64,000 nucleotides of DNA. Source: an uncultured Candidatus Rokubacteria bacterium. GTDB taxonomy: Bacteria > Methylomirabilota > Methylomirabilia > Rokubacteriales > CSP1-6. Positions 1 through 64,000 of the stretch are shown piece by piece (positions within the stretch are counted from its first letter, which is position 1; the number at the start of each line of letters is the position of its first letter). A model generated the notes under the pieces. The model made no database searches. It saw only the letters and a list, made by a program, of their open reading frames with translations, and was not told where the DNA came from. A program made the translations under genes and the position numbers. The stretch covers positions 29,689-93,688 of the forward strand of contig CAVVEU010000027.1 in the NCBI GenBank assembly GCA_963747235.1. The letters run 5' to 3'.

Positions 1-553
1 CCTCAAGGAGCGGATCATCTTCCTCCCGACCTATATCGAGGATGAGATCGCCAACCTGGTCATCGCCCAGATGCTGTTCCTGGAAGCCGAGGACCCGGAC
101 AAGGACATCTACCTCTACGTCAATTCGCCCGGCGGGTCGGTGACCGCGGGCATGGCCATCTACGACACGATGCAGTACGTGAAGCCGGCCATCTCGACCA
201 TCTGCATGGGCCAGGCCGCCTCGATGGGCGCGCTGCTGCTGGCCGCGGGCGGGAAGGGCAAGCGCTTCGCGCTGCCCCACGCGCGCATCATGATCCACCA
301 GCCGCTGGGCGGCGTGCAGGGCCAGGCCACCGACATCGACATCCAGGCCAGGGAGATCCTCCGGATGCGCGAGGAGCTGAACCGCATCCTGGTGCACCAC
401 ACCGGCCAGTCCATGGAGAAGATCCAGAAGGACACGGATCGCGACTTCTTCATGACCGCCGAGCAGGCCAAGGAATACCGGATCGTGGACGAGGTCATCT
501 CCTCCAAGCCGACCACGCGGTCCGTCGCCGAAGTGGTCGTCACCACCAAGTAA
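1..553 (+). CDS. clpP: ATP-dependent Clp protease proteolytic subunit (5' truncated by window edge)
   Basis: [17 protein letters not shown] and MIHQP motifs; frame is open from the window edge (LKERIIFL...). Confidence 0.97.
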
Positions 554-562
554 GGACCGGCC

Positions 563-1810
<1,248 letters not shown>

Positions 1811-1819
1811 CTCTCTTCA

Positions 1820-1854
1820 CCCTCTCCCCGGTGGGGAGAGGGCAGGGTGAGGGG
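1820..1854. repeat. REP-like palindromic repeat (CCCTCTCCCC-N-GGGGAGAGGG-CAGGGTGAGGGG)
   Basis: Hairpin plus tail; near-identical copies at 53288-53366, 57171-57206 and 62757-62792. Confidence 0.85.
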
Positions 1855-1861
1855 CTCTCCG

Positions 1862-2464
1862 ATGACGTCGCTCCGAGCCGCCCTCTGTTTCGTTCTGCTG
1901 TTCCCGCTCGGTCCCGCTGCCGCCCAGCCCGTCGCGCTCGATGACTACCTTCAGATGCGCCGCTCCCTGGACATGGCCCGGGACGGCGCCGCGCGCGCCG
2001 CGCTCGAGCCACAGGCGGCCGCGGCCCTCGACACGCTGCTGGCCACGGCCCGCCGGAGCTCACGCCTCGTGATCCTGATGGAGCGCCGCCCCGGCTACGA
2101 GACGACGCCCGCGGTGCAGACGGCCCGGCTGGTGGCCCGCGAGGGCCGCGTCACCCTGCAGGCGCTGGCGGGCCCGCGGCCGCAGTCGCCGGACTGGGAG
2201 CGCGCGGGGGTGGTGGAGACGGACGCGTACCTGGCGGTGCTGGACCGGCTGCTGCGCGACCCGGTGCTGGCCGCCGACTGGCCCGCGCCGCGCTTCGACC
2301 CGAACGCCCCCGGTCCGCGCCAGGCGATCGTCGTGCGGCTGGCCATCGGGGAGGACGAGCGGGAGATGCAGGCGCTCGCGGGCGCGCCCTACGAGCGGCT
2401 GGCCGCGCTGGCGAGCGCGCTCCTGGAATTCTGCCGCTCCGTGCCGCTGCACGCGACGCCCTGA
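1862..2464 (+). CDS. Hypothetical exported protein
   Basis: ORF with signal-peptide-like N-terminus (MTSLRAALCFVLLFPLGPAAA-Q). Confidence 0.65.
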   Translation: MTSLRAALCFVLLFPLGPAAAQPVALDDYLQMRRSLDMARDGAARAALEPQAAAALDTLLATARRSSRLVILMERRPGYETTPAVQTARLVAREGRVTLQALAGPRPQSPDWERAGVVETDAYLAVLDRLLRDPVLAADWPAPRFDPNAPGPRQAIVVRLAIGEDEREMQALAGAPYERLAALASALLEFCRSVPLHATP

Positions 2465-2468
2465 TCCG

Positions 2469-3167
2469 ATGGCCGGCACCCTCTACGTGGTGGCGACCCC
2501 GCTGGGCAATCTGGAGGACATCACGCTGCGCGCGCTCCGCGTCCTGAAGGAGGTCGCGCTCATCGCCTGCGAGGACACGCGCCGCACCCGCATCCTCCTC
2601 ACCCACTTCGGCATCCACGCGCCGGTCACGAGCTACTTCGAGCACAACAAGCTCCGCAAGGCGGCGCGCCTGCTCGAGACGCTCCAGGCCGGCCAGTCGG
2701 TGGCCCTGGTCACCGACGCGGGCACCCCCGGCATCTCGGACCCCGGCTTTCTCCTCGTCAAGCAGGCGCGGGAGGCCGGCATCCCGGTGGTGCCGGTGCC
2801 GGGCCCCTCGGCGGTGGCGGCGGCGCTGTCCGCGGCCGGGGTGCCCGCCGACCGCTTCCTCTTCGAGGGGTTCCTGCCCGTGAAGCCGGGCCGGCGCCTG
2901 CATCGGCTGGAAGCCCTGCGCGATCTCGAGCTGACCGTGGTCTGCTACGAGTCGCCGCACCGCATCCTCGCCTCGCTGGAGGCGATCGCGCAGGTCTTCG
3001 GCGAGCGCGAGATCGTGGTGGCGCGGGAGATGACCAAGACGTTCGAGGAGATCGTGCGCGGTCCCGCGGCGGCGCTGCGCGAGCGCTTCGCGGCGGGGAC
3101 GGCGCGGGGCGAGTTCACGGTGATCATTCCCGTCCCCTCACGGATGCCCGCCGCGCCTTTGGAGTAG
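2469..3167 (+). CDS. rsmI: 16S rRNA (cytidine1402-2'-O)-methyltransferase
   Basis: GTLYVVATPLGNLEDIT, ACEDTR, DAGTPGISDPG, YESPHR. Confidence 0.95.
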   Translation: MAGTLYVVATPLGNLEDITLRALRVLKEVALIACEDTRRTRILLTHFGIHAPVTSYFEHNKLRKAARLLETLQAGQSVALVTDAGTPGISDPGFLLVKQAREAGIPVVPVPGPSAVAAALSAAGVPADRFLFEGFLPVKPGRRLHRLEALRDLELTVVCYESPHRILASLEAIAQVFGEREIVVAREMTKTFEEIVRGPAAALRERFAAGTARGEFTVIIPVPSRMPAAPLE

Positions 3168-3190
3168 CGCGGCCGCGCCGCGGTGGTAGA

Positions 3191-3934
3191 GTGACGGCAG
3201 TGGCTACGCGAACGGCGCTCCGGTGGATGGTGATGGCCGCGGTCCTGGCGAGCGTCGCGCTCGGTGGCCGCCCCGCCGCCGCCGAGTGGTTCGCCGACCT
3301 CTACGCGGGGTCGAGCTTCACCCAGAAGAGCGATCTCAAGCTGAACGACCAGGGCATCGGTCCCGGCACCTACGAGGACGTGGAGTTCGATCGATCGCTG
3401 GCCTGGGGCGGCCGCGCCGGCCGCTTCTTCGACACCGTGCCCTTCCTGGGCCTGGGTCTCGACTTCTTCCGGTACTACCCGTATCTCGGCCCGCAGTCGG
3501 TCCAGCTCCGCGGGTGCTTCTACCCGGGCGGTTGCGGCAGCGGGCGCGGCGGGACCGGCTCGTTCGACGTGGAGACCACCGCGGTGTCGGTGGACCTGAT
3601 GCTGCGGCTGCCCCTGCTCAAGAGCGAGGACGCCCCCCAGGGCCGGGTGCAGCCCTACGTGGCCGCGGGCCCGCCGCTCTTCATGACCACGATCACCCCG
3701 CGGCACACGCGGAGCTTCCGGAACCACGATTCCGACACCGACTTCTCGTTCGGCTACAAGCTGGCCGGGGGTGTCGCGGTCCAGATCGTCAGGAACCTCG
3801 CCCTGTTCGGAGAATACCGCTTCACCCACGTCTCCCCCGAGGTGGAGCTGCGCGACGCCTCCAACCGCAAGACCACGCTGCGGGCGGATCTCGACACCCA
3901 CTCCGCCCTCTTCGGCCTCTCCGCGCGCTGGTAG
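3191..3934 (+). CDS. Outer-membrane beta-barrel protein
   Basis: Signal peptide, alternating strands (QPYVAAG, LFGEYRF), C-terminal aromatic residue (ARW). Confidence 0.75.
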   Translation: MTAVATRTALRWMVMAAVLASVALGGRPAAAEWFADLYAGSSFTQKSDLKLNDQGIGPGTYEDVEFDRSLAWGGRAGRFFDTVPFLGLGLDFFRYYPYLGPQSVQLRGCFYPGGCGSGRGGTGSFDVETTAVSVDLMLRLPLLKSEDAPQGRVQPYVAAGPPLFMTTITPRHTRSFRNHDSDTDFSFGYKLAGGVAVQIVRNLALFGEYRFTHVSPEVELRDASNRKTTLRADLDTHSALFGLSARW

Positions 3935-3998
3935 CCATCGCGCCGGGCGGGCAGGTTCTTCCCGCCGCCCCCGGAGGTATCCCGTATACTAGGGCGCC

Positions 3999-4787
3999 AT
4001 GTTGATCCCCAAGGCCCTCACCATCGCCGGCTCCGATTCCGGCGGCGGCGCGGGAATCCAGGCGGATCTCAAGACGTTCTCCGCGTTCCGGGTGTTCGGC
4101 ATGTCGGTGATCACCGCGGTGACGGCGCAGAACTCGCTCGGGGTCCAGGGTGTGGAGAACCTGCCGCCCGCGTTCGTGGCGCGGCAGCTTCGCTCCGTCC
4201 TGGAGGACTTCGGCGCCGACGCGGCCAAGTGCGGCATGCTCTCGACCGCGCCCATCATCGAAGCGGTGGCGGCCGAGCTCACCGGCCACCGCATCGAGAA
4301 GCTGGTGGTGGACCCGGTCATGGTCGCCAAGTCGGGTGACCAGCTCCTGCAGCCCGAGGCCCGCGCGGCCCTCGCCGACCGCATCCTCCCGCTGGCCTTG
4401 CTCGTCACCCCCAACCTGCCGGAGGCGGAAGTGCTCGCCGGGATGCGGGTCGCCGAGCCCGAGGACATGGAAGAGGCGGCCCGGCGCATCCATCTGATGG
4501 GCCCGCGGTACGTGCTGGTGAAGGGGGGCCATCTGAAGGGCGACGCGACCGACCTGCTCTGGAACGGACGCGAGTTCACGCGATTCTCCACGCCTCGGAT
4601 CGATTCGCAGAACACCCACGGCACCGGCTGCACCTTCTCGGCCGCCATCGCGGCCGGGCTCGCGCGCGGCCAGGCGCTGGGCGACGCGATCCGGTCGGCC
4701 AAGGCGTACGTCACGCGGGCGATCCGCGAGGGCTTCCAGGCGGGCCGCGGCGTGGGCCAGCTCCGCCACTTCATCCCGGACTGGTGA
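3999..4787 (+). CDS. thiD: Hydroxymethylpyrimidine/phosphomethylpyrimidine kinase
   Basis: LTIAGSDSGGGAGIQADLKTF, TPNLPEA, THGTGCT. Confidence 0.95.
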   Translation: MLIPKALTIAGSDSGGGAGIQADLKTFSAFRVFGMSVITAVTAQNSLGVQGVENLPPAFVARQLRSVLEDFGADAAKCGMLSTAPIIEAVAAELTGHRIEKLVVDPVMVAKSGDQLLQPEARAALADRILPLALLVTPNLPEAEVLAGMRVAEPEDMEEAARRIHLMGPRYVLVKGGHLKGDATDLLWNGREFTRFSTPRIDSQNTHGTGCTFSAAIAAGLARGQALGDAIRSAKAYVTRAIREGFQAGRGVGQLRHFIPDW

Positions 4788-5572
4788 TGAGCGAGCCCGA
4801 GGCGAACGCCAGCCCCGAGGCCGCGGGGATCGATGAGCACGGCAAGATGTCGTTCTTCGACCACCTGACGGAGCTGCGCACCCGCATCGTCTGGAGCCTC
4901 ATCCCCTCGGCCATCGGACTCGGCATCTCGCTGTACTTCACCACCGCGGTGATGAAGTTCCTCACGCGCGATCTCAAGACCGAGCTGGTCTTCACCACGC
5001 CCACCGAGGCCTTCTGGACGTACATGAAGGTGGCCATGATCATGGGCCTCTTCATCGCGATGCCGATCATCCTCTGGAACGTGTGGGCCTTCGTGGCCCC
5101 GGGCCTGCACAAGCACGAGCGCAAGTACGCGGCGCCCTTCGTGATCGTCGGGTCGCTGCTCTTCATCGCGGGCGGGGCGTTCGCGCTCTTCGTGATCGTG
5201 CCCTTCGCGATCGACTTCCTGGTGAGCTTCGGGCAGGACCAGGGCCTCAAGGCCATGATCACGGTCTCGAGCTACGTCGACTTCATCTTGAAGTTCACGC
5301 TGGCCTTCGGGGTGGTGTTCGAGATGCCGGTGGTGATCACGCTGCTGTCCATGCTCGGCATCGTGACGCCCCAGTTCCTCTCCAAGAACCGGAAGTACGC
5401 GATCCTGATCAACTTCATCATCGCGGCCGTGCTGACCCCGACCCCCGACATCGTGAACCAGTCCCTGATGGCCGGCCCGCTCATCATCCTGTACGAGATC
5501 GGCATCATCTGCGCCCGCGTGGTCACGCGGAGGAAGGCCAGGCCGCCGAAGGCCGAGGAGGTCGCGAAGTGA
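4784..5572 (+). CDS. tatC: Twin-arginine translocase subunit TatC
   Basis: HLTELRTR, FVAPGL, FEMPV, AAVLTPTPD; multiple TM segments. Confidence 0.95.
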   Translation: MMSEPEANASPEAAGIDEHGKMSFFDHLTELRTRIVWSLIPSAIGLGISLYFTTAVMKFLTRDLKTELVFTTPTEAFWTYMKVAMIMGLFIAMPIILWNVWAFVAPGLHKHERKYAAPFVIVGSLLFIAGGAFALFVIVPFAIDFLVSFGQDQGLKAMITVSSYVDFILKFTLAFGVVFEMPVVITLLSMLGIVTPQFLSKNRKYAILINFIIAAVLTPTPDIVNQSLMAGPLIILYEIGIICARVVTRRKARPPKAEEVAK

Positions 5573-6897
5573 GCCCGCTCTCGTTCTCGGCGCTGGACCT
5601 GCCCGGGCCGGTGCGCCGCGGCATCGAGGACGCGGGCTTCGCCGCCACCACCGCCATCCAGGAGGCGGCCCTGCCGCTCGCCCTGCGGGGCAAGGACGTG
5701 GCCGGCCAGTCCCAGACCGGCACCGGCAAGACCGCCGCCTTCCTGATCGCGGCCTTCACGCGTTGCCTGACCTACCCCGCCCCCGCCCGCAGCGGCGCGA
5801 CCGCGCCCCGCGTGCTCATCATCGCGCCCACCCGCGAGCTGGTGGTGCAGATCGAGGCGGACGCGCGGCTGCTCGGCGCGCACACCGGCCTGCGTATCCT
5901 CTCGGTCTACGGGGGCATCGACTACAACAAGCAGCGCGAGGACCTCCGGGAGGGCTGCGACGTGCTGGTCGGCACGCCGGGCCGGCTCATCGACTATCTG
6001 AAACAGCACGTGTGGTCGCCGGCCCGCGTCGAGGTGCTCGTCATCGACGAGGCCGACCGGATGTTCGACATGGGGTTCATCGCCGACCTCCGCTTCATCC
6101 TGCGGCGGCTGCCCAAGCCGGAGAAGCGGCAGTCGTTCCTGTTCTCGGCCACGCTTTCGTTCCGGGTGATGGAGCTGACCTGGGAGTTCATGAACAATCC
6201 GGTCCAGATCAGCATCACCCCGCAGCAGAAGACGGTGGAGAAGGCGGAGCAGGTGCTCTACCACGTCGGCCGGGAGGAGAAGTTCAATCTTCTCCTGGGG
6301 CTCCTGCGCCGCGAGGGCGGCAGCCGCATCCTGATCTTCTCGAACACGCGCGAGGAAGCGCGGCGGCTCGAGGATCGCCTGGGCCGGAACGGCTGGCAGG
6401 CCCGCGCGCTGACCGGCGACGTGGACCAGAAGAAGCGGCTCAAGATCCTGAACGACTTCAAGGACGGGCAGCTCCCGATCCTGGTCGCCACCGACGTGGC
6501 GTCGCGGGGTCTCCACATCGAGGGCGTGAGCCACGTCGTCAACTGGGACATGCCGCAGGACGCCGAGGACTACGTGCACCGCATCGGGCGCACCGCGCGG
6601 GCGGGCGCGGCCGGCAAGGCGATCAGCCTGGTGGACGAGGCGGGCGCGCTCGCGCTCGAGCCCATCGAGAAGTTCATCAGCCAGAAGATCCACGTGGACT
6701 GGGCGGAGGACGAGCTCTACCTGCCCGAGATCAAGCCCACCAGCGAGGAGCGCCGTCGCTACGCCGAGGAGAAGCGCGCGCGCATGGCGGCCCGCGGCGG
6801 CAGCGGTGGGCGGGGCGGCGGCCCGGGACGTCCGGGCGGTGGCGGCGGGGGCGGCCGGCGCGACGGGCGCTCCTCCGGCCGCGGCCCGCGCCGCTAG
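5569..6897 (+). CDS. DEAD-box RNA helicase (RhlB/RhlE-like)
   Basis: QTGTGKT, PTREL, DEADRM, SAT, HRIGRTAR, Gly/Arg-rich tail; GTG start overlaps the tatC stop. Confidence 0.93.
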   Translation: MSPLSFSALDLPGPVRRGIEDAGFAATTAIQEAALPLALRGKDVAGQSQTGTGKTAAFLIAAFTRCLTYPAPARSGATAPRVLIIAPTRELVVQIEADARLLGAHTGLRILSVYGGIDYNKQREDLREGCDVLVGTPGRLIDYLKQHVWSPARVEVLVIDEADRMFDMGFIADLRFILRRLPKPEKRQSFLFSATLSFRVMELTWEFMNNPVQISITPQQKTVEKAEQVLYHVGREEKFNLLLGLLRREGGSRILIFSNTREEARRLEDRLGRNGWQARALTGDVDQKKRLKILNDFKDGQLPILVATDVASRGLHIEGVSHVVNWDMPQDAEDYVHRIGRTARAGAAGKAISLVDEAGALALEPIEKFISQKIHVDWAEDELYLPEIKPTSEERRRYAEEKRARMAARGGSGGRGGGPGRPGGGGGGGRRDGRSSGRGPRR

Positions 6898-6939
6898 CTC
6901 CCCTCTCCCCGCGGGCGCGCGATCGACCTCCGCCTGCGA

Positions 6940-7596
6940 CTGCCGACCCGGAGCGTCGCCTCGCCGCCACGCTGGCCACCGGGTGGCGCGACTTCCTCTA
7001 CGCCCCCGGTCCCGGCTTCATCTCGCCGCTCGATCCCGGGCGCCTACCGCTCGAGCTTCGTGGTCGTCCCGACCCAGCGGCCCGGCGGTCCGCGTCTCGT
7101 CTCTCGTCGTGCCCGCCTTCGGCGGCGACCTGTGTCGCCTTCGGCTCGAGGCGCTCGAGCGCGACCCCTCCGAGAGCTTCGGCTCCTTCTTCGAGGTCAC
7201 GCGGACCGGCCGCGTCTACGCGCTGACGCCCGATCGCTCGGCGGCGGCCGCGCGGGCTCCCGAGCGGGCGGAGTGGCGCTACGAGGGCCCGGCGCTGGCC
7301 TCCCGGCTCGGTCGGATCAGCGGCCTGCGGCTGCTTCGCGAGCGGGTCCGCGGCCGGGACTTTTCCTGGCAGGCGGACCGCGGGCCGTGCTCACGGACGC
7401 CGCCGGCGGGCGAGTGTCTTCTGCTGAGCGGGGCGAGCCGTCGGAGACCGCGCTCTTCCTGCCGTCGCCCGGTCTGTTCCGCGCCGTCCTCGACCCGGGC
7501 GCTCCGCCAACCCCCGGGGTGACGTGCGCGACCTGCTCGGCTACGGCGCGTGGCCCGGCGACCTCGATGATCACGGTGGAGCTGCTCCCCTTGTAA
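6940..7596 (+). pseudogene. Hypothetical coding segment broken across several frames
   Basis: Protein-like stretches in three successive frames with no clear start. Confidence 0.3.
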
Positions 7597-7692
7597 CCGG
7601 GTGGGCGCGGGGTCGAGGCTGGCACGGTCGCACGGGGAGGTGTAGGGTGACCCCGATCATCCGCGAGCCATTCCTGTGACAAGGAGGAATCC

Positions 7693-8205
7693 ATGGCGAC
7701 CAAGACCAAGGCGACGGCGTCGAAGAGGCCGGTGTCGCGAAAGCCGGCCAAGGTGAAGCCGATCCCCGACGGATACCATTCGATCACGCCGTACGTGATC
7801 ATCGACGGCGCCGCCCGCGCCATCGAGTTCTACAAGCAGGCCTTCGGCGCGAAGGAGCTCATGCGCATCCCGTCGCCCGGCGACGGATCGGGCACGCCGA
7901 GATCAAGGTCGGCGACTCCGTGATCATGCTGGCCGACGAGCACCCCGAGATGGACGCGCGGGCCCCACGCACTACGGCGGCTCCCCGGTCAGCCTCTGAT
8001 CTACGTGACGGACGTGGACAAGCAGTTCAAGCAGGCCCTCGCCGCCGGCGGCACCGAGGTGCGGCCGGTGACGGACCAGTTCTACGGCGATCGCTCGGGC
8101 ACGCTCCGGGATCCCTTCGGCCACACCTGGCACATCTACACGCACACCGAGGACGTCAGCCCGGCCGAGCTGAAGCGCCGCATGGCGGCGATGAAGAAGG
8201 ACTAG
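7693..8205 (+). CDS. VOC/glyoxalase (PhnB-like) protein, frameshifted
   Basis: IPDGYHSITPY, AIEFYKQAFGA, DQFYGDRSGTLRDPFGHTW; indels near 7880-8000. Confidence 0.85.
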
Positions 8206-8207
8206 CC

Positions 8208-8599
8208 GGGGTCAGGTCTTGAATTACGACATTTCCTGACTGGTGGGTGTGCCTTGATTGGCACACTTGAGGGCGCAGACGCCGGAGCGGTAGCGTGGAC
8301 GCCATGTCCCGGCCGCTCCGGCTCCAGCTCCCTGGCGGGTTTTGGCAGCCACCGTCGCCCGCTATCGCGTGCTGTGTCACGCTAAGGCCGAGCGGAATGC
8401 CCGCGTTGTCGTGGCGGTTCGGTACCACGGGTACTCGATGAGGGAGGTCGCGGAATTTCTAGGCCGCCACTACGCCACGGTAAGCCGCATCCTGGCCCAC
8501 GCGGCCGGAATGTCGTATCGCAAGACCTGACCCAAGATCTAGAACCTGGACAGGCCTCCGCGCCTGGGTCGAAAATGTCGCAATTCAAGACCTGACCCC
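8208..8599 (+). mobile_element. Internally deleted RAYT-like (tyrosine transposase) remnant / MITE-like element
   Basis: 27-bp inverted repeats at 8208-8234 and 8573-8599 (26/27 match), a third copy at 8509-8533; interior encodes MSRPLRLQLPGGF and an HTH ([20 protein letters not shown]). Confidence 0.7.
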
Positions 8600-8602
8600 G
8601 GG

Positions 8603-10403
<1,801 letters not shown>

Positions 10404-10502
10404 GGCTTTCACTGTACCACGGATGGAGTGGCGAACCAGCGCGCGGCTGGGGCATAATGACGAGTCCAATCCGGCGTCCCACGTTGCCAAGGAGGCTCAT
10501 TC

Positions 10503-11084
10503 GTGAAGGCTCGCGTCGCCATCATCGCGCTCGTCGCGCTGTTCGTCACGCTCGTGCTGCCCGTCCCCGGCCCGATCGGGCCCGTCGGCGCCCAGCAGCC
10601 GACCCCACCCGCACCCAAGGAAGCCCCCAAAGGAGGCAAGAAGGTGAAACAGACGGCCGTCATCACCATGGAGAAGGGCGGCGAGATCGCGCTCGAGTTC
10701 TTTCCGGAGGATGCGCCCAAGACGGTGGAGAACTTCGTGACGCTGGCCAAGAAGGGCTACTACGACGGGGTGACCTTCCACCGCGTGGAGCCGAACTTCG
10801 TGGTCCAGGGCGGCGATCCCAAGGGCAACGGCACCGGGGGCCCCGGCTACACCATCAAGGACGAGTTCAACAAGCAGAAGCACGTCCGCGGCGTGCTGGC
10901 GATGGCGCGCACCCAGGCCCCGAACTCGGCGGGCAGCCAGTTCTACATCACGCTGGCCCCCGCCCACTTCCTGGACGGCCAGTACACCGTCTTCGGGCGG
11001 GTGACCTCGGGCATGGAGATCGTGGACAAGATCAAGGTGGGCGACAAGATGAAGTCGGTGAAGATCACCGAAGCCCCCCAGTAA
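10503..11084 (+). CDS. Cyclophilin-type peptidyl-prolyl isomerase
   Basis: APKTVENF, FHRV, QGGDP, SAGSQFYI, LDGQYTVFG; signal peptide. Confidence 0.93.
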   Translation: MKARVAIIALVALFVTLVLPVPGPIGPVGAQQPTPPAPKEAPKGGKKVKQTAVITMEKGGEIALEFFPEDAPKTVENFVTLAKKGYYDGVTFHRVEPNFVVQGGDPKGNGTGGPGYTIKDEFNKQKHVRGVLAMARTQAPNSAGSQFYITLAPAHFLDGQYTVFGRVTSGMEIVDKIKVGDKMKSVKITEAPQ

Positions 11085-11088
11085 CGCC

Positions 11089-12688
11089 ATGCCCTGGTCG
11101 CTCCTGATCCGGAACGGCACGGTGGTGGACGGCAGCGGCGCGCCCGCGCGCGCCGCCGACGTCGCGGTGGAGGGCGATCGCATCGCGGCGGTGGGGCCGG
11201 GGCTGGCCGGCGAGGCGGATCGGGTGATCGACGCCAAGGGCCTGATGGTCGCCCCCGGCTTCATCGACATCCACTCGCACTCGGACCTGGTCTACGACAA
11301 GTGCCCGTCGGCCGAGTCCAAGGTGCGCCAGGGCGTCACCACCGAGGTGGTCGGCATGTGCAGCTTCTCGCCGGCCCCGGTCGCCCCGGGCCGCGCGGAT
11401 CTGGTGCAGGAGTGGGCGGGTGGCATCGGCGGCAAGATCCCCATCACCTGGAACACCTTCGGCGAGTACCTCGATCACCTGCGGGCGCTCGGCCCCTCGG
11501 TGAACATCGTGCAGTTCGTGGGCCACGGGGCGCTGCGGCTGGCCGCGGTCGGGGCCGCGGCGCGCGCGGTGACGCCGGAGGAGCAGCAGGGCATGGAGCG
11601 GCTGCTCGCGGAAGCGCTCGACGCGGGCGCCTTCGGCTTCTCCACCGGGCTCGTGTACGCGCCCAGCGTCTACGGCAACACCGACGAGCTGGTGGGGCTC
11701 GCCCGCAGCATGGCGAGCCGCGGCGGGCTCTACTTCTCGCACATCCGGGGCGAGGCGGCCACGCTCGAGCAGGCGGCCGAGGAAGCCATCACGATCGGCG
11801 AGCGGGGCGGGGTGCCGGTGCAGATCGCCCACGTGAAGGCCTCGGGCCGCGAGAACTGGGGCAAGATGGACCGCGTCCTGCGCCTGATCGACGGCGCCCG
11901 CGCCCGCGGCGTGGACGTGACCGGCGACGTCTATCCCTACCCGGCGGGCAGCACCAAGATGGACAACCTGCTCCCGTCGTGGATGCACGACGGCGGCATC
12001 TCGAAGCTGCTCGAGCGGCTCACCGATCCCAAGGCGCGGCAGCGCGCGATCGGCGACTGCCTGGTGGACGGCGAGCGCTGGCGCACCGGCTCGGGCGGCA
12101 TGGGCTGGGACGAGATCATGATCGCCACGTGCTCGAAGCCGGAGCTGGCCGGCATCCACATCGCGGAGCTGGCCCGGCGCACCGGCAAGGAGCCGGCCCA
12201 GGCCATGATGGATCTGGTGATGGAGGAGCGCGCCGGCGTCTCGATGGTGGTCTTCTCCCAGAGCGAGGAGAACGTGGGCACCGCGCTCGAGCTACGCCCA
12301 CAACATGGTGGGCTCGGACTCGCTGTCGCTGCACGCCGGCCCGGGTCCGCATCCCGGCAAGCCCCACCCGCGCAGCTACGGGACGTTCCCGCGCGTGCTC
12401 GGCGTCTACTGCCGCGAGAAGCGGCTCTTCTCCTGGGAGACCGCGGTGCACAAGATGACCGGCATGCCCGCGACCAAGCTCGGCCTGAAGGACCGCGGGG
12501 TGGTGCAGGGCGGCCGCGCCGCCGACCTGACGCTCTTCGATCCGGCCACGGTGCGCGACGAGGCGACGTTCCCGGATCCGCACCGCCATCCGGTCGGCAT
12601 CCCCTACGTCATCGTCAACGGCCGGGTGGTGGTGGACGGCGCCCGCTACCACGCGGTGCCGGCCGGCCGCGTGCTGACGCCTCAGTAG
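11089..12688 (+). CDS. N-acyl-D-amino-acid deacylase family amidohydrolase (frameshift near 12292)
   Basis: APGFIDIHSHSD, GFSTGLVYAP, HPRSYGTFPRVLG. Confidence 0.9.
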
Positions 12689-13044
12689 CTCACGCAGGGA
12701 GTGCCGTCGGAGAGAAACTCGACGAGCTTGGCGCCGCCCCCGATCGTGGCGCCGGCCACCAGGTTGTTCTCGTCGAGCTTGCGCTTCTTGAAGCAGGGCG
12801 AGCAGACCAGCATCGAGCCGCCCGCCTTGACCAGGTTCTCCATCAGCTCCTTGAGCGGGGCGAAGCCCTCTTCGCGGATGTCATCCGCGTAGCCCTTCTG
12901 AGCAAGGCGGACTCCCTCGATGCTGAGAAAGACCAGGGTCTCCTTGCCGGATCCGGCGGCCGCATTGGCGATGACGAAGGCCACCGTCGCCTTGTCGGGG
13001 TTGTCCTTGGCACAGGTGAGGTTCACGCAGAACTTGGTGGCCAT
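12682..13044 (-). CDS. DsrE-family sulfur relay protein
   Basis: DKATVAF, VFLSIEGV, CSPC, GGAKLVEF. Confidence 0.85.
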   Translation of the reverse strand: MATKFCVNLTCAKDNPDKATVAFVIANAAAGSGKETLVFLSIEGVRLAQKGYADDIREEGFAPLKELMENLVKAGGSMLVCSPCFKKRKLDENNLVAGATIGGGAKLVEFLSDGTPCVSY

Positions 13045-13047
13045 GGC

Positions 13048-13263
13048 TCAATTCTCCTTGCGCTGGATGAGGTAGACCGGGGGCTGTCCCCCGACCAGCG
13101 CGTGTCCGGTCATCCGGCACCAGGCCGGGATGTCGGCCGGCGCGCCCGGATCGCGGGCCGTCAGCCTCATGATCTGCCCCGGCTTCATGGTGTCAAGACG
13201 GAAGCGCAGCTCGAGGATCAGCTCTCCGCATCCGAGGTGGCCGGCGTCCCATTCGGCGCCCAT
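13048..13263 (-). CDS. TusA-family sulfur carrier
   Basis: WDAGHLGCGEL..DPGAPADIPAWCRMTGH. Confidence 0.85.
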   Translation of the reverse strand: MGAEWDAGHLGCGELILELRFRLDTMKPGQIMRLTARDPGAPADIPAWCRMTGHALVGGQPPVYLIQRKEN

Positions 13264-13283
13264 CCGGGCCGCCGCGTGACCCA

Positions 13284-14217
13284 CTAGGCGGCCCAGCGGT
13301 GGTCGCGCAGGTACTCGACCGCGGCGAGGGCGGCGGTGGCCCCGTCGCCGGCCGAGGTCACGAGCTGGCGCGCGGACTCGGCGCGCACGTCGCCCGCGGC
13401 GAGGATGCCCGGGACCCGCGTGCGCATGCGCAGGTCGGTCACGATCTGCCCGCGCGCGTCGAGCGGCACGAGGCCGCCCAGGAACTCGGTGTTGGGCGTG
13501 AGCCCCGCGTAGATGAACACGCCGCTGGCCGCGCAGGGTGGCGGTCTTGCCGCTCGTCAGGTCCTCGACCTGCACGCGCTCGACGCCGTCCGCGCCCTCG
13601 ATCGCACGGAGCGCGGTGTTCCACCGGAAGGAGATCTTGCGCTCGCCGCGCCCCCGCTCCTGGAGGCTCGCGCAGGCGCGCAGGGTGTCGCGGCGGTGCA
13701 GCACGGTGACCGAGGAGGCGTACTGGGTGAGATGGATCGCCTCGTCCACCGCCGCGTCGCCGCCGCCCACCACGATCACCGGCTTCTCCATGAAGAAGGA
13801 GCCGTCGCAGGAGGCGCAGTGCGAGAGGCCGCGCCCCAGGAACTCCTCCTCGCCCGGGACGCCGAGCGTGGTGAAGCGCGAGCCGCTCGCGACGATCAGC
13901 GTCCGCGTCGTGTGGGCGCCACCGTCCGTCTCGACGTGCAGCAGGTCGCCGTCGCGATGCACCGCGGTGACCTCGTTCATCGCGATCTGGAGCCCGGCCG
14001 CGGTGGCCTGCTCCTGGAGCAGCGGGCCCAGGGTGTAGCCGGCCACGCCCTGGGGGAAGCCGGGGAAGTTGGTGATGTGCTCGCAGTTGAGCACCTGGCC
14101 CCCGGAGGAGAACTTCTCGAGCAGCAGCGCGCGGCGGCGATCGCGGGCGGCGAAGATGCCGGCGGTGTAGCCGGCGGCCCCGCCGCCCACGATCAGGACG
14201 TCCAGGACGTCCGCCAT
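13284..14217 (-). CDS. trxB: Thioredoxin-disulfide reductase (frameshift near 13535)
   Basis: GGGAAG, CASCDG, GGGDAA, AAGDVR. Confidence 0.85.
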
Positions 14218-14232
14218 GCGCTGGGTCGCGGC

Positions 14233-14736
14233 CTAGAGCTGCTTCAGCATCGAGTCGGCGTCGCTCACCTCGAACTTGCCGGGCGCCTCGACGTTCAGCG
14301 ACTTGACCACGCCGTTGTCCAGCAGCATCGAGTAGCGCTGCGAGCGCACCCCCATGCCGCGGGCGGTGAGATCCATCTCGAGGCCCATCGCCTTCGTGAG
14401 CGCGGCGCTGCCGTCGGCCATCATCCGGACCTTGCCGGTGCTCTTCTGATCCTTGGCCCACGCGCCCATGACGAAGGCGTCGTTGACCGACACGCACCAC
14501 ACTTCGTCGACGCCCTTGCCCTTGAGCTTGTCGATGTTGGCCACGTAGCTCGGCACGTGCTTGGCCGAGCAGGTGGGGGTGAAGGCGCCCGGCAGGCCGA
14601 AGACCACGATCTTCTTGCCCTTGGTCAGGTCGCCCACCTGGAAGGCGTTCGGGCCCACGGTGCAGCCCGGGGTCTCCTGCTCGATGAACTCCGTCAGCGT
14701 GCCATCCGGCACGCGGTCACCAACTTTGATCGCCAT
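14233..14736 (-). CDS. Peroxiredoxin, Prx5 type
   Basis: PGAFTPTCS, SVNDAFVM, RSQRYSM. Confidence 0.93.
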   Translation of the reverse strand: MAIKVGDRVPDGTLTEFIEQETPGCTVGPNAFQVGDLTKGKKIVVFGLPGAFTPTCSAKHVPSYVANIDKLKGKGVDEVWCVSVNDAFVMGAWAKDQKSTGKVRMMADGSAALTKAMGLEMDLTARGMGVRSQRYSMLLDNGVVKSLNVEAPGKFEVSDADSMLKQL

Positions 14737-14875
14737 GAGTGTCTCCTCCTCGAGGGTGGTGAGTGCGCGGCGGCCCGCTCGCGCGTTTCAGCGGGCGGCG
14801 GTTAGGGTACCACAGCCGACCCGTGGCTGTCGGGCTCGTGTCGTGCGCCGGGCGACGCCCGGCGGGGCGCGGAGC

Positions 14876-15133
14876 TCATGTAAATCCGCGTTTCCGCTGG
14901 CGATGAGCGCGCCGACTCGCCGGGCCGCGAGCATCCTTCACCCGCCGCGCGCCGGCCCCGGCGAAGAACGCAAGCAGGCGCAGCCTGATAGTCCGGGAGA
15001 TCGTGCCGCGGGCCGCGCGCAGGAGCTCGTTCCGGCGCACCCCGACGCGGGCGGCCTTCTCCTCCAGAGAGGCGCCGGGCTCGGCCACGTAGGCCTGGAC
15101 CAGGCGCGCGAGCTGGATGCTGGAGAGGGCCAT
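14876..15133 (-). CDS. Small basic hypothetical protein, possible HTH
   Basis: ORF divergent from the MucR-like gene; SLEEKAARVGVRRNELLRAA. Confidence 0.4.
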   Translation of the reverse strand: MALSSIQLARLVQAYVAEPGASLEEKAARVGVRRNELLRAARGTISRTIRLRLLAFFAGAGARRVKDARGPASRRAHRQRKRGFT

Positions 15134-15188
15134 CCCAGGCGGATGGTAGCGGCTTCAGGGCGCCTTCGGGCGGGGAATCTGCTATAAG

Positions 15189-15206
15189 TATGCTCCATGA
15201 AGCATA
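15189..15206. promoter_or_regulatory. Candidate operator TATGCT-N6-AGCATA
   Basis: Perfect 6-6-6 palindrome; related sites at 22224, 22242 and 25863. Confidence 0.55.
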
Positions 15207-15481
15207 GTGTCGAGATCGAGCCGATCCGGGCCGAGCTCGCCGAGCTGCGGCGCGACCCGCGGCGGGCGGTACGCGAGGACGAGATCGTCTGCCTGGTGTG
15301 CGGGCGGGCCTTCCGCCAGATCACGAACACGCACTTGCTCTCGCACGGCCTGACCTCGGCCGACTACAAGCGCGAGCACGGCTACAATCCGGGCCGCGCG
15401 ATGATGTGTCACGCCCTGCGCCGTGTCTACACGGCGCGCGCGGGACGTTTCGCCAGCGAGTCTCCCGCCCCCGACGTCTGA
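15197..15481 (+). CDS. MucR/Ros-family zinc-finger regulator
   Basis: IVCLVCGRAFRQITNTHLLSHGLTSADYKREHG. Confidence 0.75.
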   Translation: MKHSVEIEPIRAELAELRRDPRRAVREDEIVCLVCGRAFRQITNTHLLSHGLTSADYKREHGYNPGRAMMCHALRRVYTARAGRFASESPAPDV

Positions 15482-15536
15482 GCTCGGCCCGGCCCCGACT
15501 GGCCGACGCCTGCGCCCTTCAGTAAGATGCGCCCTG

Positions 15537-15869
15537 ATGAAGCCCAAGCTCCGGGTGTGGGTCACGTTCGGCGAGGATCTCAAGTTCGGGGACGGGCGCG
15601 CCCGTCTCCTCGCGCTGATCGACGAGCGCGGCTCGCTCAAGAAGGCGGCCCAGGAGCTCGAGATGTCCTACCGCAACGCGTGGGGCTACCTGCGCGATCT
15701 CGAGGAGGCGGCCGGCTTCAAGTTCGTCGAGCGGGTGCCGGGGGGCGGGCCCGAGAGCGGCATGCGGCTCACCAAGGCCGGCAAGCGCTTCCTGGAGCGC
15801 TACCAGAAGTTCCGGAGCGGCCTCGACGAGGCGGCCCGGAAGCAGTTCGACCGCGCCTTCGGCGCGTGA
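15537..15869 (+). CDS. ModE N-terminal-like winged-helix regulator
   Basis: FGDGRARLLALIDERGSLKKAAQELEMSYRNAWGYL; no TOBE domain. Confidence 0.88.
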   Translation: MKPKLRVWVTFGEDLKFGDGRARLLALIDERGSLKKAAQELEMSYRNAWGYLRDLEEAAGFKFVERVPGGGPESGMRLTKAGKRFLERYQKFRSGLDEAARKQFDRAFGA

Positions 15870-16211
15870 GCCCCGAGGCGAAGTATCTCTACCTGACCAC
15901 GATCGGCCGGCGTAGCGGGCTTCCGCGGCAGATCGAGATCTGGTTCACGCGCCATGCGCGGCCGCTACTACCTGGTCGCCGAGCACGGACTGAGGGCGCA
16001 CTGGGTGCGGAATCTCCTCGCGGAGCCCGCGGTGCGCGCGCGCGTCGGCCGCCGGTCCTTCCGCGGGCGCGCCCGCGTGGTGGATGCGCGGGCGGAGCGC
16101 GAGCTCGTCGCGGCCATCCGGGAGCGGTCGGAGGCCAAGTACGGCTGGGGCGCCGGCCTCGTCGTCGAGATCGCCCCGGCGGCGCGCCGCGGGCGGGCGG
16201 CGAAGCGCTAG
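15866..16211 (+). CDS. Deazaflavin-dependent nitroreductase-like protein (frameshift near 15955)
   Basis: LTTIGRRSGLPR, WVRNLLAEPAV. Confidence 0.7.
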
Positions 16212-16224
16212 CCGTGCGCCTGGA

Positions 16225-18461
16225 TCAACGCGTCGCCACCACCCGGATCAGCGCGCCGTCGGATCGGGGCGGCGTGACCTCGCCGATGATCGCGGCGGCC
16301 CCGTCGCCGGCCGCCCGCACCGCGCTCAGCATCGCCGGGCCGCGCTCCCGGGGCACCGCGAGCAGCAGGCCGCCCGAGGTCTGGGGATCGAAGAGCAGGT
16401 CGAGCGCTGCCCGTCGCGCCGCGTCCGGCTCCACGAGCATCGCGCGCCGCGCGCGGGCGTTCTCGGGGTGCGCGGTGCTCCGGATGCCGCGGCCGAGCAG
16501 CGCCACCGCGCCGGGCAGGGCAGGGATCGTGGCGAGGTCGAGCACCGCCGAGGCCTTGCTCGCCGCGCAGCATCTCGCCCAGGTGCCCGGCCAGGCCGAA
16601 GCCGGTGACGTCGGTGGCGGCGGAGGGCCGCAGCGCGAGCATCGCGCGCGCGGCCGCGCCATTGGAGCGGAGCATCGAGGCGGCGGCCGCCTCCACCCAC
16701 TCGCCGCGCGCGAGGGCGCGCATGTCGGCCTGCAGGATGACGCCGGTGCCGAGTGGCTTGGTCAGGATGAGCTGGTCGCCGGGCGCGGCGCCGCCGATGC
16801 GGATCAGCGCATCGGCCGAGGCCGCGAAGCCCCAGACCGCGAAGCCCACCACCAGCTCGGGCCCCGTGGTGGTGTGGCCGCCCACGAGCGTGACGCCGTC
16901 GGCCTCGAGCGCGGCGCGGGCGCCCGCCATCACCTGGTAGAGCGTCTCCTCCGCGCGCGCCGGCTCGGCCTCGGGCACGCTCACCTGGGCCAGGGCGAAG
17001 CGCGGCGTCACGCCCTTGGCCCAGAGATCGCTGACCGCGTTGACCGCGGCGACGCGCCCGACCAGGTAGGGATCGTCGGCGAAGGCGCGGAAGGAGTCCA
17101 CCGTGGCCGCGACGATCTCGCCGCGCTCGGTCTCCACCGCCGCGGCGTCGTCGGGCTGGGCCAGGCCCAGGACGACGGCGGGATGGCTCGGGACGCCGAG
17201 GCGCTCGAGCGCGCGGGTCAGCGAGGATTCGCCCACCTTGGCCGCGCAGCCGCCGCAGAGCATGTCCCCGCCGGGCATCGGGCCGCCGCGAAGTCCGGCG
17301 TGACGGCGCCGTCCTGATCCAGCACCTGGAAGCGGCGCACGAAGCGGCGATCGATCCAGTCCTTGAGCGCGAATACCGCGCGGCCTTCGACCGAGGCGCC
17401 CCACTTGGTGCCGATCGCCCCGCCGTCCCCCAGGTTCAGCAGGGAGAGGAAGTCGACGCTGCGGGCGATACGCGCGGAGGCGCTCGCCGCGGATGCGCGC
17501 GATCAGGTTGTGCGCGAGCACCGGGCCCTGGCGGACCGCGTACACGCCGGCCTTGGCGAGGCCGGGGCCCGTCGGTCCACGCCGCGCAGTCGCCCACCGC
17601 GAAGACGTCGTCGTGCCCCACGCACTGCAGCGTCGGGCGGATCCGGACGAAGCCGCCCTCGTCGGTCTCGAGCCCGGAGCCGTCGAAGAGCGGCAGCGCG
17701 GCGGCGCCCGCCACCCAGACCACCGCGTCGGCGGGCAGCCGCTCGCCGCCTTCCAGGTGCACCGCGCCGGCCTCGACGCGCGTCACGCGCGTGCCCGTGC
17801 GGATCGCGATCCCGCGCGCCGCGGCCGCGGCCTGGACGCGGGCCGCCGCGCTCGCCGCGTAGCCCGGCAGCACGCGGGGGCCGGACTCGAGCAGGAGCAC
17901 CTCGACGCGCCCGGCGCGCTCACCGCGGAGCCGCGCCGCGAGCGCGAAGGCCACCTCGACGCCGCCCGCGCCCGCGCCGACCACGACGAGGCGCGCGGCG
18001 TCTCGGCCCCGCGCCGCGGCCAGCAGCTCGTCCACCCGGCGGACGAACTCGCCGATGGGGCGCGTGGGGATCGCGTGCTCGGCGACGCCGCGCAGCCCGA
18101 GCCCCGCCACCGTGGAGCCCACGTCGAAGGACACGGTGTCGTAGGCGATCGGCGGCCGGGCTTCCAGGACGAGGCGCCGTGCGGTGGTGTCGAGCCCGGT
18201 GGCCGGGGCGACGATGCAGCGGGCGCCCGCGCGCAGCGCCAGCGGCCGCACGTCGATCTCGAGGGCTTCCCGCGGGTACTGGCCGGCCACGAAGCCGGGC
18301 ACCATGCCGGAGTAGACCGCGACCGGCCGATCCACCACGAGGGTGAGGCGCGCCCCGGGGACGGGCGCCATGGCCCAGCGCTTGAGCACCTGGATGTGGG
18401 CGTGGCCGCCGCCCACGAGGACCAGGTCGTGCCGGATGGGAGCCGCGGACGGCGAGCGCAT
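16225..18461 (-). CDS. selD: FAD-dependent oxidoreductase - selenophosphate synthetase fusion (several frameshifts)
   Basis: N-terminal LVLVGGGHAH and GAGAGG; C-terminal CGGCAAKVG, DDAA, GGHT, LTKPLGTG, DVTGFGLAGHL, DPQTSGGLL. Confidence 0.9.
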
Positions 18462-18481
18462 GCCCGTCCGCGGTGGAGCCG

Positions 18482-20792
18482 TCAGTGCTTGCCGTTGACC
18501 AGGGACAGCGCGATGCGCTCCGGGCTCATCGGCAGCTCGGTCAGGCGCACCCCGGTCGCGTTCTGGATGGCGTTGGCGATCGCGGCGGGCGCCGGGATGA
18601 TGGGCGGCTCGCCGACGCCGCGGGCGCCGAAGGGACCGGCGGGCGCGGGCACCTCGACGATGATGGTCTCGAGATTGGGCAGGTCCGCCGCGGTCAGCTT
18701 GCGGTAGTCGAGCAGGCTCGGATTCGTGAGCCGCCCGACGTCGTCGAAGAGCAGCCCTTCCGTCAGCGCCATGCCGATGGACTGCACGGCCCCGCCCTGC
18801 ATCTGGCCCGCGACGCCCATCGGGTTGATCGCCTTGCCCACGTCCTGCACGACCACGAAGTCCAGCAGCGTCACCTCGCCGGTGTCCGGATCGAGCTCGA
18901 GCCGCGCGAGCTGGGCCGCGAAGCCGGGGGCCTGCTGGGTGAACGCCGGGTTGGCCTTGCCGAGCACCGGCGGCGTCTTCGACATGTAGAGGTTGCCCTT
19001 CTTGCCGATGGAGGCCAGCGTGATGCCCTTGCTCGGCGCGCCGCGCACCGTGACCTTGCCGTCCACCAGCTCGAGGTCGTGCACCGAGGCCTCGAGCTCC
19101 GCCGCCGCGATCTCGAACGTCTGCCGCCGCGCGTCTTCCGCCGCCTGCAGCACCGCGGCGCCGACCGTGTAGATGGTCTTGCTGCCCGCGCTCAGCCCGG
19201 TCATCGGGCGCCACGTCGGTGTCGCCGGTGGTGATGCGCACCAGGTCGGTGTCCACGCCGTAGGCGGACGCCGCGATCTGGGCCAGCGAGATGTTGGTGC
19301 CCGCGATGTCCACCTGGCCGGTGAGCACCGCGAGCGTGCCATCGGGATTCAGTCGGACCGTCGCGCCGGTGGGCTGGAGCCCGCCGAGCCAGCCGCCGAG
19401 GGCCAGGCCCACGCCGCGGCGCTTGCCGTTCTTGCTCCCGGTGATCCACTGCTTGCGGCTCTTCCAGTGCGGGTGCTCGGCGATGCGGGCGAGCACCTGC
19501 TTGGCCCCGTTGTTCTGCCAGGGCTGGCCGTTCACCATCGGATCGCCTTCCTGGATCAGGTGGCGCATCCGGAACTCGACCGAATCGAGATCGAGATCGC
19601 GGGCGATCTGCTCCATCTGCGACTCGATCGCGAAGATGGTCTGCGGCGCCACCGGCGCGCGGTAGGCGGCCACGCTCGGCTTGTGGGTCAGCACCTCGAA
19701 GCCGCGGATGTCGAACGACGGCCACTTGTACATGCTGCCGAGGAAGACCGCGCTCACCGCGAGCACCGCGCCGGAGTACGCGCCGGAGTCGATGACGGTC
19801 TCCGCGTCGAGGGCCATGAGGGTGCCGTCGCGCTTGACGCCGGTCTTGAGCTTGATGATGACCTGCGGGGCGGGCATGCCCGCCTGCAGCTCTTCCCGCC
19901 GCGTCATGACGTAGCGCACCGGGCGCTTGGTGACCTGCGCCAGCACCGCGGTGATCGGCTCGCAGAGCGCGCGGATCTTGCCGCCGAAGCCGCCGCCGCA
20001 CTCCACCGGGATGACCCGGATCGAGTTCTCGGGGATGCCGAGCACGTCGGCCACCTCGGAGCGCGTGTTGAACGAGCCCTGGGTGCTGGCCCAGAGCGTG
20101 AGCAGCCCGTTGCGGTCCCACTCGGCCAGGACCGCGTGCGGCTCGAGGTAGCCCTGGTGCACCATCGGCACGCGGTAGGTCTTCTCGAGGATGTGATCCG
20201 ACTCCGCGAAGCCCTTGGCCGGGTCGCCGCGCTGCAGCCGGGCCTGCTGCGAGATGTTCACCGCCTTCGCGGGCGTGTCGCTCTTGGCGATGGCCACCGC
20301 GGAGTGGGCGAGCGCCTCGCTGGTGTCGGCCTCGGTGCCCGCGTCGGCCACCGGCGGCGCGCCGGGCAGCATGGCCTTGAGCGGATCGATCGAGGCGGCC
20401 AGCACCTGGTACTCGACCTTGATGAGGTCGAGCGCTTCCTCGGCGATGGACGGCTCGTCCGCGGCCACCGCGGCCACCGGCTGGCCCATGAACACCACGC
20501 GGTCGATGGCGAGCACGGCGTGGGCGCGCGTCGGCGCCTTCTTCTTGAGATGCGGGATGTCCTTGGCGGTGATGACCGCGCGCACGCCGGGCAGCGCCTT
20601 GGCCGCGCTGGTGTCGATCGAGACGATCTTGGCGTGGGCGTGCGGGCTGCGCAGCAGCTTGGCGTGCAGCAGGCCCTTGGCCTGGATGTCGGCCACGTAC
20701 TGCACGCGGCCGGTGACCTTCTCGGGGCCGTCCGGCCGCGGAATCGAGATGCCGACTCCCTTGACGTCGCGCGTGGTCTTCATCGTGCTCAT
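18482..20792 (-). CDS. Xanthine dehydrogenase-family molybdopterin-binding subunit (frameshift near 19205)
   Basis: LRSPHAHA, GGGFGGK, AYRAP, GQMQGG, GARGVGEPP. Confidence 0.92.
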
Positions 20793-21280
20793 CGAGCGCT
20801 CCTCTGCGAGGCGAGGGTGCCCGCCGCCTCGCTGATCGCGGCCACCATCGCGGTGTAGCCGGTGCAGCGGCACAGGTTGCCGGCGATGCCGTAGCGGATC
20901 TCCTCCTCGGAGGGCCGCGGGTTCTCCTCGAGCAGCGCGGTCGCCGCCATCAGCACGCCCGGGATGCAGAAGCCGCACTGGGGCACGCCGTGCCGGACGA
21001 ACGCTTCCTGCAGCGGGTGCAGGGTGGTGTCCGCGGCCGCGAGGCCCTCGATGGTGCGGACCTTGCGGCCGCGCACCTGCATCGCCAGCATCAGGCAGCT
21101 CGCCACCACCTTGCCGTCCACGTGGACGGTGCAGGCGCCGCAGTCGCCGGTGCCGCAGCCTTCCTTGGGGCCGGTGAGCCCCAGGTTCTCGCGCAGGGCA
21201 TCGAGCAGGTTGACGTAGGGCTGGACGAGCACCTCGACGGCCTCGCCGTTCACGGTGCAGCTCAGGAGCTGTTTGGCCAC
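20789..21280 (-). CDS. Molybdenum hydroxylase 2Fe-2S subunit
   Basis: GCGTGDCGACT, QCGFC, GNLCRCTGY. Confidence 0.94.
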   Translation of the reverse strand: MAKQLLSCTVNGEAVEVLVQPYVNLLDALRENLGLTGPKEGCGTGDCGACTVHVDGKVVASCLMLAMQVRGRKVRTIEGLAAADTTLHPLQEAFVRHGVPQCGFCIPGVLMAATALLEENPRPSEEEIRYGIAGNLCRCTGYTAMVAAISEAAGTLASQRSAR

Positions 21281-21297
21281 GGTGATCTGCCTCCGGA

Positions 21298-22158
21298 TCA
21301 GGCGTTCGCGCGCAGGAGCGCGGTCGTGAGCGTGCGACGGGTGAGGACGCGGACGAGGTGCTTGCGGAACTCGATGGAGCCGCGCTGGTCGTCGATGGGC
21401 CGGGCCGCCTCGATCGCCAGCGTGGCCGCGCGCTCGATGGCCTCGGGCGTCACCGCCTGGCCCTCGAGCGAGCGCTCGGCCGCGGTCGCGCGGACCGGCG
21501 TGGGCGCCACCGAGGCCAGCGCGATGCGCGCCTTGGTGCAGCGGCCGTCGGCCATGGTGAGCTGGGACGCCACCCCGACGACGGCGATGTCGAGCTCGCG
21601 CCGCGGGGTGTGCCGCAGGTACTGGCCGCCGCTGTGGGCGCCCGGCGGCGGCACGATCAGCTCGACCAGCATCTCGTTGGGCGCGACCACCGTCTTGCGG
21701 ACCCCGGTGAAGAAGTCGGCCATCGGCACGCGCCGCTCGCCGCCCGGCCCCGCGATGACCGCCAGGGCCTCGAGCGCCACCAGCGGCGGCGCCATGTCGG
21801 CCGACGGCGCGGCGTTGCAGAGGTTGCCGCCCACCGTGGCCAGGTTGCGCACCTGCAGCGAGCCGACCATGGCCGCGCTCTCCGCGATCGCGAGATAGGG
21901 CCCGCGCAGCGCCGGGCTCTGCTCGAGCTCGCGCGCGGTGACCGCGGCGCCGATGCGGAGGCCGCTGCCGTTCTGCACCTGGCGCACCCGGGCGATCCCG
22001 GAAAGGTCCACCACCAGGCCGGGATGCAGCGCGCCGTTCTTCATCTGGGGCAGGAGATCGGTGCCGCCCGCGATCAGCTTGGCCCGCCCTCCGTGCTCCG
22101 CCAGGATCTTCAGGCAGTCTTCGAGGGTGTTCGGCAGAACGAGATCGAATCGTCGCAT
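21298..22158 (-). CDS. Molybdenum hydroxylase FAD-binding subunit
   Basis: IAGGTDL, RNLATVGGNLCNA. Confidence 0.94.
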   Translation of the reverse strand: MRRFDLVLPNTLEDCLKILAEHGGRAKLIAGGTDLLPQMKNGALHPGLVVDLSGIARVRQVQNGSGLRIGAAVTARELEQSPALRGPYLAIAESAAMVGSLQVRNLATVGGNLCNAAPSADMAPPLVALEALAVIAGPGGERRVPMADFFTGVRKTVVAPNEMLVELIVPPPGAHSGGQYLRHTPRRELDIAVVGVASQLTMADGRCTKARIALASVAPTPVRATAAERSLEGQAVTPEAIERAATLAIEAARPIDDQRGSIEFRKHLVRVLTRRTLTTALLRANA

Positions 22159-22220
22159 CAGTGTCTCCTGGGGGTTGGGCGCGCGCTCGCATGATACACC
22201 GAGTCGCCCCTCCCGTCGTT

Positions 22221-22262
22221 GACTATGCTCGGTTGAGCCTGTATGCTCCCCGTCGCATAGTC
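22221..22262. promoter_or_regulatory. Tandem candidate operators between the divergent Mo-hydroxylase and tup operons
   Basis: TATGCT-CGGTTG-AGCCTG (22224) and TATGCT-CCCCGT-CGCATA (22242); outer inverted repeat GACTATGC/GCATAGTC. Confidence 0.55.
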
Positions 22263-22281
22263 ACACGATTGGATCCCTGCC

Positions 22282-22981
22282 ATGACATCGCGCCTTCTGT
22301 TCCTGACGATCCTGGTCGCCGGCTTCGCCGCCGTGGTGGATCACGTGCGCCCCGCGGGCGCCCAGCCGCGCGCGCGCTCGAGGACCAGTTCGTGGCGGAC
22401 GGGTTCGGGTCGGGGTGAATCGCCGCGACGTCATGTACAACGACTTCGTCATCCTGGGCCCCGCGGGCGATCCCGCCCGCATCCGGGGTGAGAAGAAGGC
22501 GGTCGACGCTCTGCGCAAGATCGCCGGCGCCCAGGCCCCGTTTCTCACTCGGGGGGACCGCTCCGGCACCCACGTCAAGGAAGTGGAGCTGTGGGAGGCG
22601 GCCGGGGTCAAGCCGCAGGGGGCGTGGTACGTGACGTCCGAGCGGGGCGCGGCGGGCAATGTCGCGACTACCCGGGACGCGAACACGCGCCAGGCCTACG
22701 TGCTGATGGACCGGGCGACGTATCTCACGCTCAGGAGGGAGATCACGCTCGCGGTGCTGGTGGAGCGGGATCCGGTCCTGCTGAACTACATCGCGGTGAT
22801 CCGGGTGAATCCGGCGAAGCTGCCCAGGGTGAACGCGGACGGCGCGCGGGCCTTCCAGGACTGGCTCGTGGCCGAGGAAGCGCAGCGCATCATCAAGGGC
22901 TTCGAGGTGGATCGCTACGGCGAGCCGCTCTTCTTCCCCAACTCCGACGACTGGCGCAAGCGCTCTGGAGGCTCCTCATGA
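22282..22981 (+). pseudogene. TupA-like tungstate-binding protein lacking its N-terminal TTTS segment
   Basis: Signal peptide joins directly to (A)LEDQFV..NRRDVMYNDF; RGDRSGTH is present. Confidence 0.65.
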
Positions 22982-23821
22982 TGGCTCGATTCGCCGCGCT
23001 GCTGCTGCTCGCGCTGGCCGGCCTGCTCCCGTCCGCGACGGGGCCGGCGGTCGCCCAGTCCAACGTCGTCATCGTGTCCACCACCACCAGCACCCAGGAC
23101 TCGGGGCTGCTCGACGTGCTGGTGCCCATGTTCGAGAAGCAGACCGGGCTCACCGTGAAGACCATCTCGGTCGGCACCGGGCAGGCCCTGGCCCTGGCGG
23201 CCCGCGGCGAGGCCGACGTGACGCTCGCGCACGCGCCGGGCCTCGAGAAGAAGTACGTGGACGAGGGCAAGATGACGAACCGGCGCCTCGTCATGTACAA
23301 CGACTTCATCGTCATCGGCCCGCCCGACGATCCGGCGAAGATCAAGGGGCTGCCGAAGGCGCTGGACGCGCTCAAGCGCATCGCGGAGAGCCAGTCGCGC
23401 TTCGTCTCGCGCGGCGACAAGTCGGGGACGCACGCTGCTCGAGCTGGCGCTCTGGAAGCAGGCCGGCGTCGAGCCGAAGGGCGCCTGGTACATCGAGTCC
23501 GGGCAGGGCATGGGACAGACCCTCGGCATCGCCAACGACCGGCGCGCCTACGCGCTGACCGATCGGGCCACGTTCCTCGCGTTCCAGAAGCGGGTGGACC
23601 TGCCGATCCTCGTCGAGAAGGATCGCCCGCTGCTGAACATCTACTCGGTGATGGAAGTGAACCCGGCCAATGGCCCGCGCGTCAATCCGAGGGGCGGCAA
23701 GGCCTTCGCGGACTTCATGCTGGCGCCCGAGACGCAGGCGGTGATCAAGAGCTTCGGCGTGGACAAGTACGGCCAGCCGCTCTTCGTCCCGGTGGCCGGC
23801 AAGAAGGACGAGGACCTCTAG
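22978..23821 (+). CDS. tupA: Tungstate ABC transporter substrate-binding protein (frameshift near 23437)
   Basis: STTTSTQDSGLL, VMYNDF, SRGDKSGTH. Confidence 0.9.
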
Positions 23822-23838
23822 CCGCCCGGGCGTCCACG

Positions 23839-24537
23839 GTGGGGCTCTTCGGGCAAGGCGTTCTCGAAGCGTTCCGCCTGCTGCTGGCGGGTGACGCGGA
23901 GGTCTGGCAGATCACCTGGCTGTCGCTGCAGGTCTCCGCGGGCGCGACCGCGCTCTCGCTGCTGGTCGGCATCCCGCTGGGCGCGCTGCTCGCGCTCGCG
24001 CGCTTCCCCGGCCGGGCGCTCGTGGTCAGCCTCGTGAACACCGGCATGGGACTCCCGCCGGTGGTGGTGGGCCTGTTCGTGACGATCCTCCTCTGGCGCA
24101 ACGGCGCGCTCGGCTTTCTCGAGCTGCTCTACACGCCGTCGGCGATGGTGACCGGCCAGTTCGTGATCGCGGCCCCCATCGTCACCGGGCTCACCCTGGC
24201 CGCGGTGCAGCAGGTGCCGGAGACCTTCCGGCTGCAGATGCTGGGGCTCGGCGCCTCGCGCGCGCAGATGCTCTGGGTGCTGCTCAAGGAAGCGCGCCTG
24301 CCGATGCTGGCCGCGGTGATGGCGGGCTTCGGCGGCGTGATCTCCGAGGTGGGCGCCTCCATGATGCTGGGCGGCAATATCCGCGGCTCCACGCGCGTGC
24401 TCACCACCGCCACCGTGCTCGAGACCGGCAAGGGCAACTTCGACGTCGCCATCGCGCTCTCGGTGATCCTGCTGCTGATCACCTTCCTGGTGAACTGGGC
24501 GCTGAGCTTCATCCAGCAGCGCCGCCGCGCGGCTGAC
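23839..24537 (+). CDS. tupB: Tungstate ABC transporter permease (3' end uncertain)
   Basis: NTGMGLPPVVVGL, ISEVGASMMLGGNI, TRVLTTA. Confidence 0.88.
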
Positions 24538-24608
24538 GGCGGCCACGGTCGAGCAGGCACCGCCAAACCGTTTGATCGGCGGTTTCTCTTGCAGGCAGAA
24601 TCGCGCCG

Positions 24609-25400
24609 ATGCGGCACCGATCGGCGCTGGCGGTGGCGGTTGCGGGCGCCGGGGTTGGAGTCCTGGGCGGCCTGATCGGTCTTGGGGGCGCGGAGTTCCG
24701 CCTCCCGCTCCTGGTCGGGTTCTTCGCGAATCCACTCCGGCGGGCCATCGGGCTGAACCTTGGGATGAGCTTGATCACGGTTCTGGCGGCGCTCGCCGGG
24801 CGGCTCGCCGCGGGCTCGGCGGCACCTTCGGTGCCTCTTCACGTCATCGTGGCCGTGATAGGTGGAGGCGTGGCCGGAGCCTACGTCGGCGCGTCATGGT
24901 TGATCGGCGCGTCGAGTCACGTCCTCTGGCGGGGGGTTCGTGGGCTGCTGGCGCTGATCGGCGTGTTGTTACTCACCGAGGCATTCGTACCTTGGGGATC
25001 GGGCGGCCTGGTCACTGCTCCGATCGTCCAGGCAACGGTGGGCGTGGTGGCGGGCGTATTGATCGGCGTCGTCAGCAGTCTGCTCGGCGTCGCCGGCGGC
25101 GAGCTCATCATCCCGACCCTGGTGTTCGGGTTCGGGGTTGACATCAAGGCGGCGGGGACGGCCAGCTTGATGATCAGCGTTCCCACGGTTCTGATGGGAT
25201 TGTGGCGTCAGGCGTCTTCTGGTCTGCGACCGACCGCCGAAGAGCTCACGCGAATCGTCCTGCCGATGAGCGCGGGCTCGATGGTCGGAGCGGTGGTCGG
25301 GGCCATGCTGATCGGGGTCGTTCCGGGACCATTCCTGAAGGCGGTGCTTGGGTTGGTGCTCGTCTGGTCGGCGGCTCGGCTCCGAGGTCATGCCCCGTGA
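24609..25400 (+). CDS. TauE/SafE (TSUP) family permease
   Basis: GLIGLGGAEFRLP and SLLGVAGGELIIP repeated halves. Confidence 0.85.
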   Translation: MRHRSALAVAVAGAGVGVLGGLIGLGGAEFRLPLLVGFFANPLRRAIGLNLGMSLITVLAALAGRLAAGSAAPSVPLHVIVAVIGGGVAGAYVGASWLIGASSHVLWRGVRGLLALIGVLLLTEAFVPWGSGGLVTAPIVQATVGVVAGVLIGVVSSLLGVAGGELIIPTLVFGFGVDIKAAGTASLMISVPTVLMGLWRQASSGLRPTAEELTRIVLPMSAGSMVGAVVGAMLIGVVPGPFLKAVLGLVLVWSAARLRGHAP

Positions 25401-25429
25401 GGCGGAGGGATGACACGAGGTGGGTCGAC

Positions 25430-25860
25430 GAAGGGCGGGGCTCGGGCTCAGCGAGATCCTCGCCGAGGTCTTCGGCGTCCGCGGGCGGGCGCGCGGCCTC
25501 CGGCCGGCCCCACGCCCGCGCGCGGCTACCTCCGCGAGAGTGGGTCCACTCGGGCCGAGCGCATCGTCGATGCGGTCACGCAAGGCGCGCAGGCGCTCGA
25601 GGAGCAGAAGACCTGTCTCGGTCAATTCCATTCCCCGGGCGGCGCCGCGTCCAGGCCGATTGCGAACGATGGGGGTCTTGAGCGCGACCTCCGCCCGCCG
25701 CAGGTAGCCCCACGCGTGCCGATAGGACCAGCCGATCTCCCGGACCGCCTGCGCGAGTGAGCCGTGCTGAACGATGCCCCGCAGCAGGTGAAGGCCGCCG
25801 TCTCCCATCATGAATTCACCGCCCAGCTCGAGCCAGACCTTCGTCTTGACCTGGGCCGCG
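25430..25860 (-). CDS. Second ModE N-terminal-like regulator (ends uncertain)
   Basis: KTKVWL..GDGGLHLLRGIVQHGSLAQAVREIGWSYRHAWGYL. Confidence 0.75.
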
Positions 25861-25862
25861 AT

Positions 25863-25880
25863 TATGCTCTCGTGAGCACT
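25863..25880. promoter_or_regulatory. Candidate operator TATGCT-CTCGTG-AGCACT
   Basis: Same motif as 15189; lies between the divergent modE-like gene and modA. Confidence 0.5.
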
Positions 25881-25997
25881 TTGAAGAGCCGCGGCGCGCT
25901 CGGTAGCATGGGACGTCGGCCGCAGAGGGGCGTCGCACGGCTTCTCGACACGTTAACACGGTGTCACGGAGCACGCAGCTCGTCGGAGGCAAGGATC

Positions 25998-26780
25998 ATG
26001 CGTCTCATCCGGTGTGTTGCGATTGCCTTGGCGCTGGTCTGGCTGGGCTCGGCCGAGGTTGGCGCACAGGAGATCACCGTGTCGGTGGCGGTCAGTCTCA
26101 AGGACGCGGTGGAGGAGCTGGGGCGCGGCTTCATGGCCGCGCGCCCTGGCGTCACGTTGCGCTACAACTTCGGTGCCTCGGGCGAGCTGCAGAAGCAGAT
26201 CGAAGCGGGCGCGCCGATCGACGTCTTCTTGTCGGCCGCGCAGCGGCAGATGGATGAGCTGGAGAAGGCAGAGCTTGATCGTCCCCGCGAGTCGGCGGGT
26301 CTTCGCCCGTAACGTGCTCACCGTGATCAAGCCCGCCGACTCGCGGATCGACATCGCCAAGCCGGCTGACTTGCTGGAAGCGCGGGTGGGCCGCATCGTC
26401 GTCGGCAACCCCAAGACGGTTCCGGCCGGGCCAGTACGCCGAGGAGAGCCTACGGGCGCTGGGCCTCTGGGAGCGGCTGCAGCCCAAGCTCGTCTTCTCG
26501 GAGAACGTGCGCCAGGCGCTGGACTACGTGGCGCGCGGCGAGGTCGACGCCGGGCTTCGTCTATACCACCGATGCGGCGACGTCGCGCCCAGGGCGGTGA
26601 AGGAAGCCTTCCGGCCGCCCGAGGACAGCTATCGTCCGATCGTGTACCCCGGTGCGGTGGTGGCGGCCTCGAAGCAGCAGACCCTCGGCCAGGCCTTCCT
26701 TGATCTGCTGGGTGGTCGCACAAGGCCGGGCCGTGCTGGGCCGATTCGGATTCCAGCCGCCGCCGACCGGCGTGCGCTGA
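25998..26780 (+). CDS. modA: Molybdate ABC transporter substrate-binding protein (several frameshifts)
   Basis: AVSLKDA, NFGASGELQKQIEAGAPIDVFLSA, GNPKTVPAG, NVRQALDYV. Confidence 0.88.
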
Positions 26781-26904
26781 TTCAACCTGCGGCAGGGCGC
26801 GCCGCTCGCAGCCGGGCCGCGACGGGCGCGTGACGCGCGTCTGCGTTCCGGCCGTCGGGCGCATCCGGGCATGGCATACTACCGGGGCATCGCGTCGATC
26901 CATC

Positions 26905-27566
26905 ATGAGCCCCGACAATCTCTCCGCCCTCCGGTTGTCGCTCCAGGTCGCGGTGGCGGCCACCGCGCTGAACGCGCTGGTGGGCATTCCCATCGCCTAC
27001 GCGCTGGCGCGGCGCCGCTTCTGGGGCAAGAGCCTCGTGGACCTGCTGGTGACGCTGCCGCTGGTCCTGCCGCCCACCGTGGTCGGCTACTACCTGATCG
27101 TGCTGCTGGGCCGTCGCGGCGTGCTCGGCGCGCCGCTCTACGAGGCGACCGGCTTCACGGTGGCCTTCACCTGGTACGCGGCGGTGATCGCGGCCACCGT
27201 GATGGCGCTGCCGCTCCTGGTGCGCACGGTGCGCGCGGCCATCGAGTCGGTGGATCGCGATCTCGAGCGCGCGGCCTACACCCTCGGCCGCTCCGAGCTG
27301 CGCACCGTGCTCGAGGTCACGCTGCCGCTCGCCCGCAACGGCATCCTGGCCGGGCTCGTGCTCGCGTTCGCCCGCGCGCTCGGCGAGTTCGGCGCCACCC
27401 TGATGCTCGCGGGCAATATCCCGGGCCGGACCCAGACGGTGCCGCTCTCCATCTACACCGCGGTGCAGACCGGCGAGAGCGGCGAGGCGCTCGGGCTGGT
27501 CGCGGTGCTCACCGCGCTGTCCTGTCTCGTGCTGATCGTGGCCAATCGCCTGGGCGCGCGCGCGGC

Positions 27567-27570
<4 letters not shown>
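26905..27570 (+). CDS. modB: Molybdate ABC transporter permease
   Basis: LPLVLPPTVVGY, FARALGEFGATLMLAGNIPGRT. Confidence 0.93.
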
Positions 27571-28693
<1,123 letters not shown>

Positions 28694-28697
<4 letters not shown>

Positions 28698-29792
28698 CGC
28701 CGCTGCCGGTCGTGGCGCTGCACGGCGTGCAGGTCTCCCGCGCGGGGCGAATCATTCTGGAGATCCCCGAGCTGGCGGTGGACGCGGGCCAGGTCCTCGC
28801 GGTCATCGGGCCCAACGGCGCGGGCAAGTCCACCCTGCTCCGGGTGATGGGCCTCCTCGAGCCGGCGACGGCGGGCAGCGTGCGCTTCCAGGGCGAGCGC
28901 GTGAGCCCGGCCAAGGGCCTCGCGGTGCGGCGGCGCATGGCCAGCGTCTTCCAGGAGCCCCTCCTTGCCGACACCACGGTCCGGGACGAACGTGACCCTC
29001 GGTCTCCGCTTCCGCGGGGTGGACGGCGGGCGCGTCGCGCCGCGGGTGGACGCGTGGCTCGCGCGGCTCGGCATCGGGCATCTGGCATCCCGCCAGGCGC
29101 GCACGCTCTCGGGGGGCGAGGCGCAGCGGACCGCGCTGGCCCGCGCGCTCGTGCTCGAGCCCGAGCTGCTGCTGCTCGACGAGCCGTTCTCGGCGCTGGA
29201 CCAGCCCACTCGCGAGGCGCTGCTCGACGACTTCGCCCGGATCCTGCGCCAGGAGCGCACCACCACCGTGCTGGTGACGCACGATCGCGCCGAGGCCATG
29301 ACCCTGGGGGACCGGGTCGGCGTCCTCATGGGCGGTCGCCTCGTGCAGCTCGACGACGCGGCCCAGGTGTTCCGGGCGCCCGCCTCCGAGGACGTGGCGC
29401 GCTTCGTGGGCGTCGAGACCATCCTCGACGGGCAGGTCGTCGAGTGGACGCGGGACCTGGCCCTGGTGGACGTCGGGGGCCAGATGGTCGAGGTCGCGCA
29501 GCGGGCCGAGCCGGGCGAGCGCGTGCGTCTCTGCGTGAGGCCGGAGGACGTGACCATCTTCCCCGGTGTCCCCAAGCCCGGGGGGACGCGTGAGTTCAAC
29601 CGGCTGGGTGGCACGGTGCAGCGCCTGGTGCCGAGTGGGCCCCATGTCCGCGTCGTGATTGACTGTGGGTTCCCCCTCGTCGCCCTGGTCACGCAACGCT
29701 CCGTGGAGGAGCTGGGCTTCGTCGCGGGCAGCCCGGTGACCGCGCATTTCAAGGCCACCGCCCCCCATCTCCTGCGCCACGCCAAGCCTTGA
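28694..29792 (+). CDS. ABC ATPase with TOBE domain, TupC-like (frameshift near 28988)
   Basis: GPNGAGKS, LSGGEAQR, C-terminal TOBE-like segment (VTQRSVEELG..FKATA). Confidence 0.8.
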
Positions 29793-29818
29793 CAGTCCGA
29801 AGAGGCGGGGAGTATAAC
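29789..29818 (+). promoter_or_regulatory. Sigma70-type promoter
   Basis: TTGACA-N18-TATAAC upstream of an AGGAGG RBS and the ATG at 29872. Confidence 0.7.
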
Positions 29819-29871
29819 GCGGGTACTGGCGCTGGTTGGGGCAGGGTCAACCGCCTCGCAAGGAGGTCCGC

Positions 29872-30102
29872 ATGCCCGACACGGAAGCTTTCATCGAGCG
29901 ACTCACCGCCGAGAACCACGACTTCCGCACCCTCCGCGAAGAGCACCACCGCTACGAGCGGGAGCTGGACGCGCTGAACACGCGCGGGTTCCTGGCCCCC
30001 GATCAGCAGTGGCGCGTGAGCGAGCTGAAGAAGCTCAAGCTCATCGCGAAGGATCGGATGGAGACCCTGCTCCGGCACGCGCGCGCCGCGACCCACGCCT
30101 GA
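29872..30102 (+). CDS. DUF465/YdcH-like coiled-coil protein
   Basis: [24 protein letters not shown]. Confidence 0.75.
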
Positions 30103-30122
30103 GTCGGGTTCCCACCCGACCG

Positions 30123-30633
30123 ATGTCCCCGTCCCGGGAGATGCCGGGCTTTCGTGGCCTCTCCCACCTGAATCCTGCCGGTGAAGCCCGGATGGTGGAC
30201 GTCTCCGCCAAGTCGGAGACCGTCCGGGAGGCCACCGCCCGCGTCACCATCAAGATGAAGGCGGCCACCCTGGCCGCGGTGCGCGCCGGCCAGCTCGCGA
30301 AGGGCGACGTGCTCGGGGTCGCCCGCACCGCCGGCATCATGGCGGCCAAGCGCACGCCCGACCTGATTCCCCTCTGCCACCCGCTGCGCATCACCGGCGT
30401 GGACGTGGAGTTCGCGCTCGACGCGCGCCGCTCCACGATCACGGTGCACGCGCGGGTGCGCACGGTGGACAAGACCGGCGTGGAGATGGAAGCGCTGACC
30501 GCGGCCGCGGTGGCCGGCCTCACCGTGTACGACATGGTCAAGGCGGTGGACAAGGGGATCGTCCTCACCGACCTCTGCCTCGTGCGAAAAATCAGGCGGC
30601 AAGTCCGGTCCCTGGACCCGCAAGAAATCATGA
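30123..30633 (+). CDS. moaC: Cyclic pyranopterin monophosphate synthase
   Basis: [31 protein letters not shown]; extra A at about 30590 before the KSGGKSG tail. Confidence 0.93.
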
Positions 30634-31760
30634 CCACCACCGCGATCATCTACTCCGACGAGTGGCGCCAGTTCGACTACGGGCCCGAGCATCCGCTTCG
30701 CATGGAGCGGCTCGGGCTCACCTGGCGGCTGATGGAGGCCTACGGCCTCACCGCGCTGCCGCGCGCGAAGGTCTGGGCCCCCGAGCGCGCCGAGCTCGAC
30801 GAGATCGCCCGCTTCCACTCGCGCGAGTACATCGAGATCCTGCGCGCGGTGAGCGCGGGCGACTGGGTGCCGCACGCGGCCAGCTACGGGCTCGGCCCCG
30901 GCGACAACCCGATCTTCCCGGGGCTCTGGGAGGCCGCGCAGCTCGGCGCCGGGGGCTCGCTGCTGGCGGCCCGGCTGGTCGCCGACGGGGAGGCCACGCG
31001 GGCTTTCCACTTCGCGGGCGGGCTCCATCACGCCATGCCCGGGCGCGCGTCCGGGTTCTGCTACGTCAACGACGCGGTCCTGGCCATCATGCGCCTCCGG
31101 CAGCGGGGCCTGCGGGTCGCCTACGTGGACATCGACGCGCATCACGGCGACGGGGTGCAGTTCGCGTTCTACGACGATCCCAACGTGCTCACCATCTCCA
31201 CCCACGAGCGCGGCGACCGGCTCTTCCCGGGCACCGGCTTCGTGGTGGAGATGGGCGAGGGCGCGGGCCTCGGGTACTCGGTCAACGTGCCGCTCCAGCC
31301 GCTCACCGACGACGCGGTCTACCACGAGGCCTTCGAGGCGGTGGTCCCGCCGCTGGTGACCGCGTTCAAGCCCGACGCCCTGGTCATCCAGCTCGGCATC
31401 GATTCGCACCGGACCGATCCGCTCACCCACCTGAGCCTCACCGTGCAGGGCTTCACCCGCGCGGTGAAGCGCCTGCTGCCCCTGGCGCCCCGGGTGGTCG
31501 CGCTGGGCGGCGGCGGCTACGACCTGACCAACGTGGCCCGGGCCTGGACGGCGGCGTGGGCGGCCATGAACGACGTGGACCTGCCCCCGGACCTGCCGCG
31601 CGAGAGCCACCGGGACATGCAGCGGCTCGGGCTGGGGACCCTGTCCCTGAACGACCCGGTCGAGGTCCTGCCCCCCGACACCCGCCGCTGGGCCGAGGAG
31701 TACGCGCGCCGCCAGGTGGGGGAGATCCAGGACAGGATATTCCCGCTGCACGGGCTGTAG
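30630..31760 (+). CDS. AcuC/histone deacetylase-family protein
   Basis: [34 protein letters not shown]. Confidence 0.92.
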
Positions 31761-31769
31761 AATCGGGGG

Positions 31770-33227
31770 GTGGATACGACCCCCGTCACCGCGACCGTGG
31801 CCCCCGCCGCCCCTGAGATGATCGCGGCCACGGCGGCTCCGCCGGATCAGATCGCCATCCGCGTGCCCCTGAAGGTCAAGCTGAGCCTCCTGATCACCGC
31901 GCTCGTGGTCCTGGCCGTCGCCCTGGTCGGCCTCTTCCTCCTCCGCCAGCAGCAGCAGAGCCTGACCGCGGAGATGACCAAGCGCGGGCTCACCATGGCG
32001 GAGAACTTCGCGGCGGGGGCCAAGACCCCGCTGCTCACCAATGACGAGCTGACGCTCGGCGTGCTGGTGACCGACGCGATGAAGGATCCGGACGTGGCCT
32101 ACGTGATCGTCTCGGACCAGGACGGCAACGTGCTCGCCCACTCCGACGCCCGCGCGGTGAAGACCGCGGTGGTGCGGCCCAAGGAGCTCGAGCCGCTCAA
32201 GAACCGGGTGCTGGTCCAGACCTACAAGACGCCGCAGGGCCGCATCATCGACTTCGCGGTGCCGCTGGTCTACGGCGGCGTGCCGGTCGGCGCGCTCTAC
32301 CTGGGCTTCAGCGAGGAGGCGATCAACGCCGCGCTCGCGAGCGCGCGCAACCAGGCCCTGCTGATCACGCTGCTCATGGTCCTGGCCGGGCTCGGCGGCG
32401 CGGTGGGCCTGGCCGCGCTGCTCTCGCGCCCGATCTTCCGCCTCGTGCAGGCCACCGGGGCGATCGCGGCCGGCAACTTCAACATCGCGCTGCCGGTCGC
32501 CTCCCGCGACGAGCTGGGCGTGCTGACCGACTCCTTCAACCGCATGGCGCGCAGCCTCCGCGAGAAGGAGATGATCAAGCGCGCGTTCACGCGCTACGTG
32601 GCGCGCGAGGTGGTGGAGGAGATCCTGAAGGATCCGGAGAACCTGGTGCTCTCCGGCGAGCGGCGCCAGGTCACCGTGCTCTTCTGCGACGTCCGCGGGT
32701 TCACGCCGATGTCGGAGCGGCTCGCCCCGGAAGAGGTCGTGCTGCTGCTCAACGACTTCTACACCCTGATGATCGAGACCACCTTCAAGTACGACGGCAC
32801 CCTCGACAAGTTCCTGGGCGACGCGGTGATGGCGGTCTTCGGGGCGCCCATGGCCCATCCCGACCACTCCGCGCGCGCCATCCGGACCGCGCTCGCCATG
32901 CAGGAAGGGATTACCGGCCTCAACGAGCGCCGGCTCCGTGACGGCAAGGAGTCCATCTCGGTCGGCATCGGGGTCAGCGCGGGCGAGGCGGTGGCGGGCA
33001 CGGTGGGCACCGAGGACCGCATGGAGTACACCGTGATCGGCGACAGCGTGAACCTCGCGGCCCGGCTCGAGTCCAACGCCAAGCCCGGGCAGATCCTCAT
33101 CAGCCACCGCACCTACGAGCGGGTGCGCGACCTGGTGGACGCGCGCCCGCTGGGGCGCATCCGGGTCAAGGGCAAGGAAGAGGAGGTCGAGGTCTACGAG
33201 GTGCTCGGCCTGACGCCCGTAGTGTGA
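31770..33227 (+). CDS. Membrane class III adenylate/guanylate cyclase with HAMP domain
   Basis: 2 TM segments, HAMP (RDELGVLTDSFNRM), FCDVRGFT, DKFLGDA, GDSVNLAARL. Confidence 0.92.
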   Translation: MDTTPVTATVAPAAPEMIAATAAPPDQIAIRVPLKVKLSLLITALVVLAVALVGLFLLRQQQQSLTAEMTKRGLTMAENFAAGAKTPLLTNDELTLGVLVTDAMKDPDVAYVIVSDQDGNVLAHSDARAVKTAVVRPKELEPLKNRVLVQTYKTPQGRIIDFAVPLVYGGVPVGALYLGFSEEAINAALASARNQALLITLLMVLAGLGGAVGLAALLSRPIFRLVQATGAIAAGNFNIALPVASRDELGVLTDSFNRMARSLREKEMIKRAFTRYVAREVVEEILKDPENLVLSGERRQVTVLFCDVRGFTPMSERLAPEEVVLLLNDFYTLMIETTFKYDGTLDKFLGDAVMAVFGAPMAHPDHSARAIRTALAMQEGITGLNERRLRDGKESISVGIGVSAGEAVAGTVGTEDRMEYTVIGDSVNLAARLESNAKPGQILISHRTYERVRDLVDARPLGRIRVKGKEEEVEVYEVLGLTPVV

Positions 33228-33255
33228 GCCGGTTCTCGTCCCGGCAGCGTAGGAT

Positions 33256-34302
33256 ATGGGGATGATGATGCGACGCGTGCGTGGATCGAGCCTCCTGGTG
33301 AGCGCCGCCGCGCTGTGGCTGACCGCGTGCGCCACCGCGAGCGCGCCCGCGCCCGGCCCGGCGCCCGCCGCCGCGCCCGCGAAGGCGCCGCCGCGTCCCG
33401 CCGCGTATCAGTCGGAAGACTTCATCGTCACCTTCGCCCAGCCCGGCGACACGCCCGAGACGCTCGCCGAGCGCTACCTGGGCGGCGCCGACAAGGGCTG
33501 GATGATCGAGGACTACACCGGGCTCCGCGCCTTCGCGCCCGGCCAGGAGGTCGTGATCCCGCGCCGGCCGTGGAACCCGGCCGGGGTGACGCCGGGCGGC
33601 TACCAGATCGTGCCGATCCTCACCTATCACAACCTGGGCGAGCAGGCGAAGGGCCGGCTGGTGCTGGCCGCCGCGAGCTTCCGCGAGCAGATGCGGTATC
33701 TGAAGACCAACGGCTACCGCGTGGTGAGCCTCGCCGACTTCGTCGAGTTCACCCGCCTCAACCGCCAGCTCCCGCAGCGCGCCGTCGTGCTCACCTTCGA
33801 CGACGGCTACCATGCGTTCAAGGACCACGCCTATCCGGTCCTCAAGGAGCTGGGCTTCACCGCCACCCTCTTCATCTACACGGACTGGGTTGGCGCGGGC
33901 CGGGCCGCGCTCTCCTGGGCGGAGCTACGCGAGCTGTCCGCCGCGGGCATGGACATCCAGGCCCACAGCAAGACCCACGCGGACCTGCGTCGCGCGCAGG
34001 GCGAGACGGAGGCCCAGTACGCGCGGCGGATGCAGGCGGAGCTCGAGCAGCCGCAGGATCTCTTCAACCGCAACCTCGGCCGCCGGAGCCAGATCCTGGC
34101 CTATCCGTATGGGCGCTGGGAGGAAGGCCTGCTGCCCAAGGTGAGGGAGTACGGCTACATCGCCGCCTTCTCGGTGCGCCGGCAGGGCAATGCCGCGTTC
34201 GTGCGGCCGCTCGCGGGGCACCGGAGCCAGATCTACTCCGAGATGACGCTCGACGACTTCGTCAAGAACCTGAACGTCTTCCAGGAGGAGAACCTGAGGT
34301 GA
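33256..34302 (+). CDS. Lipoprotein with LysM-like domain and CE4 polysaccharide deacetylase
   Basis: LTAC lipobox, PGDTPETLAERYLG, TFDDG, HSKTH, AYPYG. Confidence 0.85.
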   Translation: MGMMMRRVRGSSLLVSAAALWLTACATASAPAPGPAPAAAPAKAPPRPAAYQSEDFIVTFAQPGDTPETLAERYLGGADKGWMIEDYTGLRAFAPGQEVVIPRRPWNPAGVTPGGYQIVPILTYHNLGEQAKGRLVLAAASFREQMRYLKTNGYRVVSLADFVEFTRLNRQLPQRAVVLTFDDGYHAFKDHAYPVLKELGFTATLFIYTDWVGAGRAALSWAELRELSAAGMDIQAHSKTHADLRRAQGETEAQYARRMQAELEQPQDLFNRNLGRRSQILAYPYGRWEEGLLPKVREYGYIAAFSVRRQGNAAFVRPLAGHRSQIYSEMTLDDFVKNLNVFQEENLR

Positions 34303-35474
34303 TCGCCGCGGGGCGTGGATGGCTCGCCGCGGCGGCGCTCGGCCTGGCGCTGGGAGGCTGCGCGTCGCTGACCTCCTCGACGACGAGCGAGCCGGGCGCG
34401 GGGTCCGCGCCGATCGCGCGGGACCCGCTCGCGGCGCGCCACCGGCAGCAGGCGGAGGCGCTCGAGCGCGACGGCCAGCTCCGGCGCGCGGCCGAGGAAT
34501 GGAAGATCGCGCTCGCGATCGCGCCCGGCGACGCGCGGGCCCGCGAGTCCCTGCGGGCCCTGCAGGCGCGCATCGACCAGGCGGTGGCCGAGCGGCTCGA
34601 CGAGGGGCGCAAGGCGCTCGCCCGCGGCGTGCACGTCGAGGCGCGCCGCAAGTTCCTGGCCGCGCTCGCGCTCGATCCCTCCAACCGCGCCGCCTTCGAC
34701 GCGCTCCAGAGCGACACGCGCGAGGTGGAGTTCCTCACCCACACCGTGCGGGCGGGGGACACCCTGACCGCGCTGGCCCAGCGCTACTACGGCGACCGCT
34801 CGCGCGGCGAGGTGATCTGGGAGACCAACCAGCTCCCGCCCAATCCGCGCCTGGCGCCGGGCACCACGCTCAAGATTCCCGAGATCCCCGGCGTGCCGTT
34901 CGTGCACCCGGAGGCTCGGCGCCCCGCGCCCGCGGTGGCGGCCATTCCCACGCCGGACGTGCCGCGTCCGGGCCCGACTCCCGGCCCCACCGCGCCGGCG
35001 GCGCCCTCGACCAAGGAGGAGTTCACGCCCGAGGTCAATCCGCTGCTCGCGGAGGCTCGCGAGGCGCTCGAGCGCAGCGACTATCCCGACGCCATCGCGA
35101 CGGTGGACAAGTTCCTGTCCGGCAAGCCGGGCGACCGCGAGGGGTTGACGCTCAAGAAGCAGGCGCTCTACGGCCAGGCCAAGAGCCAGATGGACGCGCG
35201 CCAGTACCCGGAATCCATCCAGAGCCTGAACCAGCTCGCGCGGCTTCAGCCCGACTACGAGGACGTGCCCAGCCTGCTCCGCCAGGCCCGCACCCGCATC
35301 ATCGAGCAGCACTACACGCAGGGCGTGCGCTTCTACCGCGAGGAGAAGCTCAAGGAAGCCATCGCGGAGTGGCGCGTGGTGCTCGAGATGGACCCGAGCA
35401 ACGCCAACGCCCGCCGCAACATCGACCAGGCGGAGAAGCTGCTGCGCGGGCTCGAGCAGCGCATGAAGAAGTAG
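34299..35474 (+). CDS. Lipoprotein with TPR repeats and LysM domain
   Basis: LGGC lipobox, HTVRAGDTLTALAQRYYG, TPR-like helices. Confidence 0.82.
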   Translation: MIAAGRGWLAAAALGLALGGCASLTSSTTSEPGAGSAPIARDPLAARHRQQAEALERDGQLRRAAEEWKIALAIAPGDARARESLRALQARIDQAVAERLDEGRKALARGVHVEARRKFLAALALDPSNRAAFDALQSDTREVEFLTHTVRAGDTLTALAQRYYGDRSRGEVIWETNQLPPNPRLAPGTTLKIPEIPGVPFVHPEARRPAPAVAAIPTPDVPRPGPTPGPTAPAAPSTKEEFTPEVNPLLAEAREALERSDYPDAIATVDKFLSGKPGDREGLTLKKQALYGQAKSQMDARQYPESIQSLNQLARLQPDYEDVPSLLRQARTRIIEQHYTQGVRFYREEKLKEAIAEWRVVLEMDPSNANARRNIDQAEKLLRGLEQRMKK

Positions 35475-35502
35475 TCCAACCGACTATCAGGAGAACGTGA
35501 CC

Positions 35503-36099
35503 ATGAATAGACACGTCCGCACCGTCGCCACGCTGCTGCCGATCATCTCGCTCACCCTGCTCCTCGCGGGCTGCCCCAAGCGTCCCGCGATGAATGCCGC
35601 GACCGCCCCGCCGCCGGTGCCGCCCGCCGCCGCGGCGCCGCCCACGCCGGCCGCGCCGGCCCCGGCGCCCGCGCCCGTCGCGCCGGCTCCGGTGGCGCCA
35701 CCCACCGCCGCGCCGGCACCCGCGCCCGCCCCGCCGGCGCCGCCAAAGGAGTACCGGAGCAACGTGGCGCTCAAGCAGATCTTCTTCGCCTTCGACAAGG
35801 CGGATCTCCGGCCCGATGACGCCCAGACCCTCGCGGCCAGCGCGGCCTATCTCAAGGCCAATCCCAACCAGCTCGTGCTGATCGAGGGGCACTGCGACGA
35901 GCGGGGGACCGCCGAGTACAACCTGGCCCTCGGCGAGCGGCGGGCCAAGGCGGCCATGAACTACCTCGTGTCCAACGGGGTCGAGGCCTCCCGGATCACC
36001 ACGATCTCCTACGGCAAGGAGCGCCCCGGCTGCACCGAGAAGAACGAGGCCTGCTGGGCCAAGAACCGGAACGACACGTTTTTGACCAAGGATAAGTGA
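35503..36099 (+). CDS. pal: Peptidoglycan-associated lipoprotein
   Basis: LAGC lipobox, Pro/Ala linker, IEGHCDERGTAEYNLALGERRA, SYGKERP. Confidence 0.93.
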   Translation: MNRHVRTVATLLPIISLTLLLAGCPKRPAMNAATAPPPVPPAAAAPPTPAAPAPAPAPVAPAPVAPPTAAPAPAPAPPAPPKEYRSNVALKQIFFAFDKADLRPDDAQTLAASAAYLKANPNQLVLIEGHCDERGTAEYNLALGERRAKAAMNYLVSNGVEASRITTISYGKERPGCTEKNEACWAKNRNDTFLTKDK

Positions 36100-36221
36100 T
36101 ACTTCCGAGCGGAGCCTAGGGCCTTCTAGCAGCCGAACGTCGTAGCACCGAGACGCAAAGCCGAGTGGGGGCCGTGAAGAAGCGGCCGCCGCTCGGCTTT
36201 CGTGTTTTCCGGGGGACGCGA

Positions 36222-36385
36222 GTGAGCGAGACAGGGAAAGAGACCAAGGCGCAGCGTGTGGAACGGCTCAAGCGGGAGCTGAACCCGTGGGCCGCGTACT
36301 CGGAGATCGTCCGCTTCGCGCGCGAGGGCTTCGAGGCGATCCCCGCGGAGTGGTTCGGCACCTACTTCCGCTGGTGGGGCATCTG
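36222..36385 (+). pseudogene. N-terminal fragment of a ferredoxin nitrite/sulfite reductase-like gene
   Basis: ETKAQRVERLKRE..FRWWGI, then ends abruptly. Confidence 0.55.
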
Positions 36386-37061
36386 GCCACGGCCGGCCAG
36401 GGCAAGTGGAAGCTGGGGGTGACGGTCTACGCGGGCGGCGAGGACACCTTCTGCCATCGCGTCCTCGTGACCCCCGCCGCCACGATCGACCAGGGCCAGC
36501 TCGACCGCCCCGCGCTCGAGGCCAAGGGCCTGAAGGTCCAGCTTGCCAGCCAGCCCGCGGTGGTCTCCGGGCAGGCGTTCACCTCCGGGCAGATCGCGCG
36601 CCTGACCGACTTCGAGAAGCCCCCCGCGGCGGCCCGGCTCCGGGCTGGCGACGCCGGCTCGGCCTGCTCGGCGACCCACTTCGGCCTGGTCAAGGTGGAG
36701 AGCAAGCCCGGCGACCTGGTGGCCGACAACTTCCAGGGTGAGCACGCGACCGCCTTCCTGGTGCGAGACCGCGGGCTCGTCGTCATCACTTCCTGCGGCC
36801 ATGCCGGGGTCATCAACTCCGTGCGGCAGGTGCAGAAGGCCACCGGCATCGAGAAGGTCCGCGGTGGTGGGGGGCTTTCACCTGGCCGCGGCCCCCGACG
36901 AGGTGGTGGCCAAGACGGTGGCCGCCTTCAAGGCCATCAATCCCGACTACGTCCTCCCGGCCCACTGCTCGGGGCTCAATACGATCATGGCGGTGCACCG
37001 GGAGCTCCCGGCCAAGCTGATCATGTCCTCCACGGGCACCCGGGTGGTCTTCGGGGCCTAG
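36386..37061 (+). pseudogene. C-terminal part of an MBL-fold metallohydrolase (paralog of 61802-62743)
   Basis: GEHATAF..RGLVVITSCGHAG..GGFHL..PAHCSG; the N-terminal HxHxDH region is missing. Confidence 0.7.
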
Positions 37062-37130
37062 CGAGGCACCAGCCCGGCAAATTTGACTCGGCGGCCCGGC
37101 GGCGCCTAGGCTCTTGCAACGGAGGGAGCC

Positions 37131-37418
37131 ATGAAGACGCTGCCGCTGGCCCTGCTGTTGCTGCTCGCGAGCGCCGGGATCGCGCCGGCCCAGACGAAGC
37201 CGTCGGGCACGCTGGACCTGGAGTACAAGCAGCGGGCGCCTGCCCTCCGCCCGGTGCCGCCCAGGAAGATCGAGGAGGACACGACGCAGGCGGTGCAGGA
37301 GCTAGACCGCCAGCGCACCGACCGCATGCTACGCGACGTCCAGCCGGGGCCTGCCAGGCGCCCCGATCTCGACCGGGACGTAACCCAGGGAATACAAACC
37401 CGCGGGCTGCGCCGCTAG
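37131..37418 (+). CDS. Small exported hypothetical protein
   Basis: RBS GGAGG, signal peptide MKTLPLALLLLLASAGIAPA. Confidence 0.7.
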   Translation: MKTLPLALLLLLASAGIAPAQTKPSGTLDLEYKQRAPALRPVPPRKIEEDTTQAVQELDRQRTDRMLRDVQPGPARRPDLDRDVTQGIQTRGLRR

Positions 37419-37424
37419 TCTGCG

Positions 37425-37548
37425 GCGGACGCCGAGAAGGGCCCGTCTGCTTCGTTGGTGCCCTCGGCCGCCCGCTCAACGTAAAGGAGTACGCCTCGCG
37501 CCCGGCCTTCGGGCGCCGCCTCGCAGCTGGACCCTTCTCGCCGCCCGA
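37425..37548. repeat. Long imperfect palindrome (MITE-like intergenic element)
   Basis: CGAGAAGGGCCCGTCTGC (37433) pairs with GCAGCTGGACCCTTCTCG (37523); inner arms also pair. Confidence 0.6.
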
Positions 37549-37569
37549 CTCCCGGGTGCGTGTAGACCG

Positions 37570-41819
<4,250 letters not shown>

Positions 41820-41887
41820 CGCATCAGTATAGTCAGATTGTCTCCGGCCTGCATCCGAGCGCGAACGTCTGCGCTATGCTAGCCGCC

Positions 41888-43145
41888 ATGACTCCGGGCC
41901 CGCTCGTCGCTCTGTTCGCGCTGGCGCTGACGCTGGTCGTTTCGGGCGCACCGTGGTCCGACGCGCCACCCGCCGAGGCCCAGCGTCCCGCGGTCAGCCG
42001 CAGCGGCGTGCTCGGCGGCGCGGACTACCTGATCGAGGTGCCCGCCAACTGGAACGGCGGGCTCGTCGTCTTCGCGCACGGGATCCAGCGAGGTCCGGGC
42101 CGCGGCGACGTCCGCTTGCCGCCGATCGCGAGCCACATCATCGCCGAAGGTCACGCGTGGATCGCGTCCGGCTACCGGGAGCGCGAGTATCAGCCCCACC
42201 TGTTCATCGAGGACCTCGTCGCGCTCCGCGAGCTGTTCCTGAAGGAGATCGGGCAGCCACGCTGGTCGATCATCTACGGCCAGTCCATGGGCGGCCACAT
42301 CACCGTCGCGTCCCTGGAGCTGCGGCCGGGTCTCTACCAGGGCGGTCTCTCGGAATGCGGGCTCGTCGACGGCATCGGGATCGCCGACTACCTGATGGCG
42401 TACACGGCCGCGGCCGAGCTGATCTCCGGCTTGCCCATCCTCGATGCGCCCGACCGGCTACGCGTTTGGACCCCACCTCGCGGGCCTCGTGCGGGTGCTC
42501 GGCCTGCCGGGCTCGTACACCGCGCGCGGTCGGCAGTTCGACAGCGTCGTCAAGTTCCTGATGGGCGCCGATCGAGCCGGCAACGACCTGCCGCTGCGCC
42601 TCCAGGGGCTCCAGGCGCGGTACCTGCTCAACATCATGCACCGCCCCAAGGACGTCGAGAACGAGCCGAACCCGGGCCTGCGCGCGGCGAGCACCGCCCA
42701 CGTCAAGTACCGGATCGATCCCGACCTCGGTCTCACCGAAGACGAGCTCAATGCGCGCGTCAGGCGGATCCACCCGGTGAAGGACGCCCGTTCGCCGAGC
42801 GCCAACCCGGTGTACGCGGAGCGGACGGGCCGGCTCACGGTGCCGCTCCTCACGCTGCACGAGACCGGCGATGCCTGGGTGCCGCTGAGCCTCGAGCAGT
42901 CGTACAAGCGCCGCACCATGATGGCGGGAACGGACCACCTCCTCGTGCAGCGCGTGGTACGGGCCCCGAGTCATTGCGGCGTCGACGGGTCGACACGGCG
43001 CCAGGCGTTCGACGATCTCGTCGCGTGGATCGAGCGCGGGGTGCGGCCGGACGGCGAGGACGTGCTCGCCGCCGATCTCTCACGCGTCGGGCTCAAGTGG
43101 ACGCCCTTCCTGCATCCGGAGGATCCGCTGGCCGCGCGCCGCTGA
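41888..43145 (+). CDS. Exported alpha/beta-hydrolase (frameshift near 42450)
   Basis: VFAHG, GQSMGG nucleophile elbow, GDAWVP, SHC. Confidence 0.7.
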
Positions 43146-43191
43146 CCGTCAGATTGACTAGGCCGTCACACCTCCGTAGCCTTGTCGCGTC

Positions 43192-44464
43192 ATGACGGCC
43201 TCGTCCGAGACGGTGATCGTGGGCGGCGGGCACGCCGGGCTCGCGCTCAGCTACCACCTGGGCCGCCTCGGGCGCCCGCACCTCATCCTCGAGCGGGGCC
43301 GGGTGGCGGAGCGCTGGCGAAGCGAGCGCTGGGATTCGCTGATGTTCCAGTTCCCGAACTGGAGCCTGCGCCTGCCCGGCCAGGAGTATCGCGGCGACCG
43401 GCCGGATGGCTTCGCGACGCGCGAGGAAGTGATCGCCTTCATCGAGCGCTACCGCGAGCTCGTCAACGCGCCCGTCAGGACCGGCGTGCGCGTGGACCGC
43501 GTCCGCCCGCTGGACGGCGGCTTCCGGCTCGAGACCACCGAGGGCGACGATCGACGCGGCCAATGTCGTCGTCGCCACCGGCCCGTACCAGGAGCCGATC
43601 CTGCCGGCCGTCCGCCACGCGCTGCCGCCGGGCCTCGTCCAGGTGCACGCGAGCGGCTATCGCAATCCCGCGCAGCTCCCGCCCGGCGCGGTGCTGGTCG
43701 TCGGCTCCGGCGCCTCCGGCTGCCAGATCGTGGAGGACCTGCTCGCGGCGGGCCGGACCGTGTTCTTCTCGGTGGGCCGCCACCGGCGCTATCCGCGCCG
43801 CTACCGCGGCCACGACATGTTCTGGTGGATGGAACGGATCGGCGCGCTGGACCAGACGCTCGACGAGCGCCCCGACGCGCGCGAGCGGCCGAATCCGCTC
43901 GTCACCGGGGTCGGCGGCGGCCACGAGATCGACCTGCGCGACTACGCGGCGGCCGGCGTCACCTTGCTCGGGCATCTCCAGGCCGTCACGGGCTCGCGGC
44001 TCCAGCTGGCCGACGATCTCGAGACGCTGCTGGCCGCGGGCGACGAGAGCGTCGGCGTGTTCACGCGCGCGGTGGACGCCTACATCGCGCGGTCCGGCCT
44101 CGCGGCCCCGGCGGAGGCGCCGTCCCCGATCGCGTCGCTCCGCCCGGAGGTGCCGCGTGCCGATCGGTCGGCGCCGATACGCGAGCTCGATCTGGCCGCT
44201 TCAGGCATCATGTCGGTGGTCTGGGCCACCGGCTTCCGGCGCGATTTCTCGTGGATCGACGCGCCCGTCTTCGACGAGCGGGGCGAGCCGATCCACCGGC
44301 GCGGTGTCACCGGCTGCGCGGGGCTCTATTTCCTGGGGCTGCCGTGGCTCCACAAGCTCAAGTCATCGGTGCTGTGCGGGGTCGGGGACGACGCCGCCCA
44401 TCTGGCCGACCATATCGCCGCGGGCGCCACGCGCCCCCGGCCGGGACTGATCAGGAGGGCGTGA
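43192..44464 (+). CDS. Flavin-containing monooxygenase-like protein (frameshift near 43548)
   Basis: GGGHAG, ERWDS, VVGSGASG, WATGF. Confidence 0.85.
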
Positions 44465-45567
44465 TGGCCATCGAGTTCATCGGCATGATCGGAGTGCGGC
44501 CCGAAGGGGCCGACGGCGCCGCGGTGCACGTGATCGGCGGCGAGATCGACATGGCATGGGTCCGGGAGTTCTCCCAGGCCCACGAGCGCGCGGGCTTCGA
44601 CAAGGTGCTGGTGGGCTACACGTCCACCTCCGCGGACGGCTTCCTGGTCTCGGCCTATGCCGCGGCCCACACCGAGCGGCTCGGCTATCTGCTCGCCCAC
44701 CGCCCCGGCTTCGTCGCGCCCACGCTGGCCGCGCGCAAGGCGGCCACGCTCGATCAGCTCTCGGGCGGCCGGCTCGCGCTCCACATCATCACCGGCGGCA
44801 GCGACGCCGACCAGGCGCGCGACGGCGACTTCGTGGACCACGACACGCGCTACCGCCGCACCGACGAGTATCTCGGGCTGATGCGGCGCGTGTGGACGGA
44901 GGCGCGGCCCTTCGACCACGCCGGCGAGTTCTACCGGGTCACCGCGGCCTACTCGGACGTCAAGCCGGTGCAGCGGCCGCACGTGCCGCTCTACTTCGGC
45001 GGCGCCTCGGAGGCCGCGCACCGGATCGGCGTCCGCCACTGCGACGTCTACATGCTGTGGGGCGAGCCGCTCGCCGCGATCCGCGACCGCATCGCGACCG
45101 TGCGCGCGGCGGCGGCGGAGGCCGGCCGGGAGCCGGGCGCGCCGCGGTTCAGCGTGTCGCTGCGGCCGATCATCGCGCCCACCGAGGCGCAGGCCTGGGC
45201 CAAGGCGCGCACGATCCTGGAGCAGGTGCAGTCGAAGCAGGGCCAGCGCGCCGTCCCCCAGCCCGAGGCGGTGGGCGCCCGCCGCTTGGTGGACTTCGCC
45301 CAGCAGGCCGACGTGCACGACAAGCGGCTCTGGACGCCGATCGCGGCGGCCGTCGGCGGCCAGGGCAATACCACCGCGCTGGTGGGCACGCCCGAGCAGG
45401 TGGCCGAGGCGCTGCTCGATTACTACGATCTCGGCGTGACCACGCTGCTGATCCGCGGCTTCGACCCGCTCAACGACGCGATCGAGTACGGCCGCGAGCT
45501 CATCCCCCTGGTGAAGACCGAGGTCGCCCGCCGCGAGCGGGATCGCGCGGCGGCGCTCGCGCGGTGA
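44464..45567 (+). CDS. LLM-class flavin-dependent monooxygenase (SsuD-like)
   Basis: LAHRPG, ATLDQLSGGR, YFGGAS, LVGTPEQVA. Confidence 0.9.
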   Translation: MAIEFIGMIGVRPEGADGAAVHVIGGEIDMAWVREFSQAHERAGFDKVLVGYTSTSADGFLVSAYAAAHTERLGYLLAHRPGFVAPTLAARKAATLDQLSGGRLALHIITGGSDADQARDGDFVDHDTRYRRTDEYLGLMRRVWTEARPFDHAGEFYRVTAAYSDVKPVQRPHVPLYFGGASEAAHRIGVRHCDVYMLWGEPLAAIRDRIATVRAAAAEAGREPGAPRFSVSLRPIIAPTEAQAWAKARTILEQVQSKQGQRAVPQPEAVGARRLVDFAQQADVHDKRLWTPIAAAVGGQGNTTALVGTPEQVAEALLDYYDLGVTTLLIRGFDPLNDAIEYGRELIPLVKTEVARRERDRAAALAR

Positions 45568-46139
45568 CGCGGCTCCTGGCCGTGGTGGGCGCGGTGACGC
45601 CGCCGGGGCGCCTCGACGCGGCGGTGCGCTTCGCGGCCGACCGCGCGGCCGCCCGGCAGCGGGACGTCTCCGCCACCGTGCTGAGCCTGGGCGCGCATCG
45701 CGTCTCCTTCGCGGACGGGCGCCCGCTCGACCGCTACCCCGACGACACCGCGCGCGTCGTCGGCGCGATCGCCGAGGCCGACGCGGTGCTGCTCGCGAGC
45801 CCGGTCTACCGCGCCTCGTTCACCGGCGCGCTCAAGAACCTGCTCGATCTCACGCCGGTGGAGGCGCTGCGGGCCAAGCCGGTGGGCATCGTGGCGATGG
45901 GCGCGACGCTCCATCACTACCTGGGCGTGGACTGGCAGCTCCGCGCGGTGCTGGCCTGGTTCGGGGCGCTGGTGGTGCCGACCAGCGTGTACCTCGAGTC
46001 CGGCCACTTCCAGGACGGCAAGCTCGCCGATCCCGCCGCCCGCGCCGCTCTCGACGATCTCGTGGGTGCGCTCGTCGCGATGGCGGGCCACGCCCGGGAT
46101 CAGGCCGGCCCGCCCCCGCTGGCGGCGGGGCGCGGCTAG
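45564..46139 (+). CDS. NAD(P)H-dependent FMN reductase (SsuE-like)
   Basis: ASPVYRASFTGALKNLLD. Confidence 0.88.
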   Translation: MTRLLAVVGAVTPPGRLDAAVRFAADRAAARQRDVSATVLSLGAHRVSFADGRPLDRYPDDTARVVGAIAEADAVLLASPVYRASFTGALKNLLDLTPVEALRAKPVGIVAMGATLHHYLGVDWQLRAVLAWFGALVVPTSVYLESGHFQDGKLADPAARAALDDLVGALVAMAGHARDQAGPPPLAAGRG

Positions 46140-46217
46140 GTCCGAATCCTCATCGCGCGGTTTTCGCGCGCCAGTGTAAGCCTCGTTCGAGCGCCGCGCC
46201 GGCGCACCCGTCCGAGG

Positions 46218-46246
46218 TCGGAGGGGGCCGTCAAGGCCCCCTCCGA
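46218..46246. repeat. 12-bp perfect hairpin TCGGAGGGGGCC-GTCAA-GGCCCCCTCCGA
   Basis: Direct inspection; lies between convergent genes. Confidence 0.7.
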
Positions 46247-46249
46247 GAA

Positions 46250-46787
46250 CAAGGCCGCGGATGACGTCGCGCGCGGCGGCGCTCTTCCAGTCGCGGCCGC
46301 CGACGATCCGGCCGACCAGGCGCCCCTCGCGGTCCACCAGGTAGGCGGTGGGCGGCCCGAAGACGCCGTACACCCGCCCCGTGAGGTCGCCCGAGGCGTC
46401 GAGGAGCACCGGCGCGGTGTAGCCGCGCTCGGCGACGGTCCGCTTCACGACGTCGCTACTCTCGCGAAAGCTGATCAACAAGACCTCGAGCCCCTGCCCC
46501 TTGAATTCCTCGTACAGCCGATTGACGGAAGGTAACTCCTCCCGGCAGGTCGTTCACCAGGTGGCCCAGAAGAAGAGCAGCAGCGCCTTGCCCTTCTGGT
46601 CTTCGAGCCGCACCGTGCGGCCGTCGAGCGCGGGCAGGGCGAAGGCGGGCGCCGGCCTGGGCGACTCGTAGGCCTGCACGCCCATCTTCTCCCAGGCCGG
46701 CGGCGCGGCGGCGGGTTGCGCCGCCGCGGCCCCGGCCCAGAGCGCCGCCGCGATCAGGATGGACGCGGCGAGCGGGCGTCTACTCAC
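46250..46787 (-). CDS. Exported TlpA/ResA-like disulfide reductase, putative selenoprotein (UxxC); 3' end unresolved
   Basis: APAFALPALDG..LFFWATW-TGA(46556-46554)-TTCREELPSV.., continuing in frame to PTAYLVDREG; SECIS-like stem. Confidence 0.88.
46527..46543 (-). promoter_or_regulatory. Candidate bacterial SECIS element
   Basis: GGGAGG-AGTTA-CCTTCC hairpin; 16 nt lie between the UGA and the loop, with G at loop position 2. Confidence 0.6.
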
Positions 46788-47344
46788 GCGCCCGAGTCCT
46801 TGAGCGCCTTCAGCACTTCCGCGGGATCCAGCAGGTCGAGCGCGTTGTCCTGGATCTTCATGTACCGGACCACGCCGTTCTTGTCGATCACGTAGTAGGC
46901 GCGCTTGGCGTAGCGGAAGATCGGGCTCTTGTCGTCGGTGACCAGCGCGTCGTACCCGGGCAGCATCGCGCGGCGGAAGTCGGACAGGAGGGGGTAGCTG
47001 ATCTTGTTCTGCTTGGTGAAGGCGTCCAGCGTGGCTGCGTGGTCGGCGCTCACTCCGATGACCTGGGCGCCGGCGGCCGTGAACTGGGGTAGGGTCTCCT
47101 CGAAACCGAGGAGCTCCTTGGTTCAGGTACTGGTGAATGCCTGGATGAAGGTGAAGACGACGACGGGGCCCTTGGCGGTCAGGTCGGACAGCTTCACGGG
47201 CTTGCCGCCGGGGCCGGGCAGGGTGAAATCGGGCGCTTTCTGGCCGACTTCCAGGGCCGTGGCGGGTCCGGCCGAGCCGAGACCGGCGGCGACCAGGCCG
47301 GCCAGCAGCAGGGCCGCGACCAGGAGCGGGGTCATTCGACGCAT
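46784..47344 (-). CDS. Exported peroxiredoxin (AhpE/BCP-like), putative selenoprotein (TxxU)
   Basis: VGQKAPDFTL..AFTST-TGA(47125-47123)-TKEL.., continuing in frame to GVSAD, LLSDF, KRAYYVIDKNG; SECIS-like stem. Confidence 0.9.
47096..47113 (-). promoter_or_regulatory. Candidate bacterial SECIS element
   Basis: CTCCTCG-GTTT-CGAGGAG hairpin; 16 nt lie between the UGA and a loop that starts with G. Confidence 0.7.
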
Positions 47345-47431
47345 GGCGTTCTCCTTTCCAGGGTGAGAGGTGACGCCCACACAACGGGCGGTGGGCTCCC
47401 GAAGTTTCCGGGCCACGCGCATAATGCTCGC

Positions 47432-48256
47432 ATGGATCGGATGATCGCTGGCGAGCCTATCGTCGCGAGCGGCATGGCCTGGACGATACACCGGGAGCGG
47501 GTGCTCCTGGCCGGCTGGGGCCGGGCCATCCTGCTCCAGATCGCCCACCCGAAGGTGGCGCGCGGGGTGGCCGAGCACAGCGGGTTCACGGCCGATCGCT
47601 GGGGGCGGCTCCGGCGCCTGCACCGGACGCTGTCCGCCATGCTCGCCCTGACCTTCGGCTCGGAGGTGGAGGCCGCGGGCTCGGCCGCGCGGATCAATGC
47701 CATCCACGACCGCGTCCACGGCCGGCTCGGGGAGCCGGAGGGGGGCGCGTCCTACAGCGCCCACGATCCGGAGCTGCTCACCTGGGTGCACGCCACCCTG
47801 ATCGAGTCGTTCCTGCTGACGTACCGCCTCTTCGTGGCGCCGGTCACGACCGAGGAAGCCGATCGGTACTGCGCAGAGGCCGGCGGCATCGAGGCGGCGC
47901 TCGGAATCCCGCCGGGCCGGTTGCCGCGCAGGGAGCGCGACCTCCGCGAGTACCTGGACGCGATGCTCGCGGGCGGCTCGATCGAGGTGACCGACACCGC
48001 CCGGCGGCTCTCGCGCGAGATCATCAGGCCGCCGGCGCCGGCGCTCGTCCGGCCCGCCCTCTGGCTGGCCGCGCTGCCGGCCATCGGCCTCCTGCCTCCC
48101 GCGATCCGCGAGGCCTACGGGTTTCCCTGGAATGACCGCCGGGCGCGGGCGCTGCGCGTCCTGGCCGCCGTGACGCGCAGCGGTCTCCCGCTGGCGCCGC
48201 CGGCCCTTCGTTACTGGGCGCGGGCGCGGCGCGCGGAGCGACGGGCGCGCCGGTGA
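47432..48256 (+). CDS. Oxygenase MpaB/DUF2236 family protein
   Basis: RAILLQIAHPKVA, INAIHDRV, DPELLTWVHATL. Confidence 0.85.
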   Translation: MDRMIAGEPIVASGMAWTIHRERVLLAGWGRAILLQIAHPKVARGVAEHSGFTADRWGRLRRLHRTLSAMLALTFGSEVEAAGSAARINAIHDRVHGRLGEPEGGASYSAHDPELLTWVHATLIESFLLTYRLFVAPVTTEEADRYCAEAGGIEAALGIPPGRLPRRERDLREYLDAMLAGGSIEVTDTARRLSREIIRPPAPALVRPALWLAALPAIGLLPPAIREAYGFPWNDRRARALRVLAAVTRSGLPLAPPALRYWARARRAERRARR

Positions 48257-48711
48257 GCGTGATCACGCTCGGGATCGAGTCGCCCCGCCAGGCCGATGTC
48301 GTGCGCCTGATCGAGGCGCTCGACGTCTACCAGAGCGGCCTCTACCCGCCCGAGAGCAATCACTTCCTGGACGTGGACGGGCTCGCGGCGCCGAGCGTGC
48401 GCTTCTTCGTCGCGCGGCGGGACGGACAGGCACTGGGTTGCGCGGGACTCCGGATCGATCCGGCGGGATGGGGCGAGCTGAAGCGGATGTTCGTATCCCC
48501 GGAGGCCCGGGGGCTCAAGCTGGGGCGACGCCTCCTCGATCGGATCGAAGCGGAGGCGCGCCGAGAGGGGCTCGGCTGCGTGCGCCTCGAAACCGGCATC
48601 CACCAGCCGGAGGCGCTCGGGCTCTACCGCTCCGCGGGCTACGTGGAGCGGGAGGCCTTCGGCGACTACGACCCGGATCCGCTCAGCGTCTTCATGGAGA
48701 AGCGTCTCTGA
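48253..48711 (+). CDS. GNAT acetyltransferase
   Basis: ELKRMFV..ARGLKLG, LETGIHQPEA. Confidence 0.9.
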   Translation: MSVITLGIESPRQADVVRLIEALDVYQSGLYPPESNHFLDVDGLAAPSVRFFVARRDGQALGCAGLRIDPAGWGELKRMFVSPEARGLKLGRRLLDRIEAEARREGLGCVRLETGIHQPEALGLYRSAGYVEREAFGDYDPDPLSVFMEKRL

Positions 48712-49020
48712 CGGCCCCACCACATACCGCCCAGCACCGCGGCGGTGCCGCCCACGCCGAGGGCGCTCAGCATCATGCCGCGGCGGAGCGCCTCCCAGCC
48801 GCTGCTCACGCGGACCATCACGTGGGCCGGGATCGCGTCCACGTCGGCACGGATGCGCCAGCGGGCGAAGGCGAGCGGGTCCGCCGGATGCCAGTAGCTG
48901 CCCTGGGGATCCACGACACAGAGGTGTAGCTCGCAGCTCTGCGGGTCGGCGCACCGCTCGGCTCGCCAGCCGAGTCCGCGGCCACGCATCCCCGTGCTTT
49001 GTAGCGCCAGGTTCTCCATG
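48666..49020 (-). CDS. Hypothetical protein (start uncertain)
   Basis: ORF with a C-terminal hydrophobic segment; atypical codon use. Confidence 0.35.
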
Positions 49021-49337
49021 ATGTCGCTCCTCCTCACCCGACGTCGCTCGAAACTCTGGACCCGGCGGCGGAGGCGGGTTGGATCCTCGCCCAGAACCGG
49101 TGTGTGGGCGAGGACTCCGTACTCTTTCAACCCGCGCTCCGCCTCGGGTGTTCCAGAGAAGAGCAAGAGCCGCGCCACCGGGCATTCCGATCGAAAGGCC
49201 GGTTCCCGGGGGCTTTCTCTCCGGCTTCGCTGCTACGCGTTAAGAAGGGCGGGGCGCGAACTGTGGAAGGAATTACCCTGAGGTAGCCCCCGGGTGGCGA
49301 TCGGCGCCCTACCAAATCACTGTGTTAGAGTACGCGC

Positions 49338-49976
49338 ATGCCTGCGGTGCTGATCACGGTCGAGGGCGTCGAAGGATCCGGCAAATCTACACAATGCGCT
49401 CGGCTGGAGCAGCATTTGGTAGGGCGGGGCCTACAGGTTGTGCGGACCAGTGAGCCCGACGGCACGCCGCTCGGCCTGCGGGTGCGGGCGCTGTTCGAGG
49501 CCTCCGGCCCCACGCCGACGCCGCTCACCCAGACCTTCCTCTTCATGGCCGCGCGTCAGGAGCACGTCACACGCGTCATCGCGCCGGCGCTCGCGCGGGG
49601 CGCGGTGGTGATCTCCGACCGCTACGCGGACGCGACGGTGGCCTACCAGGGTTACGGCCAGGGCATGGACGTCCAGACGATCCGAGAGTTGAACATGCTC
49701 GCGACGGGCGGCGTGCTGCCCGATCTCACCCTGGTGCTGGATCTCGATCCGGTCGCGGGCATGCGGCGCATCCGGGGGCGCGCGCTCGACACCTTCGAGA
49801 AGATGGACACCGCCTTCCACCGCCGCGTGCGCGAGGGCTATCTCGAGATCGCGCGCGCCGACAAGAATCGCGTGGTCGTGCTGGACGCCGACCGCGAGCC
49901 GGACGCGCTGCACGCCGACGTGGTCCGCGCGGTGGACGAATTGCTGGCGCGGCGCGGAGGCGTCCGTGGCGCTTGA
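49338..49976 (+). CDS. tmk: Thymidylate kinase
   Basis: EGVEGSGKSTQ, SDRYADAT, PDLTLVLD. Confidence 0.95.
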   Translation: MPAVLITVEGVEGSGKSTQCARLEQHLVGRGLQVVRTSEPDGTPLGLRVRALFEASGPTPTPLTQTFLFMAARQEHVTRVIAPALARGAVVISDRYADATVAYQGYGQGMDVQTIRELNMLATGGVLPDLTLVLDLDPVAGMRRIRGRALDTFEKMDTAFHRRVREGYLEIARADKNRVVVLDADREPDALHADVVRAVDELLARRGGVRGA

Positions 49977-50856
49977 CGCGATCCGCGATCAGGTCGAGGC
50001 GGTGACCCTGCTGCGCCGCGCGATCGCCTCGGAGCGGGTGGCCCACGCCTACGCCTTCGTCGGCCCCGACGGCTCGGGCCGCAAGGCCACCGCGCTGGCC
50101 TTCGCGTCCGCCCTCGTCGCGCCGCTGGGCGGGCCGGGCGCCGCCCGCGTCGAGCGGGGCAGCCATCCCGACGTGCACCTGCTGGGGCCGACGCCGCCGC
50201 CGAGCAATCCCAAGGGCACGCCGGCCCTGCGCATCGAGGCGATCCGGGAGATGGAGCGCCGGGCCTCGCTCAAGCCCGCCGAGGCCGCCTGGAAGGTCTT
50301 CATCGTGGACGAGGCCGAGAAGATGACGGCCTCGACGCCGCAGGCGCTGCTCAAGACGCTCGAGGAGCCGCCCGCGCGGACCGTGATCATCCTGGTCCTC
50401 TCGCAGATCCGCGCGCTGCCCGCCACCGTGCTCTCGCGCTGCCAGGTGGTGCGCTTCCGCCCCCGGCTCGTGGAGGGCGCGCCCGCGCTCTTCCCCGACG
50501 TGCGCGGGGAGGCGCATGCCCGCAGCCTGCGGCTCCTGGCCGAGGCGCGCGAGCAGGGCGTCGAGGCCATCCTGCGCCTGGGCGATCAGGTCGGCCGCGA
50601 CCGGCCGGCCGCGGAGGCCTTCGTCGAGGCGTGCTGGCTCTGGCACCGCGATCTCCTCTGCGGGCTGGCCGGCGCGCCCCCGCGCCTGGCCGTCTTCGGC
50701 GACGCCGCCGCGAAGGCCGGCGGCGCGCGCTCGCTCGATCAGATACTCGGCGCGCTCCGCGATTGCCGCGAGGCGTGGTTCGCGCTGCAGGGGAGCGTCT
50801 CGCCCCGGTTGAGCGTGGAAGTGCTGCTGGGCCGACTCACCGGAAAGGCCGCCTGA
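49966..50856 (+). CDS. holB: DNA polymerase III delta' subunit
   Basis: HAYAFVGP, HPDV, ALLKTLEEPP, SRC; follows tmk. Confidence 0.9.
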   Translation: MALDAIRDQVEAVTLLRRAIASERVAHAYAFVGPDGSGRKATALAFASALVAPLGGPGAARVERGSHPDVHLLGPTPPPSNPKGTPALRIEAIREMERRASLKPAEAAWKVFIVDEAEKMTASTPQALLKTLEEPPARTVIILVLSQIRALPATVLSRCQVVRFRPRLVEGAPALFPDVRGEAHARSLRLLAEAREQGVEAILRLGDQVGRDRPAAEAFVEACWLWHRDLLCGLAGAPPRLAVFGDAAAKAGGARSLDQILGALRDCREAWFALQGSVSPRLSVEVLLGRLTGKAA

Positions 50857-50857
50857 C

Positions 50858-53692
<2,835 letters not shown>

Positions 53693-53693
<1 letters not shown>

Positions 53694-54448
53694 TGCGCGC
53701 CGTGCTCGGGGAGACGTTCCGCCTCCTCGTCCGCCACCTGCACCTCTTCACGCTGATCTCGCTGACGGTGTGGCTGCCGACCCACGTGCTGCTGAACTAT
53801 CTGGAGTTCTTCGATCCGGGTGAAGACTCAGCCGGCAGAGCGCTACGGATCGTCCTCACCGCGCAGGTGGTGCTCGATCCGTTCGTGGTGAGCGCGCTGC
53901 TGTCCGCGCTGGCGCGCATCAAGCACGGGGTGCCGGTCACCTACTGGCAGGCGCTCGCGGAGGGCTTCAGCGCCTGGCCCCGCCTCATGCTGGTGCGCTT
54001 CGTCGTGATCTGGGTGCTGCTGCTGCCCTCGCTCGGCTGGCTCGCCATCTACCAGGCGGGGCCCGCGCTCCGGCTCGTGGGAAGCCTGGCCCTCATCGGG
54101 CTGACCCTGCTGATCCTCGCGCTCCTCGTGCGCTTCGCGCTCGTGGACTCCGCGGTGGTGCTGGGCGGGGCCTCCCCGTTCAATGCCTGGCGGCAGGCCG
54201 CCGAGCTCACCGCGGGCCAGCGCTGGAGCATTCTCTGGACCGCCGCCGCGCTCTTCGTGCTGATCTTCGGGGTCGCGGTCGCGGGGGGCCAGGCCTTCCG
54301 GACCGTGCCCGGCGCCAACCACTTCGTGGCGCGCGTGCTCTTCGACTGCATGCTGGCGGTGGCGCAGTCCCTCTTCACGATCGCGCTCTTCCTCTTCTAC
54401 TGGCGGAAGCAGGGGATCCCGGCGCCGGCCGAGCCCGCCCGGACGTGA
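53693..54448 (+). CDS. Hypothetical membrane protein
   Basis: Multiple TM segments; coupled to the metG stop. Confidence 0.7.
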
Positions 54449-55466
54449 CCGACCCGAGCGCTGCGCCCGCGCCGCGCCTGCCGCTGGTCGGCTGGCTCGG
54501 CGGCTGGCCGATCTCGATCGCCTCGCTGGCCCTGGGCCTGGCCACGCTCTTCGTCTTCCGCCGCGGCCTGCCGCACGTGGGCTGGATCGTGGGCTACCTG
54601 CTGCTCCTGTGGCTGCTCTTCGTCCTGATCACCGAGCTCCGCGCGCCGCTCACCGAGCGGGGCCGGGGCCTCGTGCTCTCCGCCGCCGACTACACGATCC
54701 AGACGCTCTACCACAACCTGCTGCTCTTCGTGCTGCCCGCCTACTACGCGGCGGCCACGCTCGATTCGCGAAACGTGGTGTTCCCGGCGCTCGTCGCGGC
54801 CGGCGCGCTCGTCACCGCGCTCGATCCCGTCTACCGCCGGCTCGTGGCCCCGCGGCCGTGGCTCGAGCCACGCGCTGATGGGGTTCTCCATCTTCGCCGC
54901 GCTCAACGTCGCGCTGCCGCTGGTCGGCGTCCAGCCCATCCTGGCGCTCGAGGCCAGCGCGGTGATGGCCGCGCTCTCGCTCGCGCCCGCCTTCCGGCGC
55001 GAAGGGCTCTCCGGCTGGCTGCGCGCCCACGCCCTGGCCCTGGCCGCGGCGGCGGTCGCGCTGGTGCTGGTCTGGTTCGCGCGGGGGCTCGTGCCGCCCG
55101 CGCCGCTCGTCCTGGCCCGCGCGGTGGCCGCGCGCGGCGTCGCCGAGCTCGAGCCGGTGGAGCCGGTGCGAGGGCGGGGTGGTGGCCGCGGCCACCGTGC
55201 TCGAGTGGGGCGAGCTGGCCGCCTACACCGCGGTCTACGCGCCGGCGGGCGTGCGGCAGCCCATCACGCACATCTGGTGGCGGGACCGGCGGCAGCTCGC
55301 CCGCGTGGTCCTGCCGACGCCGGTGCTGGGCGGCCGCCGCGAGGGGTTCCGCACCTATTCGCGCTTCACGGATCTCAAGGCGCCCGTCGCGGGCAAGTAT
55401 CGCGTGGACGTGCTGACGGCGTCCGGCCAGCTCATCGGCCGCCTGCGCTTCACCGTCACCCCCTGA
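54445..55466 (+). CDS. Membrane protein with DUF2914-like C-terminal domain (frameshifts)
   Basis: TM N-terminus; AYTAVYAP..GGRREGFRTYS..GQLIGRLRF. Confidence 0.7.
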
Positions 55467-55567
55467 TATCATTGCGCCGGAATCGTCCGGGCGGGACACC
55501 CCGGTGCCGATCTCCACGCGCGATCACGACCCACGCGACGTGTGCCGGCGAGGCTGCCTGCCGACTG

Positions 55568-56348
55568 ATGCCGCTCTTCGACACGCACGCCCATCTGCAC
55601 TTTCCCGAGCTGCTGGCGGACCTCGACGCGGTGCTGGAGCGCGCGCGGGCCGCCGGGGTGACCGGGATGGTGACCATCGGCACCGATCGCGAGACCAATC
55701 CCGCCGCGGTGGCGCTGGCCGAGCGCCGGCCCGAGGTCTGGGCCACCGTGGGCATCCATCCCCACGATGCGGGCGAGGCCACCGAGGCGGACTACGAGGC
55801 GATGGAGCGGCTGGCCCGCGGGTCGGCCCGGGTGGTGGCGCTGGGCGAGATGGGGCTCGACTTCTTCCGCGACCTCTCGCCCCGCGACGCGCAGGAGACG
55901 GCGCTGCGCCGGCAGCTCGACATGGCGCGGCGGCTCGGCAAGCCGGTCGTCATCCACTGCCGCGACGCGCACCGCGGAAGCCCTCGCGATTCTCTCGGAG
56001 GAGCGCGTGCACGAGGTCGGCGGCGTCATGCACTGCTTCTCGGCCGACGTGGAGGTGGCCAAGCGCTGCCTCGATCTGGGCCTGATGATCTCGCTCGCCG
56101 GACCGGTGACCTACAAGAACGCGCGCGCGCTTCCCGACGTCGCCCGCTTCGTGCCCGCCGACCGCCTGGTGGTGGAGACCGACTGCCCGTTCCTGCCGCC
56201 CCATCCCCATCGCGGGCAGCGCAACGAGCCCGCGTGGGTCGCCATCACCGCCGCGCACGTGGCCGGGCTGCGCGGCGTCACGCCCGAGGCGCTCGGCCAG
56301 ACCGTCACCGAGAACGCGCACCGGCTCTTCCGCATCCCGACCCGCTAA
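55568..56348 (+). CDS. tatD: TatD-family nuclease (frameshift near 55972)
   Basis: DTHAHL, GIHPH, GEMGLD, HCF, ETDCPFL, RNEP. Confidence 0.92.
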
Positions 56349-56374
56349 CCCCGTTCGAACGAAGGAGTCGCCTC

Positions 56375-57155
56375 ATGGCCTACTCGGACATCCTCTTCGA
56401 GGTCAGGAATCAGGTGGCGTGGCTCACGATCAACCGGCCCGACAAGGGCAACACCTTCCGGCGCCAGACCGTGCTCGAGATGACCGCAGGCGCTCAACGA
56501 GGCGCGCAACGACGCCGGGGTGCGGGTGGTGGTGATCACCGGCGCGGGCGATCGCTTCTTCTGCATCGGCGGCGAGAAGGAGCCCAACGACGGCCTGCTG
56601 CACTACCACAACGTGCCGCCGGTGGTGGATCTCTACACCCTGATCGACATGATGCCGGTGCCGGTCATCGCGATGGTCAACGGCTTCTCGGTGGGCGGCG
56701 GCAACGTGCTCGCCAACATGTGCGATCTCACGGTGGCGAGCGAGCAGGCCACCTTCCGCCAGGTGGGCCCGGCCATGGGCTCCTACGACGCGGGCTTCGG
56801 CACCTGGTACCTGGAGGACTCGGTGGGCCGCAAGCGCGCCAAGGAGATCTGGTACCTCAACCGCAAGTACAGCGCGAAGGAAGCGCAGGCGATGGGGCTG
56901 GTCAACGACGTGGCGCCCCACGCGGAGCTGCGCGCGCGCACCGAGGCGATGTGCGAGGAGCTGAAGAAGCGCGGGCCGCAGGCGCTCGCCGCGCTGAAGG
57001 CCGCCTTCCACGCCCGCCACAACGGCGTGGCCGGGCTCTCGCGCGTGTCCATCGACCACCTGGTCGCGAACTACTACCACACCGAGGAAGCCAAGGAGAT
57101 GGGCCGGGCCTTCAACAGCAAGCAGGACCCCGACCCCGACAAGTTCTATAAGTAA
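56375..57155 (+). CDS. Crotonase-family enzyme (MenB/BadI-like; frameshift near 56488)
   Basis: INRPDKGN, FCIGG, GGGNVL, GSYDAGFG. Confidence 0.85.
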
Positions 57156-57170
57156 GGTCTAACCCTATGG

Positions 57171-57206
57171 CCCCTCTCCCCTCAGGGGAGAGGGCAGGGT
57201 GAGGGG
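57171..57206. repeat. REP-like palindromic repeat
   Basis: Matches the second unit in metG. Confidence 0.85.
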
Positions 57207-57232
57207 TGGTCGAGGGTAAGGGTGGGCCGGCC

Positions 57233-57523
57233 CTACGCCCGCGCGAGGACGGCCAGCGCCCGCGGCAGGTCCGCGGCGGCGACCAGCAGCAGCACCTCGG
57301 CCTGGTGGCCCACGCTGAAGGGATAGACCGAGGGCGCGAGCCGGCTCCGCGGACACCACCGTGATGCCCTCGCTCTCGAGCAGCCCGCGGACCACCAGCG
57401 CCTCCGTCTGATCGCGGCAGCGCCGCGCCTCCACCAGCTCCGCGTCGCATCGCGCGCGGCCGGCTTCGGGGCAGGCGTCGGGAAGCGGATGATCTTCGCG
57501 CGGCGCGCGGCCATGGCGCTCAT
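57233..57523 (-). CDS. DUF2007-like small protein (frameshifts)
   Basis: EALVVRGLLESEGI..EVLLLV. Confidence 0.6.
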   Translation of the reverse strand: MSAMAARRAKIIRFPTPAPKPAARDATRSWWRRGAAAIRRRRWWSAGCSRARASRWCPRSRLAPSVYPFSVGHQAEVLLLVAAADLPRALAVLARA

Positions 57524-58716
57524 GCTAGCACGCCGGGCCGGTGCCTCCACCGGAGGCGCCAGAAGCACACGAGCGCGGTGACGCCGGCCACCGCGATCGC
57601 GGTGGTCATCGGGCGCGCGGTGCCGTCCCAGAAGTGCCCGACCGCGACGCTGTAGAGCGCCGAGCCCGTCATCTGGAGGAAGCCGGCCACCGCGGCGGCC
57701 AGTCCGGCCATGCGCGGAAACGGGCCGACCGCGCCGGCCATGCCGTTGGGCAGGGTGAGGCCGAGCCCGATCGCGAACACGAACATCGGGACGATCACCG
57801 CGGCCACCGTCAGGATGCCGCTCCACGCCAGCGCCGCCAGGAGCAGTCCGGCCGCGGCGCCGAGGCCGGTGCCGGAGAGGATCATGCGGTCGAGCCCGAG
57901 CCGCGCGCCGAACCGGCCGGAGAGGAAGGTGCCGGTCATGATCCCGACCGCGACCGAGCCGAAGCAGAGCCCGAATGCGCTCGGCGAGACGCCGAGCACC
58001 CCGATCAGCACGAAGGACGAGCCGGAGATGAAGGCGAACTGGCCGCCGAACATCAGCGCGTTCACCAGCACGTAGGCCACGTAGCTCCGGTCGGTGAGCA
58101 GCTCCGCCACGTTGCGGCCCATCTGCCCCGGCCGCAGCGCGGTGGGATCCTGGCGGATATTGGTCTCGGGCACGCCCACGATCATCAGGGCCACGAAGAG
58201 CGCGCCCGCGCCCGCCAGCACGAAGAAGATCGCGCGCCACCCGAAGGCCTCGTGCACGTAGCCCCCCAGGATCGGCGCCAGCATCGGGTTGAGGGACTGG
58301 AACATGCCCATGTAGGAGAACACGCGCGCGGCGCGCTCGCGATCGTAGAGGTCGCGGATCACCGCGCGCGCCACCACCGGCCCACTGCCGCCGCCCAGGG
58401 CCTGGAGCACGCGCGCGCCGATCAGCACGCCGATCGTGGGGGCAAGCGCGCACGCGAGGCCGGCCACCGCGTAGAGGCCGAGGCCGCCGATCAGCACCCA
58501 GCGGCGGCCGAATCGGTCGGAGAGCGGCCCGTAGACGAGCTGGGAGGCCGCGAAGGCCATCAGGAACAGCGTCACCGTGAGCTGCGCGATCGCGGCCTCG
58601 GCGCCGAACACCGCCGCGATGGTGGGCAGCGACGGCAGGAACATGTCGATGGACAGGGCGCCCAGGCCCACCACCGCGGTCAGCACGAACTCCACGCGCA
58701 TCTGGCTCATATACAC
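57520..58716 (-). CDS. Bcr/CflA-family MFS efflux transporter
   Basis: SIDMFLPSLP, GPLSDRFGRR, ARAVIRD. Confidence 0.92.
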   Translation of the reverse strand: MYMSQMRVEFVLTAVVGLGALSIDMFLPSLPTIAAVFGAEAAIAQLTVTLFLMAFAASQLVYGPLSDRFGRRWVLIGGLGLYAVAGLACALAPTIGVLIGARVLQALGGGSGPVVARAVIRDLYDRERAARVFSYMGMFQSLNPMLAPILGGYVHEAFGWRAIFFVLAGAGALFVALMIVGVPETNIRQDPTALRPGQMGRNVAELLTDRSYVAYVLVNALMFGGQFAFISGSSFVLIGVLGVSPSAFGLCFGSVAVGIMTGTFLSGRFGARLGLDRMILSGTGLGAAAGLLLAALAWSGILTVAAVIVPMFVFAIGLGLTLPNGMAGAVGPFPRMAGLAAAVAGFLQMTGSALYSVAVGHFWDGTARPMTTAIAVAGVTALVCFWRLRWRHRPGVLA

Positions 58717-58759
58717 TAGGCTCGGGCAAAGGGATAGAATCCGCGCTCAGGGGGCGGCC

Positions 58760-60040
58760 ATGGACAAGTACGAGTACTTCAGCGGCCTGCCGGAAGTCGG
58801 CATCGTGCCGCGCGCGCCGCACGTGGGCCCGCTGCTCCAGCACGTCCACGAGCAGGAGCACGGCCGCGGCGGCTTCGCGGGCCGGGTCAGCCACACCTAC
58901 CACCTGTACCCGCCGAACAACTGGCTGCCCCGCGAGACCCTCGTGCTCGAGGACTGGGCGCCCTTCTGGGAATCGCCGCTGCGCCCGCTGGGCGGCGCGC
59001 ACCACGCGCTGGGCGTCGCGCGCCCGTCGGCGTCGCACGATGTCTATCGGGGCATGGCGCGCCTGGTGGCCAACGCCACCGTGGCCATGAACGTGACCGC
59101 GCCCACCGCGCCGATGGACTACTTCTTCGAGCACCACTCGGCGACGCTCGTGGTGTTCGTCCACGAGGGCGGCGGCACCCTCGAGACGCTCTTCGGTCCC
59201 ATCGCCTACGGCCCCGGCGACTTCCTCATCGTGCCCAAGGGCATTCCCCACCGCTTCGAGTGCGCGCCGGGGCCGCAGTACTACTGGGTCTACGAGAGCT
59301 TCGCGGGGGATCCCGAGAAGGCGGAGGCGGCCACCACCGGCCAGTTCATCACCCACAGCCGGAGCGACTACCGCTTCCCGCGCACGCTCGAGACGCGCAA
59401 CGAGGCGGGGCGCTTCGAGATCGTCTCCAAGGTGGGCTCGGTCTACACGCGGCGGGTGCATCCCACGCATCCCTTCGACGTGGTGGGCTGGCGCGGCGAT
59501 TACCTGCCGTACCGCTTCGCGGTGGAGGACGTGCGGCCGCTCACCGCGGACCGCTCGCACGTGCCGCCGTCGGGCCACACCATCTTCAAGCTCCCCGGCT
59601 GCTACCTCTGCGTGTTCACGGTGCGCGCGGTCGAGAAGGAGGGCATGTGGCTGCCCTTCTTCCATCGCAACCTCGACTACTGCGAGACCATCGGCTATCA
59701 CTGGGGCGACTTCTTCAGCCGGGGCGGCGTGATCCAGGAGGGCATGGTCACGGTGCACCCGGTCGGGCTGCCCCACGGCCCGCAGCCCGCCGCGCTCCAG
59801 GTGTTCATGGACGGGCACCGGCCCACGATGCACCGTGAGGTCGGCATCATGGCCGACTTCACCAATCCCGCGCAGATCTCGGACTACGCCCTGGGGCTCT
59901 CGCAGCCCGACTACATGAAGAGCTGGGGCGCCTACACCACGGACCCGCGCTTCACGCACCGGCCGGAGCGGCTGGCCGAGGTGCGCTCGCTCGCCGAGGG
60001 GCTGGCCGACGCGCGCGACGAGCTGCGCCCGCCATCATGA
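58760..60040 (+). CDS. Homogentisate 1,2-dioxygenase-like protein
   Basis: EHGRGGF, HPFDVVGWRG, PFFHRN.D..E, HPVGLPHGP. Confidence 0.8.
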   Translation: MDKYEYFSGLPEVGIVPRAPHVGPLLQHVHEQEHGRGGFAGRVSHTYHLYPPNNWLPRETLVLEDWAPFWESPLRPLGGAHHALGVARPSASHDVYRGMARLVANATVAMNVTAPTAPMDYFFEHHSATLVVFVHEGGGTLETLFGPIAYGPGDFLIVPKGIPHRFECAPGPQYYWVYESFAGDPEKAEAATTGQFITHSRSDYRFPRTLETRNEAGRFEIVSKVGSVYTRRVHPTHPFDVVGWRGDYLPYRFAVEDVRPLTADRSHVPPSGHTIFKLPGCYLCVFTVRAVEKEGMWLPFFHRNLDYCETIGYHWGDFFSRGGVIQEGMVTVHPVGLPHGPQPAALQVFMDGHRPTMHREVGIMADFTNPAQISDYALGLSQPDYMKSWGAYTTDPRFTHRPERLAEVRSLAEGLADARDELRPPS

Positions 60041-61083
60041 CGCTGTCCACGCGCGACGCGCAGCTTCCCGCCGCCTACTCCGACCGGCTCGAGGCGCTCT
60101 CGCTCGCGCCGCTCTGGACCGCGCTCCACGCGCTGCTGCCGCCCGAGCGGCAGACGCGGGTGCTGCCGTACCGCTGGCGGTGGAGCGAGCTGCGCGCGCC
60201 GCTGCTCGAGGCGGCGCGCCTGGTGCCGATCGAGCAGGCGGAGCGGCGGGTGCTGGTGCTGTGCAATCCCGGCCTGCCCGGCAACTTCTCGGCGACCGCG
60301 ACGCTCTACGCGGGTCTGCAGATCATCCTGCCCGGCGAGGCGGCGCCCAGTCACCATCACACCGCGGCGGCCCTGCGCCTGATCGTCGAGGGCGCGGGGG
60401 CCTACACCACGGTGGATGGCGTGAAGTGCGCCATGGAGCCGGGCGATTTCATCATCACCCCGCCGATGCGCTGGCACGACCACGGCCATGAGGGCCGCGA
60501 GCCGGTGATCTGGCTGGACGGCCTCGATATCCCGCTGGTGCGTAACGTCGAGGCGAACTGGGCCTCGGCCATGAAGCCCGCGTCCACCCCGGCGACCGAG
60601 ACCGACTCCTCCCAGGACGAATTCACCGCGGCGGGCCTCGTGCCGCGCCAGTCGCGCTACGAGGAGACCGGCTACCCGCAGGTGCGCTGGCCGTGGCGCA
60701 CCGCGCGCGCCGCGCTCGCGGCCATGGCCGCCACCGCGCCCCGGCGCGCGCCGGTGGTGCTGCGCCACGTGAACCCGCGCACCGGCGAGTACCCGCTCAA
60801 GACGATGGGCTCCGAGGCGCGCTGGCTGCGCCCCGGCGAGGAGACGCGCGCGGAGCGCCGCACCGCCAGCGAGGTGGTCCACGTGATCGAGGGACAGGGC
60901 GAGAGCCGCGTCGGCGATCGGACGCTCGACTGGCAGGCCGGCGACGTCTTCGTGGTGCCGCCGTGGCACTGGACCACGCATCGCAACCGCTCGGGCCAGG
61001 CGCCCGCCTGCCTCTTCCATCTCAACGACGAGCCCGCGCTCCGGGCGCTCGGACTCTGGCACGAACAAGCCGGCCCCGAATGA
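60037..61083 (+). CDS. Gentisate 1,2-dioxygenase-like bicupin
   Basis: AERRVLVLCNPG, APSHHHT, WHDHGH, WLDGLDIP. Confidence 0.88.
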   Translation: MTLSTRDAQLPAAYSDRLEALSLAPLWTALHALLPPERQTRVLPYRWRWSELRAPLLEAARLVPIEQAERRVLVLCNPGLPGNFSATATLYAGLQIILPGEAAPSHHHTAAALRLIVEGAGAYTTVDGVKCAMEPGDFIITPPMRWHDHGHEGREPVIWLDGLDIPLVRNVEANWASAMKPASTPATETDSSQDEFTAAGLVPRQSRYEETGYPQVRWPWRTARAALAAMAATAPRRAPVVLRHVNPRTGEYPLKTMGSEARWLRPGEETRAERRTASEVVHVIEGQGESRVGDRTLDWQAGDVFVVPPWHWTTHRNRSGQAPACLFHLNDEPALRALGLWHEQAGPE

Positions 61084-61802
61084 CCGCCCGCTACGAGGCC
61101 CTGATGGACGTCGTGCGCTCCCGCATGACCAACCGCGCCTTCGCCCCCGCCGAGATTCCGCGGGCGCACGTCGAGATGATCCTGGAGGCGGCGCGGCACG
61201 CCCCGTCGGGCGCCAATGCCCAGCCCTGGCACTTCATCGTGGTCACCGACGAGGCGGCGAAGGCGGCGATCGGCCAGTGCTTCGTGGACGAGCAGCAGCA
61301 CCGCGCGAAGCTGCGCATGGGCTTTCCCACCCCGAACTACAACGGGGTGAAGACCGCGCCGGGCCTCATCGTCATCGCGGCCGACTTTCGCTTCGTCCGC
61401 GCGTTCCCGGTGCTCAACGACGACTCCGCGCTCGACCGGCTCTACCACCAGAACGCCGAGCGCATCCTGCTGCAGTCGGTGGCCGCCGCCACCATGTCCG
61501 CCCACCTCGCCGCCGCCGCGCTGGGCTACGCGGTGTGGTGGATCACCGCCATCGGCCAGGACGACATCCAGAAGCAGGTGAAGCCGCTGCTCGCGGTGCC
61601 CGACGAGCTCAGCATCATCGACGTCATGTGCTTCGGCCCGCCGCTCAAGCCGTCCTACAAACGCTGGAAGAAGCGCCTCGACCAGATCGCGAGCTGGGAC
61701 CGCTTCGATCCCGCCAACCTCATGACCGACGAGGAGATCGGCGAATGGGTGAAGACCACGCGACACAAGGTGATGTATCGCGACGAGAGCCGGGTGGACT
61801 GA
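61080..61802 (+). CDS. Nitroreductase-family protein
   Basis: RMTNRAF, APSGANAQPWHF. Confidence 0.88.
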   Translation: MTARYEALMDVVRSRMTNRAFAPAEIPRAHVEMILEAARHAPSGANAQPWHFIVVTDEAAKAAIGQCFVDEQQHRAKLRMGFPTPNYNGVKTAPGLIVIAADFRFVRAFPVLNDDSALDRLYHQNAERILLQSVAAATMSAHLAAAALGYAVWWITAIGQDDIQKQVKPLLAVPDELSIIDVMCFGPPLKPSYKRWKKRLDQIASWDRFDPANLMTDEEIGEWVKTTRHKVMYRDESRVD

Positions 61803-62743
61803 TGGCCCCGCTCACCCCGGTCGACCGGATTCGCGTCACCACGGTGGTGGACAACTACATCGACGCGCTCCGGCAGGACGAGAAGGTCGCCCGCCGGCAC
61901 AGCGCCTTCGTGGCGCGCCAGACGGTGGACCTGCGCGCGGAGCACGGCCTCGCCCACTTCGTCGAGATCACGCGCGGCCGCGAGACGGTGCGGATCGCCT
62001 TCGACTTCGGCCCCTCCGAGGCCGCGCTCACCCACAACTTCCGGGTGCTCGGCCTCGATCCCGGGGCGATCGACATCCTCGCGCTGAGCCACGGGCACTG
62101 GGACCACTTCGGCGGGCTGCTCGGCTTCCTGCGGACCTATCGCCCCGCCATGAAGAAGCCGCTCACGTTCCACGGCGGGGCGGATCACTTCCTTCCGCGC
62201 TGGAACCAGCGCGGGGAGGACCGCGTGAGCATGGGGCGGCTCTACCGGGAGGAGATCGAGCGCTACGACGTGGGGGTGGAGACGGTGCGGACGCCGACCC
62301 TGCTCGCCGAGGGCGTGCTGCTGAGCGGGGAGATGCACGAGGCGGAGCCCTTCGAGCCCATTCCGGCCAATCTCCGGGTCGAGCGCGACGGGGCGGTCGT
62401 GCCGGACGATTTCCTGGGTGAGCAGACCCTGATCGCCCACGTGAAGGGCCGCGGCCTCGTGGTGGTGACGTCGTGCTCGCACCGGGGCATCGTCGGCATC
62501 TGCCGCAATGCCACGCGCATCGCGGGGGTCTCCAAGGTGCACGCGGTGATCGGCGGCTTCCACCTGAGCGGGCTCAAGGAGGAGCGGGTCACGCGGGTGG
62601 TGGACGCCTTCCGCGCGCTCGAGGTGGACTGGGTGGTGCCGCAGCACTGCACCGGGCTCGAGTCCATGGCCACGCTGCTCCACCGCCTGCCCACCGAGAC
62701 GGTGGTCACGTCGGTCGGGTCAAGCTTCACGTTTCAGGCGTAG
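61802..62743 (+). CDS. MBL-fold metallohydrolase
   Basis: AEHGL, LSHGHWDH, SCSH, GGFHL, HCTG. Confidence 0.88.
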   Translation: MAPLTPVDRIRVTTVVDNYIDALRQDEKVARRHSAFVARQTVDLRAEHGLAHFVEITRGRETVRIAFDFGPSEAALTHNFRVLGLDPGAIDILALSHGHWDHFGGLLGFLRTYRPAMKKPLTFHGGADHFLPRWNQRGEDRVSMGRLYREEIERYDVGVETVRTPTLLAEGVLLSGEMHEAEPFEPIPANLRVERDGAVVPDDFLGEQTLIAHVKGRGLVVVTSCSHRGIVGICRNATRIAGVSKVHAVIGGFHLSGLKEERVTRVVDAFRALEVDWVVPQHCTGLESMATLLHRLPTETVVTSVGSSFTFQA

Positions 62744-62756
62744 CGACGCCCCTCGC

Positions 62757-62792
62757 CCCCCTCACCCTGCCCTCTCCCCAGAGGGGAGAGGG
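62757..62792. repeat. REP-like palindromic repeat (reverse orientation)
   Basis: CCCCCTCACCCTGCCCTCTCCCCAGAGGGGAGAGGG. Confidence 0.85.
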
Positions 62793-62800
62793 AGAGCGGG

Positions 62801-63742
62801 CTACTGGAGGTCGCGGGCGGCGGGGAGGCCGCCGGCCGCGGTCGCGGCGCGCACCGCGCGGGCGATCGCGCGCGCCACCAGGTCCGCGGCGTCGCGGCCG
62901 AGGGCGTCCACGTCGGCGCGCGCGGTGCCCACCGAGAGGCAGAAGAGCGCATCGCCGTCGGTGGTGAGATGTGGCGGCGAGAGCGCGCGGGTGAAGCCGT
63001 CCATTGCCAGCCGGGCCACCCGCGCGGCACCCGCCTTGTCGAGCGACGCCGTCGTCGCCACCAGGCCGATGGTGGTGTTGGTCGGGCGGAACACGGGCGG
63101 CCGCGCGCCCGCGGCGAGCGCGGCGCCGGTGTCGATCAGCCGGCGGCCATCGGCGGCGTCGCGGGCCCCCGCGATGAGCCGGCCGGTCTCGGGATCGCGC
63201 ACGTCCCCGACCGCGTTGACGGCCATGATCGCGCCCAGGTGCACGCCGTCGCGCTCGAGGACGGCGCAGCCGAGGCCGCCCTTGGTCGCGCGCGCGATGC
63301 CGTGGAGCTTGCCCACGCTGGCGCCGGTGCCCGCGCCCACGTTGCCCTCGGCGACGGGCCCCGGCTGCGCGGCCGCCGCCGCGCGATGGCCCATCGCGCG
63401 ATCGGGCCGCGCGGTGGGATCGCCCAGCCCGAGGTCGTAGAGAATGGCGCCGGCCACGTGGGGCACCACGGTCTGGCTCGTGGGGAAGCCGACGCCACGC
63501 TCCTCGAGGTAGCGCATCACGCCCCAGATCGCCTCGAGGCCGAAGGCGCTGCCGCCCGCCAGGACGATGCCGTCGAGTGTGGGCACGAGATGGCGCGGGT
63601 CGAGGAACTCGAGGCCGTGCACGCCCGCGGCCCAGCCGCGGATCTCCATGCCTCCCACCGCGGGCGCGTCGCTCAGGATCACGGTGCAGCCGGTGAGCCC
63701 GATCGCGTCCGTGACGTGGCCGACCCGCAGCCCGGGGATCAT
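62801..63742 (-). CDS. P1/S58-family peptidase (DmpA-like)
   Basis: GLRVGH, GGSAFGL, GNVGAGTG, NTTIG, DGD. Confidence 0.88.
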   Translation of the reverse strand: MIPGLRVGHVTDAIGLTGCTVILSDAPAVGGMEIRGWAAGVHGLEFLDPRHLVPTLDGIVLAGGSAFGLEAIWGVMRYLEERGVGFPTSQTVVPHVAGAILYDLGLGDPTARPDRAMGHRAAAAAQPGPVAEGNVGAGTGASVGKLHGIARATKGGLGCAVLERDGVHLGAIMAVNAVGDVRDPETGRLIAGARDAADGRRLIDTGAALAAGARPPVFRPTNTTIGLVATTASLDKAGAARVARLAMDGFTRALSPPHLTTDGDALFCLSVGTARADVDALGRDAADLVARAIARAVRAATAAGGLPAARDLQ

Positions 63743-64000
63743 GAGCGCGCGCGGCGCGCGGGCGCTCGACTGACGTCGGCCAGGCGCGTGCGACCCAGCG
63801 CGACCTCGGAGGCCATCTCGATACCGCGCGCGGCGAGCGCCCGCGCGAACGGGATGGCGGTGGCTGGCCGCGCGGCGTCCCCGAGCGCGGCCGCGGTCTG
63901 TTCGGCTATCGCCGCCGGCTCGAGGCGTCCCGTCATGCGGAAGATCTCCGCCATCTCGCGTAGCCGCGCCGCCCAGCGCCGGCGTGCTGCGTCGGGGAGC
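63739..64000 (-). CDS. Partial hypothetical protein (5' end outside window)
   Basis: Open frame from the window edge; stop overlaps the peptidase start. Confidence 0.45.
   Translation of the reverse strand, partial: LPDAARRRWAARLREMAEIFRMTGRLEPAAIAEQTAAALGDAARPATAIPFARALAARGIEMASEVALGRTRLADVSRAPARRARS

Follow-up and report, generated by a model that had tools for sequence, protein, structure and literature searches.

A predicted selenoprotein gene pair in a soil Rokubacteria bacterium: a Cys-free peroxiredoxin and its TlpA-like neighbour

Analysis of a 64,000 nucleotide stretch of the genome of an uncultured Rokubacteria bacterium (here called the window) revealed a real gene of a kind that is routinely mis-annotated. 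Its predicted product is a secreted peroxiredoxin in which selenocysteine (Sec, U) would be the sole redox-active residue. Together with the gene that follows it, it very probably forms a two-gene selenoprotein operon of this soil Rokubacteria/Methylomirabilota bacterium, coding for a Cys-free, 1-Sec envelope peroxiredoxin (Prx) and a TlpA-like reductant with a UxxC motif. A preliminary description of the region had recognized the Prx gene but missed the adjoining TlpA-like UxxC selenoprotein gene (46787..~46231). The features of the first gene are the following:

47351..47359, minus strand: Shine-Dalgarno-like sequence GGAAAGGAG, 6 nt upstream of the Prx ATG, putative function
46784..47344, minus strand: AhpC/TSA peroxiredoxin gene, 186 codons plus a TGA stop, predicted Sec at codon 74
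47255..47344, minus strand: predicted signal-peptide-like N-terminus of Prx (MRR, a hydrophobic run and A-T-A ahead of LEVGQ)
47123..47125, minus strand: in-frame TGA, candidate U74 of a TxxU motif, at the peroxidatic position
47096..47113, minus strand: candidate SECIS element of Prx, with a perfect 7-bp stem and a GUUU loop

The Prx frame (47344..46784, minus strand) ends at the TGA at 46786-46784. As had been described, ORF calling under Table 11 splits it at the TGA at 47125-47123 and reports two ORFs, 47123..47791 and 46784..47053. The 186-residue read-through protein contains no Cys at all, in agreement with the earlier proposal that Sec would be its only redox-active residue, and the mature protein was likewise free of Cys in 30 of 30 fetched loci and in 79 of 79 loci of a wider set. 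Export of the protein is suggested by its signal-peptide-like N-terminus, which is conserved in the orthologs, as is the ALEVGQKAPDF junction that follows this segment.

The read-through product matched PF00578 (AhpC-TSA) with an E value of 9.7e-32 and 110 bits (cut-off 26), residues 33-162 covering positions 1-124 of the 124 in the profile, that is, the full model length. An AF2 model of the mature protein reached a pLDDT of 91.7 and placed mature U44 (= U74) at the start of helix 42-60. The best structural matches found by Foldseek were Bcp4 3hjp (TM 0.85), PrxQ 4gqf/2cx3 and AhpE 1xxu, the closest solved folds (BCP/PrxQ and AhpE) spanning TM values of 0.80-0.85, and the closest solved relatives by sequence were also BCP/PrxQ proteins (E 6e-26 to 1e-22, 25-37% identity). 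In the alignments with BCP/PrxQ 2ywn and 2cx3 the Prx TGA codon falls on the peroxidatic Cys, the position that the preliminary description had assigned to it. The catalytic Arg, R148 (mature R118), is invariant across 32 aligned sequences; its counterpart in the same two structures is the Arg-containing KRA motif. A search of NCBIfam returned no family above cut-off for either Prx or the TlpA-like protein; the families closest to Prx, below membership, are BCP (NF006960, 55.3 bits, cut-off 140) and PrxQ (NF053650, 46.8 bits, cut-off 260).

Concerning the PxxxTxxC motif, Thr71 and U74 are present in the window Prx and Ile67 stands in place of Pro, as previously noted, so that the motif is incomplete; one of the two alignments (2ywn, 2cx3) shows a one-residue gap opposite the Pro instead. 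This Pro is missing in all 30 orthologs, which read FIQAF at the site. The Thr at -3 is replaced by Ala in 3 of the 30 loci, by Ala, Gly, Ser or Asn in 9 of the 79, and by Asn in a Cys-form paralog (G245). With the motif Pro absent throughout the family and the -3 Thr replaced in part of it, the chemistry of a peroxidase cannot be taken for granted.

The Prx TGA occupies the identical codon in all 30 fetched orthologous loci, and a pattern search recovered it in 79 of 79 loci. Matches from 61 related genomes showed exactly one TGA in 60 of 61 rows, the exception being a partial match over residues 82-186 only. A search of 251 genomes of the phylum gave a Prx match in 149 of them; of the match rows, 150 were listed and 26 more were not, and among those listed 149 of 150 carry the TGA and the sole row lacking it has Cys at that position. 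In locus L113, tblastn also placed a stop at the aligned Prx position. The coding sequence is conserved on both sides of the TGA, with identities going down to 57%. The pairing of U with Cys anticipated in the preliminary description was observed in two database homologs (P0008 and P0024) and in the paralog G245:C79, a Cys-form Prx that retains a Sec TlpA-like neighbour. In 13 longer database homologs the U column contains W (6), C (2), G (2), R (1), L (1) and a gap (1). Another candidate Cys form, G039:C38, was rejected, as it joins an unrelated N-terminus to no more than the C-terminal portion of a Prx. The majority of the database relatives are themselves fragments: C-terminal pieces of 102-113 residues starting just past the TGA account for 107 of the best 120 listed, so an abundant family of soil-bacterial enzymes is effectively missing from the protein catalogues.

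The genome encodes the machinery for Sec insertion, a point that the preliminary description had proposed to check. We found selA (578 bits, cut-off 268), selB (365 bits, cut-off 242) and, on another contig, a tRNA-Sec (69.3 bits, cut-off 47; anticodon TCA according to ARAGORN), as well as selD (228 bits, cut-off 125); within the window, ARAGORN located no tRNA. The assembly has a frame change in selD near 16560-16575, a further selD-like locus spread over three frames, and a 1-nt deletion in the TlpA-like gene. These could be either assembly indel errors or real defects. Concerning the two in-frame TGA codons, contigs from three DNA runs and one RNA-library run span both of them, and none of the differences listed against the contigs of independent assemblies lies on either TGA codon. 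Another 50 differences fall outside the listing, which leaves the absence of a variant at the TGA short of proof. The RNA-library contig, from run X15, covers 46524-47353 and comes from a relative that is about 94% identical. It was not counted as proof of transcription because it may stem from DNA in the library and has the sequence of the relative. Five further RNA runs (X16-X20) covered small shares of the stretch and were uninformative.

The hairpin reported after the Prx TGA was recovered exactly, with its arms CTCCTCG (47113-47107) and CGAGGAG (47102-47096) enclosing the loop GTTT (47106-47103), all on the minus strand. It starts 9 nt after the TGA and its G-initiated loop starts 16 nt after it. 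As a measure of the chance level, the 64 kb window contains 114 perfect 7-bp hairpins with loops of 3-8 nt per strand, and 9 of the 682 minus-strand TGA triplets (about 1.3%) have such a hairpin starting 6-14 nt downstream. The 71-nt fold after the Prx TGA gave a z value of -1.59, with 12 of 200 shuffles folding equally well. Given this chance frequency and the shuffle result, the hairpin alone is suggestive and not decisive. All seven of its pairs are kept in 9 of the 30 loci and in 8 of the 79, all of them the closest relatives; no pair is changed on both sides, and the same bases double as codons for the conserved residues LLGFEE. The more distant Prx orthologs carry a different, longer hairpin with modest covariation (3 pairs changed on both sides) and apical loops (CAU, CCU, GCU) without G. 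An apical G is the rule for bacterial SECIS elements, and the loops of the long hairpin do not fit this rule as they lack it. Conservation in close homologs, which the preliminary description had named as a test, held for the TGA and, in the nearest clade only, for the short hairpin. An Rfam search of positions 46000-47500 at a permissive threshold yielded three chance-level matches and no SECIS family.

The second gene and its surroundings comprise the following features:

46231..46787 (3' end approximate), minus strand: TlpA/ResA-like thiol:disulfide oxidoreductase gene, motif FWATW-U-TTC
46554..46556, minus strand: in-frame TGA, candidate U78 in the UxxC of the TlpA-like gene
46518..46553, minus strand: candidate SECIS element of the TlpA-like gene (CGGGAGG, AGUUA loop, CCUUCCG, plus a lower stem)
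46220..46244, minus strand: GC-rich hairpin (GGAGGGGGCC, TTGAC, GGCCCCCTCC) at the operon end, between convergent genes

The GTG start of the TlpA-like gene (46787-46785) overlaps the Prx stop in a GTGA sequence. In 30 of 30 loci, and in 72 of the 79, Prx is directly followed by a TlpA-like gene with the W-U-x-x-C motif, whose start overlaps or adjoins the Prx stop; the same two counts apply to the in-frame TGA of the TlpA-like gene. Since the genes flanking the pair differ among 10 loci, Prx and the TlpA-like gene are the conserved unit. The U of the TlpA-like protein aligns with the first Cys of CxxC in 3kcm and in ResA 4nmu; the protein matches TlpA 1jfu with an E value of 1.4e-16 and scores 99.9 bits against the NCBIfam ResA model, under its 170-bit cut-off. 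The loop of its candidate SECIS begins 16 nt after the UGA. Over 23 distinct sequences, 93.3% of the cells in this hairpin are paired, as against 30-57% when the partner strand is slid. The homologous stop of the TlpA-like gene, the TGA at 46233-46231, lies inside the loop of the 46220..46244 hairpin; in this assembly it is out of frame because of the 1-nt deletion near 46246. A consensus scan of positions 46100-47550 for sigma-70 promoters and intrinsic terminators gave no match, other promoter types lying outside the scan, and the hairpin at the operon end was not flagged because it has no T-run.

By analogy with the TlpA-to-PprX path of Caulobacter, the most likely function of the two proteins is that of a peroxide-reduction pair of the cell envelope, a selenium version of that path. 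The first gene would encode a BCP/PrxQ-like peroxiredoxin whose signal peptide looks cleavable, and SelB and tRNA-Sec would insert Sec at the UGA at 47125-47123, guided by the hairpin just downstream. As the mature protein contains no Cys, it would work as a '1-Sec' peroxiredoxin, its selenolate reducing peroxide and being converted to a selenenic acid. The second selenoprotein probably recharges it. This TlpA/ResA-like oxidoreductase with a UxxC motif, which may be exported or membrane-anchored, is likely the reductant of Prx, encoded by a presumably co-transcribed gene whose translation would be coupled to that of the first through the GTGA overlap. Through its exposed Sec it would attack the oxidised Prx, linking the two proteins by a transient Se-Se bond. 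The Cys of the UxxC motif would then resolve this bond, leaving an internal selenenylsulfide that would be re-reduced by a membrane electron transporter of the DsbD/CcdA type. DsbD_TM proteins are encoded at two loci in the genome; in the window, as in 10 loci, the genes adjoining the Prx-TlpA pair include no DsbD/CcdA gene.

A bolder version of this scheme, which we put forward tentatively, is that of an obligate all-selenium envelope relay that would be a standard antioxidant module of soil Rokubacteria/Methylomirabilota. The Cys-free 1-Sec Prx would be recycled by the Sec of its UxxC partner through an inter-protein diselenide, the Prx SECIS would have been replaced by a structurally different one between clades while the UGA position stayed fixed, and public annotation would conceal nearly all copies of the cassette behind truncated 'redoxin' fragments. 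We know of no peroxidase system for which an inter-protein diselenide has been described as a catalytic intermediate.

A genuine Sec protein with a Prx fold could, on the other hand, be something else than a peroxide scavenger and, with its TlpA-like partner, act as a reductant of another target in the envelope, for example sulfenic acids or disulfides of proteins, metals or metalloids, or an intermediate in the assembly of cytochromes or Cu centres. The family-wide loss of the motif Pro, the variable -3 Thr and the scores under cut-off with the NCBIfam Prx models (BCP 55/140, PrxQ 47/260 and PrxU 29.5/270 bits) agree with such a role. So do two points in the available passages of PMC3322552, namely that the Prx-like envelope protein PrxL has no detectable peroxidase activity and that TlpA-family proteins are otherwise known from the maturation of cytochrome oxidase. 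However, the window Prx and most of its orthologs have the -3 Thr, the catalytic Arg does not vary, and true peroxiredoxins make up all of the nearest solved structures, whether ranked by sequence or by fold. We therefore regard a substrate other than peroxide as unlikely and retain peroxide reduction as the preferred function.

Doubts may also be raised about the TGA itself. That it is a plain stop, in a pseudogene or between two small ORFs, or a sequencing error for TGC or TGT, would account for the splitting of the frame under Table 11 and for the public gene calls, which consist of the C-terminal piece in 107 of the best 120 listed, and there are indel problems elsewhere in the assembly. 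Yet all 30 loci and 149 of the 150 rows listed carry the TGA at one and the same codon, amid flanking coding sequence conserved down to 57% identity; the Prx fold spans it, the contigs of four independent runs show no difference there among those listed, and the Sec machinery of the genome is complete. This explanation is strongly disfavoured and hardly credible. Decoding of the Prx TGA as Trp, Gly or Cys, through an altered code or near-cognate read-through, is only slightly less improbable. Some database translations do show W or G at the site, which probably reflects gene calling with tables 4 or 25; those with W are probably artefacts, since the same calls also run through the terminal TGA into unrelated tails. 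Against a recoded TGA, this triplet is the terminal stop of Prx in all 30 loci and of several TlpA-like genes, and tRNA-Sec, selA and selB are all found in the genome. In addition, the window has a G+C content of 71.6% and, to our knowledge, the lineages that recode TGA are not of such high G+C. Sec remains the preferred reading of U74.

The pair thus adds a new member to Sec Prx and Prx-like families that are already known; what is newer is the conserved association of two selenoproteins. Given the fragmentary gene calls, ordinary pipelines under-count the use of selenium by Rokubacteria/Methylomirabilota. As predicted from its sequence, this would be a naturally occurring peroxiredoxin that relies on selenium as sole redox centre and is genetically coupled to a Sec reductant, which makes the Prx-TlpA pair a clean system for asking what is gained by Sec in place of Cys in a compartment with oxidising conditions; the paralog G245 in its Cys form, with its Sec partner, offers a natural comparison of the two residues. 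The fixed UGA with two alternative hairpins is, moreover, a small test case for the turnover of protein-coding bacterial SECIS elements.

Among known proteins, the window Prx resembles PrxU, reportedly described by Sohling et al. in 2001 as the selenocysteine-containing peroxiredoxin of Eubacterium acidaminophilum, in having Sec at the peroxidatic position. PrxU is cytoplasmic and comes from an anaerobic Firmicute, whereas the window Prx has a predicted signal-peptide-like N-terminus, and with 29.5 bits against the 270-bit cut-off of NF040737 it does not belong to the PrxU family. Neither does it approach the recently named Sec-containing thiol peroxidase family (31.5 bits, cut-off 298), whose CxxU motif is absent here because the protein has no Cys. 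Mycobacterial AhpE (1xxu), a 1-Cys enzyme, shares with it the single redox residue. Unlike the window Prx, however, AhpE and the archaeal BCP/PrxQ proteins (2ywn/4g2e, 2cx3/4gqf and 3hjp) are cytoplasmic Cys enzymes with the canonical Pro.

Two Sec families known from metagenomes, Prx (PF00578, TxxU) and Prx-like 1 or Prx-like thiol:disulfide oxidoreductase (PF00578, UxxC), are described in the available passages of PMC2398784 and PMC13188914 and share their Pfam family and motifs with the first (TxxU) and second (UxxC) genes of the window, respectively. Like the window pair, these redox proteins have a thioredoxin fold and numerous Cys homologs and were predicted from U/C pairing and SECIS elements. 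According to the same passages, the metagenomic Prx families were defined mainly from marine reads, unlike the family described here. As for neighbouring selenoproteins, these passages mention one Prx/Prx-like 2 pair and a few others, and they contain no conserved Prx(U)-TlpA(U) operon. PxxxTxxU is called a highly conserved Prx motif in the passages of PMC13188914, and the window family differs from the metagenomic Prx family presented there in lacking its Pro. The same source credits Deng et al. with a Methylomirabilota MAG containing 63 selenoproteins; judging by titles and listings, we found no literature treating selenocysteine in Rokubacteria.

A functional parallel is provided by Caulobacter crescentus, in which, according to the available part of PMC3322552, electrons pass from ScsB, a membrane protein of the DsbD family, to TlpA and then to PprX, an exported PrxQ-type peroxiredoxin. 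The Caulobacter path is composed entirely of cysteine proteins, and PprX has both PxxxTxxC and a resolving Cys; in contrast, the window Prx and its TlpA-like partner carry predicted Sec, and Prx has no resolving residue. The window genes overlap, whereas in that part of PMC3322552 the Caulobacter genes are not described as an overlapping pair. Yet the path proposed for the window follows the same logic, with a putatively exported BCP/PrxQ-type peroxiredoxin, a probable TlpA-type reductant and a presumed donor of the DsbD family.

Under genetic code table 11 the Prx frame falls into two ORF pieces because of its internal TGA, as the preliminary description had pointed out, and a second putative selenoprotein gene, absent from that description, was identified at 46231-46787 on the minus strand. 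The features discussed here are the following:

47363-48256, plus: divergent neighbour, MpaB/Lcp-type oxygenase gene (MpaB name from a Pfam match on the ortholog locus L035)
47344, minus: ATG of the Prx gene, preceded by GGAAAGGAG
47125-47123, minus: internal TGA of the Prx gene, the sole interruption of the frame
46786-46784, minus: TGA ending the Prx frame, read from the sequence
46787-46784, minus: GTG start of the TlpA-like gene overlapping the Prx stop (GTGA), from the sequence
46556-46554, minus: internal TGA of the TlpA-like gene, aligned to the first Cys of CxxC
46233-46231, minus: TGA homologous to the stop of related TlpA-like genes, looped out by a GC-rich hairpin and out of frame
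44556-46139, plus: convergent neighbours, luciferase-like monooxygenase (Pfam on L035) and FMN-reductase-like (translation reading only) genes
about 16345-17257, minus: selD, within the window, 228 bits

The internal TGA had been placed at the peroxidatic Cys of a cysteine-free peroxiredoxin with Ile instead of the usual Pro, and all of this was borne out. The 186-residue read-through product lacks cysteine and matches PF00578 over profile positions 1-124 of 124 (110 bits, cut-off 26), the TGA coincides exactly with the peroxidatic Cys in alignments with solved BCP/PrxQ peroxiredoxins (aftqvCtke, afspvCtke), Ile occupies the canonical Pro position and the conserved catalytic Arg is found in KRAYYVID. 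An AlphaFold model of the mature protein (32-sequence alignment, pLDDT 91.7) shows a Prx fold with U at the beginning of a long helix; structurally it is closest to Sulfolobus Bcp4 (TM 0.85), to PrxQ of Aeropyrum and to AhpE of M. tuberculosis, the last a 1-Cys enzyme. None of the NCBIfam peroxiredoxin models reached its cut-off (BCP 55 of 140 bits, PrxU 29.5 of 270, Prx-SUH 31.5 of 298), which sets the protein apart as its own branch among BCP/PrxQ-like proteins. Since the mature part is Cys-free in 30/30 orthologs and the three Cys forms, as read from their sequences, carry a single Cys apiece in that part, the family is predicted to be of the one-redox-residue type and to need an external reductant.

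The strongest argument for reading the Prx TGA as Sec is its conservation. Matches at E <= 1e-20 were found in 50 of 61 related genomes, and 60 of the 61 match rows contain exactly one internal TGA, the exception being a partial match restricted to residues 82-186. Across the phylum, 149 of 251 genomes gave a match at E <= 1e-30, with one TGA in 149 of 150 rows among the matches listed (26 more rows lie beyond these); these tallies include the unpublished genomes G029, G135 and G243, with one TGA-bearing row each, and leaving these out gives matches in 146 of 248 genomes. The TGA occupies the identical codon in all 30 fetched loci. A scan of named species-representative genomes added 80 loci, not independent because they come largely from the same genomes: all 79 pattern-located loci have TGA there, and the 80th (L113) has a stop at the aligned position by tblastn. 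The proposed pairing of U with Cys was also seen, as Cys stands opposite the TGA in two database homologs (P0008 and P0024) and in contig C79 of genome G245 (..NKTC..), the only stop-free row among the phylum matches listed. At this last locus (L058, G245:C79:21400-23400) the Cys-form paralog (..LDAANKTC..) is followed by a TlpA-like gene with a TGA in W-U-PDC, and the same genome has two Sec-form Prx matches. Another locus (L059, G039:C38:32800-34800) retains just the C-terminal two-fifths of Prx (82-186), joined in frame to unrelated N-terminal sequence by either a rearrangement or a chimeric contig.

The genome of the window holds selA, selB and tRNA-Sec, which had been named as a check on the Sec reading, and also selD. 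The tRNA-Sec (69.3 bits, cut-off 47; ARAGORN anticodon TCA) is adjoined on contig C14 by selB (365 bits) and selA (578 bits), the three being grouped on one strand at G000:C14:40679-45481 (loci L001, L009, L017). A recoded genetic code, in which TGA would be a sense codon, is argued against because TGA is also a plain stop within the same operon, terminating the Prx gene in 30/30 cases. In contigs covering the site, assembled from DNA of three soil/peat runs and from one rhizosphere RNA-library run, no change falls at 47123-47125 or at the TlpA-like TGA (46554-46556) among the differences listed, 50 more lying beyond those. We consider it highly probable that Prx is a genuine selenoprotein gene.

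The hairpin described 3' of the Prx UGA is present, with arms at 47113-47107 and 47102-47096 and a GUUU loop beginning 16 nt after the UGA. Taken alone it is only mildly unusual: such a hairpin follows about 1.3% of TGA triplets in the window (9/682, minus strand; 71.6% G+C), and local folding gives z = -1.59. Its expected conservation among orthologs held for the nearest relatives (9/30 and 8/79 loci), but the short form is confined to these and shows no compensatory changes. In the remaining 21 of 30 loci the hairpin is longer and begins 6 nt further from the UGA, with the layout GGCUUCGAG, GGGGC, loop, GCCCC, AG, UUCGAGGCC. Its cells are 81.4% paired over the entire set, versus 31-54% when slid, and 50 of 79 loci have 12 or more of the 14 pairs. 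Two-sided changes occur at three pairs (G-C to A-U, 19/51; G-C to C-G, 29/39; one more, 31/37), in a number of cells reached by only 2 of 500 shuffles. Each of the hairpins lies on conserved codons (LLGFEE; GFE..FEA), so protein and RNA constraint are not cleanly separable. Bacterial SECIS models call for an apical G and a spacing of 16-37 nt, and the long-form apical loops lack G. In view of the codon overlap and these loops, we grade a SECIS in the Prx gene as likely, with the long hairpin as a candidate form in the more distant clades.

The TlpA-like product has a hydrophobic N-terminus, a TlpA/ResA-type thioredoxin fold and the motif FWATW-TGA-TTC, the TGA corresponding to the first CxxC Cys of 3kcm (E 8e-29), ResA 4nmu and TlpA 1jfu. 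A TGA-bearing copy directly follows Prx in 30/30 loci, with GTGA, ATGA or TGATG junctions, and one also follows in 72 of 79 loci; no W-U-x-x-C TlpA-like gene was found within 900 nt downstream of Prx in L124, L126, L129, L132, L134, L138 and L139, mostly of the FIAAFTPT-U subgroup. After its UGA comes a hairpin (CGGGAGG, AGUUR loop, CCUUCCG and a lower stem) whose loop begins 16 nt from the UGA; 93.3% of cells are paired (23 distinct sequences) versus 30-57% in slid controls, with one pair changing from G-U to A-U or G-C and a second from G-C to A-U. Since the flanking genes vary among 10 loci (among them luciferase-like monooxygenase, MpaB, amidohydrolase, GSDH, cytochrome c and ECF sigma), the conserved unit is the two-gene Prx-TlpA cassette. 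In a distant locus (L054:6-1006, minus) the pair is closely preceded by ECF sigma and zf-HC2 anti-sigma genes, which are on the other strand. Eight close relatives, 74-93% identical (L061, L062, L066, L068, L070, L075, L093, L107), are titled with unrelated taxa (Nitrosotalea, Nitrosocosmicus, Verrucomicrobiia, Limnocylindria, Dormiibacterota, Acidoferrum, Deferrimicrobiaceae), probably wrongly, because most other titles are Rokubacteria or Methylomirabilota.

Some frames are irregular. Compared with the close orthologs L027 and L028, the TlpA-like gene is one base short near 46246, seven codons from its end, so that the homologous stop is out of frame and the frame continues hundreds of codons further; selD changes frame near 16560-16575; and a second selD-like locus (G000:C8:303114-303868; L019, L020, L023) matched the model in three separate frames. 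These look like assembly indel errors but could be real, and the TGA evidence is unaffected because many genomes underlie it.

Directly visible in the genomes are two translationally coupled genes with signal-peptide-like N-termini, conserved UGA at redox-active positions and the Sec machinery. Most likely, Prx is a peroxiredoxin of the 1-Sec type in the envelope, and the neighbouring Sec-containing TlpA-like protein recycles it; we hold the full relay to be moderately probable. The Prx selenolate would reduce peroxide and become a selenenic acid, which the exposed N-terminal residue of UxxC would attack to form an inter-protein Se-Se bond; the UxxC Cys would then resolve this bond into an internal selenenylsulfide. 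These steps are modelled on the reactions established for peroxiredoxins and for thioredoxin-fold proteins with CxxC. A DsbD/CcdA-type protein would finally re-supply electrons to the TlpA-like protein; the genome has two DsbD_TM loci, neither next to the pair. A Prx-fold protein with a non-peroxidase role is kept as a rival, mainly because the Pro of PxxxTxxC is missing throughout the family and the -3 Thr, kept in the window's Prx, is variable (Ala in 3/30 loci; Ala 4, Gly 2, Ser 2 and Asn 1 in the 79-locus set).

The proposed relay has a counterpart in Caulobacter, where the exported PrxQ-type PprX is reduced by TlpA and the DsbD-family ScsB feeds TlpA (PMC3322552). The selD of the window has a CGGC motif, and the pyridine-nucleotide-disulfide-oxidoreductase-like region immediately upstream (17436-20978) makes the arrangement resemble the Ndh-SelD fusions described in PMC2398784. 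Of the 120 best matches in public protein collections, 107 are stumps of 102-113 residues starting past the TGA, and six longer calls have W at both TGAs, which we infer to be read-through under another code table. The portions consulted of PMC2398784 and of the 2026 review PMC13188914 contain no description of a phylum-wide coupled Cys-free Sec-Prx and Sec-TlpA, of a Pro-less Sec-Prx motif or of a clade-specific Prx hairpin replacement. In GOS data 253 Sec 'Prx' (PF00578, TxxU) and 225 'Prx-like' (UxxC) sequences were counted, which puts both with the most numerous selenoproteins predicted in bacteria (PMC2398784); the review lists both families and reports a Methylomirabilota MAG predicted to have 63 selenoprotein genes (PMC13188914). 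As these TxxU and UxxC proteins are already described, the predicted Prx selenoprotein is an addition to known Sec-containing Prx families.

Follow-up and report, generated by a model that had tools for sequence, protein, structure and literature searches.

A candidate UxxC selenoprotein of the TlpA/ResA type encoded in overlap with a selenocysteine-containing peroxiredoxin in a Rokubacteria genome

Gene organization and reading frame

The window, a stretch of 64,000 nucleotides from an uncultured soil bacterium (Candidatus Rokubacteria), carries a selenoprotein gene on its minus strand, with the start codon GTG read from the sequence at 46787-46785 (Table 1). An in-frame TGA codon at 46556-46554 occurs in the context LFFWATW-TGA-ACG-ACC-TGC, giving the redox motif U78-T-T-C81 when TGA is translated as selenocysteine (Sec, U). 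In translation the frame remains open past this codon via VLLD...YGVFGPPTAYLVDREG. The codon for C81 is TGC in 30 and TGT in 3 of the 33 distinct Sec-form sequences. Gene calling with translation table 11 breaks the region into two ORFs.

The gene lies downstream of a gene for a Sec-containing peroxiredoxin (Prx). The Prx stop codon, TGA at 46786-46784, overlaps the GTG start codon in the sequence GTGA, and judged from this overlap the TlpA-like gene is translationally coupled to the Prx gene. The Prx gene has a UGA codon of its own (47125-47123), followed by the hairpin CUCCUCG-GUUU-CGAGGAG. The other neighbors, identified by eye, are a luciferase-like monooxygenase, an FMN reductase, a DUF2236-like protein and an acetyltransferase.

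Read by eye, residues 1-24 of the TlpA-like protein start with a charged n-region, pass into a hydrophobic core and finish in an Ala-rich stretch, and most of them have a pLDDT below 50 in the structural model. From these sequence features the protein is apparently exported or anchored in the membrane by its N-terminus. A Tat signal was considered for this segment and rejected, as orthologues do not share the SRRP / RR pair seen in the window.

An initial annotation of this DNA had described a hidden gene at 46250..46787 with the TGA at the nucleophilic first Cys of a WCxxC motif and a thioredoxin fold continuing in frame after it. Apart from the end coordinate, each of these points held when checked. 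In the homolog alignment that it had proposed, the TGA pairs with the first Cys of WCxxC, whether the aligned protein is a full-length Cys homologue or a solved ResA/TlpA-like structure; the VLLD...YGVFGPPTAYLVDREG continuation is present and the downstream frame is selected, as described below. The gene is hidden in the sense that most of the close homologues listed from the public protein collection are C-terminal fragments of ~100 aa. Of the proposed limits only the start at 46787 stood: position 46250 is the end of in-frame homology to relatives and there is no stop codon there.

Table 1. Features of the selenoprotein locus and of selD in the window
Feature	Coordinates	Strand	Basis
TlpA/ResA-like UxxC selenoprotein gene	46231..46787	-	Limits set by relatives; translation, Pfam, tail alignment
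Probable Sec codon UGA (U78), position 1 of the U-T-T-C redox motif	46554..46556	-	Sequence and conservation
Predicted resolving Cys C81 of UxxC, codon TGC	46545..46547	-	Invariant Cys in Sec-form sequences
Putative N-terminal signal peptide or signal anchor, residues 1-24 MSRRPLAASILIAAALWAGAAAAQ	46716..46787	-	By-eye reading
Predicted bSECIS element	46519..46552	-	MFE structure and pair counts
Run-on reading frame	45423..46250	-	First in-frame stop 45425-45423; antisense to convergent genes
Perfect 10-bp hairpin GGAGGGGGCC-TTGAC-GGCCCCCTCC	46220..46244	-	Read from sequence; spans the stop codon of relatives
Sec-peroxiredoxin gene, 186 aa, FTST-U-TKE	46784..47344	-	Pfam AhpC-TSA 9.7e-32
Predicted Prx Sec UGA and hairpin	47096..47125	-	Sequence
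selD (selenophosphate synthetase, Cys form)	16345..17257	-	TIGR00476 227.8 bits, over cut-off

Protein family and fold

The translated protein scored above the Pfam cut-offs for AhpC-TSA (PF00578; 6.6e-26, 91.1 bits, cut-off 26) and Redoxin (PF08534; 5.3e-20, 72.2 bits, cut-off 26.6). No NCBIfam family exceeded its cut-off with either the TlpA-like protein or the Prx. The named families ResA (NF002854), TlpA (NF047696) and DsbE (TIGR00385) were missed by the TlpA-like protein with 99.1, 72.5 and 56 bits, against required scores of 170, 230 and 123 bits. By these profile scores the protein is ResA/TlpA-like and an equivalog of no named NCBIfam family.

An AlphaFold model (pLDDT 84, pTM 0.78) placed U78 directly ahead of the helix formed by residues 79-98. 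In Foldseek comparisons the target-normalized TM score was 0.85-0.90 to ResA of B. subtilis and B. anthracis (4nmu, 1st9, 1su9) and to 3kcm, a thioredoxin-family protein of Geobacter metallireducens, with an rmsd of 1.5-1.9 Å over ~136 columns, and ~0.71 to the TlpA structure 1jfu. A phmmer search matched 3kcm (1.3e-28) and ResA 4nmu (2.5e-26), with the first Cys of these proteins aligned to U. The identity to ResA and 3kcm is 30-37%, and their motif W-C-x-x-C-(K/R)-x-E-x-P aligns with W-U-T-T-C-R-E-E-L-P. The dipeptide P146-T147 is invariant and aligns with the PT (cis-Pro) motif of ResA-like proteins; following the ResA literature, we take P146 to be the cis-Pro. Unlike ResA, the protein has Sec in place of the first Cys, stays at 99 bits where the NCBIfam ResA model requires 170, and is encoded outside a cytochrome c maturation context. 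Taken from sequence and predicted fold, the product is with high probability a thioredoxin-fold thiol/selenol-disulfide oxidoreductase of the ResA/TlpA type with U78 as the attacking residue.

Conservation of the UGA codon and selection on the reading frame

The TGA codon was found in 20/20 loci of the same genus, in 37 of the 40 loci of relatives designated L018-L057, where the other three have TGC or TGT, and in all 80 loci from named public Rokubacteria/Methylomirabilota/NC10 MAG records. When the phylum was sampled evenly, 84/151 genomes had an orthologue (E <= 1e-45), and 87/88 matches contained exactly one TGA; leaving out the unpublished genomes G068, G095 and G132, these numbers become 81/148 and 84/85. 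Much of the conservation in these counts stems from close kin, whose loci are not independent of one another. Four public sequencing runs gave contigs from related strains, mostly 90-99% alike, which cover the TGA with no difference listed. Contigs over the locus also occur in an RNA-library run (record 12 at 46482-46684 and record 15 at 46524-47353), an observation that proves neither transcription nor the form of the 3' end in this genome.

The median dN/dS was 0.33 downstream of the UGA and 0.23 upstream of it in 36 comparisons, values that indicate purifying selection on the frame downstream. Synonymous entropy was 0.12 bits at codons +4 to +9 after the UGA versus 0.69 bits elsewhere. These codons form the least variable 6-codon window among 131 codons, and they coincide with the hairpin described in the next section, so that the synonymous-site comparison suggested in the initial annotation located the lowest variability exactly there.

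A predicted bSECIS element downstream of the UGA codon

The predicted minimum free energy structure of the region following the UGA contains an upper stem of 7 bp (46544-46538 with 46532-46526) that closes a loop AGUUA (46537-46533), and a weaker lower stem (46552-46546 / 46524-46519). In the DNA the hairpin reads CGGGAGG-AGTTA-CCTTCCG at 46544-46526. The bSECIS consensus given in section 5 of PMC13188914 comprises a loop of 3-9 nt, an upper stem of 4-16 bp, a G in the first two loop positions, a distance of 16-37 nt between UGA and loop, and an MFE of at most -7.5 kcal/mol. The element has a 5-nt loop with G at position 2 followed by U, a 7-bp stem, a spacing of 16 nt and an MFE of -13.6 kcal/mol, all within these limits. 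The folding energy itself is unremarkable (z = -1.0; 36 of 200 shuffled sequences fold equally well) and was dropped as evidence for the hairpin.

In a comparison of 28 distinct sequences, every one formed all six inner pairs of the upper stem, while at four pairs of the lower stem 5-8 of the 28 sequences are unpaired. Counted over all cells, 90.4% were paired, versus 30-56% in slid controls. Changes on both sides occur at 4 pairs, and the covariation score of 0.154 was reached by none of 500 shuffles (mean 0.089). The compensatory exchanges include GC<->CG at pair 14-30, AU<->GC at 17-27 and GU/AU/GC at 16-28, and the MAG loci add the variants CGGAGGG/CCCTCCG and CGGTCGG/CCGACCG. The co-varying hairpin is common to all TGA-form loci counted (20 of the genus, 37 of relatives and 80 from MAGs) and is absent from 3/3 Cys-codon homologues among loci L018-L057.

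A GGGAGG-AGTTA-CCTTCC hairpin with its loop 16 nt after the UGA had already been pointed out in the initial annotation, as had the identical spacing in the neighboring Prx and the unusual TTA and CCT codons. Each of these observations agrees with our data, and the search for a SECIS element that it had suggested ends with a hairpin that fits all constraints of the published model, co-varies and is missing from the Cys forms. The loop of the Prx hairpin likewise starts 16 nt beyond the Prx UGA. In this genome of 70.7% GC, TTA makes up 0.06% of the Leu codons and CCT 3.2% of the Pro codons of 1647 long high-GC3 ORFs, a rarity that is somewhat exaggerated by the selection of these ORFs on GC3 > 0.85. 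An Rfam scan of positions 46000-47500 at E <= 1 gave zero matches. Rfam is not known to include a general bacterial SECIS model, and the null result thus says little.

Selenocysteine machinery and stop codon use

The genome holds selA, selB, selC and selD. In a profile search selA (578 bits), selB (365 bits) and selD (228 bits) each scored over the respective cut-off, and the tRNA-Sec gene is located on contig C14, adjoining selA and selB. The selD gene is in the same window, 30 kb from the TlpA-like gene. According to the profile match and a six-frame reading, selD is read in two frames, with the last 75 profile positions in the other frame; this selenium donor gene may be damaged or mis-assembled in this assembly. 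As to ordinary termination, TGA ends 963 of 1640 long ORFs of the genome and is also the stop codon of 73 of 114 orthologues of the TlpA-like gene.

From the combined sequence evidence we infer selenium incorporation itself, and the in-frame TGA is very probably a genuine Sec codon. The hairpin, which begins 9 nt past the UGA and has its loop at +16, would recruit SelB with Sec-tRNA(Sec) during translation, upon which the UGA at 46556-46554 would be decoded as Sec instead of stop.

The 3' end of the gene and alternative readings

An alignment of the gene tails revealed that this copy has one base fewer than its closest relatives, L019 and L020, just ahead of their stop codon (at about 46248/46247). 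The stop codon of these relatives matches TGA 46233-46231 of the window, where it falls outside the reading frame. Because of the missing base near 46248 the frame misses the stop of the relatives and runs on to 45423. Of the 117 Sec-form genes that were counted, 114 have their stop 103-115 codons beyond U and 2 run off their locus; the copy in the window is an outlier with 376 codons. This particular copy might be impaired through the lost stop. The hairpin at the end of the gene may, from its sequence, be a terminator-like element that has no T run. In a contig of run X1, which is 95-99% alike and possibly derived from the source sample, there is no indel at the site of the missing base, while five small insertions occur at 46195-46217; its depth is low (3.9). 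Several run contigs diverge at 46249-46257, which shows only a difference between strains in an intergenic stretch.

These data bear on three explanations that compete with an intact Sec-decoding gene. The TGA could be a nonsense mutation or a sequencing or assembly error, making the region a pseudogene or two unrelated short ORFs, as the two table 11 ORFs, the predominance of ~100-aa fragments among public gene calls and the additional apparent frame break in selD would lead one to expect. The same TGA, however, stands in 20/20, 37/40 and 80/80 independently assembled loci, which rules out a sequencing error; moreover, the frame downstream is under purifying selection, and a split at codon 78 would sever the thioredoxin fold at its active site, leaving this explanation with practically no credibility. 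It is also very improbable that the UGA is read as Trp, Cys or Gly through a reassigned code or leaky termination, with no Sec involved. The full-length database homologues P0004, P0005 and P0014 do show G, W or L at the position (residues that possibly stem from translation under codes 25 or 4), but TGA is the commonest ordinary stop both in the genome and in the orthologues, the Sec system is complete, the UGA occupies the place of a redox Cys, and the hairpin behind it both co-varies and conforms to the bSECIS model. The pseudogene, sequencing-error and reassigned-code readings were rejected on the grounds of conservation and stop-codon use. The third explanation leaves the family functional and holds that the gene is decaying in this organism: a real 1-nt deletion before the stop would add a tail of ~270 residues encoded antisense to other genes and give an aberrant or unstable product. 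It draws on the base missing relative to L019 and L020, on the finding that, of 117 Sec-form genes, this copy alone extends past U by more than 115 codons, and on the X1 contig, which lacks an indel there and would thus place the variant outside this assembly as well. Against it, the thioredoxin domain is intact and 98% identical to that of the cluster representative P0016, which ends normally; the frame break in selD makes an indel error plausible; the X1 contig is thinly covered, has the five further insertions and possibly represents the source sample; and the run records are contigs, in which rare variants drop out. We rate decay of this copy as a serious possibility that falls somewhat short of an even chance.

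Proposed function of the gene pair

The Prx gene is found upstream of the TlpA-like gene in 20/20 loci of the genus and in 12 of 13 more distant Sec-form loci (51-63% identity). In 54 of 56 orthologues the Prx contains no cysteine between the 45th residue ahead of U and the C-terminus. DsbD-like (DsbD_N and DsbD_TM) and CcdA-like genes are present elsewhere in the genome, unlinked; a membrane electron donor is not encoded at the locus itself.

We propose that the TlpA-like protein would recycle the neighboring Prx outside the cytoplasm. In such a relay U78 would attack the selenenic acid of the Prx to form a mixed Se-Se bond, which C81 would resolve, leaving an internal Se-S bond; a membrane transporter of the DsbD/CcdA type would then re-reduce the TlpA-like protein. 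The gene order and the Prx lacking a resolving Cys suggest the Prx as the partner and this chemistry, which we hold to be about evenly balanced between right and wrong. The stronger claim, that the overlapping pair encodes an obligate all-selenium envelope peroxide relay in which a Cys-free one-Sec Prx is recycled through a selenenyl-selenide (Se-Se) by its UxxC TlpA-like partner, is put forward tentatively and is more doubtful.

The main competitor accepts the Sec redoxin as real and gives it a substrate other than the Prx, either in roles known for ResA, CcmG and TlpA (where apocytochrome c, CoxB or ScoI is reduced ahead of haem or copper insertion) or in general envelope disulfide reduction. 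The best sequence and fold matches are indeed ResA and TlpA, enzymes of cytochrome maturation; no Prx lies in the 1.2 kb upstream of the Sec-form orthologue L039, and a second Sec-form subgroup (L052, L053, L055 and L056) has none adjoining. We nevertheless consider such a substrate less likely than the Prx: the gene overlaps the Prx stop codon, the pairing recurs in the loci counted above, the Prx has no Cys to resolve its selenenic acid, no cytochrome c or Cu-center biogenesis gene was recognized by eye among the neighbors at the locus, and the NCBIfam scores for ResA and TlpA are far under their cut-offs.

The proposed Prx relay would as a whole be a selenium version of the ScsB -> TlpA -> PprX envelope peroxide-reduction pathway of Caulobacter crescentus, as that pathway is outlined in Cho et al. 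2012 (PMC3322552). Compared with that outline, both systems combine an apparently exported TlpA-like thioredoxin with an apparently exported Prx, and a DsbD-family membrane protein is encoded in the genome. The differences are that both catalytic residues are Sec here, that this Prx is devoid of a resolving Cys whereas PprX has two Cys, and that the two genes form one translationally coupled operon with no linked ScsB/DsbD. If the all-selenium relay is true, sulfur would take no part in the peroxidase step of this extracytoplasmic redox chemistry, which would set it apart from any characterized Prx/reductant pair. Across Rokubacteria/Methylomirabilota, the orthologues found retain the arrangement with Sec and hardly ever with Cys. 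The pair with a Cys-free Sec-peroxiredoxin offers a simple, testable two-protein system for the benefit of Sec over Cys in an oxidizing compartment.

Relation to known selenoproteins

Catalogues have listed UxxC selenoproteins with this fold for some twenty years, and the gene adds a member to them; knowledge of Sec decoding and of the kinds of protein that use Sec is unchanged by it. Table 1 of PMC13188914 includes the two closest known families of UxxC selenoproteins of PF00578, among them the 'Prx-like thiol:disulfide oxidoreductase' family; one of the two is also present in the tables of PMC1794560, and related GOS 'Prx-like' UxxC families appear in the material of PMC2398784. The TlpA-like protein shares with the 'Prx-like thiol:disulfide oxidoreductase' family a PF00578 score over the cut-off and a UxxC motif with Sec first, and with the known UxxC PF00578 families in general a bSECIS element directly after the UGA and the existence of Cys-containing homologues; this likeness is one of domain and motif. 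In contrast to these families, the present clade matches no NCBIfam model at cut-off. As far as searched, it occurs only in Rokubacteria/Methylomirabilota/NC10 MAGs, with Sec nearly without exception.

Since neither gene of the pair reaches the cut-off of an NCBIfam model, annotation pipelines will keep cutting both in two. According to a 2026 review, which cites another paper for this, the largest predicted bacterial selenoproteome is that of Methylomirabilota; to the selenoproteome of Rokubacteria/Methylomirabilota the gene contributes a well-supported case with clean covariation and Sec codons in 80/80 loci.

Membership in the WAxxUGC or UGC-containing TlpA family (NF041054) was also considered. 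That family has a TlpA-like fold and an active-site Sec in common with our protein, but the motif U-T-T-C instead of U-G-C and a score of 56.5 bits where 300 are required exclude membership. A UGC-type TlpA candidate with the motif WASW-U-GC is encoded separately in the same genome, at C13:173883-174215.

Identification of a TlpA/ResA-like selenoprotein gene

Translation of the TlpA/ResA-like gene begins MSRRPLAASILIAAALWAGAAAAQ and meets an in-frame TGA in the context GKALLLFFWATW-TGA-ACG-ACC-TGC-REELPSVNRLY, after which the same frame carries on through the whole of a complete thioredoxin-like domain (coordinates in the table). The initial annotation had placed this TGA at the first Cys of a WCxxC motif with the frame resuming behind it. 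This was confirmed by the translation and by alignment of homologues, in which the predicted selenocysteine (Sec) U78 stands opposite the first Cys of WCxxC in 3kcm, ResA and TlpA. TGA is the commonest ordinary stop in this genome, ending 963 of 1640 long ORFs, and the code is therefore not reassigned. The median dN/dS over 36 comparisons was 0.33 on the 3′ side of the UGA versus 0.23 on the 5′ side, and these ratios place the reading frame beyond the UGA under purifying selection. Because of this selection, and with the TGA kept across the relatives' loci, neither of the two objections raised initially, a sequencing error at the codon or a downstream frame that is not conserved, was borne out. 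Judged from its sequence, this is a real selenoprotein gene with a predicted Sec residue, routinely mis-annotated; the public homologues listed are mostly fragments of ~100 aa. All descriptive statements of the initial annotation were correct and its selenoprotein interpretation is supported overall.

Coordinates of features at the locus and of the Sec machinery
Feature	Coordinates	Strand	Remarks
Prx gene, 186 aa	47344-46784	-	TGA stop overlapped by GTG of TlpA-like gene
Prx in-frame TGA, predicted Sec	47125-47123	-	FTST-U-TKE; own hairpin
TlpA-like reading frame, start GTG	46787-46785	-
In-frame TGA, predicted Sec codon U78	46556-46554	-
Hairpin CGGGAGG-AGUUA-CCUUCCG	46544-46526	-	starts nine bases past TGA
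Perfect 10-bp hairpin GGAGGGGGCC-TTGAC-GGCCCCCTCC	46220-46244	-	loop holds relatives' stop TGA
Run-on frame	45423-46250	-	open 376 codons after U; antisense to convergent genes
selD	about 16345-17257	-
selB	G000:C14:40679-42565		same strand as selA and tRNA-Sec
selA	G000:C14:42603-43955		same strand as selB and tRNA-Sec
tRNA-Sec	G000:C14:45384-45481		same strand as selB and selA

The protein scored above the cut-off of both Pfam AhpC-TSA and Redoxin. The nearest solved sequence was a thioredoxin-family protein of Geobacter metallireducens (3kcm, 1.3e-28), and Bacillus ResA (4nmu, 1st9) and Bradyrhizobium TlpA (1jfu) were also near. In an AlphaFold model (pLDDT 84, pTM 0.78) U78 lies immediately before helix 79-98, and target-normalised TM scores were 0.85-0.90 on ResA and 3kcm and about 0.71 on TlpA. 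No NCBIfam family was reached at its cut-off (ResA, 99 versus 170 bits; TlpA, 72.5 versus 230; WAxxUGC selenoprotein family, 56.5 versus 300). The protein therefore resembles ResA/TlpA in fold and motif but is an equivalog of no named family. Read by eye, the N-terminal end resembles a signal peptide or anchor, in keeping with the low model confidence over residues 1-24.

Conservation of the Sec codon

Relatives were searched in six frames, reading through stops. Every one of the 20 same-genus loci, among them that of the window, has TGA at this codon, within FFWATW-U-(T/P)(T/D)-C; so do 37 of the 40 loci L018-L057, the other three having TGC or TGT. When named public genomes were scanned separately, 80 loci came up, every one with TGA; almost all lie in MAGs bearing the titles Rokubacteria, Rokuibacteriota, Methylomirabilota or NC10. 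In a sample spread evenly over the phylum, an orthologue (E <= 1e-45) was present in 84 of 151 genomes and one TGA in 87 of 88 matches (81 of 148 and 84 of 85 without the unpublished genomes G068, G095 and G132); the genomes compared are kin and non-independent, with protein identities down to about 51-60%.

Ten of the 80 loci (L058, L061, L065, L067, L072, L074, L078, L116, L124 and L132; 60-89% identity to the TlpA-like gene) come from MAG records whose titles name taxa of no close relation, namely Limnocylindria, Acidoferrum, Deferrimicrobiaceae, Nitrosotalea, Dormiibacterota, Verrucomicrobiia (twice), Tepidiformaceae, Binatia and Solibacteraceae. These records look mislabelled or mis-binned rather than indicative of transfer. 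The full-length database homologues P0004, P0005 and P0014 have G, W or L in place of U. The G and W could be explained if genes on short metagenome contigs had been called with codes 25 and 4, in which case they are Sec codons disguised as Gly or Trp. The relative G037 carries a Sec form and a 55-59% identical Cys form 11 kb apart on one contig (the L038/L041 pair; C110:6601-7233 and C110:17944-18492). The Sec form has the peroxiredoxin gene (Prx) upstream; the Cys form has a TGC codon and neither hairpin nor Prx.

The downstream hairpin

The hairpin begins nine bases after the TGA, so that its loop begins 16 nt after the UGA, and the equal spacing claimed for the neighboring Prx gene held. 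With the weak lower stem that appears in the minimum-energy fold, the total comes to -13.6 kcal/mol. This is unremarkable for such G+C-rich DNA (z = -1.0; 36 of 200 shuffles as stable), and thermodynamics alone is therefore no proof. In 34 Sec-form sequences (28 distinct), standard pairs filled 90.4% of pair cells versus 30-56% when the 3′ partners were slid by 1-3 columns, and the covariation score exceeded all 500 shuffles. The six inner pairs of the upper stem formed in all sequences, with compensatory changes at pairs 14-30 (GC to CG and back), 17-27 (AU and GC) and 16-28 (GU, AU, GC); the lower stem was weakly supported, 5-8 of 28 sequences being unpaired at four of its pairs. A larger locus set added the arm variants CGGAGGG/CCCTCCG and CGGTCGG/CCGACCG. 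The loop was AGUU(A/G) throughout, except for AGGUA in one genus locus and one named-MAG locus. The hairpin was not found in the three Cys-codon homologues, whose codons there are ordinary and GC-rich.

The TTA and CCT codons had been described as out of place in this GC-rich DNA, and indeed, among 1647 long ORFs of high GC3, TTA accounts for 0.06% of Leu codons and CCT for 3.2% of Pro codons, a rarity somewhat overstated by selection on GC3. The proposed check of synonymous sites gave 0.12 bits of entropy at codons +4 to +9 versus 0.69 bits elsewhere (genus set), the lowest six-codon window among 131 codons and exactly over the hairpin. The element also satisfies the four bSECIS consensus constraints quoted in section 5 of PMC13188914. 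From these sequence patterns, the hairpin behaves as constrained RNA.

Putative partner protein and 3′ end

The Prx is a second unannotated selenoprotein, apparently an exported peroxiredoxin; its N-terminus is signal-like. All 20 genus loci keep the Prx/TlpA-like pair, as do 12 of the 13 Sec-form loci that are more distant; Prx is found neither next to the Cys paralogue nor next to another, more remote Sec subgroup. In 54 of 56 Prx orthologues, cysteine is missing from the whole stretch that begins 45 residues ahead of U and extends to the C-terminus. Lacking an internal resolving residue, the Prx needs an outside reductant for recycling, and the UxxC redoxin encoded by the overlapping gene is the natural choice, to which we would give roughly even chances. 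The selenium site of Prx would then be recycled by the TlpA-like protein, in a selenium counterpart of the sulfur relay ScsB -> TlpA -> PprX that PMC3322552 reports as demonstrated in Caulobacter. The genome has a DsbD-like gene (DsbD_N and DsbD_TM) and a CcdA-like gene, both away from the locus. The main alternative to Prx recycling is a classical ResA/TlpA role in cytochrome maturation. The all-selenium, Cys-free peroxidase/reductant pair is the feature most worth experiment.

The window's copy has an odd 3′ end. Its closest relatives end in RGLVDRKGP-TGA (L019), and relative to them the window is one base short near 46248, so that their TGA (46233-46231) is out of frame. Of 117 Sec-form genes counted, 114 end 103-115 codons after U, two run off the locus and the window's copy is the exception; the normal end is retained by the cluster representative P0016, which is 98% identical to that copy. 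The selD of the same window also lies in two frames, a hint that the assembly contains indel errors, with the missing base perhaps among them. Against this, a low-depth contig of a related strain from the public run X1 (95-99% alike) has no indel relative to the window at this position, which suggests that the frameshift may be real. Under both readings the catalytic domain is unaffected. The hairpin around the relatives' stop is not followed by a T run.

Known families and Sec machinery

Selenoproteins of this kind have long been known, and the window's gene adds one member; its significance is modest, the gains lying in the correction of routine mis-annotation. Several related families appear as predicted prokaryotic selenoproteins in Table 1 of PMC13188914, a 2026 review, among them a 'Prx-like thiol:disulfide oxidoreductase' (PF00578, UxxC/UxxU), which PMC1794560 counted in 2006 in Geobacter, Syntrophus and Desulfotalea. 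The GOS survey held several 'Prx-like' UxxC families (PMC2398784), and TlpA selenoproteins are reported from algae in PMC7539508. A narrow literature search of main texts found no paper describing this particular Prx/TlpA-like pair. The same review, citing Deng et al. 2026, mentions that 63 selenoprotein genes are predicted in one Methylomirabilota MAG.

The genome (5.57 Mb, 42 contigs, 88% complete, 70.7% GC) carries tRNA-Sec, selA and selB adjoining each other on contig C14. The selD in the window matches its family model in two frames with an apparent break near the last quarter, and a second selD-like stretch (G000:C8:303114-303868) matches in three; the breaks could be assembly indel errors or signs of decaying genes. 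Further thioredoxin-fold or peroxiredoxin-like stretches of this genome have an in-frame TGA at the catalytic position (C14:101486-101917, C17:11934-12440, C33:382740-383168, C9:13537-13965 and C13:173883-174215), with the motifs GGI-U-TPE, GRW-U-PYC, DTPG-U-TAEGC and WASW-U-GC. The genome thus seems rich in selenoproteins. DTPG-U-TAEGC occurs on two contigs, which agree in all 26 residues of a stretch surrounding the TGA, and the WASW-U-GC stretch is of the known WAxxUGC type.

Follow-up and report, generated by a model that had tools for sequence, protein, structure and literature searches.

Overlapping genes for a peroxiredoxin-like and a TlpA-like selenoprotein, both predicted to be exported, in Candidatus Rokubacteria

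INTRODUCTION

Reduction of peroxides in the cell envelope by a Cys-based pathway is known from Caulobacter crescentus, where, according to the account of Cho et al. (2012, PMC3322552), ScsB reduces TlpA and TlpA in turn reduces the exported PrxQ-type peroxiredoxin PprX. The legend to Fig. 4 of that paper gives Pro, Thr, Cys and Arg (PxxxTxxC ... R) as the conserved active-site residues of peroxiredoxins (Prx). Relatives of both kinds of protein that contain selenocysteine (Sec) have been catalogued. Two reviews (PMC9312934, PMC13188914) list ‘Peroxiredoxin (Prx), TxxU’ among the bacterial selenoprotein families and cite PrxU of Eubacterium acidaminophilum as its first characterised example; they also list ‘Prx-like thiol:disulfide oxidoreductase’ (PF00578, UxxC/UxxU), which comes from Kryukov and Gladyshev. 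The section on selenoprotein operons in the 2026 review (PMC13188914) covers grdA-grdB, prdB-prdC, frh/hdr, Prx with a SelW-like gene, Prx-like with an AhpD-like gene, SAO and Tso, and does not name a pair of Sec-containing Prx and Sec-containing TlpA in that place. The same review, citing Deng et al., mentions a MAG of the Methylomirabilota in which 63 selenoprotein genes are predicted.

Here we analyse such a pair in a stretch of 64,000 nucleotides (hereafter, the window) from an uncultured Candidatus Rokubacteria bacterium (phylum Methylomirabilota); the two genes, their signals and selD lie on its minus strand. A first-pass annotation, made from the letters alone, had proposed the two genes as an exported selenoprotein redox pair. 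On balance we lean towards reading this two-gene operon as an exported, selenium-based couple for peroxide reduction, a function deduced from the similarity, arrangement and conservation of the genes.

RESULTS

A peroxiredoxin-like protein without cysteine

The Prx gene (46784..47344) encodes 186 residues and a stop. Its ATG at 47344 stands 6 nt behind a Shine-Dalgarno-like AAGGAG box (47351..47356), which can be read directly from the sequence, and its stop is the TGA at 46786-46784. The sole in-frame TGA before that stop (47125-47123) falls on residue 74 and, read as Sec, gives FTSTUTKE, which places Sec at the peroxidatic position of a TxxC motif. There is no Cys in the translation, and Sec74 is the only candidate redox residue. 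Since a resolving residue of its own is absent, the protein would need an external reductant.

Pfam scores are 109.9 bits for PF00578 (AhpC/TSA) and 83.3 bits for PF08534 (Redoxin). The nearest solved structures are the archaeal BCP/PrxQ proteins 2ywn, 2cx3 and 3hjp (E 6e-26 to 1e-22), and the peroxidatic Cys of these BCPs aligns with the TGA codon. By sequence similarity the protein is closest to BCP/PrxQ, the same subfamily as that of Caulobacter PprX. Scores against curated NCBIfam models are low: 55.3 bits versus a cut-off of 140 for BCP, 46.8 versus 260 for PrxQ and 29.5 versus 270 for PrxU. In this profile scan no curated NCBIfam cut-off was reached either by Prx or by its TlpA-like neighbour.

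In the alignment of 36 orthologues Thr41, Sec44 and Arg118 (mature numbering) are invariant, which makes three of the four residues of the family's active-site set Pro/Thr/Cys(Sec)/Arg. The Pro of PxxxTxxC is absent from all 36; an invariant Ile is found instead, with a one-residue gap relative to the BCPs. Because the signature Pro is replaced in this way, the protein is perhaps no typical peroxidase. It might then belong to an exported selenol/thiol reductase couple with a non-peroxide substrate, acting in repair of oxidised envelope proteins, in copper or cytochrome-oxidase assembly as does TlpA of Bradyrhizobium, or on another oxidant. The failure to reach any curated peroxiredoxin model points in the same direction, and there is a precedent in PrxL of Caulobacter, a Prx-like substrate of ScsB for which Cho et al. 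report no detectable peroxidase activity (PMC3322552). Furthermore, in one relative (G245) the neighbour of Sec-TlpA is a Cys-containing Prx homologue without the catalytic Thr; hence TlpA may serve other clients as well. Nevertheless, Thr, the peroxidatic position and Arg never vary, genuine BCP peroxidases give the best matches among solved structures (E about 1e-26), and PrxL is assigned in the same paper to a different subfamily, cd02969. Taken together, we find a non-peroxide substrate unlikely and retain peroxide reduction as the preferred function.

The TlpA/ResA-like gene and its 3′ end

The second gene encodes a TlpA/ResA-like protein of thioredoxin fold. It begins with a GTG (46787-46785) and, if measured to the stop TGA of the nearest relatives, which is out of frame here, extends over 46231..46787. 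An internal TGA (46556-46554) at residue 78 gives WATWUTTC, with Sec in the first position of a UxxC motif; Cys81 (46545..46547), in the resolving position, is invariant in 36/36 aligned orthologues, and the UxxC motif as a whole and the cis-Pro loop are likewise invariant among the aligned TlpA orthologues. The protein scores 91.3 bits with PF00578, 72.3 with PF08534 and 38.5 with PF13905 (Thioredoxin_8). Its nearest solved structures are 3kcm (a thioredoxin-family protein of Geobacter), ResA (4nmu) and TlpA (1jfu), and the TGA codon falls opposite the first Cys of the CxxC motif in these structures. The first-pass claim that a TGA occupies the catalytic residue of each protein therefore agrees with the alignments to solved homologues of both. 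The curated models give 99.3 bits versus a cut-off of 170 for the ResA subfamily and 72.7 versus 230 for the TlpA equivalog. With its PF00578 match and the motif U78-T-T-C81 the protein satisfies the definition of the selenoprotein family ‘Prx-like thiol:disulfide oxidoreductase’.

The end of this gene had been placed near 46250, and this proved wrong: no in-frame stop is found there, and the frame stays open to 45423, antisense to an FMN reductase gene. The conserved part of the protein ends near residue 180 (46248). In the two nearest relatives TlpA ends five codons past ...RGLV/RDLV, at a TGA within the loop of a GC hairpin. The corresponding TGA of the window (46233-46231) also lies in the loop of a GC-rich hairpin (46218..46246; fold -41.6 kcal/mol, z -3.82), and it is out of frame because, compared with those two relatives, this assembly lacks one base within the final TlpA codons. 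As the same assembly also carries frame breaks in selD, in a molybdo-hydroxylase gene and in a DsbD-like gene, the missing stop is probably the product of an assembly indel rather than of a real change. No indel is present at 46218-46250 in one related DNA contig (X1, record 2, 46182-46880), which is possibly derived from the same sample as the window. The hairpin has no T-tail, which makes it no canonical intrinsic terminator, and a scan of the locus for promoters and terminators detected neither.

Selenocysteine machinery and conservation of the TGA codons

The host genome (5.57 Mb in 42 contigs, 88% complete) contains selA, selB, selC and selD. The genes for tRNA-Sec (69.3 bits), SelA (578.1 bits) and SelB (365.2 bits) stand side by side on contig 14. 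The selD gene, which had been pointed out as the source of selenophosphate, is located in the window itself (16345..17257); it encodes a selenophosphate synthetase of the Cys type, recognised by TIGR00476 with 227.8 bits plus a second matching piece, the two pieces being in different frames in this assembly.

Sampling of relatives gave a Prx orthologue in 59 of 61 genomes, and for the phylum the figure is 146 of 251 genomes; nearly every Prx match listed in these two tallies has exactly one TGA. Three unpublished genomes (G029, G135, G243) are counted in both, and no other claim depends on them. Public contigs yielded 342 stretches that encode a relative of Prx, the best 80 of which were retained for locus counts. 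All 80 of these have TGA at Prx codon 74. A TlpA-like gene follows directly downstream in 63 of the best 80, and each of these 63 has TGA at codon 78 together with Cys at 81; the conserved operon with its two TGAs is thus recovered in related genomes. In all 35 loci chosen for alignment the mature domains of both proteins are open save for a single TGA each, a pattern not expected of pseudogenes. The public contigs that bear Prx are labelled Candidatus Rokubacteria/Rokuibacteriota or Methylomirabilota, with a few bins labelled otherwise.

For a single assembly with frame breaks in the three genes named above and at the 3′ end of TlpA, it would be natural to suspect that both TGAs are sequencing errors or that the genes are pseudogenes. 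Yet dozens of assemblies, obtained independently in different studies, have TGA at these same catalytic codons, which rules out chance; the frames around them are intact, and the Sec machinery of the genome is complete. We assign to error or gene decay only a minute probability and consider that the conservation of the two TGAs has in practice disposed of this explanation; the first-pass annotation had argued likewise from their coincidence at two catalytic codons. Judged by this conservation, both genes are genuine selenoprotein genes.

Public annotation mostly breaks these genes into pieces, as had been anticipated. Among the 120 top-scoring database proteins, C-terminal fragments of 102-113 aa, named ‘redoxin domain-containing protein’ or ‘peroxiredoxin’, account for 107. 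Among the 12 longer hits that were aligned, the Sec position is occupied by W in 6, by C in 2 and by another residue or a gap in 4; the W is TGA read as Trp. Such truncation or mistranslation is routine for both genes, so that functional profiling of metagenomes overlooks the module.

SECIS-like structures

Downstream of the TlpA TGA lies a SECIS-like hairpin (46518..46553) with a 7-bp top stem (46544-46538 / 46532-46526) and the loop AGUUA. Across 53 aligned rows 88.8% of its cells pair, versus at most 58.2% in slid controls. Three of the seven top pairs never vary, a fourth is formed in 53/53 rows by way of one compensatory change, and one top pair is broken in 4/53 rows; the pair 16/28 is seen as G-U, A-U and G-C. 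In the window this stem uses the codons TTA (Leu) and CCT (Pro), both of which are expected to be rare in such a GC-rich genome.

For Prx, folding of the TGA plus 47 nt (-18.4 kcal/mol, z -2.44) gives a hairpin (a; 47096..47113) with the 7-bp stem CUCCUCG/CGAGGAG and the loop GUUU. It is perfect in the window and its 8 closest relatives; family-wide, 56.1% of cells pair, no better than in the controls. A second hairpin (b), farther downstream, reaches 76.2% pairing with C-G/G-C covariation and is missing in the window's subgroup, and RNAalifold found no meaningful consensus in the region downstream of the Prx TGA (-0.26 kcal/mol, 4 pairs). By the pairing statistics of the respective hairpins, the case for a SECIS element is good for TlpA and mixed for Prx.

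Overlap of the two genes

In the window the GTG start of TlpA overlaps the TGA stop of Prx in the sequence GTGA (46784..46787), an arrangement typical of translational coupling that had already been recorded in the first pass. It extends well beyond this genome. The Prx stop is TGA in 49/49 loci compared, and stop and start overlap in 48 of the 49 (39 RTGA and 9 TGATG), so that an overlap of 4 nt or 1 nt persists across several families of this phylum. Ahead of the TlpA start, the final codons of Prx make up an AAGGA(G) box. Retention of the overlap in all of these loci except one is strong evidence, of a comparative kind, for coupled expression of Prx and TlpA throughout these families. One RNA-library contig reaches across both genes (46524-47353), with 50 mismatches and no gaps; as such libraries may hold DNA, we take this contig as a weak hint of expression and not as proof of a single transcript. 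The genes around the pair are unrelated to it (an MpaB/Lcp-type oxygenase, an FMN reductase and a GNAT protein).

No TlpA gene is found downstream of Prx in 17 of the best 80 loci out of 342. Two of the 17 are cut by contig ends, and about 8 represent a paralogue group with a small lipoprotein gene downstream. These loci would suit a situation in which both proteins are exported selenoproteins without being partners, each of them reduced by DsbD, CcdA or some other reductant, and in which the operon provides co-expression only. Cho et al. indeed report that, in E. coli, PprX could be reduced in the absence of TlpA by the gamma domain of DsbD, which is thioredoxin-like (PMC3322552). Against such independence stand the tight overlap preserved across families and the need for reduction from outside in a Prx that has no resolving residue. 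We consider it improbable that the two proteins are unconnected and continue to treat them as partners in peroxide reduction.

Export signals

Both proteins start with basic residues, a hydrophobic run and a small-x-small site (ATA/LEV in Prx and AAA/QP in TlpA, the slash marking the putative cleavage point). In Prx, residues 1-30 (47255..47344) form a signal-peptide-like extension with MRR, a hydrophobic core and ATA before LEV. These 30 residues have no counterpart in the solved cytosolic BCPs, with which the alignment begins at residue 31, and in 20/20 close loci the stretch preceding LEV or LDV has A in position -1 and either A or V in position -3. Residues 1-23 of TlpA (46719..46787), ending in LWAGAAAA before QP, may be a signal peptide or a membrane anchor, and the TlpA N-termini of 48 loci follow the same pattern of basic, hydrophobic and small residues. 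The N-terminal signals described in the first pass are thus export-type sequences conserved in the orthologues, and they suggest that both proteins are exported. A pair of arginines at the N-terminus is conserved in Prx and mostly missing in TlpA orthologues. Since the core of the Prx signal is strongly hydrophobic and TlpA orthologues mostly lack RR, the Sec translocation pathway appears favoured over Tat for export of Prx.

Candidate electron donors

The search for a DsbD- or CcdA-type donor, which the first-pass annotation had suggested, gave a divided result: two candidates are encoded in the genome, both of them elsewhere, and the Prx-TlpA pair has no DsbD or CcdA gene as a neighbour. One, on contig 13, is a protein with DsbD_N and DsbD_TM domains (73.4 and 52.8 bits) and a Thioredoxin_7 domain in another frame. 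The other, on contig 8, is a CcdA gene (60.3 bits) that adjoins a separate, Cys-type ResA-like gene.

The DsbD-like gene of contig 13 adjoins two ORFs that were named by eye, one resembling MsrB and the other of Prx-like1 type; for the latter no Pfam family was matched. A TlpA paralogue on contig 8 that had been flagged with one TGA is not a selenoprotein gene: it is of the Cys type (WCDPC), and the TGA counted was its stop codon.

DISCUSSION

The data can be arranged into a simple scheme for the couple that we prefer. Sec74 of the BCP/PrxQ-type Prx would reduce H2O2 or organic peroxides outside the cytoplasm and be converted to selenenic acid. The TlpA/ResA-like reductase, with its U78-x-x-C81 site, would be produced from the same mRNA by coupled translation; it would attack oxidised Prx and restore it, being left with an internal Se-S bond. 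Recharging of TlpA might then fall to one of the two candidate membrane electron transporters whose genes lie at other sites of the genome, the DsbD/ScsB-like protein or CcdA. We infer the peroxidase activity, the step from TlpA to Prx and the step from the transporter to TlpA from the gene set and its similarities.

In this scheme recycling would begin with a bond between two selenium atoms, since Prx lacks a resolving residue. In its strictest form, it would be an obligate Se-to-Se relay outside the cytoplasm, in which Sec of TlpA attacks the oxidised Sec of Prx, a transient intermolecular diselenide is formed and Cys81 resolves it. We put this relay forward tentatively and consider it less likely than not. 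If it does operate, it would provide a natural case of two exported proteins passing electrons from Sec to Sec, one that is close to fixation in a widespread soil phylum, and envelope peroxide defence in soils would be tied to selenium supply.

Rokubacteria are common in soils and uncultured, and a conserved exported Sec/Sec couple in them suggests a selenium-dependent defence of the envelope against oxidative stress. The phylum appears to hold the largest known bacterial selenoproteomes. The pair is a compact natural system for asking what is gained by having Sec in peroxidase and reductant alike, and also how selenoproteins are exported.

How far the locus departs from what has been described was overstated at first, when it was offered as an undescribed system. 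In the literature searched we found no description of an exported Sec-Prx/Sec-TlpA operon, and other selenoprotein surveys or their supplements may list the pair. Both families are already in the reviews, and the individual likenesses are close. The Prx shares with the TxxU family the AhpC/TSA domain and Sec at the peroxidatic position in TxxU; unlike PrxU it has an export-type N-terminus, lacks the Pro of PxxxTxxU and scores far below the cut-off of the PrxU model. The TlpA-like protein, a PF00578 member with UxxC, resembles the Prx-like thiol:disulfide oxidoreductases, and differs from them as they are described in these reviews by its fixed pairing with a Sec-Prx and by its export signal. 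It also has the thioredoxin fold, the WxxC-type site, the cis-Pro loop and the N-terminal anchor or signal of ResA, which works with CcdA, and of TlpA, proteins of cytochrome and CuA maturation; unlike these it remains below the curated cut-offs, and the genome has the separate Cys-type ResA-like gene beside CcdA.

The closest parallel is the ScsB-TlpA-PprX pathway. Here, too, we see a peroxiredoxin-like protein closest to PrxQ/BCP, with a putative signal sequence, and a TlpA-type candidate reductant of thioredoxin fold, both predicted to be exported, while the genome encodes a candidate membrane electron donor of the DsbD family. In contrast to Caulobacter, Sec is present at both active sites, Prx has neither a resolving residue nor the motif Pro, and the two genes overlap in one operon, while the electron steps are read from the genes. 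What appears new, being named in neither of the two reviews as far as their treatment of these families and operons goes (PMC9312934, PMC13188914), is the coupled and putatively exported Sec/Sec pair. The locus is probably best viewed as a selenium form of a known pathway, assembled from two catalogued selenoprotein families, rather than as a new kind of system.

An RNA-library contig and the 3' end of the Prx-TlpA pair

Window positions 46524-47353, which take in the peroxiredoxin gene (Prx) and the first third of the overlapping TlpA/ResA-like gene (TlpA), are matched at ∼94% identity without gaps by a rhizosphere RNA-library contig (run X15, record 14). At the 3' end of TlpA, a GC-rich hairpin of 12 bp lies on the minus strand (46218-46246), lacks a T-tail and is common to the two closest relatives only; in its loop is the stop codon at which TlpA ends in the nearest relatives.

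Variants and paralogues

At the orthologous locus of one relative (L120, G245:C79:21000-24500), the Sec position of Prx is occupied by Cys and the catalytic Thr is lost (…AANKTC…), while the overlapping TlpA retains its TGA. A group of Sec-peroxiredoxin paralogues with ∼60-66% identity was found at eight loci (L096, L098, L100, L104, L106, L109, L111 and L117), where TlpA is replaced 3' of the Prx match by a small lipoprotein-like gene of ∼130 aa, which has an …AAC resembling a lipobox and, close to its end, a conserved …YRVSVWDYTW. Additional Prx- or TlpA-like frames with one or two in-frame TGAs are present in the window's own genome (G000) at C6:23186-23665, C14:101519-101920, C17:11928-12248, C13:173874-174218 and C24:52583-53095, and thioredoxin-fold selenoproteins seem to be abundant there, as in relatives.

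Frame breaks around selD

On the minus strand of the window (16345-17545 and 17436-20978), selD matches are split over two different frames, and a large ORF, by its look a putative molybdo-hydroxylase, changes frame near 19.3 kb. These frame changes appear to reflect either assembly indel errors or broken genes. A stretch upstream of selD, named by eye as pyridine-nucleotide-disulfide-oxidoreductase-like, appears to run into it. Another selD-like stretch, at G000:C8:303114-303868, consists of three match pieces in different frames.

Candidate electron donors

Two loci of G000 are candidate sources of electrons. At L118 (C8:291822-295469), a Cys-type ResA/TlpA paralogue (WATWCDPC; 38% identity to Sec-TlpA) lies immediately upstream of CcdA. 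L119 (C13:181311-184949) encodes a protein with DsbD_N and DsbD_TM domains, with a Thioredoxin_7 domain in another frame. By eye, its neighbours are a putative MsrB-like ORF and a Prx-like1-type ORF with WTNHDCPYV, for which there was no Pfam match. This neighbourhood (DsbD-like, MsrB-like, Prx-like1-type) resembles that reported for Caulobacter ScsB, the DsbD-family membrane transporter that passes electrons to TlpA and through it to PprX (PMC3322552).
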